NCBI GenBank assembly: GCA_030324005.1
Contig: JARDVH010000059.1
Location: 96,158,482 to 96,222,481 of the forward strand
From: Negaprion brevirostris
Taxonomy: Eukaryota
DNA: 64,000 nt
Reading direction: 5' to 3'
In this document: positions 1 through 64,000 of the stretch, one piece after another
How positions within the stretch are numbered: the first letter of the stretch is position 1
Layout of the letters: every line of letters begins with the position of its first letter
Notes under the pieces: generated by a model
The model's input: only the letters and a program-made list of their open reading frames with translations
What the model was told of the DNA's origin: nothing
Databases searched by the model: none
Program-made: the position numbers and the translations under genes

Positions 1-244
1 CAAAAGTCTGAGGTCACATACCAACTGACTCAAGAACAGTTTCTTCCCTGCTGCTGTCAGACTTTTGAATGGACTTACCTTGCATTAAGTAGATCTTTCT
101 CTACACCCTAGCTATGACTGTAATGCTACATTCTGCATTCTCTCTATTCCTTCTCTATGAATGGTATGTTTTGTCTGCATAGTGTACAAGAAACAATACT
201 TTTCACTGTATATTAATACATGTGACAATAATAAATCAATCAAA
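1..244 (+). mobile_element. 3' end of a Rex1/Babar-like LINE (end of ORF, 3' UTR and AATAAATCAA-type tail)
   Basis: The sequence 'actcaagaacagtttcttccctgctgctgtcagacttttgaat' reads LKNSFFPAAVRLLN, a C-terminal motif typical of fish Rex1-type LINEs. It ends in 'aataataaatcaatcaaa'. An antisense copy of the same UTR lies at about 22445-22540. Confidence 0.6.
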
Positions 245-1080
245 GAAAGAGGACTTGCTGCAATACCTTGGATTTGTCAACTTCTTAGCTTCATATATAC
301 TGAGTCAATACAGCATCATCACGTAGAGATCTGCTAAGAAAGGATGTTCCATATGTACAGCAAAAGGACCATCAACGTGTATTCAAGTCGCTTGAACAGG
401 CTTTGTTAGGAGACGTGTATCTTCTACAATACTATGACCAAGGAAGGCAATAATCATAGAGGTCGATGAATTTCCAAAAGCGTTAGGAGCCTGCATTATG
501 CAGGATGGTGAAACTGTTGCACTTGGTTTCAAAAGTTCATCACAAGTGCAATCCAATTATTCAAAAATAGAGCAGGAGACACTCATTCTGGTATTCAGTA
601 TCACAAGGTTCCAGAAGCATATATTTAGTAAACGATTTATTGTAGAAACTGCCCAGAAACCATTGGAAATGATTTGGCACAAGTCACTGATGAGTGCACC
701 ACCCAGAGACTATAACGTCTTTGGATTAAAAATGCTATGCCTTCAAAGTCCATTACAAGCCTAATAATAAAATGGTTATTTTAGACACAGTGAGCAGGTT
801 ATCAAATCTAACATAGTTGTCTTGCTAGACCTACAGGTAGATGGTGTCAACATTGATGTAGAAGATTAATCCAGGTTGATGTGATGAATTTTGGTTAACC
901 CGAGAGTACCAATTTCAGGAAGCAGCAAATTATAACTGAAGGAATTATGGAGAGACATTGGCCTGATCCGATATAGGAAGTGCCAGACACACTCAAATTT
1001 TTTTTGCTGTACAGAATTGAACTAGGTATTTCAAGAGGCATGATTTTCAAGGGAAAGTGCCTTAAGCTGTTTGCCAAGGC
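245..1080 (+). mobile_element. Decayed Ty3/Gypsy pol fragment (RT C-terminus/RNase H)
   Basis: ORF 498-764 'NYSKIEQETLILVFSITRFQKHIF...FIVETAQKPL' matches the Gypsy RNase H motif (NYSxIEKExLAIVF...F.VETDHKPL). It is frameshifted and stop-ridden on both sides. Confidence 0.8.
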
Positions 1081-2840
1081 ATATTGTCACAGTTATTTTA
1101 AATCTATCTGCTGAGCAAATCTACAATACATCTTCCAATAAACCAAACTTACATTTAGTTTACCAGTCCTGTATGTGATTGGTAAATTTGTCTTAAGCAA
1201 ACGTAAAAATACAACACTGGAACCCTGGAGGGCGACATGGGGTGGAGGGGCAGTAGGAGCACTCAGGCTCTGGACAGCTTGCAGCCCCATGGGGCGAGGT
1301 AAGCACTGTAAATGTAATTGGTGGACCATGAGGACATGTCAAAAGGGACACACCTGAAGACTTTTCAATATATGAAAATAATATGTAATCAAAGCTACAC
1401 AATGATGGGCAGCCTTCTGACAGTTGTGGCTGCAGCAGAGGACTAGCCCATCATTGTGTAGCTGTGGTATTGCTGACCCCCTTGCCCACCATCACCTCCT
1501 GTTATCTTCAGAAACTGCCTCCATAAACTCCCTCAAAAATAGGACAGAGGTGAGAACATGTCAATACTTTAGTGCACTGGCTATTAGCATGAAACTGCCA
1601 GCATGCCTACCATTGGCACCATAAGGAAAATTCAACCCATTTGCATGCCAATTAATAGTCAGTGATTCAGAAAGGAGGGTGCTCCCATGGAGAAAAGATA
1701 CTGATTCAACAAGTGTTGTTCTTTATGAGTAACAGTGTGCCATACTGAACACCATATGTTAAAATAAATTGCCAATCTATTTTGCCCTTGCGAATCATTA
1801 ATCAGGCTCCTGACATTTCTCTGATGCAGTACTCTTGGTTGAACAACCCACATACCTGCCCACCAGTTGAGAATATTAAGAATGTGCAGCCTGTAAACAT
1901 AACTGACATGTTCCTAAATTTCAAATTTCTGTGCCATTGCCCAAAGCCCTGTTCTTTTACTGCAGCTATCAGCTCTCAAAACTCTTTCAGAAACTCTGCC
2001 AGACCTTGGTTCAACTTAACTGTTTATTGGGTTGTGAAGAGTGATTTGCAAAATACAGTAGGATAGGAATTATCTCCAATTGATTGGTTGCAAATACTTT
2101 ATCAACTTAGTGAGGACTGGATGAACTCTTGTTAGGTGGTTGGAACTAGTTTTTTAAATGTATGTATATATATTTTAATTTTCACTTCATACATTTTAAT
2201 TTATAAATTCAACCCTGGCAAAGATCAATCTTTATGTCAAAAATTATGCTTTCACAAAGAGTTGAGGTGAATGCATATACTCAGGTTAGACAGGGATTAA
2301 TTATATATGGACTGAAGTCCAAGGATGGGTTTGGAGAACAATACTGAGATTAATTTTGCAGAGTGGGAAGGTTGTGGAGAATGGCTAGTTTGGGCACTGG
2401 AAGAAACCATGGTTGTTCAATAGGTTTCTTGGTGGAGCAAAGTAGAGGCAGCTTTTTGCATTTAATTAAATTTGGAACCAATCATTGCCTGAACTGGAGA
2501 TGTATTCAGTTTCCTAGGGCAATTTCTCTCAGATGACCAGCACCAAACTCAATGAATTACAAAATTATATAAAATTGAAGCAACTTATTTTAAAAAAAAC
2601 CTGCCAGCAAATCTCCTATGATATTGCTCACAGTGATTTGATGGTTAATTGTTGTAAGAAGGAGAGTATTTGTTGGAAATTAGGATGAGTGCACAGATTT
2701 ACTTGAAAGATGTGAAATTTGTCATGATTCTACGGAGAAACAATGAAAAAATATTTCTTGATTTTTGTCAGGAAAATGAATAGACTTTTCCTTGCCTTTA
2801 CTTTGTTCCCCTTCTCATTGACATTATTTAAGTAAATATC

Positions 2841-4024
2841 TAGAGTCATAAGGTTTTCAGCATGGAAACAGACCCTTCAGCCCAACTTGTCCATGCCACC
2901 CTTTTTTTAAACCCCTAAGCTAGTCCCAGTTGCCCGCATTTGGCCCATATCCCTCTATACCCATCTTACCTATGTTACTGTCTAAATGCTTTTCAAGACA
3001 AAATTGTACCCAACTCTACTACTACCTCTGGCAGCTTGTTTCACTCACCACCCTCTGTGTGAAAGAAATTGCCCCTCTGGACCCTTTTGTATCTTTCCCC
3101 ACTCACCTTAAACCTATGCCCACTAGTTTTAGACTCCCCTACATTTGGGAAAAGATATTGACTATCTAGCTGATCTGTGCCCCTCATTATTTTGTAGACC
3201 TCTATAAGATCGCCCCTCAGCCTCCTACATTCCGGAGAAAAGAGTCCCAGTCTATCCAGTCTGTCCTTATAATTTAAACCATCAAGTCTTGGTAGCATCC
3301 TAGTAAATGTCTTCTGTACTCTTTCTAGTTTAATAATATGCTTTCTGTAATAGGGTGACCAGAGCTGTACACAGTATTCAAAGTGTGACCTTACCAATGT
3401 CTTGTACAACTTCAAAAGACATCCCAACTCCTGTATTCAATGTTCTGAATGCCTTCTTCACCACCCTATCCACCTGTGATTCCATTTTCAAGTACCTGTA
3501 CCCCTAAATCTCTTTGTTCTGTAATTTTCTTCAAAGCCATACCATTAACTGAGTAAATCCTGCCCTGGTTCAATCTACCAAAATGCAACTCTTCGCATTT
3601 ATCTAAATTAAACTCCATCTGCCATTCATTAACCCACTGGCCCAATTGATCAGGATCCCATTGCAATCAGAGATAAATTTCTTCACTGTCCCCTATGCCA
3701 CCACCTTTGGTGTCATCTGCAAAATTACTAATGATGCCTTTTATATTCTTATCTGAATCATTGATATAAATGACAAATAGCAGTGGACTCAGCACCAATC
3801 CCTAAGGCTGGTCACAGGTCTCCAGTTTCAAAAACAACCCTCCACAACCACCTTCTGGCTTCTGTCATCAAGCCAATTTTGGATCCATTTAGCTACCTCA
3901 CCCTGGTTCCCATGAGATTTAACCTTATGCAACAACCTCCCATGTGATACCTTGTCAAAGGCCTTGTTAAAGTCCATGTAGACAACATCAACTGCACTGC
4001 CCTCATCTACCTTCTTGGTTACCC
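2841..4024 (-). mobile_element. CR1 (HER1-like) LINE, RT region through 3' end, degenerate
   Basis: ORFs 3828-4202 (VDVVYMDFNKAFDKVSHGRLLHK), 3466-3666 (WQMEFNLDKC..LHFG) and 3041-3427 (LYKTLVRSHFEYCVQLWSP...RRLRGDLIEVYKI) are consecutive CR1 ORF2 motifs. The element is truncated by an N gap. Confidence 0.93.
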
Positions 4025-4124
4025 NNNNNNNNNNNNNNNNNNNNNNNNNNNNNNNNNNNNNNNNNNNNNNNNNNNNNNNNNNNNNNNNNNNNNNNNNNNN
4101 NNNNNNNNNNNNNNNNNNNNNNNN

Positions 4125-4291
4125 GGCTGATTGGAGGTAATAAATTGTCCCTAAATTAGTTTCCCTCAATGTGGAATGCCATAAACAATAGATAAGGGTC
4201 ACGGGTGGAGGGGGGACTAGTAATGTTAAAATGGCGACGCGGGCTCATTGGGCCGAAGGGCCTGTTTCCCGGGCTGTTTTTGTTCTTTGTT
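4125..4291 (+). mobile_element. 3' part of a SINE with CR1-type tail
   Basis: The tail 'gggctcattgggccgaagggcctgtttcccgggctg' is shared with CR1 3' ends in the window. Confidence 0.6.
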
Positions 4292-4563
4292 CATTAGTCA
4301 CAAGTAAGGCTTACATTAACACTGCAATGAAGTTACTATGAAATCCCCTTAGTCGCTACATTCCAGCGCTTGTTCAGGGTCATTGCACCTAACCAGCATG
4401 TCCTTTGGACTGTGGGAGGAAACCGGTGCACCCGGAGGAAATCCACACAGACATGGGGAGAATGTGCAAACTCCACATAGACAGTGACCAAAGCCGGGAA
4501 TCGAACACGGATCCCTGATGCTGTGAGGCAGCGGTGCTAATCACTGTGCCACTGTGCTGCCCC
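4292..4563 (-). mobile_element. tRNA-derived HE1-related SINE (non-CR1 tail variant)
   Basis: The reverse complement begins gggcagcacagtggcacagtgattagcaccgctgcctcacagc...gttcgattcccggc (Pol III A/B boxes). The tail is 'ttcattgcagtgttaatgtaagccttacttgtgactaatg'. Confidence 0.85.
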
Positions 4564-5944
4564 ATGATATCATTAGTTTCTTCGATCAGGCCACTTCAGT
4601 GACCTGGCAGGACAGAAATCTGATTTGAGAGGTTCAAATGTAGAGTTGCAAAAAAAGATTTAGCACAGATTTGGAAGGCAACAACTTGCTCAAGGAAGTT
4701 GGAGACTGAGTGGTAGTTTGGAAAAACATAGGGCAAAAGGATGTGTGTTTATTTCTGAGGAGGGGGTGATGATGGGAGATTTGAAAGAGAAAGAGTGAAT
4801 GTGAAAATGCTCTTGATTATCACAGATTTCCTTTACTCTCATTGTGACACTTTGCGAACTCAATTTGTCATTCTGAAAGAATGTATATATAAAAAATTTT
4901 AATTATGTTTATAGCAAATATTGCTTCTTTGGTCTGCCAGATGTAATTGTGTCTTTGGCTGTCTGACTTGTACTGCAGTTGCGAATTTTTCAGCCCTTCA
5001 CAACTTTCATTTCCCTCCCTGGTATGTTTAAGAAAAGCCACTGTAAGTTTAAGGCAGGAATTCTTCAGCGATTGAAAGCCAACTGTAATCTTTCAGCAGA
5101 AAATTGATAACACAACTCTAAGAGAAAGCAGTCAAACTTTGCACAAGGTGCCCCTTGAATTCAAAACTTACAGATGTTGATCTTTTAGTTTCTCACAGTG
5201 TGACCAGTTATAACTCCTAAAATGGAATATTAGCTGTTCAAACTGCTATGAATTATTGTGGTTGGCTCATGTATGTCTGTTCATGTCAGACAAGATGAAG
5301 AAACTAGTGCACAGGGACCAGACTTCCTTTGACAAAAAGCTTAGAAGTCAACTTGGACTGTGCCAGGTTTTGTAAACTCTTTAAACCTTTAACACTTTGA
5401 TCTTTTATTACATTTTATACTTTTTCAAAGGTCATAAATTAACCATGTTCTCTCTGAAATATCTATCTCCACGTTCCAGAAGAAGGCAGCTAAATATTTA
5501 AAGTTTGCTCAGAAAAACACCTAGCTTATTGGCACTAGAGTCTATGAGTTAACACTGGGTGACGTAAAAAATCTTTAAGTTGTTAGTCATCTTTTTATGG
5601 TTGTTCACTAATGGCATTTTAAAAATAGTTTTTCCTCATTGCAACATCTATTATATTACTGAACTTACTGCCACATGGATTACCAGACTCATTGCTCACA
5701 AACCACTGTCACATCGCTAATTAGTCATTCTTCCAAAAATACCTGCTTCTGTCTACCATCACTGATGACCTACACTATAATTTAAATAAAGTATGCTAGG
5801 TGCCTGTCCACTGGGCCACTGACCCCTAGTACACCTGCAGATCCAAATGCTTCCTGATGTGTCCATATGTGGACTCGGGCCCATTATTTTCTGGCCCATC
5901 TGCCCTCAGTGATTCCCGACTAAGTCATCGGCCTTGTTTTTTTT

Positions 5945-6266
5945 CATAGAATCATAGATTCCTGCAGTGCAGAAAGACGCGGTTCAGCCCATTGAGCTTG
6001 CACTGACAACAATCCACCCAGACCCTATCCCCATAACCCCACATATTTACCCTGCTAATCCCCCTGACACTGAAGGGGAATTTAGCATTGCCAATCAACC
6101 TAACCCGCACATCCTTGCAGAGTGGGAGGAAACTGGAACTTCTGGAGGAAACCTGTACAGAAACGGGGAGAACGTGCAAACTCAACACAGTCACCCAAGA
6201 CCGGAACTGACCCTGGGTTCCTGGTGCTGTGAGGTAGTAGTGTTAACCACTGTGCCACCATGCCAC
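5945..6266 (-). mobile_element. HE1 SINE, full length
   Basis: tRNA-like head, central 'gtggagtttgcacgttctcccc'-like core, and CR1-type (ATTCTATG)n tail, seen as 'catagaatcataga' on +. Confidence 0.88.
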
Positions 6267-7383
6267 TCATCAAGAAAATCTTGAAGATTACAGAGATGAT
6301 TAATGTGACTTTTTGAGATTTTTGCCTCTTTGGCCTGGGAGGAAAACTGCTTTGACACAGGTTTCCCCACTGTGAATTTGGCAAGCCATTCAAATGTTCA
6401 CTGGTTTTGGCGGTACTGGAAGATCCTGCAGATGGGGGGGTGTGTTGCAATATTCTAGTCTGGGATATTGCTATGATTTAGTTTACAGCAGATTAATTCC
6501 CAAAGGCACAAAGGCTATCCAGGACATTTTCTGGGACAAATTAACAGGAATGTTAAATTGAATTAGTCATTGGTGGTGTGTATTCAAAGTGTATTCTAAT
6601 CTTTCGCATCCGTTTTTACGCAAGGGACATATGATTTTAAGCATACCCCAGAAATGTTCTGCAATGAGTTAGAAAGAATATGCACTTAAAGACAGGTTTC
6701 TAGATAATACAATACTGCCAGCATTTGAATGAATTTATCCTGTAAAGGGAAAAGTCACTTATTCTAATTCTATGCTAGAAAGAACAGTTGAAAAGGCGTG
6801 TGCTTGACTCAAGATGATTAATTTGTTCACTCATATTTCATGCAAAATAAATGAGTTTGCTTTACGATTGATCTTGTCTCAATCAGAATGCTTATAAAAT
6901 AGATAAAGGAAGACACATGGCAATGTAAACAAAATCATGGAGTCCAACACACACAGTTAGGAATCTTATTGTTTCAGTCCATAGATGATATTATCAGTTA
7001 ACTGGATCCTGACAGTCAAAGTGCTCTCCTAATCAGAGGGAGGTATAACTCAGTTATAGCAGTGACCGTGGTGTTGAACCTAAAGACTATAAAATGCAGA
7101 CTGGTAAAATTATTTTGGACATTTCCCCAAGATACTGATTGCCAAAAATAAACTTATTGCTTGATTGAGCTGTCAGCAGGTTTAAAAGATAAAAAAAAAC
7201 ATTTTGTTGAAATAGTTCAAGGTTTTGTTATCCAACAAAATTTAAAATGTTAACCCTTGACCACTGCAAATTGAGGCATGATACGACACATTGTGCAAGA
7301 ATTGTGGAAAGAATTGGTATGATGACTTTGACTTATTCCACATTTCTTATATCTTCCTGTCTTCAGGCAGAAAATGTTAGCAA

Positions 7384-7693
7384 TACAGAAATCCTACTGG
7401 ACAGAAAGAGGCCATTTGGCCCATCGAGACTACTGACCACGATCCCACCCAGGCCCTATCCCCATATTCTGACAAATTTAATCCCCCTAATTTATGCATC
7501 TCAGGACACTAACGGGCAATTTTTAGCATGGCCAATCAACTTAACCCGCAGATCCTTGGACTGTGGGAGGAAACCCACGCAGACATGAGGAGAATGTGCA
7601 AACTCCACACAGACAGTGACCCAAGCCGGGAATTAAACCCAGGTCCCTGGAACTGTGAAGCAGCAATGCTAACCACTGTGCTACTGCGCCACC
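7384..7693 (-). mobile_element. HE1 SINE
   Basis: Same head, core and tail as the other HE1 copies ('aactccacacagacagtgacccaagccggga'). Confidence 0.88.
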
Positions 7694-8273
7694 CTAATTG
7701 GCTGCCACATTTCTTTGTGTTACAGCAATGACTACACTATAAAGTACTGCATTAGTTGTGAAACTCTTTGGGACATCCCATGGTCATAAACAGGTGCTGG
7801 AAAAATGCAAGTTCTTTCCTTCAACTTGCAAAGCTTAATTTGTCATGTGTGCCACACTCTGCATTTATGAAAAGCAACCTGAATACAATAATATTCTCCT
7901 CTGTGACTCTTCCAAGCCACTCACCATCCTAACTAGGAACTATATTGCTATTCCTTCACTGTCACTGGTTCAAAGTCTTGGGACTCCCCTCCTCTCAGCT
8001 CTGTGGGAGCAGTTACATCACGTGGACTGCAGCAGTTCAAGAAGGTGACTACCACCACTTTCTTAAAGGCAATTAGATGACGCTGAATGCTTGCCTTGTC
8101 AGAGATGCTCCATTGAGATCATTTTAAAATAACATTTTTTTGGAGCAAAGATGGCCACAAAATGGTGAGGAATTATTGCATTATTTTTAAAGTTTTGTAC
8201 AAAATACAAGTACTTAATGCTGATAGAAATGGTTTCTTCAGGTTTTTTTTTTAATCAATACATAAGGTGCGAG

Positions 8274-10207
8274 TGAAATAACTTCCACAAGGCCGGTGAC
8301 CCTTCATCAAATCTAGATTTATTTACAATAGTTAGTAATACTCAGACAGGTACTTCTCAGTACAGAGTGTACATCCTGAGCGCCAGTAACCCAGGCACTC
8401 CACATTATAAACCACTGCAGGGCTCCTGGATTGGAAAACATCAACTGCCTCAATCAGGGACAACTTTTTGTGTTGCCTCAATCAGGGAGATCACATTCCA
8501 ACAGATCTATCTTGTTGGCCTCATTAAAGTTATCACATCCCTCCCCCTCTAGGTCCGAGGATCGTCAGCAGGTCGTTCACCATGTGAGCCTCTAGCGGTG
8601 TTTTAATGTGCAGTTCCTCCATCTCTACATTGGAAGTAGACAGGGTCTAATGGACCGGAGCTTGCCTCTTTCATCTTGAGCATTGAGGCACGGGTTCAGT
8701 CTTTTCATTAGGTGGCAAGGGAGTCGACGCAGCCAAGTTCACCATGTCCATTTTGAACTCCAAGTTTCCAATGACTGGAGATGCAGAACAGGAGCCGGAG
8801 CCAGTGGGTCCTGGAATTTCTTCCGAGGCTGGGTATCAATTGTTCCAGCACAGCCTATGACTTAACAGCTTTTAAATGGTCTAGGTGTCTAGACCATCTC
8901 CCACATGGACTTTGTAGGAAATTGGTCCTGTCCTTGACATGACCATGCATTATAATGTCATGGGGCCCTTCCCATTGATTCTATAATAACACCCTAATTG
9001 CTTAAGTCACTCTGTACACATTCATTCATTTTTAGTAGTTGGTGTAATGGGACCTGGATACAGGCAAGGTTGGGTATAAATTTCCCATAATAGGTTACCA
9101 ACCCCAGAAATGATCTTAGCTCTCGGATGAACATGGGATCTGGGGCGCCTTTGATTGCCCGTACCTTGTCTTTCAAAGAGTATAGACCAGACTTGTGTAC
9201 TCTATAGACCGGATGGGTCACTTGGGGTACCTTGAATACACCTTTAGAACTTCCTCATAGTTTTCCAGATGTTCCTTATTCATTTTTCCTGTTATGAGGA
9301 CAGCATCCAGATAAATAGCCGCCTAAGGTAGATCTTGTAATATGTTCCCCACAGGAAGTCAGAATTACTTGTTCTTCAACTGCCATAATGTTATTTGCCT
9401 GAAAAAAGTGATGCATGCATTTCACATATTGGACCAGGTCCTCGACGGCAGGGTTGAACAAGTTTAGTCTTCCAAATAAAGATATGATGCATAAGAATGG
9501 CTTATCCAACTTAGGTCAACTGTTGTGAGCAAGTTCCTTCAGAATCGTTGCCACTGAAATTGCTCTCACAAAGCCAGTGTCCCTTTATGGGAGTTGGAGT
9601 TAGCCATTAGCAGATAAAAGATGTGAGTCTGCTTGATCAGTATAAGTAAGTATTGAGGCCTACTTCTGGGTATGATTTGTTGTTAGAGGTGTTTAGTGAT
9701 GTTACTGAACATTGTGTGCTAAAATGTCAAGGACTCTACATCTGCGTGCACAGTGATAAATTATACAGCTAAGGATTCAAAAGATGTTGAATTGCATTGG
9801 TTGAAAGTGCACATCAAACTGTAATACTACTGATGTTTTAACTCACACGTACTGGCTGCAAAATGATATAACTGAAAGTGTTTTACGGAATCTGGTCAGA
9901 ACATCATAGTGAGACCCATTATTTTAGTCTCCTTGTGCACCAGCAATAAAGACATGGTTTTTGAGTTTTCATCATGTATCATCTGGTTAATTCTTGACAT
10001 CTTCACCAAATCCAGCTTTATTTACAATAGTTAGTAATACTCAGACAGGCACTTCCCAGTACAGAATATACAAACTGAGTGCCGGTAGGCCAGACACTCC
10101 ACATTATATATCTCTGCAGGGCCCCTGGATCGGACAACATTAATGCACCAATCCAGGAGCTCATGCTCTAACAGTTCCACCTCGTCGACCTTGTCAAAAT
10201 AATTACA
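8274..10207 (-). mobile_element. Internally deleted Ty3/Gypsy provirus with two LTRs
   Basis: LTRs at 8274-8537 and 9555-10207 (TG...CA on -). PPT 8538-8550 (agagggggaggga on -). PBS-like tggcaacga at 9545-9553. Gag-like ORF 9276-9509 and RT ORF 8994-9221 (ELRSFLGLVTYYGKFIPNL). Flanks gcgag/gggag form a 5-bp TSD with one mismatch. Confidence 0.88.
9586..9999 (+). mobile_element. Probable solo LTR of a different family nested in the Gypsy 5' LTR
   Basis: A 414-bp segment absent from the sister LTR. It ends ...tgaca, has AATAAA at 9945-9950, and is flanked by cctt/tctt (4-bp TSD with one mismatch). Confidence 0.6.
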
Positions 10208-10689
10208 GGGAGGGAGGACATGTTGTAGCATGCATTGTGAATGGCCAGTCCTTTTGTTAATCACAATAAAGATTCTGGGAGTTGTAGGCACAGATGAAGT
10301 CTGAGATTGTAACATGCTGCTTAGTTGAATCTCCACCATTGACAGGGAGATTGCTCTGAGAAACAACAGGATCTCAAGCCTCATGCTTCTTCGAAAGGCA
10401 TAGTTTTCTGATTGAAAACATTTACAAGGGATTACTATCTTGTAAGTTTGATCACTTCACTGCAGACACTTAATTTCATTCTATCTCTTGAAGTGTGCCA
10501 TCTCTTGTTGGCTCTGCCACTATCAACAAAACCAAGGAAAATCATGATCATGCTAAGCATTAGATAAGATGCTGACGTGTGCATTCATTGTTCTTCTGAT
10601 TATATACAAGTAGATGGGCTGGGAAAAAAAGTCATTTTAGGAATGTGTATCTCTTTAAAATATTTTGAAGGACAATCGTGTGATTCTGT

Positions 10690-11400
10690 CTTCTGACAGT
10701 CCCCACCATTAACCCCAATTCCTAGCTATTGATTTCATTCCCTCTCCCTGACTACTTCCTGACACTGAATTTGACCATTTGAACTTTAGATCCTATTTGA
10801 ACCCTTTCCGAATTCCCAACCTCATACTCTTCACCACCAAAACCACTTACTTCCACCTCCATAACTTCATCAACTTCTGTCGCTGCATCAGCTCATTAGC
10901 TGCTGAAACCCATATGCATACTTCTTGTTACATCTGAACTTGATTGTTCCAACACTCTCCTGACTGGCCTTCCACCTTCCATAAACTTGAGTTAGTTTAA
11001 AACTTCACTACTATGTCCTATTTGCTCATCACCTGGTGATTGCTAAACAAAATTGGTTCTTGGTTCAGCAAAAACTTGATTTTTAATTTTTCTATCATTG
11101 TTTTAAAATTTTCAGCCTTAATCTTAAATCACTCTGGTCTTACTCCCCCTTACATTTGGAACCTCCTTCAACCCTACAAGATTTCAGTGCTCTTCCAAAT
11201 CTGGCCTATTAAGTGCTTTTGATCCTCACCATCCCAACATTGGCAGCTGGGCCTTCAACATCCTGGGCACTAATTCTGGAATTCCCTTCCTAAACCATTC
11301 CACCTCTCATTATTCCCCTAAGATTCTCCTTAAAATCTCTCTTGTTGACTAAGCATTTGGTCACCTGCCCTATTAGCTCATTATGTGGTTGCATGTGAAA
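10690..11400 (+). mobile_element. L2-like LINE 3' fragment
   Basis: Decayed 'gctgctgaaaccc...gttacatctgaacttgattgttccaacactctcctgactggccttcc...ataaacttgag' corresponds to the L2 ORF2 motif AETL..A.VTSRLDYSN.LL.GLP. Confidence 0.7.
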
Positions 11401-11479
11401 ACCTATTTATCACTTATGCTGCTCTTGTCTGTGATGCTGACATCCCATGAACTAATTTTTAAAAAATTGATAACTTTTT

Positions 11480-11970
11480 TTGTTCATTCATGGGGCGTGG
11501 ACAGAGCTGGTAAAATCAGAATTTATTGCCCTTCTCTAATTATGCTTGAGAAAGTGTTGAGCTGCCTCCTTGAACTGCTTGCAGTCCATTTAGAAATATA
11601 GAAACCGTACAATATAGGAGGCCATTTGGCCCATCTTTCTGCATTGACAACAATCCCACTTATTCTCACAATGCTGTTAGGGAGGAAGTTCCAGGTTTTC
11701 AAACTGATGAAAGAACCACATTTTTCCAAGCTGATTTGGATCCTGACTTGGAAGGGAATTTGCAGTTGGTGGTTTTCCCATACACCCGTTATTCATTCCT
11801 CTCCTAGGAAATAGAAACTGCAGATTCAGTAGGTACTGTGAAAAAGGCTTGACAGTTAATCTTGTGCATAGGTGCTGCCAGATACTCCACTAGTGAAAGG
11901 ATGAATGCTTAAGATGGTAGATGCGGTACCAATCAAGCAGACTGTCTCAGCCTGGATGCCATTGAGCTTA
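11480..11970 (-). mobile_element. 3' end of a second abundant LINE family (CR1/L2 group)
   Basis: 'atttattgccc...cttgagaaag...ccttgaactgc...gctgttagggaggaagttccagg' recurs at about 24930, 30460, 31100 and 35520. Confidence 0.65.
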
Positions 11971-14199
11971 AGTATTTTTTTAAACAGGCTTAAAATTTGG
12001 CAAAATATTAAGGCCAGGATGAAGTGTGTGTTTAGATTGGTGTTGTACTTTCTTGTCCATCAGAAACTTGCGCCATTTCTCACATTGCCCATGGGACAAC
12101 AATAGAGACAAAGAAATTGATGCAACTTCCTGTATTATAGGCTGCAGAAGCCTAAGGCCAGCACAGCACCATTTACCTAGCATGCTAAAATGTGCCCCTG
12201 TCATGCCTGTGTCGCTGGAGGCATAGGTTCTGGGTGTTGTTTTTAACTAACTAAGGGGTCCACCTTGTATCACGGTGAAGCGCCTTAGCAGTGCCTATTT
12301 TGCATGGGCACATAGATGTTCTTTATCTTCCAAAGAGCCACCTCCTTGTTTATTGCTTCTCTTCTTTAAGCACCAAAATAGAAAGCATTGTCTTGCAGCC
12401 CCCCACCGTTCTACTTGTCATGATGGGGAAGAAAAAATTGTAATACTTCCACAAAATAAATAAAGGTTGAAAGTTTGTGNNNNNNNNNNTACTATAGCGA
12501 TAGTAATTAATGCCTTTGTTTCTATCCCTGGGACTGCATTATTAGCTTTATTAAGTTCATATGGTTTCTGTTACTCCTAGTTGGATTGTCTACTTGGGTT
12601 CAAGGTGTCATATCGCAAGTTTTGCATGTTTTTTTAAATACCCTCTCGGGGACACAAATTAATCTCACTGAAAGAAAAATGGCACATCTTCATTACTGCC
12701 AAGAGAATCATGCTTTGGCAACTGATAATTCAGAACAACTGAATGGGGACAAGATGCACTATTGTTATTCCTGACATCTGGCCTAAAAAATGAAAGTGAA
12801 CTTAGGTGCCGCATTTGCCTACGGAACATGACTTCTTTCCATTTTTAATGGCCTGAGGATCTAATAAAATGCTGTATAAATGCTAGCTATTCTTTGCTAT
12901 GTTTAATGAATTTTTCTCTTGGCATGGATAAATTGCAATAACAGCAGCAAAGAAAGAAATGCCACAATAATAGAGGTAATCTATTGAGGTACCAATCAAG
13001 AGGCACCAAACAATAGTTTGGTATGTCCTGATAATGGATGGTAAGCCAGGTGGGGAATGCACGACATTTCTTTTACGTACAATAGCACAACTGGAGTTGC
13101 AGTCAAGAGTTGCCCTCTCAGAAGCAAGGATATGAAGGTGGGGTAACTCGTCATAGAAAAGTAACCAAGTATCTGTGTAATGTACAAGTAAAGATTAATT
13201 GTACTCTCTAATCTTAGGAAACGAGGGCTTAAGGTTTTATTCCACTTAAATAGAAAAGTCAGGTTTTGATTTACATGTGCAAGACGACATTTTATTGTCC
13301 ATGCTTGACTGCTCTGAGAAGTCATTGGTGGATCTTCATTTGAACCACCACCTTATGGTGATGGGATTCTATGATGATATTTAGTAGGGAATTCCAAGCT
13401 TCCAGTAATAATGTAAGAACATATATTTAATTCAAAATGGACTGTATCTCCAAAAGAAAAACTCAGAGAAAATAGTAGCCCAAGCTACTACTACTCACAC
13501 TTCTCTATTGTAGAAGTTGCAAAGCTCGGAGTTGTTGTCAAAGTAAGCTTGGTGAGTTACTACAGTACATCTTGTGCATAATACACACTTCAGCTACAGT
13601 TGGGAGAGAATGAATATTGAGTCCAATGGGTCCAGTGAAGCAAAACCAATTACCTGTACTAGAGGCCTTGACATCAACGAGATATTCTTTACGGCTTCAT
13701 TAAAATTCTCTCAGAAAACAAAGCTATCAGCTATGCACCCGCTCTGATTACATCAGGTGATTTTTGATACTTGTTGAATAGATTAGAAAAGAATTGACAG
13801 ACCTAACTGATTACCTATGAAGTTAGTTCTTCATTTTGCTGTTGACCACTTTTGACTTTTCTGTGATTCATTCTTGTTTAGTAAATTAACATACTTAATT
13901 AGTAACCTAACAGATATGTGGTTTGAGAAAATTAGTTTTTACATTACAGATGTGATTTGTTTCTGATGTGTGACTATATAGGTGTGCTCAAGATTACCAG
14001 ATAATTATAGATGAAGGCTGCCTTTTAATTACACTTTCAAAGGCATCCTAATGCCTCATTGAATTGTTTAACTTATTCCAGTGTTTTTGTATGTATTGAT
14101 CTATTTAGACGTTTATTCACTTGTTGCTCATTCTTCGTGTGATCAGTCTTAAAAGCACCATTTTCTACTTTGAACTTTTGTCCCCATAGTACTACAATG

Positions 14200-14870
14200 C
14201 CTGCAGCTTAATTTATAGTATTTCATGTTGACCTCTTTTATACCTTTAGCATTGTTACAGTAAGATCATCTCTATAGTGCCTTACTTCCAACTGAAAAGA
14301 CCAAGTTTCTCCATTCCTTTACCATAAATCATATCCCTGGAATAAAGTTTAACCTTCTAATTCTTCTCTACACTTTTCTATTGCCCCCTGTTTCTTGGCA
14401 CAAGAACAGGATGCAATTTTCAAGGTGAGGTCTGACTAGAGCAATGTACAGTTTGACCATTACCTTTTCTGACCTTTATTGTTATGATTTAGCTACATAA
14501 TTCAACATTCCACTTTGTGTTGGTTAAATAAGTCAAGTCTACTAAGACCCCTAGGTCTCATTCAGCTGCATTCTCAACTATTTCATCGCAATTTATGGAA
14601 TGCCTGTGTTTTTTTTTCTCCTTTTGTGTACCACTTTGCAATCGTCAGTCGAAAATTTTGATTGTTCTGCCCATTTTCTTATCTTTTCTAAATCATTCTG
14701 CAATTTTCTGACCTATCTCTTTTACTGCTCCTACAATATATACCATTTGCAAATTTGATGGCTCTGCACTCAGTTCCTGAATTGAGGTTTTTATGTAAAT
14801 GTAAAACCATAGTTGTTCCAGCACTGAGTATTGCAAATAGTAGCTTCTCTCCCATCCTCTTCATCCAACA
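14200..14870 (-). mobile_element. Old decayed CR1 LINE RT fragment
   Basis: 'ccatttgcaaatttgat' (IKFA on -) and 'caaggtgaggtctgactagagcaatgtaca' (LY.ALVRPHL on -). Confidence 0.65.
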
Positions 14871-14982
14871 TAGCCAACAAAAGTAGTTTATTGTTTTCAA
14901 GCCACTTTAGGACACTCTGTGGTTGTGAAAGGTGCTAGATAAATGCTGGACCTGCTTCTTCTTCCTCCTCTACCACTCCATA

Positions 14983-15990
14983 GATGATGCTGGAAAAACT
15001 CAGAGGGTCTGGCAGCATCTGTAGAGGAGAAAGCAGAGTTAATGCTTCAAGGCTTTTATGAACTGAAGAGGTAGAATGTGTGATTTTCAAGTGTAGCTGT
15101 GAGAGATTGCAACAAAATGTTGTAACTTTAATATCAAAAAACAGATGGCCTGGTGTGGGAGAGGGAGGGAGGAGGCAATACAAGAATACCTACAGTGCAG
15201 AAGAAGGTCATTTGGCCCACTGAGTCTACACTGACTCTTGGACAGAGCATCTGACCTAGGCCCACCCTCTGCCCTATTCACAAAACCCCACACATTTACC
15301 CCACTAATCCTCTTAACCTACACATTTTGGGATACTAAGGGTCAATTTAGCAGGGCCAATCCACCTAACGTGCACATCTTTGTACTGTGGAAGGAAAGCT
15401 GAGAACCTGCAGGAAACTCACAGACACAGGAAGAATGTGCAAACTCCCGAGGCTAGAATAAAACCTGGGCCCTGGTGCTTTGAGGCAGCAGTGCTAACCA
15501 CTGTGCCACCCATTTTAAAAAACGGATTTAAGGTAAAGGAACTCACAATTTAAAGCTGCCGAACACAACACTGAGTTCATGCCATGGCCTGCTGCAATGT
15601 TCTACTGAAACCTGGCGCAAGCTGAAGAAGCTGCTTCTCACTTTCTGGTTGGACACATTGTAGCCTTCAGGACTTGATGTTGTGTTCAGCAGCTTGAGAT
15701 TGAGACCATTCTTAAACATCTTTTTAAAAATATCTCGCACATATACTGCCTCAATACAGCTCCCCCATCCTCTCCCAAACCAGGCCATCTGTCTTTTGTT
15801 CTTAAAGGTTGCTATATTTTGTTGCAATTTCTCACAGCTACACTCTAAAAAGCTAACACATTCTCCCTATTTAGTTCTGACAGAGCCAAAAAGATTCAAA
15901 ACGTTAATTCTGCTTTCTTTCCTTACAGATGCTGCCAGATTTTCCAGCATCCTCTGTACTTGTTTCAGATTTCAGCAGCTGCAGTATTTT
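14983..15990. mobile_element. Penelope-like element remnant with inverted terminal (pLTR-like) copies, interrupted by an HE1 SINE
   Basis: 14983-15177 is the reverse complement of about 15760-15955. The segment 15620-15695 resembles the C-terminus of a Penelope GIY-YIG ORF (KLE...LIF.LGTL.P.GLN). Confidence 0.7.
15178..15512 (-). mobile_element. HE1 SINE inserted in the Penelope remnant
   Basis: Head 'gaggcagcagtgctaaccactgtgccacc' on -, with CR1-type tail 'aagaatacctacagtgcagaagaagg'. Confidence 0.85.
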
Positions 15991-16139
15991 GCTCATTTAG
16001 TTAGGATTGTATTTGCTTTGTCACAGTTACTGGTTTTGTAAATGTGCGTAGAGGTAAAGAGGTGAGTTCCAACCACATGGCTGCATAATTACTAAGATCA
16101 CCNNNNNNNNNNNNNNNNNNNNNNNNNNNNNNNNNNNNN

Positions 16140-16830
16140 TGTTTCAGTTCATCTGCTGAAACTCTCAATCATGTCTTTATTACCCCTAGGTTTGACTATT
16201 CCAATGCTCCTGGCTTACCTCCCACATTCTATCCTCTGAAAAAATCAGGTCATCCAAACTCTGCTGCCCATGTTCTTACTTGCACCAAATTCACCAGGGC
16301 GGCACGGTAACACAGTGGTCAGTGCTGTTGCTTCACAGTGTCAGGGTTCGATTCCCGGCTTAGGTCACTGTCTGTATGGAGTTTGCATGTTCTTCCCCTG
16401 TCTGCATAGGTTTCCTCCGGGCGGTCCGGTTTCCTCCCACATTCTGAAAGATGTGTGGTTAAGTGCATTGATCCGAACAGGCGCTGGACTGTCGTGACTG
16501 GACTGTTTTACAGTAGCTTCATTGCAGTGTTAATATAGGCCTTACTTCTGATTAATAAATAAACTTTACTTCACTTTAACCTATTGCTCCTGTGCTTCCT
16601 GATTTACATTGGCACTACATCAAGCTGCTCTTTGATTTTAAAGTTCTCATCCTGTTTACAACTTACTCCATGGTGTCACCCTCCCTAGCTCTGTAATTTC
16701 TTTCAGACCCACAACACTTTGAGATATCTGTGCTCATCGAATTCTGGTCTTTTAGCCACTGCCAATTTCAGTTGCTCTACATTGGTTAGTGTATCTTCAG
16801 TTGCCAAGGTCCTAAACTCTGGCAATCCCT
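16140..16830 (+). mobile_element. L2-like LINE 3' fragment split by a SINE
   Basis: 'gctgaaactctcaatcatgtctttattacccctaggtttgactattccaatg' (AETL.H.FIT.R.DYSN), resuming after 16575. Confidence 0.7.
16297..16575 (+). mobile_element. HE1-related SINE (non-CR1 tail variant)
   Basis: gggcggcacggtaacacagtggtcagtgctg...gggttcgattcccggc (A/B boxes), with tail 'ttcattgcagtgttaatataggccttacttctgattaataaataaacttt'. Confidence 0.85.
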
Positions 16831-17619
16831 GCAATCTCTGCAATTCTCAGGCATGGATTTTCATCTTCTGTTCATAATGGAATGGGAGCATGGAGGTATT
16901 TAATTATGAAGAATAGGAATCAATTATGGGATTCCCACTCCCATTCCCAATACCAGCACTTTTTGCTGGTGAAAGATAAGGGTGTGGGTAGCAAGCCCTA
17001 CGCTTCACTTTGAGAGGAGATAGTGCTGTAATGGTGTTTTCACTGGGTAAGTGATCCAGAGGCCCAGGCTAATGCTCTCTGGACATGAGTTCAAATCCCA
17101 TTTATATTTCCTGACTCGAGCTTCTGGTCTCATTAGTGTAAATCCAATCTTCACTTTCTGCCTATAAGATCTCCTTGAAACTTACCTCTTTCATCAAGCT
17201 TTTAGTTATCTGTTCTAATGATCTCTTATGTGGTTCAGTGACTTAATTTGTTTTATAACATTCCTGTGAAATGCCCTTTGATGTTTTATTACACTAAAGA
17301 TGCTACTTAAATTATCTTGCATGTTCGGCAGTATATCTTTAAAAGTGTTCCATTTGCATTTTTTTAGAACAATTGTCAAATAACCTTCCTCAATTTATTT
17401 GGCTTAGATGGATCTTCATTTCTTATGTCCATGTGGCATTATGGCTCAATAGTTGTAGGTATTTCTGACTTGCCAGATCAGGCTAAATATTATTATGATT
17501 GCTGACCCCAAGGGTTGCAACAATTTCCATTTTACATACACTTCCTGGGTCATTCAAAAGTACCAGATCAAATGGATTTTTTTTTGTGGTTGCCTTGACA
17601 CAAGATCAAAGACTATAGC

Positions 17620-17865
17620 ACTAAAATAGGAACAGAAGTAGACCATTCAGCCCTTCGAGCCATTTAATAAGTTCATGACTGATCTAACACTTTCCTGCCT
17701 TATCTCCATAATCCTTAATTCCTCTACTGATGAAAAACCAACTGATCTTAGCCTTGAAAATGTTCAAGGAATCAGCCTCTACAGCTTCCTGAAGTAGGTA
17801 ATTCCAAAGATTTGCCATTCTTTGAGAAGAATTTTTTCCTCAAATCCCTCTTAAATGAGCACTGC
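17620..17865 (-). mobile_element. CR1 LINE 3' end
   Basis: 'ataggaacagaagtagaccattcagccc...attccaaagatttgccattctttgagaaga' is the antisense CR1 3' UTR and ORF end. Confidence 0.7.
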
Positions 17866-18797
17866 ATCATTCTGCAACTATGCCCTCTGGTCCTACATTC
17901 TCCCATGAGTGGAAGAGGTCGGTTTTAAGGAGTAACTTAAAAGGGGAAAGTGAGTTGGAAAGGCAAACAACCTTAGGGAGCAAATTCTCAAGCTTAGGGC
18001 CTAGGCAACTGAAGGCATAGCTTCCACTGGTGCAGCAATTAAAATCAGGGATGCTCAAGAGGAATGCTGATATCACAGAACAGTAGGTTGGAGAAGATCA
18101 GAGAAATAGGGAAAGACCAGGATCTGAGGGATTTGAAAACAAGGATGAAAACTAAGTAATAAATAAATCAAGTAGGGACAAAGAGACATGCAAGGAACAT
18201 TTTGATAGCAGTAGAAATTCATCTGAGCTAGGTAAGCAGCAGGGTGCACGCGTGTGTGTGTGTGGGCAGAGGGAGGCGGGAGGGAGAAGAAGTTACAGAG
18301 AGGAACCAGGGTCTCAGATCTGACAGAAAAGAGGGGAGAACTCAAGAGGTAAATGAAGCCTGAAATACCCAGTTAGAAACTAGAATCAGGAACCAATGCA
18401 AACAATGGGGAATGTAATTGTTGATATTTCCACTACATTGTAATTCCCTATTGCCACAACAAGCTTCAGCTCCAGGATCATTCACCCGGATACATCATAA
18501 CAGAATAGTTTCCCCTCACATTCATTTGTGAACATCCTACAGCAAACATACTTCCAGGTCTTCTTCATGGTTTACTCAGTTTAGTTTCAACCCCTTCTCA
18601 TTATATTCTTCACATTTTTGATTTAAGTTTTTAAACCTCAGGTACTGCCTTTTAATTTTGACATTGCTCAAGCATTTGGTTTACTTTTCAATTCCCTCGA
18701 GTATTACTTAGTTTTGATTATTTTGGGAGGTCTCTCTTGCCATCCACTCTAGAGGCATTCTTTTTCATCTTAGTTCCTCCCCACTGCATCATTAACC

Positions 18798-18962
18798 TAG
18801 AATCATAGAATCCTCACGCTGCAGGAGGCGGCTATTTGGCCCATTGAATCTGCACCAACTCTGAAAGTGCATCTTACCCAGGCCCACTGGACAGTCACCC
18901 AAGGCTGGAGTCAAATCTGGATTCCTGGTGCTGTAAGGCAAAAGATCTAACCATTGTGCCAG
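18798..18962 (-). mobile_element. Internally deleted HE1 SINE
   Basis: The 'tagaatcatagaatcc' tail is joined directly to the tRNA head 'gacagtcacccaaggctggag...aaccattgtgcc'. Confidence 0.7.
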
Positions 18963-19924
18963 CCTTAAGTGTTTTCCTTTCAAAGCCACTTCTGTGTGAG
19001 TTCTTTTTCACAACTTGCTTACCATATCTTTCACAAGATGAAAAAAGATACAGCATTTACAGTGACTGTCAGGACCTGTTATTCCTGCTCTCCTGTTACT
19101 TTTAATTGACTTGTTTAAATTTCACGCTGTTTAGAGACTGTAATAAATTGAGCTCTCGCAATGGCAAAATGTTTTTCCATTAGTTTATCTATTTACTAAT
19201 TTGGTTGGCTACTAGTCATGTCTAGGTTCCTTTGTACAAGACTTCATTAGATATATTAGAGGGAGATTGTGCACCTTCGATGACAAAGATCACGTCACTT
19301 GCCTCACCATCACCTGTTTGCAAATTGTTGCTAATTATGCAAAGCATTCCAGCAATAATTTATATTGCACCTTTAACATAATGACACATCTTAAGATGCT
19401 TCACAGGAGCATTATAAAATGAAGTATGACACTGAGTTACGAAAAGAGATATAAGCTAACCAAAAGCTATACCAAAGAGATTTTAGAGAGTATCTTAAAG
19501 AGGCAAAGAGGTGTAGGGAGGAAATCCCAAGCCGTGGGCATTTTTTTTCCAAAAATATACTTTATTCATAAAAATCTCAAATAAACCATTGCAAATCTAC
19601 ATGTCTTTGAATTGCANNNNNNNNNNNNNNNNNNNNNNNNNNNNNNNNNNNNNNNNNNNNNNNNNNNNNNNNNNNNNNNNNNNNNNNNNNNNNNNNNNNN
19701 NNNNNNNNNNNNNNNNNNNNNNNNNNNNNNNNNNNNNGATCAATTTCCCCCCTTGCTTTTACAAACGTCAGCCATTTATTTGTTAAAAGCTGGGAGTGGA
19801 AGCATTTAAAGGGCAAAAGAAATGATTTCGACTCCTCGTTTGTCAAACTTGACGAGTATTCTCTGATGTATGTGGCGCTTAAAGATAATCACTTCAGCTC
19901 CAACTTTAAAAAAAAAATTGGGAT

Positions 19925-20750
19925 CACTGCCGCTCCCAGCATCGCCCCTCCCTGTTTACAGCTTCGAATTCTTTACGCGTGAGTAAACGATGGGAGTGGG
20001 CAGCAGGTCGCTCGAGCCTTTTCCGTTGGGAAGAGGATTGCACAGCGCGCGCGAGACAAGACTGCGATGCAAGCACAGCACAGCTCTCTTGCGCCGCGCC
20101 CCCCCTCCCCCGCTCATTCCGAGAAAGGGCGTTGGTCTGGCTTCGGTTTGGAACGCTGCGCTGGCCGGCTCGCGCGTCACATTCGACCCGGCGCAGCTGG
20201 CCGAGGCGCGCATGCGTCGCCGGCGAGGTACGGAGTGGGCGGGGCCGGAGCGCTGAGGGACTTGGTTTGCAAGGCGGGGGAGTGTGGTGGGGAAGGAATT
20301 TAGGGAAGTCGTGAGGCGGTGGGCGGATGGACGGTGACGGTGGCGGCGGCGGCAACAACAGCAACAGCTACAGTAGCTCCTGTTCTGGAGTATCGGAGGC
20401 GACAATTTGGTGGGTGAATGTATGTGTGTGGGAGCGGGTGGTGGAAAAGCGTGTTAAATATAGATTGAGGTGAGCGGGAAAGGGTTGATGTGAGCTCCGT
20501 GGCCTGTGTCTGGGTTTCTAATTTTTTACCCGATCCCTCCCTTGCCCTGCAGGGTGGGCGCTGAGGGGGTTGGGTTGGTGTCCGGCTGATTACAGTCCGG
20601 GTCCCCGAGAATACTCGCACCCGGGCTACCACTCTTGGGTGCAAACACTCTCCCTTCCCCCGACACCCCCTCCGGTCCACCCGCCCCCCCTTTCTTCACA
20701 GGCGGGGGCGGCCGCTGCGAAATCTTTTTGTTGGAAGGAATAAATCATGG
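19925..20750 (+). promoter_or_regulatory. RNF19A: CpG island, the likely RNF19A promoter
   Basis: The only CpG/GC-dense stretch in an otherwise CpG-depleted window. It has an NRF1-like GCGCGCATGCGT (20206-20217), GC boxes (tgggcggggc 20236-20245; aaggcggggg 20271-20280) and a half-CRE cgtcac (20175-20180). It lies upstream of the first coding exon on the same strand. Confidence 0.85.
20290..20469 (+). other. RNF19A: Putative non-coding first exon of RNF19A (TSS not determinable)
   Basis: Lies downstream of the GC boxes and ends at a strong donor GAG|GTGAGC (GT at 20470-20471). The first coding exon starts at a splice acceptor, so an upstream exon is required. Confidence 0.5.
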
Positions 20751-22725
20751 GATATTCCTGGGGCTATGCTCCTCTATTAGTGAACTTCTTATGGGTGAAG
20801 ATGCTTATTTCAAATGTTTATAGCACCTGAAACGTAAGATGTGTTATTGCAATCCCTCCTTCAAACTCAGAAAAGTTTTGGTAGCAAAATGAAAAACGAA
20901 TAAGGGGCGAAGTTCACGTAGTGTTTACATCTTCCGCCAATGCATTGTTGCTTCTGGCAATCCGTGAATGCCCTTTTAAATCACATGGTTTAATTTTAAA
21001 GGAGAGTTCAGTGTGTCATGGGAGTGATTTTTTTAAATGCGAAATCACGTACAACATGTATTCTGATAATGATTCTGAAGCTGAAGGTTCAGAAGGCGGA
21101 AAGTGCACTTGACCTAACGTAAAGGTAGCAGTGTGCGATTATTCTAAGTTTGCAATCTACTTTAATAAAGTCAATATGCCCAACTTGCTGAATGTTCACA
21201 AAAATGTAATTTTGTGTCGGAGTCTTTGGTATAGAGATACAAACTTAACTGATCATCTGCCCTTGTGTTGCAATAGTTTAAACCTCTTCCAAGAAATGTA
21301 CAGTTCCAAATAACGTGGCTTCTTTCACCTTTTCATACTGTATGAAATAACATTACTGGATGCATTTTAATCACCGTGTAACTGGAGTTTATGGTGATTA
21401 CTTGCATCACAGTGGTAGAAGTCAGAGTTATGTATATGCAAAGACTCGAACAGTCCCTGACTGCTGCTGATGTGATTTTAATGACTAAAGTAACAGGTTA
21501 AGTAATTTCAGTCTTTAAGTAAAGAATGAAGAATCATTTTTACTTTTAAATCTTATTATTTTGGCTGGGTTTCATACCACTATTATTCCACTTCAAGATA
21601 ATTTTCTGCAATGCAAATTTAATCAGTGATGTGGATCTGCATGTTGTATACTGCATTTTTGGCATTAAGTCAACACCAAAGAGGATGTGGCACTGACGCT
21701 AAAAGACGCATGCACGTCTAAAGGATTTGGCAGTGGGTTATGAAGTATTACACACACTTGTGGGGGAGGATCTGTGTTGGATTCTAGAAGTGGAAGAGTT
21801 TTTNNNNNNNNNNTCTAATAGCTAATCCAGATGTCTGGAATGGAGATTTCAAACTTCCTATCATACTTCTCCTAGCTGTTTGGTTATTTTTAAGGCGGCT
21901 GCAATTCTATGCAAAATGTGGACTCAACAAGTTGTTTTTTGCGTTGGACAATATTTTCCAGATAGGTACAGACTTTTTGCTTTTATCTTTTTTCGTTACT
22001 GAGTATAATTTTTATGGCAACAGTCACAAACATTTATTTTTGCTAGTTTTCAGATATGCAAAAAAGCATTGCACAGCAAAGTCAAACATCGTATCCTTTG
22101 GTTGCAAAATATTGTAGAAAGGAAAAATCAGCTCAGTAACATCAATATTATGTCAGCTCTTCTGGTGCGATGCTGTCATGTTTGTAAGTAATGCATCGAA
22201 TATCTTGTCTAGACTGCTAGGCTATTTACTAGTTTCCTCTTTAAAGATGCATGCTTGTGGTCTCAAGACACTTGAGGGAAAAAAGTCTTGATGTATTAGC
22301 ATTGTATGATTTTTGAAGACATTGAGTGGATGAAGTTTGAGGAAATTTGTAAATTGACTAGTACTCCAACCATTTAATTTGATTTTATTATTGGGAAACC
22401 CTGAAAAGTGTTGTTCCTTGAGCACTATACATACAAAACAAGCCGTTCATAGATTACAGAGGGGAGAAGGAAAGGAGGGTGCAGAATATAGTGTTACAGT
22501 CATAGCTAGGGTGTAGAGAAAGGTCAGTTTAATACAGGTCTCAAGTTTGACATCTGGGTCTCTGCTAATCTTAAGAGCAGTAAGGCATTCAGTTGGACAT
22601 GTTGCTTGAAGTAATGGGAGGTAAAAGTTAGTCCTTGTTTCTATTCTGATTATTGCTTTCTGATGCTGCAGGAATTGCAAAAGTAAGGGCAGAATTAGAT
22701 TTTAGATTTGACTATTGTGGTCTGA

Positions 22726-23612
22726 TATAGTTGCATATCTTAGTCAATTATTGTTTGGCTTAGACATAAGGGGTGGCTATTTGTAGTATTGCATGGCATG
22801 TGTGCATGCCTATGAAAATTAAGCAAGCAAAGAAACAAAAGCAAAATTGAGAATGAAGGGACCAATTGAGAAGTACATGACAGGTTAAAGAAATGTATTT
22901 CTTTGCTACTCAAGTTAGAAAGTTGACTTTGTCACTGAACAAGGTAATATAAATTTGGTATTTAGTACTTAAATGGTTTTAATGTAATTTTTCCAACATA
23001 ATCTGAGATGTCAGTTCAGGTTCTTGCATCAGTAAAGCTATGAGAAATGCATGTCAGTGCAAGGCAATTGGGTGTATTCTCTGCACTGCAATTATAATTT
23101 CTATAATTATACAAGCTCCTGTGCATGAAAAATTATAATTGAGAGCAGAGGCAGGAGTGGATGAGGGTGAGACTGATGTGCTTCAAACAAAAATATGTCC
23201 TTGTTTACCGTAGACTGTAAACTGCAGTGTTTGTTAGCTGCCTTAAACATTTGGCAAGTGAGAGTGTTCATGGTGTTACAGTAGCACCATTGATGGTACA
23301 AATATTTCAGCACCTCTGTAATGTCTGTAAAACTTTATAGTAATCTGCCAAAAACAGTTGCAAATGATAACCATCTTATTTTCAGTCAGTTCTGGAGAAA
23401 GTTGAAACCAGGGAAACTAATTGCCTCTTGATATGTTTCTTCATTTGTAGTCAAGGAACTTATCTCAATTGGTCCTTTCATTCTCAATTTTGCTTTTGTT
23501 TCTTTGCTTGCTTAATTTTTGTAGGCATACATGCCATGCAGTACTACAAATAAGTAGCCACCCCTTATGTCTAAGCCAAACAATAATTGTCTAACAAGAT
23601 TTGCAACTACAT
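22726..23612. repeat. Long inverted repeat (arms about 22726-22871 and 23463-23612, ~590 bp spacer), MITE-like
   Basis: 'caattattgtttggcttagacataaggggtggcta...aattaagcaagcaaagaaacaaaagcaaaattgagaatgaagggaccaattgaga' has its reverse complement at 23463-23612. Confidence 0.9.
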
Positions 23613-23959
23613 ATGACAACTTACTGTGAATCAACAGGTATAAATTTTGTTTAGTTCTGCAAATGTTTGTTGATGAGTGGGGATCCTTTTGAGGTGTTAG
23701 ACCTCTCTTGGGTGAGAAAGCCGTTCAATAAGATCATCATCTGACACCTTCTGTAAAATCTTGGTCATGATTTATTACTTAGTTTAGTGATGTTTACACA
23801 GAAAATATTCGGTCTTTTTTTGGCTAAAAGGATGCACAAGTAAAATGCTGAAAGCAATGCAATTTTTAATGATTCTGTGCTGGTTTGCATTCCTGCAGGT
23901 TTTTTCTAAGCCACATCCTGTTGGATGTAGCATGGGTAGTAACTCTTTGTGATTTACAG

Positions 23960-24255
23960 GGATTTGTAAAAGAAGCAAATGTGATGTGAGAAAAAACTTT
24001 TCCACGCAGTGAGTAGTTTGGGTCCAGAATGCACTTCCTGGAAGTGTGATGAAGGCTGGTTAAATCAAGGCATTTCTATTTAAGAGGGCATTAGATTATT
24101 TGAATAGAGGGAGGTTCAATCGAGGTATTCAAGGGCGTTTGATTATTTTAATAAAAATGTGTAAGAGTATGGGAGGAATGGCACTAAGTCATGGTACTCG
24201 TTTGGAGCGCCAATACAGACACGGTGGACCAAATGGCGCTGTAACAATTCTGTGT
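23960..24255 (+). mobile_element. CR1 LINE 3' end with a short internal tandem duplication
   Basis: 'gatgtgagaaaaaacttttccacgcagtgagtagtt...gaatgcacttcctggaag'. The segment 'ggttaaatcaaggg...gattattt' is imperfectly repeated. Confidence 0.65.
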
Positions 24256-24541
24256 GCAGATTTACTCATTTTTATAGGTTGCTTTTCTTGAGGTCCTAGA
24301 GACACTATTTCCCTAACACTTGAGGGAAACGTCCTCATTCTGAATACTTTTGATACTCCTTTTTGATTTGATGGAGCCTTTTTAACTTTAATTTTCAAAT
24401 TTTGTATTAGAGAAATGCAAAACAGTAGCATATAGATTGCACATTTAATTGGTGCAACAGAGCTGAATTTTTTTACTAGATTTTTAAATTTCAAAAAGCT
24501 ACGTGATATCAAGAGTGAAATCTAACTTCTATGTATTTGTT

Positions 24542-24590
24542 CTTGTGTTCCTATCTAGTAAGTTGATAACTTACTAGATAGGAACACAAG
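24542..24590. repeat. Perfect palindrome: 23-bp stem, 3-nt loop
   Basis: cttgtgttcctatctagtaagtt-gat-aacttactagataggaacacaag; the arms are exact reverse complements. Confidence 0.97.
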
Positions 24591-24929
24591 GTGAATAACT
24601 AATCATAAAACTTAAAACATTATGGAAAATTGCTCTGGGTTGTTTTGAGTGCTATTAACCTTAGAAACAGAATCCTGGAGTTTGTGTGGAAAGTGTTGAA
24701 CTTGAGTTGTTTGTGGCAGGAAGTCAGCAATAAGTGGAAACTGCTGAATGAATTCACAAGTCAGCGCCAGGTTGTTGCTACCCATAAGTAGGAGTAGCTA
24801 AGGAAATTGCTTTTGTTGATCCTCACAACAGCATATTTTAGTTTGAGCTCTGATACATAGCCCCACCCAAAACATGAACGTTTGTTCCTTTTTCAATAGG
24901 AAATGACCTGCTGTACAGTTTTTAAAAAT

Positions 24930-26580
24930 TATTTCACAGGATTTGGGCTTTGATGGCTAGACCAGCATTTGTTGTCCATCCTTAATTGCCCTTGAGAGAT
25001 TGGTGAGCCTTGAACTGCTCCCATCCATGCAGTGTAAGTAAAACCATAATGTTGGGGAGGGAGTTCCCCAGAATTTTGACCCTGCAAGTGAAGGAGTGGT
25101 GATATAGTTGCAAGTCAGGGTGTTGTGTGGCTTGGAGGGGAACTTGCAGGTGGTGGCATTCCCATGTGTCTACTACTCTTGTCCTTCTTGGTGGTAGAGG
25201 TTGCGAGTTTGGAAAGTGCTGTTGGAAGAGCCTGGGTGACTTGATGCAGTATATCTAGGAGCAAAGAGGAAATATGGGAAAATTACCTGTAGTGCAGAGT
25301 TCTAAATCCTTTACTTAACCTTGTGCAAACCCAGAAGGCACCAACAAGTACACCTTTCTAAGTTGTTACAGCTCAGAAGGAAGAAATGAAAATCAGTGTG
25401 ATAGAGCCTTCAACCTGTTTCTGTAAGTCAAGGTCTGTTTAAGAATGCCCACATTTAATAAGAGAAAAATTGTTTTATTCCCATCAACCAGAAAAGATCT
25501 TGGGCCCATGATTGAGTACTTTAGTCTGTTTTGGAATAAATTCCTGTACTGTTCAAGCAGTATGCTTTTTTTTCTGAAAGTTGCCAAGCTGCTTCACTGT
25601 TAAAGTTGCACTTCAGGCAACTTGGAATGTACTCCAACACACTGCTGAATTTGTGTCTTTGTGGATTATGGAAAGACTTTGGGGAGTCAGGTGTGCCACT
25701 TGGTGCAGAATGCCCACTTTCTGACCCCTTGTAATAGATGCAGTTAAGTTTCTCCTGGTCAATTGTGTCTCCACCCCGTCTTCAAGGATGTTGCTGGTGA
25801 AGGAATTCGGTGATAGTAATATCATTGAATGTTCAGTAAGTAGTTGCACGCTCTTGTTGAAAATGGTTATTGCTCAGAACTAGTGGTGAGAAGGACGCTA
25901 CTTAGCAATCCAACACACGTTGTTTAGGTCTTGATGCACACGGACCTTCTGCTTAATTATGTGAGGAATTGCAAATGAGATTGAATATTATGATCATTTG
26001 CAAACATTCCTACACCTAGCCTTATGCTGGAGAGAGGTTCAGTGATGAAGCAGCTGAAGTTGGTTGGACCTAGGACACTGACTTATGAGATGATTAGTCT
26101 CCAGCAACCAGCTCTTTATTTTTGTGCTGGAAGGCATCATTCCAGCAAGTGGAGAGTTTTTTTCTCCTGATTCACTTGACTTCCAATTTTTAGGACTCTT
26201 TGACATCACACTTGGTTAAAAAAAAATTCTCTTAATGGCAATGGTAGTCACTTGCTTCATACCCAGAGTTCAGCTCTCTCTCTTTGTCCATGTTCTGACC
26301 AAGTTTGTGTAATGAGGTCTGGAGTTGTGGGGCCTTGATAGAACTCTAGTTCAGGTGAGCAGGTTATGGTGAGTACAAATGCCGCTTGATAGTGCTATGG
26401 GTGGCATCTATTGTTGTTGGAACCTGCACCCTTTGCTGTATCCGGTACATTCAGGCATTTGATAACTGATGAAGTGAATTTGCTGCAGACTGGCTTCTGT
26501 GGGGATTGAGATAAACCTTTCGCTTGGTACTTCCATCTGAAGTTGGTTGCAGTGCTTCAGCCTTGTGTTTTTGCATTTGT
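24930..26580 (-). mobile_element. Decayed LINE (second family), interrupted
   Basis: ORF 25613-25849 remnant 'GQKVGILHQVAHLTPQSLSIIHK'. The 3' UTR at 24930-25255 matches the copies at 11480 and 35520. Confidence 0.7.
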
Positions 26581-29074
26581 GCACTCATAATTTACTGTGA
26601 TTTGTTTATTGCTTTGCTAATTACCAAGAAACTATGCTATTATTGTCATTACTATCAACTGATTGCCTGTGTTTGAAAAAAAAATCATTTTATCCTTTTT
26701 CAAATCAGTGTTCTTAAAATGTTAAATCAAATTATGTTCAGTTAGAGAAATTAATTTCATACATTTTTGGGTCAATTTAATAACAAAATTCTTTCAAATT
26801 CCATCATTGAGAAAAGTATATAATTTTTAATGGATTGCCATATATTGTCAATTTGCCACACGTAGGACAGAACCACAGATACTTATCATGCTGTAACTTG
26901 CTTTAACTTGTGAATTGCAGTCATCAGTGTATTTTTTTCTCCCCAGGCTTCTCTCGACTCGTGACGATTTATGTTTTAAAAACAGCTGTGAAGTAGTTTG
27001 GTGGCCTTGCGTGTACTACCACGGATTGTGGGGGCTCTGACTTGAGCATGTGAAACTTGTGCTGTTGGCAATTTTGTCAGTCAAATTGATGAAGGCGAGA
27101 GGCTTCCAAACAAGGGCAGGGAGTCAATCGCCCTCCTGCCTGTCAATTGCAAGGAATGTCAGCAGTAGGAAAATATTCTTGAATGCTTTCCACTATAAGT
27201 GCAAGTATGTGATATTAACTAGCACATTTATAACATCTACAGAGATGTAGAAGGGTGTTTCATGAGTTATCTGGTCTTACTGTGAGATTTGTGTTTTGAG
27301 AATGTTTTTACCTTCTGCTTCATGCCATTGCAGACTTTTTATATAAGGAATTTGGTAGCCGTGAAATCTAAGCTCTGCAAAAGTTTTAAAATGGGCTAAG
27401 TCCTTAATGATCTACACTATTTTTCTGGGTATTGATTTTGTATTTCCAACAGTTACATTTATTTCTGATTCTTGTTTTTCTATTTTTCTAACAAGAGAAA
27501 GCATGCCATTAAGTTTTGCAATTTGCTGTTAATCAGTCTGATCACTGAGCATTTTCCTCTCCTCCTGCATTATACTGAGATATACAGGTTGGGAGATGGG
27601 AAAGTTGCTGGCAGTGTACAGAGCAATGAATATCTGGGTGAAGAGTCTGTCTGAAAGGGTAGCATTAAAGATTAGTCTTAAGAGGTTTGGGTTTGGATTT
27701 CACAACTGCAGGATCTCTTCTATGGTAGACATACCTTAGCCACAGGCAGAAGGTAGAAATATTGAAAAGTGTGCGCGGAATATAAAATTATTTTAAATTT
27801 GTTTTTTCCTAAATTTAATATATTCAAACGTATTGAGTTTGCCACACGTGCAGCAACATCCTTATTCAGGCTCTTGTGATATGCCTCAATCTTTACTTTG
27901 CTGTTAATGACAATTAAACAGTTTGACAGTTCACTGTACCTTTTTACATGTGTTTCAAATTGAATAGTGGTTGGTTTGGGTGGTTATGCAAGGGATTTAG
28001 CTGATGTCATACACCACAAGAGTAAAGTTTATCTGAATCCAGTGGTTTTAGATTATTAAAATCATCTGTTAATAATAGGAGACTGCTTGTATTGTTAGGC
28101 ATGCATTGGGTCTCATCTTTTGGTTGCCTTGCTGTCCAGTTTCCTGGTATCATGTATGCAAAGTCCATTATTACTATTCAACCACATTTTAGTTACAGTT
28201 TGAGTCACTACCTGATTTTTTTTTTACTGCTGTTTTGCAGAGCTTTGAAGTTGTTACTGAAATACATACTTGATAACCCTCCTGTAGTCTTAGCCAAGCA
28301 GCAGATGCATGGCATTGTTGTCACTTATAGGTTTCCTTCCAAGCCCCCCACAACCTTGATTTTGAAACTATATCGTTCCTTCACTGTTGCTGGTCAAAAT
28401 CCTGACGCTCTCCTCCATGTTGAGTACGGTGGGTATATTTACACCATTTGGACTGTAGTAGTTCAAGAAGGGGGCTCACATTACCTTCTAAATGCAAATT
28501 AGAGGTAGGCATTAAATGCTGGCATATGGCATGTGAGCATCACTGGCTGAGAGAATTAAGAATAGTATTAACATTGGAAATGAATGTTAATATATTATTC
28601 TTGCAGAAGACCATTGAACCCATCCTCCAGTCAGTGGTACAAAATTTCCTTGTTATGGCATCCACTGTTGATTTCTAAGTGATTTGAGGTTTTGCCTCTA
28701 CTGCTGTTTTTATCTCATTCCAACTGTTTATATGAAGATTAATTTCCTTCAGTCATAAACATGCCTTTTACTAGTTTGAACTCATAGTTTACTCTGATTT
28801 TTCAGGATTTCTCATTTTTTCACTTTGTTTCAATGATCCACAAGGGAATGCAGCACTAGTGTGATCTGATTAGTATAGCTTGTGTATCTGGTCAGCTTTT
28901 CTGTTTGCACTTGATTGTCTTGGCTATATTTTTCAGCATTCATTAACTTTGCTGATTGTTGCTGTAAATTGGTTGGATATGTGGGGTATCATGTTCATTA
29001 AAACTTTGGATTTCTTTGAATTTTCAGCAATTTGCCACTATTTATGAATTCATTGAATCACAGAATCTTTAAGG

Positions 29075-30150
29075 TTGCAATCTCAGGTTTTCTCAGTGCC
29101 ATGTGTCAGTGAGGCTAGAAATAGGAAGATAGTTCAGCTCAACTCATGGCTAAACAGCTGGTGTATGAGGGAGAGTTTCAGATATCTGGACCATTGGGAT
29201 TTCTTCCAGGGCAAGTGGGATCTGTAGAAGAAGGACAGGTTGCACCTAAACTGATGAGGTATAAATATTCTGGTTGGGAGATTTGCTAGTGTCACACAGG
29301 AGGATTTAAACTAATTTAGCAGGGAGGTGGGAACCAAAGCAAAGGTGAATTAACTGAAGGGGACTAGAGAACACAGCCAGGAAAAGCAGGCAGGGGGTAC
29401 AGAAGGTAAAGTCGCATGGGATCAGAGGTGAGCTGGCAAATAGATACAGAACTGGCTCTGTCATAGAAGACAGGGTAGGAGTGGATGGGTGCGTTTCTGA
29501 ATGGAGGTTGTGACTAGTGGCATTCCTCGAGCTGGGACTTTGCTGCTTGTGAAATGTAACTGCTTTGATTAATAAGTTTGCGGATGACACAAAGGTTGGT
29601 GGAATTGCAGATAGCGATGAAGACTTGTCAGAGGATATTGGTTGGAGACTTGGGCAGAGAGATGGCAGATGGAGTTTAATCCGGGCAAGTGTGAAGTAAT
29701 GCATTTTGGAAAGTCTAATACATATGGGAAATGTACAGTAAGTGGCAGAACCCTTTAGAGAATTGATAAACAGTGGGATGTGTGTGTACAGGCACACAGG
29801 CCACTGAAAGTGACAACACACCTTGAGAAGGTAGTCAAGGAGGCATAAGGCATGTTTGCTTTCATTGGCCAAGGCATTGAGTTTGAAAACTGGCAACTCA
29901 GTGCTGCTTTATAGAATGTTAGTTGGGTCACACTTGAATGTAGCACCACACTGCCAGAAGGATGTGGTGGCTTTGGTGAGGGTACTAAAAAGATTTACCA
30001 GGGTGTTGTCTGGTACGTAGGACATAGCTATGAGGAGGAGTTGGAGAACTTGGTTTGTTCTCACTGGAACAACGGAGGTTGAGAGGCGACCTGAGAAGTC
30101 TACAAGATTATGAAGGGACAAGAGTGGATAGTTAGAAGCTTTTTCTCAGA
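29075..30150 (+). mobile_element. CR1 LINE with internal deletion (ORF1 esterase end fused to ORF2 RT)
   Basis: The 29150-29260 segment reads like the CR1 ORF1 SGNH end (F.YLDHWDFFQGKWDL*KKD.LHLN). It is followed by KVKSHGIRGE..., INKFADDTKVGG and WQMEFNPGKCEVMHFG. Confidence 0.88.
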
Positions 30151-30643
30151 ATTCGTTACGTAACTACAATGCTCTCTCAACTTAATTAAATATTTCTTGC
30201 CACCACTCATTCAATTTGTGGTTAAATTTAATTAATTACTATGTGTCTTGTCAAGCTACGTTCTCGGAAAGGAATGTTTGCTTCTACCAAGGCTTGCTTT
30301 ATTAATAGATCTATGGACGTGGAAGTACTCTCTTTTGCAGTTGGTTTTAAAATTCCATTGAATGCATACCACAGAACCAGTTATGCATGTATGCAACTTG
30401 TCATGCCCTGCGTCATCATAATTAGACTAGAAAAAATTCAATAACTGAACACTTTTATTCATTCATGGGACAGGGGGTCACTGACTGGCCAGCAATTATT
30501 TCCCATCCCTAGTTGCCCTTGAAGGTGGTAGCGATCTGCCTTCNNNNNNNNNNNNNNNNNNNNNNNNNNNNNNNNNNNNNNNNNNNNNNNNNNNNNNNNN
30601 NNNNNNNNNNNNNNNNNNNNNNNNNNNNNNNNNNNNNNNNNNN

Positions 30644-30800
30644 ATATGCCTATCCACTGACCATTTGAACGCCCTTAAAGTTGGCGAGTCCACAACTGCT
30701 GCAGGCAGGGCATTCCACATTCTTTGAGTAAAGAACCTACCTCTGACATCCGTCCTATAATTACCACCCCTCAATTTAAAGCTATGTCCCCTTTTTTCCA
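30644..30800 (-). mobile_element. CR1 LINE 3' ORF end
   Basis: ORF 30496-30801 'RGHSFKLRGGNYRTDVRGRFFTQRMWNALP' is the CR1 ORF2 C-terminus. Confidence 0.8.
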
Positions 30801-32149
30801 CCAGAAACCTTAATCAAGGACTTCCGGACATTTTGGAATTAGCAATTCTTTCAGCATACCAAACATTATGATTTGATTTTCTGAAAAGACCAATGCTAAG
30901 TGTACACTTGTACAATTTAAGCAATTTTATGACCTATGCCTCAGAGCATATTTTCACAACATCCAGTAACTGTACTAAATACCCAATGTGCAACTGCTCA
31001 AGCCCTTCAAAAAAACAAAAACAGAACATGTGGACTTAACAAAAAAAAACCTTTGTAATGCACCTATTTCCAGAAGCTAGTCTCATCAATAAATCACTGG
31101 GTGGCAGCATGGGTTGGCCCACAGTGCTGTTAGGAAGGGAATTCCAGGATTTTGACTGACAACTTGGAAATATGTTGCTGTTCCTTTGTAAAGATAGTGA
31201 ATGGCTTGAGAGGGATTTGCAGGTGGTGGTCTCCCCATTTATCTCCTCCCCTTGTCCTTCTAGATGGAAGGTGCTGCCTAAGGATCTTTGGTGAATTGCA
31301 CTCTGCAGTGGGGGAATAACTTTGTGAACAAGTATGCTGGAAAGTTGAGGGGGTGAATCCTCTTGAGGAGAAAGAGTTAAAAGAATATTATGTTTATACA
31401 TGGATGCTCTTGCAGGATCTGCAGGATCACGGTGAAACAGAAGTGAACCAAATACAGATGTCTTCTGATTTGGCAAATAAAGTGCTTTGAGTTAGAACCA
31501 AGATTGAACATCGTCAGGCCAGTCAGCAGCTGAACCACGTGGGGGTGGTTGCAGGTTCAATGTCTGGTCTCTGCTAAAATAACCAATTGGTGATGAGAAT
31601 GTTCGCTGTCCCTGGGCTTTTGTGGGAGCTGGGGTACTGTGGAGAGAGGGTCAAGGTTAATTCTACTGACTATTTTGTACTGAAAGTGCATGTGTGGAAA
31701 CTGGATAAGTGCGTTAATTTCGGAACCCTTTGTGGCCCACTAACCCATTGGCATTCACTTCTGAATAATGGCAGCTTGGCTCATTTATTAGATGATACCC
31801 AGACCCAGTCAAGGTGAAGGGGGAAATTTTGACAGAAAGAGACATGTAATCAGTTCACATCCTGAAATATAAGAACATAAGAACCTAAGAACNNNNNNNN
31901 NNNNNNNNNNNNNNNNNNNNNNNNNNNNNNNNNNNNNNNNNNNNNNNNNNNNNNNNNNNNNNNNNNNNNNNNNNNNNNNNNNNNNNNNNNNNACCTATCA
32001 AAAACCTATCTACCCACATCTTAAAAATATTTAGCGAGGCAGCCTCCACCACTTCAACGGGCAGAGAATACCAGGAAGATTTTGAGCTGGATGGCCTCGA
32101 GGGCTTTTTCCTGTTACGGTACTCTTAATACTCTGTATTAATTTCATTA

Positions 32150-32520
32150 TAAACCTTGTGTAGCTCCAATCAAGGAAGTTTTTGTGTAAGAATCAAGTTT
32201 AGAATGTTGAGGGGAGATCAAATTGTGCTGTTTGTAAAGGGTGTTCAGTATGGTAAATAAAGAGAAACTATTTCCCCAGTTAGTAACTGCACACAAGGAT
32301 ATTGATCTTGGAGATGCACCATTCGGGAGTAAAATCATGAAACATCTTTTCACGCAAAGTAGTGGAAATTTGGAATGTGCTCCAAAAGCTCTGCATTCTG
32401 GGTCAATTGTAATTGGTAGACACAGGTATCAAAGTATTTGGAAGAAGGTGGCTAAATGGAGTTGAGCTATAGGTCAACCATTATTTGATTGAACGCGAAA
32501 TAAACTTGAGCTGAATGGTG
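32150..32520 (+). mobile_element. CR1 LINE 3' end
   Basis: 'gaatgttgaggggagatcaaatt...aaacatcttttcacgcaaagtagtggaaatttggaat' (R.RGD.I; FFTQ..V..WN). Confidence 0.65.
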
Positions 32521-35519
32521 AGCAACCAGTTACAAAAAATGTTTACTGCAAACCTGACATTAAAAAAATACTCTAACTGTTCTGGGAAAAGTGTGTTTTT
32601 GTGCCAACACTTGTCACATTTCCTCGACTTAACAGGACGTTTTGTACACTGAGTAACAGCTATCCACCTGGTGTAACTATTGTTTCAAGACCTAGTATTT
32701 CTGTGCAACCTTCAGTTATCTTCAGTATTTTTCACTATCTTTCATGAATGCGCTGGATACTTCAAGTTTTTTTAATCATTTAGCAACACAAGAAACAGAA
32801 CAGTTATTTATTCAGATTGATGTTTCACATTTCAGCAGTGATACTTTGTGCTGTGGTCAGTTGCTGGGTACAAAGTATTGCCAAGTTAAATCATGCTTGT
32901 TTGATTTTCAATTTCTCCTGGCCTGAAATGCCTCAGAATGGGAGGAAAAGGAATAATTTTTATGCAAAATGCTGATTGGTTGCTCTTGCTCAAAAATAGT
33001 CACTTTTTAAGAGACAAGACTGCAAAGTAAAATTGCAGCATGAAGTAGTGTTGCCTGGTCATACATGTGAGGAAGTTTAAGCCGTTAGCATATTTTCAGC
33101 ATTAGTTTACAATGAAGAATTGCCCAATATCATAGTATTTTGTGACGCAAGGAGGGGCAAAATGAATGAACATTGTGACATTTAGTTTTTGTTTCCTAAA
33201 TTTTTAACTAAGGACAGAGTTTAAACCCAAGCCTTGGTGGCCATTTGAACTTCACTACCTTCATTTTATTATCTTCTGTTCCATACCAATAAATTGAGTC
33301 ATTAATTGGAAATGCAAAGGGAAGGATAACTATAATTCCAGGTAGTCCCACCTCCATACTGCATTTGTTGGTTTTGCTGATTGAGGGTTGTAGCAAACAA
33401 TTATACTTGTAGAGAAGCTTCAGATCCTCAACACTGAACCTGCTAGAATTGTGCTTGTAGTATATCTGGTTAAGATCCAATCAGCTGCAGCAATATTTCT
33501 ACCCCACTTGCCCCAAACAGACACCCACACAGTGGCAATTTCCTGATGGTTTGCTGTTTAGATTCAAAGATGTGCAACAGCCACTTGAATGAGATGCTGG
33601 AGACTGCTTGGTGCCAGTGAAAAGTGTAACTTGGCAAAAGGTTGACTTTGGTGAAAAATACCCAGTGAACAAAATAATTCCTATCGATTTCTCTTGCCCA
33701 GGTTGTGCACAATTTTCTCAAATTGCACCTTTTTTGAGTGATAATTAAATAATTTCCTTGCCTTGAAACTGAAACAAAATAGATTTTTATGGGGAGAGCT
33801 CAGAAGTCTGCTACAAGCATGAGATCTCAATTTTGCAAGGCCAAATGTTTGGCTGATTGAGGGCACTTATTTACTCTGGCACATTATTNNNNNNNNNNCA
33901 TTATTATTGCAAGCAACGGATATATTTTGCTGTTTTATTGTGTACTCCAAATGCAACTTGAAATGTGTGCCTCTATATAAAGAAGTCTTGCAGATAACTC
34001 CCTTCTGGAGTTCAGCCTGATGGAGGTTGAGAGTTTGATTCAACAAGAAGAGTAATGGGCATTCTGAAATGGTAATATAAAATTGGGGGAGGGAGGTCTA
34101 GAAGGACAGCTGAGTAGAGGTGTGATTGGGAACAGGGTTTGTGGAAGGCTCGATGTGACATAGATTTATTCTAGACCCTTTCTATTTAACATTTCTGCAC
34201 ATAAATTAAGGTGACCCTTTTGTTTTTCATTCCTAATGAACATTCAACCATTTCCTGTTGATTGTAAGGTTACACCATTCACTTTGGAACCAAATTGGAA
34301 AGAAAATTTCAGCTTTTATTGAAAGCAAGTTCTACTGCTATTTCCCTGGTCCTTCTCTAAATCATGAGTTATACTTCTACCCTTGCACCTTGAATAAATA
34401 TTTGGGAGTATGTGGACTCCACGGAAGCCTGAGTCTGAAAGATGTGTATTCTTCTACCAGCTCTCGTTGCAATATCCAAAGTTGTCACTCAATTTTTCCT
34501 CATTGCCAGTTCAGGCAAAGTCCTTAGTTGGGGCCTCCTTGAATATGTAGTGTAGGCAACCACTTTCTCAGCCCCAGCAAAGACAGGATGCATATCTTCC
34601 TGGTCTGTCATAACAGATTAACAAAATAATGCAGTCATTAGTTTGGTGTGCACTAACAATACAGATGTAACAAAAATGTCATTGCTTTTTAAATGGTCTT
34701 GTGTGGGCTCAGTATGTTCGCTTAATCAGCGACTATAAATTTGCTTGGCACCAGTGTTGCAGCAGATGGTAAATCTCAATATTCTTGCACTGTAACTCAA
34801 CTTGAGTGATGCCATTTCCTCCTCAAAAAATACAATTGAACTTTTAATAACTTACCAATTCAGGGAAAATGTATTTTTGTGCTTATTGGTCTCTTTTCCA
34901 TGATGAATAAATGTTCCTAAGCTGAGTGTTTAGGCAGGCTGATGTGAATATGAAAAATAAATTTGTGACATTGTCTAAAATGCAAGGTTTTTTGAGCAAA
35001 TTTTTTTGAAGTTAATGACTGTTAGGCAGTGAAGGTCAGTCAGGACTGTTTCTTGTTCCAGATAAAATTGCTTTCAGTTACACGCAAACTATTGATCAAA
35101 ATTGTCTCGCTTCTCTCCACTTAAACATAATTCCCAACTTACTTTCCATTGGCCTTAGGAGCAATATAGAGTATGTAATGCTAACTTATGATTTCCCCAA
35201 AAATCCGCAATTATTTATAGACATGGAAGTTCTTCGTTTCCCTGGCTTATTCCCCAAAGCCTACCCTTTCCTTGGATGCACTTCAGTACCTTAACTATGT
35301 GGCTGTTCTTACCTGTCAGCCCAAAAGTGGGAATGAACAGACGATTTAATTTTATAGATAAAATATCTGAATATTTTCCAGTCACTAGAGTCATTGTGTT
35401 GTGATTAGGATTTGAATATCTTGGCTGAATGCATTGGGTTGCTTTTAATGACTAGAATTTTGTTTTGCGATAGATGTAAGTATAATTTTTCTTACATCTT
35501 TACTTCCCAATAAACAGTA

Positions 35520-36130
35520 AGTATTGTTGGCAAGGCCAGCATTTGTTGCTCATCCTTCATTACTTTTCAGAGGCTGTTGGTGAGTTGTCATCTTGAAATG
35601 CTGCTGCCCCTTTATATCGATGTACCACAGTGCTATTGGGAAGGGAGTTCCAGGAATAGGATCCAGTGACTGCAAAGGACTATAGTCACTTCCAAGTCAG
35701 GATAGTGTGTGGCTTGAAGAGGATCTTGCAGATCATTGTGTTCCCATGCACCTGCTGCCCCTTTTCCTCAACATGGTTGAGGTCTCAGGTTTGGAAAGTG
35801 TTGTTGAAGGACTGTTAGTGAGTTGCTGCAATGCGGCGTATCAGTGATATACACTGCTGCCACTCTGCATCGGTGGTAAATGGAATGCTGGTCAAGCAAG
35901 CTACTTTATCCTAGATAATGTTGAATTTCTTGTGTACTGTAGGAATTGTACTCATTCAGGCAAGTGGAGAGTATTCCTTCACATTCCTGACTTGTGCCAT
36001 GTAGATAGATAGTGGACAGCCTTTGAGAATTGGGATGTGACTTGTGCATCAGAATTCCCAACCATTGACCTCTTATAGCCTCTATACTTGGTGATTCCAC
36101 TCAAGTTTCTGGTCGGTGGTAACCTCTAGC
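35520..36130 (-). mobile_element. LINE 3' fragment (second family)
   Basis: ORF 35906-36100 'RGQWLGIL..SHPNSQRLSTIY', plus the family 3' UTR. Confidence 0.75.
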
Positions 36131-36919
36131 ACGTGTACTTGTCACAGTGCAGTTATGCAAAACATTTGCACTTAATTGGGCTGTTAACATTTGATGCCAC
36201 ACAGGTTTCCATTGTGGGGATCCCAGGGCTCCATAAGATTATTTTCTATCTGCCCATCTGTTATACTTTTTTTGAAGTTAGTTGCACTTCTGTTGCTATC
36301 TATTTACTAAAGGGGAAATATTCTGCACTGCTGGTAGTGTTTTGTGAAGCTGAACTTTGGAAGGTAAAACAGCAGGAAGACTTTTCCAACTCAACAGTTA
36401 GAACACTGTTACTCAAAAGAAATGTTCTTGAGACATTTTCTCTTATTAAAAGCATGAGGTATTATAAGTCAAAATTTTCCATTGAGTGAATTAATTTTAA
36501 AAAGTGAAGTAGCAATCAGCTGGTGGGCCCAGATAACCCAAGTCACTTTTCAATAATTATAGTCGTAAAATATCTTATGTGCTCAATGACGTGAAAACTC
36601 ACATTCAGCCCCAATCATTGTCCTGTCCTTGGGCATAAAGTTGAGAGGTGAGCCTTGTAGATTTCAAGCAGGTGGTCTGCTTGTGCTTTATTTTGGGAGT
36701 ACATGTTCTTCAGCTGGAATGCTAAGCATGCACATTGAATTCCTGAGCACCTCCATTGGATTCTGTAGCCTGTTGTAAAGTCTGTTTCAAATCCTTAAGC
36801 TCTTTTTAAAATGGGTGTAAAGACAATAATTATAGGCAAATATTACCCTGAATTGTAATAGTCTACTTGCTTGCCTCCCAATTTTCTGCTTCCTTTCTCA
36901 AATACATGAACTCCTTGAT

Positions 36920-37970
36920 GAGAGATGATGCCATTGGTGCCCATACATGCCTGTTCTCCAGTATCACAGATGCCAGTCTTCTAATTTGATTCACTTCCCA
37001 TATATATCAAGAATTAGTGAAGATCCAGGAAAATGTAAAATTTATGAGAATGGTGGAAGACTCTCCAATGATTTGAGGCATACCCAGCAGAAAGAAAGAT
37101 GGTTGTGGTTGTTGGACATTGAAGTAACTGTTCCTCAAGGTAGTGTCCTCAGTACCAACCATCTTCAATCATAAGGTCAGAGTGGGGTTGTTTGCTTAAG
37201 ATTGCACAATACTCAGTGCCATTCATGAATCCTCAGATACTGAAATTGCCTGTGTCCAAATGCAGCATGACAACATTCAGGCTTGTATTGAGAGCGGTCA
37301 GTATTCACAGCACGCAAGTGCCAGGCAGCGGTCAGCCCCAACACGTTCTGGGTGTGGTGAAGTTTTTAACCATTAACCAAAAACTTAATTGGATTAGCCA
37401 TATAAATACTGTGTCTATAAGAGATCTGAGGCTGGGAATTCTGTGGTGAGTAACTCAAATCTGATTCCACAAAGTCTGTCCACAATCTGTAAGATGCTCA
37501 AGTCAGGAATATGATCCAGTGCCCTCCAGTTGGTTGGCTACGTGTGGCTCCACAAACAGTTGAGAAGCTTTACAGCATCCAGGACAAAGCAGCATGCTTA
37601 ATTGGCATCCCATCCACCACCTTGCTTGTACTCCCTCCACAACTCATACATAGTGGCAGCATTGTGTACTCTATGCAATATGCTCACTAAGGCACCTTTG
37701 ACAGCACCCACCAAACCCATAATCTCTACCACCTAGAAGGGTAAGGACAGCAGGCACAAATGAGTGCCACCACCTGCAATTCCTCAATCCAGACCATACA
37801 GCCTCCTGACTTGAAACTGTGACACTCCTTCACTATAAATGGGTCAGATTAATGGAACTGTCTTCCGAATCAGTGGTGTGGGTATATCTATTCCATGGAC
37901 TGCGATGGCTCAAGAAGATAATGAGCAGCAAATGATGGCCTTGCCAGCCACCACCCTCACCTTGTGGAAA
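36920..37970 (+). mobile_element. LINE 3' fragment (second family), opposite orientation
   Basis: VPQGSVLS (RT), INQKLNWISHINTV...LRLGIL and 'atccaggacaaagcagc' (IQDKAA). Confidence 0.78.
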
Positions 37971-40900
37971 AAATTTTAAAAATAATTTTCATTAGCGGCT
38001 ATTAGGTAAGCAATAAAATTGGTTAATTTTATATTTTTCCTTAGCCCTTGGTGCTGGGCTCAATTGTAGAGCTCCAATTGCTAATGTGATGGTGGTAATT
38101 AGGACTGAGGGTTGATTATTTTGCTCTGTATGATTCAGTGTTACATTAGGAAGGTGCCTTCTTTCATTTGGAAGCTAAAGAAGCTCTACATAACATTTAA
38201 GATTGTTGGAAAGGACATTGGAATAGAATTAGCATAGACTAACTTGGATCACATCATGTGAACAGTGATGACCAAGCAGTTGGGAGAAGATATTGAATGC
38301 AGCTTAACTTGTCCCAAAGCATGAGGGTAATCACTGGAGTCCTGTGAATAGGTCAATTCTGCATCCATAACTGGAGGATTGTGATCTATGCAGAACATAT
38401 CATGAATTAAAGAAAAAAAAATGGTCACCTGGTAAAGTATAGATTTGAGTTCCAATAACATTGGAGCAAATAGGGAAGTTGTAAAAAATATAGATTGTGA
38501 AATGCTGATTCACCAGTTGAGATCATACTTGGTTTCTCAGCTGAGGAATGCTACAATGAAACCTTTGTTCACTTTCCAGTTGTCTGTCACTTGCTTTTTT
38601 TTTGTAACCTGACTGAAGTATGAATCAGTTTTGTAAATCCATTTCTACGTTAAAGTTAATCAGAATGGCAACCCTCTCTGAGGTCAGTGCTAGTTATAGT
38701 AGAGTATGGGGATTATAGAGAACTATTTCTGGCTGTTTCTGCAATGTGTGGTCTGGCAGTGCAATTAGTGCTGTTGAGAGACCAGCTGTGCCAGTATCCT
38801 GTACCCTCCTTCACTTCCCTTTCTTGGGTTAATAGTTTTTTTTAACACCCTACTCCTTTTAATGGCTCAGAGCAACTAATCTAATCCTCATCCATTTGCA
38901 TCGGCAATCATGTCTCCTCCACTCTTTTTGTAAAGAAAAACTGCTTCTGGAGACCATCAGTTGCTTATTGTTAGCAATGTGCACTCTGATATTTTGGGGG
39001 AGTGCATGTGATATATTTAAATGACTTTTTTGCACTGCTGCACATGTGCTGATTTCATGGGAGTCAACTACTGCACATCTAAGTTGCTGTGCAGAGGTAA
39101 CATGATATCTGTGAAACATACTTCTCTGAAAACTGTGGAGAGCCAAGCCCTTGAAGTGTTTCCCTAAACCCACCTGCCTTCCAACCTCTTTCACTTTTAA
39201 GGCTTCCCCCACCCCCTGCTCTTTAAACCCACATCTTCAACTAAATCTTTAATCGCCATTTATAGTCTACTTTTCCTGCTGCTAGTTTCATTTTTATCTG
39301 GTTACACCTTGGAGAATCATGGACAGTTTTCCGCAACAATAACTTGCATTTATGTAGCATCTTTGACGTGGTAAAACGTTCCAAAGCACTTCAAGAGTGT
39401 TTTCTAGCAAAGTTTTGAAACTGAGTCAAATGTGGGGGTATTGGGAGAGATGACAAAAAGCTTGGTCAAAGGTAAAGATTTTAAGGAGAATCTAATCGAG
39501 ATTTAGAATGGTTTTGGTAGAAAATTCTAGAATTTAAGGCCCAGGCAGTTGAAGGCATGACTGGTAATAGTTAAAGGTGCTCAAGAAGTGTTCGTTGTTC
39601 GACCAGTAAGTTTTTTATAGGTCTTCCTGCATTTGGAAAATCATCAGTGTATTTCAAGCATGTTGGACATTTGAGAGTTTATTTGAAATAAATTTCCCGA
39701 ATTAAAAATATAGATGAAGTCTACAATACACCATGTTGAACTCAAATAGAATTTGCAAAAGAAACAGGGCACTTGAAACAGGGTATTGGTCTGTGCTGGT
39801 GTTTATGTTCCACACGAGTCTCTGCCCACCACATTCCGCACAACTTTCTACCTGGAACAAAGAAGACAAGATAAATCAGGAACTAATAAGTTGATTCACT
39901 TTGGTTTTGGACTCTACTGCTTTTTAAAACTGCATTATATTAGAGTGTATTAAATTTAATGTTGTGTAAATAAAATGGCCAAGACTTGTAATGGTAACTT
40001 AAGTTTCATTTTTCAGTTGCACATCAGTTCTGCAGAAAAATGAAACTGACATGGAATAGGGTTTCTGAGTACTTTGTGGCTTTATTCTGCGCATTCTTGG
40101 AAGTGCGTGCCTTTTTGGTTCACTACGATCCAAACTCAAGTAATAAGTTTACATTAGGAATGTTGCTAAGTAGTATGTGTGGAGCATATAATGAATATGT
40201 CTGAATGCATTTCTAGCCAAGTCTTTCATACAAATCTTAGACAACCTTAATCAGCAACTGATTAAATGAATTTCACAAGCTCATTTAAGTTCAGAGCAAT
40301 TGAGCATTGGGTATGTTTGAATTTAGGTGATTGTAGTTTTCATTCTGAAATTTTCATATCCTTTTAACAGTTAAAATTTTGTGCTGTGAAATGAAGTGCA
40401 TGCAACATTTAAGCAGAGCACTATCTTTCTCTTACTTGTGAGCAAATGGGACTAGATATAAACTTTTCCATAAATCTAGAATTGATCACCGGCATTTATT
40501 CATAACAAAATATATCTAAACTTCTAAGTATTTATCTCAACTTCTACAGCATCCAGGTAAAAAGTACTGTACATGGAAAACTGCAAATGCTGAAATAAAG
40601 TAGAAAATTCAGAATAAATCAAGCAGCTTCTGTAAAAGAGAATAGTATTGTGGAATTTAAATTTGATAGGTAAATATGTTGCAGCTGAATTATGCTTTAG
40701 TATTCTTGCAACTGCACTTTTATTTAAATTCTCTGTTAGCGAGAAACTTGCAATTAGTCTCTACTCTGGCAGCAAATGCGTATCTGTTTTAAAAGGAAGA
40801 TGATTTCCTTTTAAGTGAATTACAAGGTGGTAATCTAATCGGGGGCTATATGTGGCCATAACACCAAAGTAGGTTTGCTGACCTCCTGATATTGGTTTAC

Positions 40901-41079
40901 AGCTTTAAGTACATATGAAGGTATTTCATCTGAATTTCAATTTTATTTTATCTGTTTGTTTTGATTGAGGTTTTCTATTTGCATTTTGAAACCAGCACTA
41001 TTTAACAGTGATGTTTATTTCTAGCTGGGTTTTGGCAGTATTTATGCTCACAGCAGTCTAACTTTTGATTAAAAGTTAT

Positions 41080-41350
41080 GACTCAGCGTGACACTGTGCT
41101 ACCATCCTTGCCTTTGAGTCAGGCTCAATTTTCATTTTATGACGTGAGACCCTGCAGTATTGATGGAGTTGGGTGAAACATCAAACTGAGAAATTGTTCA
41201 TGTGGGGCTTTTGTTTTGAGAAGCAGGAAGTTCTTGCATTTTGGCCAATGTTCCTCTCTTTCAACCTACCAGATCTTATTAATAGGTAATTCTTGCTGTG
41301 AGGAAGTCAGCTGTTGTCTGTACCTACAAAACAACAATTGACTATACTCT
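41080..41350 (+). mobile_element. Ancient DeuSINE/SacSINE1-like SINE remnant
   Basis: Head 'gactcagcgtg...ccttgccttttgagtcagg' and Deu-like 'ggccaatgttcctctct...ttgctgtgaggaag...gctgttg'. Recognised by eye only. Confidence 0.5.
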
Positions 41351-42639
41351 AGAAGTAACACAGCTTTTAGCTTGTTAACCTTTTTTTTCTGATTTACAGT
41401 GAAGAGCCACAAGATATTTTTCTACATTAAAGGTAAAAGCAAATTGCTGTTACTGCATGCAAGGTATTTTGGGGCAAGCTTTTATTCCATTAGAGCATTA
41501 TATGTGGGTGAAGGAGTGATGCTGTCTTTTTCCAACTGTTTTTAAAGCAAATTTGTGGTTACGATCCTGGAAATCAATGCCAAATTGACCTTTGCTTCTT
41601 TGCTTTAAGAGGGGACAATTGCCATAGCATATTTAAAGCTATGAGAAGATGGCCAGTACAGCATATGGGCAGGGTTATAAAAATTAGTAGTTTGACACAA
41701 ACGAATGTAGCATAAGAAATTAAACAAGTGAATTACAAGGTCAAATTTGGCTTAATGGGTGCACTATGGTAGCCATGACTGAGATTTGGGAAGAAGTTGG
41801 AAATAATTGGAGATTTAAGTTTACAGGCTATAGGACCTCAAGATACTGTAGGAAAATTGGAAATGAGAAGCAGCCCAAATAAGGGGTTTTAGAAAGTCAT
41901 CAGGTTGAGATGGAAGATCAACATGATTGATTTCTATTGAATTGAGGGGCATGTTCAAAGGATCAAATGCATATTCCTGCTCATAACTTTCATCAGTGTT
42001 TTCACTTACATAAAATTTAATAAACAGCAAAATGTGCAATATTTTGGTGGATCTGCAGACTATCTGACAACTGTGATATGGTGGCAGGATTGGGAATGGT
42101 GTTTGTAGAAGTGCCAAGAGAGCAGAGAGAGAGGATTGTTTACGCTACATGGTGGCCAGTGTGGTTATTGTGAGAGATTTTAATTCTTGCATATACTTGT
42201 ATAGACCACTTGCATAGGAAAATTGATGTTTTCTAGAACAATATGCTTTAGGACCAACAAAGGAACAGGTAAAGCTAGATTTGGTAACAAACCAGAATTG
42301 GTTAAAAATCTTAATATTTGGGAATGTTTGACCTCATTAAGTTTGAGAGTGAAGGAAAAAATCAAAAACTAAGTTTTACATTTAAGTAAGGAACATTTGG
42401 GAGCTGAAAAATCCATTGGTTACAGTAAACTAGGCTGAACTGATTTAAACCTTTGTAAGTATTTGGGGAACTCAGTTATAAAATCAATAATAGCAGAAGT
42501 TCCAATTATGTAGTTAAGTAATCATCAACAGGGGTAAGATGCATTATCAGAAAGGTTACACAAAGAGAAAATCCATGGACTTGCACAGTTATGGTTTTTT
42601 TTTTGAGTTACATGTATCTAACACCTTTTTCATGAGTTT

Positions 42640-43372
42640 TGGATGCCGCAAAGCACTTCACAGCCAATGGTATACTTCTAAATCACTCTTTTAATGTAAC
42701 AAAACTCAGCAGTACAGAGGCACTTAAAATTAGTCAAAGAAATTTAGAGAATAAGTATAAAACCAAGAAGATAATGGGAGGGAATTATGAGACTTAAAAT
42801 GCATAATGCTCTCAAGCCTGAATGTTTAAACACTAAAAAATGAAGAAATTGCTGCTAAAGCGTTATAGGTTTGGGATTTGTGCTGTTGGATTGAAGTAGA
42901 CAAATATCACCTCATTACTTAAGAGAGGAAATAGTGTGTAACTATAAACCTGCCAATTTAGCATCAGTTCTGGGAAGATACTGGAATCATCCTCAGACGG
43001 TGACTAAGCACCAGAACAAGTATCAGCTGGTCAGTGAGTCAGCATAGATTTTTGAATGGTAGTTCTTGATTTGCACACGATGAAGGCTCATGGAGCAGTG
43101 ATGCCTGATTAGATATGTTTGTGTCGAGGTATTTATTGGAGGAATCGAAGCAAAGTTCCCTGTTCTTTGGATGCCATTGTGTGATCAAGCTGTTAATTAT
43201 TTTGCCCTGACCAAAGAGGAGCAGATATCTTATCTAAAAGACAGTACCTCCTGGCTGTGCAGCACTCCCAAGTGTCACCCTTGATTACACGCGCAAGTCT
43301 CTGGAGTGACCTATCACATACGACCTTCTGAGTTGGGCAAGATTCCTATCACTGGGCTAATGCTGACACCTT
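42640..43372 (-). mobile_element. DeuSINE/SacSINE1-like SINE split by an inserted duplicate
   Basis: Tail 'caaagcacttcacagccaatg' at about 42648-42705 and body 'aaagacagtacctcc...gcagcactccc...caagtctctggagtg...ccttctgag' at 43065-43372. Confidence 0.6.
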
Positions 43373-43940
43373 GAGGGATAAAAAGAGAATCATAAAGTGA
43401 AACAAAGTAGTATGAAAAGAAATTACAAGGGAGGTCAAAGATGACTGAAAATCTATTAAAACAAAAAGTGGTAAAGAGGAATGTGGGTTCATTAATTGGA
43501 AATGCAGACTTCAGTATAATGAAAAATAATAAATTGTTAAACTAGTATTGTATAATGGTTTCATGGGAGAAGACAAATTATCAGCAGTACAGAGGCACTT
43601 AAAATTAGTCGAAGGAATTTAGTGGATAAGTATAAACCAAAGAAGATAATGGGAGAGAATAATGATTCATAAGATGGACAAATCTCTCAAACCTGAATGT
43701 TTAAACCTTAAAAAATGAAGAAATCGCTGCTAAAGCTTTATAGGTTTGGGATTTGTGCTGTTGGATTCAAGTAGGCAAATGTCACCCTTTACTTAAGAGA
43801 GGAAATAAAGTGTGTAACTATGATCCTGCCAATTTAGCATCAGTTCTGGGAAGATACTGGAATCATCCTCAGATGGTGACTAAACACCAGAACAAGTATC
43901 AGCTGGTCAGTGAGTCAGCATAGATTTTTGAATGGTAGTT
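42706..43940 (+). repeat. Direct repeat of ~360 bp: copies at 42706-43064 and 43581-43940
   Basis: Both copies begin tcagcagtacagaggcacttaaaattagtc and end gtcagcatagatttttgaatggtagtt. The sequence is decayed CR1 RT (NY.P..L.SVLGKILE; SQH.F). Confidence 0.93.
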
Positions 43941-45520
43941 TCTGTCAGATCCAGTTTAATCTTTGCAGAAGCCACAAATATGGTGGATAAGGAAGAATCT
44001 GAAAAAAATGGAAACTGCTGGAAAATCTCAGGTCTAACAGCATTTGTACAGAGAAATGGTTAATGTTTTGAGTCCAATATGACTTGTGCAAAATTGAAAT
44101 GTGATGGATTTTATGCTGTTCAAAAAGAAGGGAGGGTCATATGAAACAAAAGGAAGATCAGTGACAGAACAGAGGTCAGGGTAATAAAATACTAAAGATG
44201 TCATGGAATAAAAGACCAAGTGAGTGGTGATGTTAGCACAGAAGCAAAGCGTTGATCCCTACTCTGGACCAAAGGTCAGCGCTATCTGAAAGCACAAACA
44301 GAAGTTTATAGACTGGGACTTGATTGCCTTGCAGCAGTTATCAATAAAATAACTTGAGAACCTTAACTGGTTCAGCCCTGTAAGAAATGTAACTAAAAGA
44401 GGAACTAAATTGCCTTCTGTCTGTCCAAAGGCACAAGTAAGGCATGAGGTTGCATACTCTTCACTTGCCTGGATAAGTGCTGCTGCAACAACGCAAGCTT
44501 GGTACTAGCCAGGATAAAGCAGCTAGCTTGATTGGTACCCCATACACCAGATTAAGCATTCACTCCCTTGATCACTGGTGCACCTTGGCTGTGTACCATC
44601 TCTTGACTGCATTGCTTGCCAAGGTTTCATCGACAGCATCTCCCAAACATGGGGTCTCCAACAAGGGTAGCCATGGGGGCACCACCACCGACAAGCTCCT
44701 TTTCCTTGTTGCTCACCATTTGCATTTGGAAATTGTTGTTTTTGTTGCTTGGCTGAAATGCTGGTAATTCCCCTTTTAACAGCATTGTGGCTATACTTAC
44801 GCCACAGTCTTCTCGAAGGCTGTTGTGGTTAATAAATTATCTTGTCAATGATGCCTACACCTCAAAAATAGAAAAATGGTAAAATCCACACAATTTGGAG
44901 TATGCCTTGATGTGGATTGGTAATTGATTGGCAGGAACGTGACAGAACTACGATTAAAGGAAATGCCTTTGATTGCACATAGTGACATTTGATGTTATAA
45001 GAACATAAAACTTCCCTCTGATCTCTAGAATAGATTTCTTGCCATGTACATTAGTGAAGTTTTTATATCAATTTGTAAATGACACTAAGATATTTTACAA
45101 TGTGTAAACGGAAGCAATACATTACAAAGATACATGGAGAAAATAAATGGGCTAAACTGCAGCAAATGGGCAAAGTGCTTGGTCATCCACAATTTTAATT
45201 TGTGCTTTAAAAAAAATCAGTATTTTCTTGATGGAGGAGGAGGAGATTGTGTTCACGTACTCAATTCATGATGTGAAAAATAATTGACAGGGATAATGGA
45301 TTGGGCCTTTAATGACAAGGAAATTAGAATATTAATGAAAAACTGATGCTTCAGTCTAAAGAGCTTGAATAGACCCCATCTAGGGTGCAATGTTCAATTT
45401 GGGGCAGCACACCTCAACAGATGAAAAGCAGGTAAGTAGAATTGAGGTACTGATCAGTCATGATCTGTTGGAAGAAGATCGAGTAGCAGAATGCCCTATT
45501 TTTGTTTTATGTTCCTATCA
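43380..45520 (+). mobile_element. Old CR1 LINE fragmented by nested Penelope-like (about 44000-44400) and LINE (about 44420-44870) insertions
   Basis: CR1 RT motifs stop at 'gtggataagg' (about 43990) and resume at about 44880 ('tggattggtaattgattgg', WI.NW). The Penelope end 'ctgctggaaaatctcaggtctaacagcatttgtacagagaaatggttaatg' is at about 44015. Confidence 0.6.
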
Positions 45521-46525
45521 ATTTTTTGAGCTGCTTTTAATGTTTATTTGAAGTATAATGTGGTGATGGAGCGGACTTACAAAAATAAAACTAGGTGTGT
45601 TCAAATGCTAGCCAAACGTGACTGCGTATTCCTAAAACAAATGATTCTGCTTTTGTCATGTTATATATTCATACAGCACAGAGGCCTTCAGCCCATTGTG
45701 TCTGCATGGTGATAAACCTGGTTGAAATGGATAAGTTGGGCCCAAGGACCTGTTCCTGTGCTGTATTCGTCTATGATTCTTAGCACCTATCTATTCTCAT
45801 CTCTTTTCCAGCACTAAGTCCATAGCCTAGATCCACACTGGAATTTAAATGGGCAAATTGTGAAAACTGGTTGACTTTGACATGATTCTCTGTCGATTGA
45901 CTGTTAGAATGCTCAGAATGAGTGAATTTTCTTACATGTTAAGTACTTTGGTTCCTCTAAAACTCTGTCATGGCCCAGATTGAGAAAGAAATTGTGGTGC
46001 AGCTGACATGCACGAGTGTGATGACGTTTAGTGCATTTTTATTGTGTCAAACTGGGTAAACGTAACAAAGCCATTACTTGCTTTATATAAATCCAACACT
46101 TTTCTCCCTGCAGTGCTATAACGTGCCAATATTTTTGATACTGGTAATCCAGAATAGCTGTTAACCCAGCCACTGATTTTTTTTTTAATCATTTGGGAGC
46201 CTTATCTGTGATTTAGTAAAGTGAAATTTATTGAAGCCTTTGCATATTAATTCACTAACTCAAGTAGGGTAACCATCTGAATGCAGTGACTGTTCAGCTT
46301 CGTATGGTGATACTAACTTCATACTGCAAACTTACTGATACTTCTGTAAATGCTTTATTTAAAAATAGTATGATTCTTAGGCCAATGAATCATATCCTTA
46401 CGAATTCTCTGTAAAGCCAAGGACGTAGTAACTTTCAAACAGATGCAATTATGTAAATCAGACTAGATAAAGGGAGCCAAAGTTCAGTGTCATGGTATGT
46501 GGTTGTCATTGTGATGCCTCCATAA

Positions 46526-46822
46526 AGTAAAATTTATTTATTGGTATTACAAGTATTCTTACGTTAACACTGCAATGGGTTTACTGTGGAAAATCCCCTA
46601 GTCACCACACTTCGGTGCCTGTTTGGGTACACTGAGGGAGACTTTAGCATGACCAATTCACCTAAACTGTACATCTCGAGTATGGGAGGAAACCAGAGCG
46701 CTCAACCCACGCAGGCATGGAGAACGTGCAAACTGCACAAAGACAATGATCAAACTGGGAATCGAACCAGGGTCCCTGGTGAGGCAGAAGTACCACTGTA
46801 TTGCAGGGCTGTGCCACCATGC
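46526..46822 (-). mobile_element. HE1-related SINE (non-CR1 tail variant)
   Basis: Tail 'aaagtaaaatttatttattggtattacaagt...ttaacactgcaatg' as in the copies at 4292 and 16297, with a tRNA head at the right end. Confidence 0.8.
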
Positions 46823-49800
46823 TAGCCATTACATGCAATAGTTTCTATTTGGTTTTTCCTCTTTGGTCCTGATTTTTCATTGCTATGCATTTTGATCCAT
46901 TTCTAGATTTTAAAATCAGTGATTGGCAAGAGTTATTCATAATTTTTAATTTTAAAAATATTAAATGGAAAGGGTCATTGCTTTATTACAGGGGGAGGAG
47001 AAGAAACAACTCACGGGATTTTGGCACCCCAATAGTCAAACAGTATGGCATCGTGATCTCTCTTATCTATGACTTTTCGCTAGTATTGTTTTTAGCTGCT
47101 TGTCTCTGACTGGGTAGGTAAGCATAGAACAAAACAAGGGTTGACCCAACAAGCTGGGCAAGAGGCTTTGGTCAAGAGTGCTTGACCATGNNNNNNNNNN
47201 NNNNNNNNNNNNNNNNNNNNNNNNNNNNNNNCCAAGAATGTTGTTTATGATTGTTTCAGTGCTGTGACAAGAACAGAAGCAAATGGAAGAGCTGTGGACT
47301 CAGACTTGGCAGGTGATAACTTCCCAGCCTTTTGAGGAGTAAAGGAAGGTTGGGAGATGTGGGGTAGTTTGCAAGGGTTGAAGGTTTTTTTGAGTACGAT
47401 GAAAAGGAACCATTTACAATATTACTGTTTATCGGGAACAAGAATGGGAGTTGGCAATCACAAGTTTAGTGAGGTGAAAATCAAAGGACTTGGAAGACAT
47501 GGGAAGATGGGACTGAAGTTACAACACTGGTGTTTTTATGGCTTATGGTGGGGCAGATTTGAAAGATGGGGAAGCAGGAGAGACAGCCGAACAGATGGTC
47601 ACCGCCGTAGTGCCGAATTACTTTCCTCATCCATGTCAGTTTGCTATTTTGTGGTTATTGTATGGATCATGAGGAATTCTCCTGATGATTTTTCAATATG
47701 CCCTCTCATTCAACCAATTAAACACCCACAGTTGAACCACAATTTTAGGCATCACAACTAACAATCTTTCCCTTATGGCAAAATTACACGCACGCAACTT
47801 TATCTTTGGGGGGTGGGAGGAAGAAATGCTAACTTTCACGGACTGGGAAGATTTAAATTTGTACTGGATTGTGCAATTCCCCCTTGGGGTCCTCGTTGTT
47901 GCTGTACTGAGCAACTGCAAGGCTAGCCAATGTAAACAAAAAGAAAAGTATTTAGTAATAAGAATGACTGAGTAATTGGTGGAATCTTAATTTCTTTTCC
48001 ATGGCTTTTAACATGTCTAGTTGGTTCAGGGCTGTTCACTTTCAAATTTCTACAAGTCTGCTTTGCAAATAGGAATTCTGATCAGGCAAATGTAACAATC
48101 TACTTTAAGCAATTAGTTGGAAAACCAATACAATTTTCTCCAAGTGGGAATTTTGCTTAATGGTTAGAATGTGCAGTGTTTGTCCTGCATTAAGAATGAC
48201 ATCCAACTATTTTGTTTAATCATAATTTTGTTCATAGTCAATGTTAATTATAGGCTGGGAATTTGTATTCCACTGCAAAGTGACTGAAGAAAGCTTGTGA
48301 TGGAATTCTGCTCATCTAGATCTACTGGTGTGGATTTTATCATTCCCAATAATTTAATTCTAGTACATAGAGGAGCATTGGCCCCAAGAAAAATTGTCAC
48401 TGACACTTTTATAGTTTACAGACAGCCAACTAAAGATTTGAATGCTTATATGGGATTAATGTAGAAGTTGAAATATCATAAGCTTAAATCCATGATTTTT
48501 TAATTTAATAATTATAATGGAGAAATTTGTTTGACAAATATAAAATAGACTTTTAGGGTCAGAAACTGTCCCCAAGTACTATGCTATTAAAAACCCAATG
48601 ACCTTAACTTAACAAGATGTAACTTTTCAAGGATTTTCACAAAATTAATAGTGTAGAAGTGGAAGTGTTTGCTGAGACTTCTATTTTTGAGGACTTCCAG
48701 CAGCTTCTCTGTGAAGGCAGGGGGAAACATAACACAACTTCTGTTTGGTTGTGCTTATGCATGCCAGGTGTTACTGTCAGTTTTGTGAGAGTAATGACGG
48801 TAAATGCTGATGTTCAGTCATTATTATGGCAAGGTCCAGGATGCAATGTTTAACCTCACTGTAACCATGCTGTTCTGTGGTCTGAATGTGAATGAATCAC
48901 CAATGGTTAGGTGTATGTAAGAAAAGACGAATGGATTATTAAAGGTGGCACATCTAATAACTGGTATAAAGTCTTGTGACAGCTCACTAATGTTGGCCTG
49001 TTGAGAGAGATTCAGCAATGATCTACACTGCTGGCCTGGTGGAATGGTGAATGTGCTCCACAGTGTTTGTGCTGTGCATTCTGCTTTCTTGTGCAGGAAG
49101 TCTATTTGTTTAAGAAACTTTCTGTTGAACTGTTACATTTATGGTTTCAACAAACATTTTTGACAGTTAATGGTTCTGTGGTATTTTGAGCCCTATGTTA
49201 CTTTGCTTTACCTTCATTTCAGTTACTGCTTCCGATTATTTTAGTTCCTTGGCAATTAATCTGGGGTGTGTGCAAAGTTCCTGTCTCAATTCTAGTTCAA
49301 AGCATTCTGTATGTGGAGGGATGAGCACTGTATTGCTGGTTTTAAGTCACCCATGTCTGTCTTGTAAACTTCATTAAATACCAGAAGAATTGTGTATTTT
49401 GAATGTTTTCATTTTCTGTGTGCACATATATGTATATAGCTGTCAGTGGAGGCTTGGATAATCTCTGTGGGTTGTGTAGTCTTGTTGAAAAAAGTAGGAT
49501 TTATAAAGCTGTTTACATATTTCTGATATGTATAAAGTTTGAATCAGCTTTAAATGCTTAAGGGCAAAAGGAAGTCTGGAGAAGACTCAAAGTTGATGCT
49601 CATAATAAGTGGGGTGTGTGTCTTATTCCCTTCCTGTGTACTCTGCAACATTTTCAGTATGGATAAGCAAGTGATCCGTTCGTGCACTTTTCACAATGCT
49701 TTTTCAAGCGAACCTGCACCAGGCTGGCTAATTCCCTCACATTCTTTACCCTCTCACTTTCCTGTGAGGAAATGTTTCACCTTCTGCTTGGTACCACCCC

Positions 49801-50148
49801 ATACCACGGTTGAGATTTCTATCTCAGCAAATTTGGGGGTCCACAATGCAAAGTGCCTATTTTTTCAGTAATTGACATCGTTATATCAGGGAGATGTTTT
49901 TGTTTTAGGTTTGAAGTTTGAGATAAACCAGAATTGCCTATCGCAGCTAAAGTTCCTTTTCCTTTTGTTTAGAAAATTATTGATCATGATTTAAAAATGC
50001 GATTTTTTTTTTTCTACATACTTTTGTGTTCTAATTTTTAAACTAGTGTTTGTTAGCTTCCTAATATGTTGATGTACATATTTCCATGAATGTTTTTAAA
50101 AGCATATCAAACAAAAGTTAGTGACCAGCAATGCCAGAAGTGACTTAT

Positions 50149-50486
50149 GGGTGGCACGGTAGCACAGTGGTTAGCACTGTTGCTTCACAGCTCCAGGGTC
50201 CTGGGTTTGATTCCCGGCTCGGGTCACTGTCTGTGTGGAGTTTGCATGTTCTCCTCGTGTCTGCGTGGGTTTCCTCCAGGTACTGTGGTTTCGTCCCGCA
50301 GTTCAAAGATGTGAGGGTTAGGTTGATTGGCCATGCCCCTTAGTGTCTAGGGATGCATAGGTTAGAGAGATTAGTGGGTAGAATAATGTAGGGATATGGG
50401 GGTAGGGCCTGGGTGGATTGTGTTTGGTGCAAACTCGATGGGCCGAAGGGCCTCTTTCTGCACTGTAGGGTTCTATGATTCTATGA
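50149..50486 (+). mobile_element. HE1 SINE, full length
   Basis: gggtggcacggtagcacagtggttagcactg...gggtttgattcccggc, with (ttctatga)n tail. Confidence 0.92.
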
Positions 50487-50679
50487 AGTTATAAATGGTG
50501 GTATCGTGATTGACTTCTGTGGTAACACAAACGGTTACTGCCATCGCCAGACATAGCCAGTTGCCTGTAATATGCGTGGGTAGTGAAAGGAGTGAGAACG
50601 TTCGGCTCAGTTTTAACTTTCAGAGTTACTTACAGTGGGGGATATTATATGGCTTGATTGGAATAGGTATAATATTTTT

Positions 50680-50995
50680 ACAGAGCTCGACATGGTAAAT
50701 GCAGAACCAGGGGACACAAACTCAGGATGAGGGGCAGACCATTTAGCACTGAGATGAGAAAGAACCTCTTCACTCAGAGAGTGGTGAATCTTTGGAATTC
50801 TCTGTCCCAATGGGCTGTGGAAGCTCAATCCTTGAATATATTCAAGACTCAGATCAATAGTTTTCATTAAAAACGTCAAGGGATATGGGAGTAGTGCAGG
50901 AAAATGGGTTCAAGTAGAGATCAGCCGTGGTCACATTGAATGGCGGAGTGTGCTCAATGGGCTGAATGACCTACTCCTGCTCCAATTTCTTACCC
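50680..50995 (+). mobile_element. CR1 LINE 3' end
   Basis: 'gaaccagggggacac...gagatgagaaagaacctcttcactcagagagtggtgaatctttggaattc' (TRGH...FTQRVVNLWNSL) and 3' UTR. Confidence 0.82.
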
Positions 50996-51167
50996 CTGCT
51001 GGAGTCAGCAGCAGAATCTGTAAAGGCTCTCGTGTAAAGTGGTAAATGGGCAGACAAAATTAGAGACNNNNNNNNNNNNNNNNNNNNNNNNNNNNNNNNN
51101 NNNNNNNNNNNNNNNNNNNNNNNNNNNNNNNNNNNNNNNNNNNNNNNNNNNNNNNNNNNNNNNNNNN

Positions 51168-51395
51168 GCTCTGGTTTCCTCCCACAGTCCAAAGATGTGT
51201 GGGTTAGGTTGATTGGCCATGCTAAGAAGTTGCCCCTTAGTGTCTAGGGATGCATAGGCTAGAGGGATTAGTGGGCATAGTATGTAGGGATATCAGGGTA
51301 GGGCCTGGGTGGGATTGTGTTTGGTGCAGACTCGATGGGCCGAAGGGCCTCTTTCTGCACTGTAGGTTTCTATATGATATTATGATTCTATGATT
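51168..51395 (+). mobile_element. HE1 SINE 3' portion (5' part lies in the N gap)
   Basis: Nearly identical to 50270-50486, with tail 'tatgattctatgatt'. Confidence 0.88.
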
Positions 51396-51459
51396 ATATT
51401 GAAGCACAGTGTATAATATATGGCTGAAAAATTTAATAGTTTCCTGTTTTCTTTTACAG

Positions 51460-51594
51460 AAATTTCAGGAACTTTTTTTTCTAATAAACTGCCCTGTGAT
51501 AGCCCATTTGATGAATATCATGGATTAGCACGTGGAATATCTCAAATTTGCAGCCAATTTTCAGGACTGGAACCTCAAGGAGGGTGCAAGAGAA
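51460..51594 (+). other. RNF19A: 5' UTR portion of RNF19A first coding exon
   Basis: Polypyrimidine tract and acceptor 'tttcctgttttcttttacag|a' ending at 51459. An in-frame TAG at 51526-51528 lies upstream of the ATG at 51595. Confidence 0.7.
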
Positions 51595-52181
51595 ATGAGT
51601 TTGCATCGCAATCAGCAAATGGGATCAGACCGCGATCTACAGTCCTCTGCATCTTCAGTTAGTTTACCTTCTGTTAAAAAGGCACCAAAGAAACGTCGAC
51701 TTTCACTCGGGTCTTTGTTTCGAAGGAAAAAAGAGTCAAAACGAAAGTCCAGGGACTTGAGTGGCGGAGTTGATGGAATTGCAAGTATTGAAAGCATTCA
51801 TTCAGAACTATGTAATGATAAGAACTCCATTTTGTCAACTTGTGACTCCTCTGAAAGTGCAACTGCATCTGCTGACAAGCAAAATGGAGACTTTCTTGAA
51901 TGCCCTCTGTGCCTTTTGCGTCTGTCTCGAGACAAATTTCCCGAAATTATGACTTGCCCCCACAGGTCATGCGCAGACTGTTTGCGGCAGTACTTGAGGA
52001 TAGAAATCTCTGAAAGTAGAGTCAATATCAGCTGCCCAGAGTGTACAGAACGATTCAATCCCCACGATATCCAATTAATTTTAAATGATGATGTGCTTAT
52101 GGAGAAATATGAGGAGTTTATGCTACGCCGATGGCTGGTGGCAGATCCAGACTGCAGATGGTGCCCTGCTCCAGATTGTGG
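51595..52181 (+). CDS. RNF19A: E3 ubiquitin-protein ligase RNF19A (Dorfin), first coding exon: basic N-terminus, RING1 and start of IBR
   Basis: [35 protein letters not shown]...CPLCLL...[30 protein letters not shown]...RWCPAPDCG closely follows vertebrate RNF19A as I recall it. Donor GG|gtaaga at 52181/52182 (phase 2). Confidence 0.97.
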
Positions 52182-52806
52182 GTAAGACCATACTAAGTGG
52201 GTTGAAGGGGGAGGAGAAGAGGGTTCTTTACTTCTGAGTGTTTCAAATTATTGCTGCTATTGGGTTATTAAANNNNNNNNNNNNNNNNNNNNNNNNNNNN
52301 NNNNNNNNNNNNNNNNNNNNNNNNNNNNNNNNNNNNNNNNNNNNNNNNNNNNNNNNNNNNNNNNNNNNNNNNNNNNNNNNNNNNNNNNNNNNNNNNNNNN
52401 NNNNNNNNNNNNNNNNNNNNNNNNNNNNNNNNNNNNNNNNNNNNNNNNNNNNNNNNNNNNNNNNNNNNNNNNNNNNNNNNNNNNNNNNNNNNNNNNNNNN
52501 NNNNNNNNNNNNNNNNNNNNNNNNNNNNNNNNNNNNNNNNNNNNNNNNNNNNNNNNNNNNTGAATATTTTCTCAAGTTTTGTGTCTTTGTTCAACATTGT
52601 CACATTAATATGATATGTAACTTGGAATGATTTTTATAGTTTAAAAACCAGCATTAGCAACTTTAGCCATTGGTAAAAGCTCACTAAAGGACATAATGTG
52701 AATATCGAACCCAACGTTTGCTGCTTCTAAATTACCCATTAGTTGAGTTGTGCAGCAGATTTTATGGTGATTGTTCTTGTCTCAAATTTCTCTCAACTCT
52801 GCATAG

Positions 52807-52817
52807 TCTCTCTCTCA

Positions 52818-52879
<62 letters not shown>
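52807..52879 (+). repeat. (TC)n(CA)n microsatellite, about 28 CA units
   Basis: Directly visible tandem dinucleotide run. Confidence 0.97.
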
Positions 52880-52880
<1 letters not shown>

Positions 52881-53734
52881 CTATTCTGTGAGTTTACAAG
52901 ACCAGATATTGGAGAGCAATATTCTGTCTTTCTGCTCCTGATGCCTCCAGCAGCTCATTGTTTTGGAAAATGCAACATTAGACAAATATGAAGTTAGCAA
53001 TCCTGATTGATCTTAAATTTTGGTTATTTTTTTTTTTAAAAATTGACTTGTCATTGTAAGTGAAAGTTGTACAGACAGGTTAGTAAATTTTTGAATTAAC
53101 ATAGAAATGATGGAGAGGCAATTATAAAGATGTATTTTGAAGGTCATGAGCTTTGACATGGTAACTTGCTCCCTGACTTGGCTGATCCTTCAGCTTTGTG
53201 CATGCAGTTCAGTTGAAACTGTACTGAATTTTTATTTAATAGCATTCTTGATCCATGGCCAAGACCTCAGTCTCCATGCAAAGTCTGAGAATCTAGTAAG
53301 GTTTTTATGTTTTTAGAAGTTGAGGCCAATATAATTGGCATATGAGAGATTGTCATAGAATGTTCTACATCCAGTAGTTCTAGATAACCTGGATCATAAG
53401 CATTTTCATTGCATAAATNNNNNNNNNNNNNNNNNNNNNNNNNNNNNNNNNNNNNNNNNNNNNNNNNNNNNNNNNNNNNNNNNNNNNNNNNNNNNNNNNN
53501 NNNNNNNNNNNNNNNNNNNNNNNNNNNNNNNNNNNNNNNNNNNNNNNNNNNNNNNNNNNNNNNNNNNNNNNNNNNNNNNNNNNNNNNNNNNNNNNNNNNN
53601 NNNNNNNNNNNNNNNNNNNNNNNNNNNNNNNNNNNNNNNNNNNNNNNNNNNNNNNNNNNNNNNNNNNNNNNNNNNNNNNNNNNNNNNNNNNNNNNNNNNN
53701 NNNNNNNNNNNNNNNNAATCAAATAGGCATTTGA

Positions 53735-54800
53735 TCGCACCAGGCAGAAAGTAGTTAGAATCTGGAATGCAGTGACTAAGATTGCAGCGGAGGCTGATTC
53801 AAACATGACATTCAAATGGAAATTGGGTAATTATCTGAAGAGAATCATTTGTTGGGCTATGAGGGTTGAAACTAGTTGAGTTGTCTTTGCAGAGAACTGG
53901 CACAAAAGTGATGGACCAAACAGCTGCCTTCTGTGCTCTAATTGTTTTATTATATGAAAAAAGTTCAGAAGAATGTCATTGAAACATGTAAAATTCTGAC
54001 AGGGCAGGATACAGGGATGATTCTATTGGCTGGTAGCTCTAGAACAAGAGGTCATGGTTTTGGGACACAGTAGGCATTTAGGACTGAGGAGAATTTTTTT
54101 CACTCAAGGGTGACAAACCTATGGAATTTTCTGCCACAAATGGCTGTGGAGACCAAGTCACAATATTTAAGAAAGAAATAGCTTTCTAGATACTAAAGGC
54201 ATCAAGGGGTTTGAGGACAGAGCGAGAATATGCCATGATCACAATGGTGGAGCAGGCTTGATGGGCCAAATGGCGGCCTCCTATTTTCTATGTTTCTTAA
54301 TTGTACATCAATTAAACTATATTCAACTTATTAATCAGTGTTGATTTCTTGTGCATGTGCAAACATGCATACTATTCCAGAGTTTAATGACCTGCTTGAG
54401 AGAAAACAAATCTTCTTGACTTTGTTTGAATTTGGCAATGTTTTTAAACTGCCTCTTAATTCTAGACTCTCTTCCTCCACCCACTCTACTGGTACACACA
54501 GACTGTTCATTCTTAACTCCAGTGACTTGAAGCCTAACTTGATCTCTTCTTATAAGACAATCTCTTCATCCCAGGAATCAGCTAGGTGAACTCTCTATGA
54601 TCCACTTCCATTACAATCCTATTCCACCTTAAGACGACCAAAATTGAACATAGTACTCCTGATGCAATCTCATTAAGGTCCCATACAGCTATGACAACTC
54701 TTGTTACTTTTATTGAAAAGAGAATGTCATACAAAGACCAGCGTTCTATTTGTCTTCCCAATTACTTGCTAGCTTTTTGGGATTTGTGTATCAGGGCTCC
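53735..54800. mobile_element. Cluster of CR1 3' fragments (+ at about 53735-53945 and 53975-54295; - at about 54480-54800)
   Basis: 'cagaaagtagttagaatctggaatgc', 'gagaatttttttcactcaagggtgacaaacctatggaattt' and antisense 'catagtactcctgatgcaatctc'. Confidence 0.65.
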
Positions 54801-57689
54801 CGAATCCCCTCTACCACAATTTCTGAAAACAAAATCCATCAGAAATTGTAATTCCTTGTAAAAGTCTTAACTTTGCAGGAATAGTTTTAAAGTTCAGAAC
54901 TGATACAAATAACACAAAAACTAATGCTACTTTTGAGGGTAACTTAAAAACAAATTTATTTGTCTCACAATCTCCGGCACAGGAAACCTTGCTGTGTACT
55001 TCAGGGAGCTTTAATACAGTCATGATATTGTTTGTGCTGAAGAACAGCTGACTGTAGGCAATTGTGGATCCATACTAATGCAATTATGCGTTCCTGTTAT
55101 GTAGCAGTTATGCACATTTTCATGTCAAAATTAGGAAATGTTAGTCAAGCATTAGGTGCTCATTGCCTTTATTTCCACTTCTAGTAGATAACCTGTTGAA
55201 CTATTCATTTAAACCTGTCCATACAGACATTCAGTTCAGTAATTGAACTGAACTTCTAGTCACCCTCTTTCTCCCGCTATCATAAAGATAAAATAACAAC
55301 CTTTAGTGATATTCCTCCTGAGGAAAAGCTTGACCTTTTTTCCTCCCATATTGCATTGTTACTGTTCTTCTTAGGATATACCCAACTTTGATATCAGCAA
55401 GATATTTGTGCTGAGAAGGGACTTCTTGTAATTAACCAAATTACATAGTCCTCTTCCAAGATTAATAATCTACTGGTCTGATTTCATAATAAAATGACAA
55501 TATTATTCATCCTATGTGCCTACTGTTAACCAAAAGAGCAGTTCATGGAGGTTTTAAGATTTATATTGATTTAGAACGCAGTAAAAAGCTTGATGCGTTG
55601 GATTTAGACACCAGACTTGAGCCATGTGTGGTACAAGATCAGGTTCTGCTCAGCGATAAGCAATTGCAGTTGGTCTGATTGTTCACTTTTGCAAAGATAG
55701 CTAAGGAGTATGTGAACATGAACTTATAATAGCTTGATGATTAAGCGTGTGTAATGAGTATGTTGACATGAAGCATTTCAGATGTTAAATTCTTTGGTTC
55801 ATTTCAAAGCACATTTTTAAAATATTAAAGTCTCTAAATTATAGACTTGAATAATGGAACATCTAATATGTTTGTCATTGCACAAAATGCTTTTAGAAAT
55901 TACAGTAATTTCTTAAGATTCTGGAAGTTTAAAGAATATTCCTAAATTGGACAGTTAAATGGTTTGGTCGGAGGGGGTTCTTTAAATAGCATTTTAGCTT
56001 GATTTACACTTTAACTGAGATTATAGACATAGGAACTCTTGTAAGGGAGGGTTGCATTTGAGCTTTTCCCAGTTAAACATGAAAATCTTTTAAGGATTCC
56101 TTGAAGCACACACCTAATGCATGAATGTAGATTTTCTTTTCTAGCTTAAACGTAGACTTAAATTGGGATTTGTAGGTGTGCACTAAACAGCATGAAACCC
56201 AGTATTTCAGTTCTTTAGATGCTTGGCATTCCGTGGTATCTACTTAGCCAATCTATTTATTTGAGAATCTCAGCATTGATATTGAGATTATTCCATTGTG
56301 AATACATCACAGCTGAGGCAAATCCTAATACCACCTTGTAGTTACTTTAGTTGCAATCAGGGAAGGAAGGAGTGATCAGTTTTCCCAAGCACAATCAGGA
56401 AATAGTATTGACTTGCAGCAGAAACATAGAGCTCTTGGTAGGACCAAAAATGAGTCATCTTCCATTAGTAGTTTGCCCCTTTACGTGTATAAGGAACAAA
56501 TTACCTGAGTCATCAGAAAAAATACATTTTTTTCTTTGCATAATCCTCATAACTAAAGCTGGTTATGTTTCATGCACTTCTGCAATTATCATTTTTATAC
56601 AATGTGATGTTTTAACATCAAAAATAACTTGCTTTTATTTGGATTTAACATAGTGAAATGTGCCATTTTACTGAGCCAGTAGGCTGCAAGATTTATAGCT
56701 CAAATAATGGAATAAGAATCAAAAACTACATCAGGCCAATTGTCGTTGCCAAACATAAGTTCTACAGCATACAAGCAGTTGCTTTTCTAGTCCCATTAGT
56801 TATTTAATCCCAAAGCAACCAATCTGATGCCTTGGAACAGAAAGCTGTTGAATGTTCCAAGGTTTTCTGTGTTGTCTTTAAGATTCTTAATGTTTGTAAA
56901 GATGGGCAGGTGACATTTTCGTGCTTTGCTACAATGTTATCCGCTTTACTGATAACACTGCATCCAGGGCTTTAGATTTTGGCCTTTCAACATGGGTTAA
57001 ATTTTTAGGGAGATGTTTGAACAATGCAACAGACAATAATAGGTTGGATGTAGATAGATGTTTGGCTAGCACAGACATGTTGGGCCAAAGGGCTTCTTTC
57101 TATGCTGTAAAAATCTTTGACTCTAACAGTGACTCCTGCATTCTGCACATTCTCCCTTTCTCACCATCTCTCACACAATCTCGTGCACTCACTCATACAC
57201 TGGAACTTGTCTTGGTACTTGCTTTACTTATATTGGTCAATACGGTTTTAAAACATGGACCTTTACTGACAGTAAAACTGAAGACTACTTTGAAATGAGC
57301 ACTAAAAACTCAATGCAATTCTGGAATTGAGACCTGCCTCAAGCTGTTCCTCAGAGGACTGCAGTCAAATCAATGCTCCCCATCCTACCAATCAAACCGA
57401 AGACTCCAATTTTTGACAAGGGCAAGGAAGCCTGTGATTTAATGTAGTCAGACCACCCTTTTAAATAATTCACCTTTTATGTTCCAAATTCTTCTGTCTT
57501 TAACAACTTGCAATCTATCCTGTCTGATTTCTGAGCTCAGGGCTCATCTTTTGTGAGCTATATATGACTGTGGGTGTCTAATGCTGAGAATACAAGTTTA
57601 AATTTAATACTGACAGTTAAGTAAGCATGATGTGGGCTATACTGCATGTTTGCCATACTTGGCATTAATTATCATCTCCATTTGGGAAT

Positions 57690-59910
57690 CACACATGGTA
57701 GCTAACTCCACAAGCTCACCACTCTCAGTGAAGAGATTTCTCCTCATCTCAGTTCTAGAAGGTATACACAGAATCCTTAATGACCCCTGGTTCTGGGCAC
57801 CCTCACCGTAGGGAACATCCTTCTTCCTGCATTCACCCTGTCTGGTCCTATTAGAATTTTATAGGTTTCTGAGATCTATCTGCCTCTCCCCATCCCTGTC
57901 TCCATCATTCTTCAAACTCAATGAGTATAACCCTAACTGACTCGATGTCTTCTCATATTCAGTCCTGTCATCCCAGGAATCGGTCTAGTAACCCTGTCCG
58001 CTCTTCCTATAGAGCAAGAAGATCCTTTCTCTGATGAGACTAAAAGTGGATGCAAGATTCCACGTATGGCCTCACCAAGGTCCTCTTTATAATTGCAGTG
58101 AGACATCCTTGCTCCTGTTTCTTATCTTGCTATGAAGGCCAACTTACCATGTGCTACCTTCACCACCTTCTCTTCAGAGACTGGTGTATGAGGACATAAG
58201 TCTTGTTGCACGTTCCATGCTCAATTTATAGCTATTCAGATAATCTGCCTCCCTTTTGCTCTGAAAGTGAATAACCTCACACTTATCTGCATCATATTAC
58301 AGCTGCCATGCATTTGCCCACTCAGCTAGCCCAAATTACACTGCAGCATCTCTGTATCCTCCTCACAGCTCGCCCTCCCACCCATCTGCAAATTTTGAGA
58401 TACTACATTTAGTTCGTTCATCTAAATCATTAATGTACATTGTGAATGGCTGGGGTCTTAGTTTTGATCCCTTTGGTACTCCACTAGTCACTGCCTGCCA
58501 CTTGGAAAAAGACCTGTTTTTGTTTTTCCCCCTACACTTTGCTAACCAGTTTCTCTAAACATCTCAACACACTACCCTCAAACATGTGCTTTAATTTTAC
58601 TTGCTAATCCCTTATTTTATTTTGGACTTTGCTGAAAGCCTTCTGGAAGTCAGAGTAAACTACATTTGCTGGCTCCCCCTCATCAACTGTACTAGTTACA
58701 TCCTCAAAGAATTCCAGTAAATTTGTCAAGCATTATTTCCCTTTCATAAATCCATGTTGATTCTGTCTGATTCTGCCACTGTTTTCCAAGTGTTCTGCTA
58801 TAAAATCTTTGATTGTGGACTCTCCACACTACTGACATCAGGCTTACTGGTCTATAATTTCCTGTTTTCTCTGTACTGCCCCTTTTTTAAATAATGGGTT
58901 ACCTCCAGTCTGTAGGAACTGTTTGAGTCTTAGCATCCTGAAACATGATCATCAGTGCATCCAAGATTTTTGGACCACTTCCTTAAGTACTCCGATCTGT
59001 AGATGATCAAATCTATCAGCTTTAAATCCCATCACTTTGTCCAGCACCATTTTCTCCACTGCTACTGATTTCCTTCAGTTCCTCCCTCTAAATCATGTGC
59101 TGCCCAACACTCTTGGTATATTATTTGTGCCCTTTTCTGTGAAGACTGACAAACTGAATGTATACTTTGGTTCTGTCATTTTTGTCCCCATTATAAATTG
59201 CTGTTTCTTTCAGGACCTGAAGGGACCTAAATTTGTCTTCAATCTTTTTCTCTTCACATAACTGACTGTAAAGTCTTCTATAGGCATGTTCCCCACAGTT
59301 TACACTTGTATTCTATTTTCTCCTCAATCAATCCTTGGCCCTCCTTTTTGCTGAATTTTAAACTGCTTCCAATGCTCAAATTCTCACCAATTTGTATGCC
59401 CCTTTCTTGGATCTAATACTATCACTGCTTTCCCTTGTTAACTGTAGTTTGGCCACTTTTATCACCAGACAGGAATAACCAATTGTTGCAGTTCATCCAT
59501 GCACTCATGAAGGTTTGCCATTGCCTATCCACCATTGTCCCTTTTAAGTAGCATTTCCCAATCCATCATAGCCAACTCGCGCCTCATACCTTCGTAGTTT
59601 CCTTTTAAGTTTCAGGACCCTGGTCGCAGAATCAACTATGCCACTCTCCATCTTGAAGAAGAATTCTATCATTGTCACTCGTTCCCAAGAGTCTCTCACA
59701 ACTAGATAGCCAAATATTCCTTTCTCATTACACAAGGTCAAGTCTAGGGTGGTCTGTTCTCTAGCTGGTTCCTGATGAAATGGTCCAGAAAATCATCCTA
59801 TATACGCTCCAGAAATTCTTCCTCTATGGATTGTGACTAATTTGATTTCTTCAATCTATCTGCAGATTAAAGTTGCCCATAATCGCAGCTGTTTCTTTAT
59901 CACATGCATC
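57690..59910 (-). mobile_element. ~2.2 kb decayed CR1 LINE (endonuclease to 3' ORF end)
   Basis: Antisense motifs: 'ttaaagttgcccat' (MGNFN), 'ggcttactggtctataatt' (NYRPVS), 'aaatccatgttgattc' (QHGF) and 'gaaagccttctggaagtc' (DFQKAF). Confidence 0.85.
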
Positions 59911-60293
59911 GCTAGTGTACATCTGGTTAAAGTCACAATGGTGTGTTAATGTTATGAATCCTTAGGTTGCACTATTCTGCAAGGTATGAGTCAACACCTG
60001 TTAACTTGAATGCTATGATAATGTGGACAACTGAAATCACTGAATTAGAGCATGCATTTGTAGCTGAACCAAATTTGTAATTTGGTCTAATGCTCAATTT
60101 TGGGAGCTAAGGTTTTGATCACACTTGCTTTGCAGTAATTTCAAGTCTTGGTAAAATGGAGTTGTAGGTTTGTAGAAGAGATGCATATGTGACTTGTTTA
60201 CAATTGAGAATTTTATGACATGCAATGAAATATAGTGGTGGTAAGAATCTGAATTTGTTTCTTGTACACAGACATTTATTTTTATTTTTTCAG

Positions 60294-60502
60294 TTACGCA
60301 GTGATAGCGTTTGGCTGTGCCAGCTGTCCAAAACTCACTTGTGCCCGTGAAGGATGTGGCACTGAGTTCTGTTACCACTGTAAGCAAATATGGCATCCAA
60401 ATCAGACCTGTGATGCAGCACGTCAACAGAGAGCGCAGAGTTTGCGATTAAGAACAATACGCTCTTCATCAATCAGCTACAGTCAGGAATCTGGTGCAGC
60501 AG
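60294..60502 (+). CDS. RNF19A: RNF19A coding exon: IBR domain and IBR-RING2 linker
   Basis: Acceptor 'tttttattttttcag|T' completes GG+T=Gly, then [69 protein letters not shown]. Donor G|gtacag (phase 1). Confidence 0.96.
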
Positions 60503-62365
60503 GTACAGAAAACTGGACTCTTCGTAGATACGTTCAGGATGAGATTTCGGGAAGAAAGGGGTTACCTGAAATAAACAGCCTCCTGGTCAATCAGATTTTG
60601 CCATCTCGTTCCACAGGTAACCGTTTTCTTGATGGAATCTCCACCTATGGAAATGCTTGCCATCTTTTAGGTTTCCAAAATTGCTGTAGTTTCCCTAATT
60701 GTGCAATGCTATAAATCGATTTTAAAATAAATAGTTAAACAGCTATTAACTGAGCTAAAGGGTTTTTGATGTTGAAATTGCCTGTGAAAGTGTTGTTGGA
60801 GCTTGCCTACTTGTACGTGTTTTGTCTTGCTGGCAGGGAAAAGGAATAATTGTTTCAGATAAGACATTTTGTTTTGTATTGAACTATCATGCTACACAAT
60901 CTCATATCATTTATTTGTAATGTTGTCAATAATATTGTGTAATTTATCTTGCCAGGTACTTGTAAGCTGGCAGAGCCAAGTTTAGAGAGAGTTCCTTTTG
61001 TCCAGAGTTGTCACTTTACAAAATCTATTTATACAAACTGGGCTACAACACACACGTGGATCTAGGGTGATAAAATATAACTGTGGGGCTAACTCCTACT
61101 TTGTGTCGACATTGGGCAGGCACTGTACACCCTGCCTAGTGTCCTTGGCATGGGTTTTGATTTCATTTATAGACAAGTTGTAAGCAGCCATTGGGCGAAT
61201 GGGAAATCAGGTGGCTCTTCAACAGAGCTGACCCAAACAATGGACTAAGGGAGCAGAGGTGATTTTGGATACTTTTGCAGAGCTATAAAGACACTTGAAG
61301 CTCTGTCTGGCACCAGAAAAATCCAAACGGAAATTTGGGTGATTGGGCCACCCCATGTCTTGAATGGATGGCATGTACGTGATGCATTCTCCTGTCATTG
61401 CTACTCAAGTTTACAGAACAGAAATGGGGCATTCAATCCAACTGGCCCATGCAGGCTTCCTCCCACTTCACTTCGTCTTGCACAACCTTGCTTCTCAAAT
61501 TCAACAGTGCTATTCGTCTCAACCGCCCCATGTGATATTAAGTTCCATGTTCTAACTACTCCTGGGTTGAGGCAGTTTTGCTTGAATTCATTACTGGATT
61601 TATTATGAATCTCCTTGTTCTTCAGGCCCCCATGTTACAAGCAGGGCTCTCACTTGCAACAGGCAGACCCTGGGTTTCCCAGGTGAAGTGTGGGCAAAAT
61701 ACTGGTATATGGAATGTGAATGTTGGCAAGTTCAGCCCCACAATCTTTTGGAGCACACCCATCCAGCCGAGACGATGAATAATACGGCTTCTGTGCTTGC
61801 ATGCACCCACGTTGTACTGTTGAACTCCGCCTTGCCTTTGTGGATAAAACATTGCAACATGGGTCATCTTTTGGCACAGTAGAACAATATATACTTGCCA
61901 TTGCCATTTTGGCTTTAATTGATTTTTAGAATTAATTTTCAGGATATTCAGACCTTCTGGCTTGCTGATGTGTGGTGTGATTTGGCTACCTTAATATTGA
62001 ACTTAATAAAGTACTAAAAGCTTTATTTCTATAATGCTGCAAAAGTACTCCATTTAAGGCGTTGCTGTATTTGGGATGTTGAACTATAGCTTAATGGTTT
62101 TTTTAAAGACTATTATGGAGCACTTTTGAAATATTACCAATATATCTTCTGGTAATAACATCAGGAACCAAAACATAAATGACTGAAAGTTGAGGGAACG
62201 TGTTGAAGTTGAAATGCATTTGCTAGGTCTGGCGGTTTGAATTTGCATCCCTGGTTATGCACTGTTTAATTCAGTCTGAAATATATCGATGCTGGGCTAT
62301 TCTGCTAAGCATTTCATATAATTCTTTTAACAAGGTGATTTATCATTGTTTCTCTTTTTTTGCAG

Positions 62366-62510
62366 CAGATGATATTAAACCTTGTCCACGATGTGCAGCA
62401 TACATAATAAAAATGAATGATGGAAGCTGTAATCATATGACTTGTGCAGTATGTGGCTGTGAGTTCTGTTGGCTTTGTATGAAAGAAATATCTGACCTTC
62501 ACTATTTAAG
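62366..62510 (+). CDS. RNF19A: RNF19A coding exon: RING2 (Rcat) including the catalytic Cys of DGSCNHM (62428-62430); CDS continues beyond the window
   Basis: Acceptor 'tctcttttttttgcag|CA' completes G+CA=Ala, then [47 protein letters not shown]. Donor AG|gtaagt. Confidence 0.96.
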
Positions 62511-62589
62511 GTAAGTCTTCAACATTAAATCTTGAAAACCTGGTAATTCCACAATTGCAATTGTTCTAAGATGTTTTCCTAAGTGAAGG

Positions 62590-63450
62590 ATATAGGCAAC
62601 AATTTTCCTGTACATAGTAGCTTTCAAGTAGTTAAATGTCCAAAGGCATTTCATCAAAGTATTAGCAACCAAAACTTGGTGCTAAATGAAAGAAGACAAT
62701 AGAAGGGTGACCAAAAGCTCAGTCAAAGAAGTAAGTATTAAGATATCCAAGGCAGAGAGGTTTAAGAAGGGAATTCCAGAGCTTAGCGTCTTGATGGCTA
62801 ATGGCACAGCTTCCAGGATATGCAAGCAGCCAGAATTGGAAAGATGCATTCAAATCATTGTATGGCTAGAGGGGGTTACAAAGAGAGTTGGTGTCATGGT
62901 GTGCTTACAAAACTCCAATAAAAATTTAAAAATCAAGACCTTGCTGAATTGAAGCTAACTAAATAGGCGAACACAGGTTATGGTTGAACGGGACTTGGTG
63001 TGAGCTAAGATACCAGTAGCAGAGTTTTGGATGAGTTCCAGTTTAGGAGGCTAATGGTGGGAAGCCAACTAGATGTTTGTTGGACTAATTGAGTCTAAAG
63101 ATAATTTAATGCACAGATGAGATTTCAACAGTAGATAAATAGAGGTGTGCATTTTTAAGGAAGTAGAAATAAGCATAAGATCAGAGAACATGATGTCAGG
63201 AACTTGGCTAAGTTTATACAGGATGTCAAGTATGAAAACAGTCCGAATCAGCCTCAGACGATGGCCTGGAAGAGGGATAGTGCTGGTGACTGAGGAATGG
63301 AGCTTGTAGCAGGGTCAGATAGCCCTTTTGCTTCTGAGTTCCTAGTATTGAAAGATGGACAAGCAGTGTGACAGATTAGGCAATGGAGGGATTGGAGAGG
63401 TAGTGGTGATGTTACAACTAGGTGTCATTAATGTACATGTGAAACCTGAT
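62590..63450 (-). mobile_element. Decayed L2-like LINE
   Basis: The antisense L2 3' region 'gtgaccaaaagctcagtcaaagaag...agggaattccagagcttag...gcagagttttggatgagttccagttt' matches the L2 copies at 10690 and 16140. Similar pieces lie at about 17905-18200, 19340-19540 and 39340-39590. Confidence 0.7.
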
Positions 63451-64000
63451 GTGTTTTTTTTGTCTGCCTGCCTTTCTTGCCAGTTTTCATTATAGATTCC
63501 CATGTTCATACTTTGAATGAAAATTGCTTATTAGTTTCTGCTGTAATTAGACTCCTGAGAGTGGAGGTATTGCAGCACCACTACTGACAGGAGGTTGTAA
63601 TTCCAGCACGAACAATTTGCATAAGCAGTTTCTATTATAAATATGGGCAAAAGAATTTAAACAGGAAACATGGAATTTTATTTCAAACTGAGAACTGAAT
63701 TAAAGCTGCATGTCCAGGTCAATTATCCCTTGGTTTCTAATGTGTCTCATCTGAAAACTACTCTTGAGCTTGGCTTCCCTACGTGCACAGGAATTTGACT
63801 AGATAAAAATCTTGTGTTGGTATACAAATCCTTTCATTAATATCAAGATATTTGTCACAATGTAGTTGGTGACGCTTTCCACTATGTGGATCTGTTGATG
63901 ATGACTCCCAACCTCACTTCATTCCTGTATGTTAAAAACTTCATCAGACTGCTGGCATCATCAGTTGCAATTTATTATTTGGGGGAATTGGCAGGGCATG

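What the first reader, a model, noticed from the sequence alone, without database searches (positions are those of the whole stretch)
60503..60616. Candidate alternative 5' donor adds an in-frame 38-aa insert to the RNF19A IBR-RING2 linker
Seen: the donor that gives the mammal-like protein is a weak CAG|GTACAG. Exactly 114 nt downstream is a second donor, CAG|GTAACC, in the same phase (1). The intervening sequence is stop-free ([38 protein letters not shown]) and keeps several CpGs, unlike the surrounding intron. Splicing from it to 62366 gives ...SGAA-[38 aa]-ADDIKPCP. Established: in RBR ligases (Parkin, HOIP, HHARI) the IBR-RING2 linker positions the catalytic RING2 and takes part in autoinhibition. 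Inference: this may be a lineage-specific isoform with altered ligase regulation. With uniform codon use, 38 open codons arise by chance about 16% of the time, so the frame-preserving donor is the stronger evidence.
Basis: partly seen in the sequence, partly recalled or inferred. Interest (0 to 1): 0.72.

Follow-up and report, generated by a model that had tools for sequence, protein, structure and literature searches.

The report
Cartilaginous-fish extension of RNF19A linker
Sharks, rays and chimaeras splice the ubiquitin-ligase gene RNF19A at a second site that adds 38 almost unchanging amino acids just before the catalytic domain, a piece not found in the bony vertebrates checked, which likely tunes the enzyme; databases already list it.

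Summary
A second donor 114 nt into the intron extends RNF19A exon 3 by 38 codons. The 60616^62366 joint stands in assembled contigs of 3 of 4 runs laid. The same peptide is in protein records of 16 named sharks, rays and a chimaera, with 34 of 38 positions invariant over 11 species, like the IBR domain. It is absent from the bony-vertebrate records examined, including coelacanth, and from both paralogs in this genome, so it was likely gained by exon extension before about 421 Ma. It looks like the main form rather than a minor one (my run choice is biased that way), and three ray genera have a codon change that should abolish the old donor, making it obligatory. Function is not shown: AlphaFold gives the insert low confidence with two short helices, and RNF19-family linkers vary from 11 to 108 aa. 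It is already in automated annotation; I found no paper on it. A neat, testable lineage variant, not a new kind of system.

The parts
51595..52181 (+). RNF19A coding exon with start Met, RING1 and first part of IBR
   Evidence: ORF list, own-genome protein search, loose ends of contigs match its 3' end
60294..60502 (+). Core of the exon encoding the rest of IBR and the ancestral linker
   Evidence: same exon in tetrapod-type and teleost-type loci L005, L007
60500..60508 (+). Proximal (ancestral) 5' donor CAG|GTACAG, phase 1; gives the mammal-like short protein
   Evidence: donor at the like place in paralogs and bony-vertebrate loci; short protein models in 4 shark species; its joint was not listed in 4 runs
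60503..60616 (+). 114-nt exon extension encoding the 38-aa insert
   Evidence: open frame; covered by contigs in 4 of 4 runs, to 60600 in one and through the joint in three; 34 of 38 residues invariant in 11 species; single copy in the genome
60614..60622 (+). Distal 5' donor CAG|GTAACC, phase 1
   Evidence: joint skipping 1749 nt, GT..AG, in X1, X8, X12; skate-type read-through proteins continue Gly-Asn as here
60617..62365 (+). Intron removed in the long form (1749 nt)
62363..62368 (+). Tandem CAGCAG acceptor (one Ala in or out)
   Evidence: both variants among long-form records and in coelacanth X1/X2
62366..62510 (+). RING2 exon with the catalytic Cys-x-His motif
   Evidence: catalytic role of this Cys is recalled family knowledge

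Best explanation
The 114 nt are an exon extension of RNF19A that is spliced from a distal 5' donor and adds 38 residues, nearly invariant across sharks, rays and a chimaera, right before RING2; it likely arose from intron sequence in the cartilaginous-fish stem and likely works as a short binding segment that tunes ubiquitin transfer to RING2. Steps: (1) shown: the distal joint exists and the peptide is conserved (about 0.97). (2) inferred: gain by donor shift on the chondrichthyan stem, since paralogs, coelacanth, teleost, tetrapod, tunicate and amphioxus records have short linkers (about 0.8). (3) inferred: selection acts on the peptide, not only on the RNA (about 0.8). (4) inferred: the long form is the main one, and is obligatory in Mobula, Hemitrygon and Narcine where Gly1 became Ala, which changes the old G|GT donor to G|C (about 0.75). 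(5) hypothesis: two short helix-prone motifs (about 273-277 and 291-297 in P0003) fold on binding inside the RBR core; my preferred version is that the second one supplies or extends the helix before RING2 that other RBR ligases use to hold donor ubiquitin, which the short form is predicted to lack (about 0.35 for this exact version).
For: Joint 60616^62366 in contigs of 3 of 4 runs from different studies and organisms; the contigs also run on into the flanking exons. Insert in records of 16 named species: 9 sharks, 6 batoids, 1 chimaera. Invariant columns over 11 species: insert 34 of 38, IBR region 75 of 85, RING1 42 of 52, old linker 22 of 30, N-terminus 71 of 98 (Fisher p 0.04), tail 261 of 370 (p 0.013). 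All 5 substitution types seen among 26 long records have BLOSUM62 >= 0, against 109 of 261 possible non-synonymous or stop single-base changes (p about 0.013); no frameshift or stop. Insert-only search: 6 hits among 15 candidates, 4 named chondrichthyan and 2 unnamed records of chimaera and skate type. Of 204 records examined, 182 had a readable junction: 24 carry the insert, 158 do not. Paralogs on C146 and C25 hit a stop after 14 and 17 codons of read-through; tetrapod-type L005 after 4. Chimaera split 421 Ma, shark-ray split 306 Ma (PMC3692497, abstract). Donor ubiquitin binds the helix preceding RING2 in several RBRs (PMC9834252, passages). The short-form model has only a 3-residue helical turn there; the long-form model has helices at 273-277 and 291-297.
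Against: Insert pLDDT is 36-47, so neither helix nor any docking is confident; its alignment rows are nearly identical, so this is weak either way. IBR-RING2 linkers of 100 RNF19-like representatives span 11-108 aa: insertions are tolerated here, and toothed whales have an unrelated 14-aa insert at the same junction. Chondrichthyans evolve slowly (PMC3692497, abstract) and the insert is not significantly more conserved than the old linker (p 0.11) or RING1 (p 0.38). I had no ray or chimaera DNA, so synonymous divergence and the donor loss were read from proteins only. Runs were found with a query containing the insert, and contigs drop rare variants, so dominance of the long form is not measured. 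The runs are only guessed to be RNA and no DNA run was laid as control. No lamprey, hagfish, gar, bichir or lungfish record was identified among those I read.
Confidence: 0.6

Rival explanations
1. The insert is a Parkin-REP-like autoinhibitory element that docks on RING1 and blocks E2 binding, so the long form is a damped ligase and the short form the active one.
For: In Parkin a helix in this same linker binds across the RING1 E2 site using small and aromatic hydrophobic residues including a Trp (PMC3730226, passages). The first motif has a Trp, Tyr and an amphipathic pattern (moment up to 0.52).
Against: No confident packing on RING1 in the full-length model (insert pLDDT under 50). Rays that appear to make only the long form would need a separate release switch. 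No sequence match to Parkin's linker in the PDB search.
Confidence: 0.15
2. The insert is a docking or modification site for an outside partner (substrate, adaptor, kinase) and leaves catalysis unchanged.
For: Low predicted order with short helix-prone motifs fits a fold-on-binding motif; exon-extension gains tend to be disordered (PMC2926785, passages). Family linker is length-tolerant.
Against: No Pfam match and no credible Atlas look-alike (best 0.79), so no motif is named; position directly before RING2 is a catalytically used site in other RBRs (PMC9834252).
Confidence: 0.2
3. The conserved thing is the RNA: the 114 nt are a splicing-control element (competing donors, or a small GT...AG unit with a dual AG|GT site as in recursive splicing or exitron retention), and the peptide is a tolerated passenger.
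For: The 114 nt begin with GT and end in a fairly pyrimidine-rich stretch (14 of 20) plus CAG. No base difference in the insert in the 4 runs laid, against 1-2 in the core exon in 3 of them (close relatives). A tetrapod-type locus has the same 10-nt donor word 56 nt into this intron (4 of 500 shuffles).
Against: All 5 substitution types are chemically conservative. No unusual RNA fold (z -1.07). The tetrapod match is weak under other scorings and controls (19-846 of 1000 shuffles; 49 of 908 other stretches at best).
Confidence: 0.12
4. The extension is ancestral to jawed vertebrates and was lost in bony vertebrates, leaving a relic donor.
For: Donor-like word at +56 in tetrapod-type L005.
Against: Match not robust; none in teleost-type L007; coelacanth records are short-form only; both paralogs, tunicate (30 aa linker) and amphioxus (27 aa) lack it.
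Confidence: 0.1
5. Artefact or neutral cryptic splicing.
For: An open frame with an in-frame donor arises at about 1-3% of positions by chance.
Against: Spliced joint in three studies and 37 of 38 identity between catshark and chimaera.
Confidence: 0.02

Closest known systems
RefSeq/UniRef chondrichthyan RNF19A long isoforms (e.g. XP_038666033.1 Scyliorhinus, XP_062911337.1 Mobula, XP_007899423.1 Callorhinchus)
   Same: Same 38-aa insert at the same junction.
   Different: Automated models only; I found no paper that describes the insert, its range or the donor loss in rays.
Echinoderm Alx1 Domain 2 (PMC5758115, passages)
   Same: Conserved, clade-wide segment proposed to come from intron sequence by exon extension over 400 Ma ago, absent from the paralog, still alternatively spliced with the long form dominant.
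   Different: Transcription factor; function shown by rescue. Here the host is an enzyme core and no function is shown.
IBR-RING2 helix of HOIL-1, RNF216, HOIP, HHARI, Parkin (PMC9834252, passages)
   Same: Same position, directly before RING2; the insert has a helix-prone hydrophobic motif there.
   Different: Those helices are solved and mutationally tested; here the helix is low-confidence and ends about 13 residues before the first RING2 Cys.
Parkin linker helix / REP (PMC3730226, PMC7458406, passages)
   Same: Regulatory element in the IBR-RING2 linker.
   Different: Constitutive in Parkin, docks on RING1; no sequence or predicted structural match shown here.

Membership tests
RBR E3 ligase, RNF19A ortholog | RING1-IBR-RING2 order with catalytic Cys in RING2, followed by two membrane helices | tested here: met
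   Pfam IBR and RING hits; PDB sequence and fold matches are RBR ligases; best protein hits are RNF19A; all exons on one contig; long helices 366-411 and 418-466. Catalytic role of Cys325 is recalled.
Alternative 5' splice-site event | Distal donor used | tested here: met
   Joint in 3 of 4 runs.
Alternative 5' splice-site event | Proximal donor also used in the same species | tested here: inconclusive
   No 60502 joint listed in 4 runs (contigs show presence only); both forms are modelled for Mustelus, Pristiophorus and Stegostoma; one run breaks at 62363, which fits a branch but proves nothing.
De novo exon extension from intron | No homolog of the added segment elsewhere; outgroups and paralogs keep the proximal boundary | tested here: met
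   Cyclostomes and basal ray-finned fishes not identified among records read.
Transposon exonization | Added segment matches a repeat family | tested here: not met
   One match in the own genome at E <= 1; that search skips very common words, and a 420-Ma-old repeat could be unrecognisable.
Donor-ubiquitin-binding IBR-RING2 helix | Helix before RING2 that contacts the ubiquitin Ile44 patch | tested here: inconclusive
   Helix 291-297 predicted at pLDDT under 50; needs structure or mutagenesis.
Parkin-type REP autoinhibitory element | Linker helix docked on the RING1 E2 site | tested here: inconclusive
   No confident placement in the full-length model.
Insert under purifying selection as protein | dN/dS well below 1 across species | not testable with these tools
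   No ray or chimaera DNA could be had; indirect test by substitution type gave p about 0.013.

The most novel reading that the evidence does not exclude
A regulatory helix module born from intron sequence was inserted into the catalytic core of an RBR ligase on the cartilaginous-fish stem, switches the enzyme's ubiquitin-transfer behaviour by donor choice in sharks, and became hard-wired at least twice in rays by loss of the old donor: a living series from optional to obligatory for a de novo enzyme-control element.
Probability: 0.25. Interest if true: 0.65.

Novelty: new variant of a known kind. Interest (0 to 1): 0.42.

Why it matters
RNF19A is among the least understood RBR ligases: no solved RNF19 structure appeared in the PDB sequence search. 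A natural pair of isoforms that differ only by 38 residues at the site other RBRs use to bind donor ubiquitin or to autoinhibit is a ready-made test of how this subfamily works. For evolution, it is a datable case of exon extension into an enzyme core, with species that appear to keep both donors and species that appear to have lost the old one. It does not point to a new pathway, and the sequence is already in public annotation.

Tried and rejected
Run search: 19 holders from 7 studies, no RNA holder listed on record; the RNA label is a guess. Complex prediction of the insert (residues 264-306) with this genome's ubiquitin: no answer, score 0.01 in two runs, alignment not used, partner fold uncertain; neither for nor against binding. 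ESM Atlas look-alikes of the insert: best 0.79, lead level only. Pfam on the insert: 0 families. RNA fold of 60480-60640: z -1.07, 26 of 200 shuffles as good. Metagenome scan: 65 loci, none matching beyond query residue 72, so no chondrichthyan DNA was obtained. Tetrapod relic donor: suggestive in one test (4 of 500), not robust in four scorings; whole-intron blastn printed nothing. Third protein search was crowded by birds and added coelacanth but no basal ray-finned fish or cyclostome among 120 listed of 438. Paper search with chondrichthyan terms listed 25 of 3112 papers, none containing RNF19A, so it was uninformative. The 'exon 2 donor' row was cut at the wrong offset and is not used. Earlier-findings look-ups returned nothing. 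Rejected: repeat origin, retrocopy as source of the joint (one RNF19A locus found in the genome; lower-bound searches), chance frame.

Full report
Observation. The window shows two phase-1 donors 114 nt apart after RNF19A's IBR exon, CAG|GTACAG at 60502/3 and CAG|GTAACC at 60616/7, with an open 38-codon frame between them, and a tandem CAGCAG acceptor at 62363-62368. From the window alone the pattern is only modestly beyond chance: open frame 7683 of 61315 positions, frame plus donor 0.4-2.9% of 58776 positions, four CpGs reached by 5.2% of windows. The gene is single-copy and all its coding exons lie in order on contig C59; the 114 nt have one match in the genome. The sequence points to a shark, by similarity of the protein to catshark and smooth-hound records.

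Is the distal donor used? Nineteen runs from 7 studies hold the stretch; none is on record as RNA. I laid 4 of them. Contigs of three (three organisms, three studies) join 60616 to 62366, skipping 1749 nt with GT..AG ends, and run on into the neighbouring exons; the fourth covers the exon and insert to 60600 and exon 4 in separate contigs. No 60502 joint was listed. Contigs show presence only, the runs were found with a query that includes the insert, and no DNA run was laid, so this proves use of the distal donor but not its share.

How wide is it? A protein search with exon plus insert returned 854 hits among 995 candidates; of the 120 listed, 7 covered 99-100% of the query, at 95-99% identity. 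Cluster members name 16 species with the insert: Scyliorhinus canicula and torazame, Mustelus, Carcharodon, two Chiloscyllium, Rhincodon, Stegostoma, Pristiophorus; Leucoraja, Amblyraja, Pristis, Narcine, Mobula, Hemitrygon; and Callorhinchus (only 15 of 54 members of the largest cluster were listed). Short models were seen for 4 sharks (Heptranchias, Pristiophorus, Mustelus, Stegostoma). For Mobula, Hemitrygon and Callorhinchus the record carries no isoform number and has the insert. Of 204 records examined, 182 had a readable junction: 24 with the insert, 158 without; 22 were unreadable and dropped, two of which are skate-type read-through products that carry the insert. An insert-only search gave 6 hits among 15 candidates, none from outside this group as far as named. 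Coelacanth X1 and X2 are 807 and 806 aa, X2 with the short junction. The two paralogs in this genome, a tetrapod-type locus and a teleost-type locus keep the proximal boundary with no like extension; amphioxus and tunicate linkers are 27 and 30 aa. Parsimony therefore places the gain on the cartilaginous-fish stem, before the chimaera split dated at 421 Ma (PMC3692497, abstract). Cyclostomes and basal ray-finned fishes were not identified among the records read.

Is it under selection? Across 11 species 34 of 38 insert columns are invariant, like the IBR region (75 of 85) and above the N-terminus (71 of 98, p 0.04) and tail (261 of 370, p 0.013), but not significantly above RING1 (42 of 52) or the old linker (22 of 30). 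Catshark and chimaera differ at 1 of 38. The five substitution types among 26 long records (G1A, S16T, I32F, S35T, T38A) are all conservative, against 109 of 261 possible changes (p about 0.013). dN/dS could not be computed. G1A matters twice: codon 1 spans the old donor, and Ala there turns G|GT into G|C, which no canonical donor allows. It is seen in Mobula, Hemitrygon, one unnamed record and Narcine, but not in Pristis or skates. So these rays likely make only the long form; on the usual batoid tree (recalled) that needs two losses or one reversal. This is read from proteins, not DNA.

How might it work? In HOIL-1, RNF216, HOIP, HHARI and Parkin the helix before RING2 binds donor ubiquitin (PMC9834252, passages); in Parkin a helix in the same linker blocks the E2 site (PMC3730226, PMC7458406, passages). 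The AlphaFold model of the short form has a confident helix after IBR (235-255) and only a three-residue turn before RING2. The long form adds helices at 273-277 and 291-297, at pLDDT 36-47; both regions show amphipathic patterns. The fold search returns RBR ligases as top matches and says nothing on the insert. Against a strong structural role, linkers of 100 RNF19-like representatives (of 148 read) span 11-108 aa, and toothed whales carry an unrelated 14-aa insert here. I commit to a fold-on-binding segment that tunes ubiquitin transfer to RING2, most likely by supplying a ubiquitin-contacting helix, but that last step is a hypothesis (about 0.35). Rivals are a REP-like brake, a docking site for an outside partner, and RNA-level constraint; the last gains a little from the acceptor-like end of the 114 nt and from a donor-like word 56 nt into the tetrapod-type intron, but that match is not robust and the RNA has no unusual fold.

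Comparison with what is known. Exon extension is a recognised route to new, mostly disordered segments (PMC2926785, passages), and echinoderm Alx1 Domain 2 is a close precedent with a shown function (PMC5758115, passages). The isoform itself is in RefSeq and UniRef. In the held library I found no paper describing it: RNF19A+RING2+linker 8 papers, RNF19A+shark 5, RNF19A+alternative splicing+isoform 19, RNF19A+autoinhibition+RBR 3, family evolution 15 listed of 20; I saw listings and abstract starts for these, and passages of PMC7658342, which covers RNF19B splicing elsewhere in the gene. Subscription journals are mostly missing from the library, and I read no supplements; genome-paper supplements could list the isoform.

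Verdict. Real, spliced, class-wide and conserved; already annotated by machine, apparently undescribed; function open. New variant of a known kind, interest 0.42.

Noticed in passing
P0128, P0129, P0135 (Stegostoma records): RNF19A models of 1252-1290 aa carry about 450 extra N-terminal residues; their cluster also holds 'sorting nexin-31-like' members, suggesting an SNX31-RNF19A read-through or fused model. Query residues 1-401 have no tblastn match in this window.
   Followed up: partly
L074 (G000:C25:41098300-41105000): A third RNF19-like paralog in this genome reads Cys-Asn-Arg instead of Cys-Asn-His at the RING2 active site; RNF216 is reported active without this His (PMC7458406, passage).
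   Followed up: no
P0010, P0014, P0015, P0017; P0049: Toothed-whale RNF19A X3 models carry an unrelated 14-aa insert at the same junction (likely a cassette exon); a killifish model carries 20 aa that look like a read-through intron end. The junction is a recurrent site of insertion.
   Followed up: no
window 62363-62368: Tandem CAGCAG acceptor; forms with and without one Ala occur in sharks, rays and coelacanth records.
   Followed up: partly
L005, 56 nt after the proximal donor: A tetrapod-type RNF19A intron has the same 10-nt donor word as the shark distal donor, out of frame and after a stop; possibly a relic or a decay-coupled donor, possibly chance.
   Followed up: partly
window 60503-60616: The extension itself starts with GT and ends with a pyrimidine-rich tract and CAG followed by GT, the layout of a dual acceptor-donor site; the short form could also arise by two-step splicing.
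   Followed up: partly
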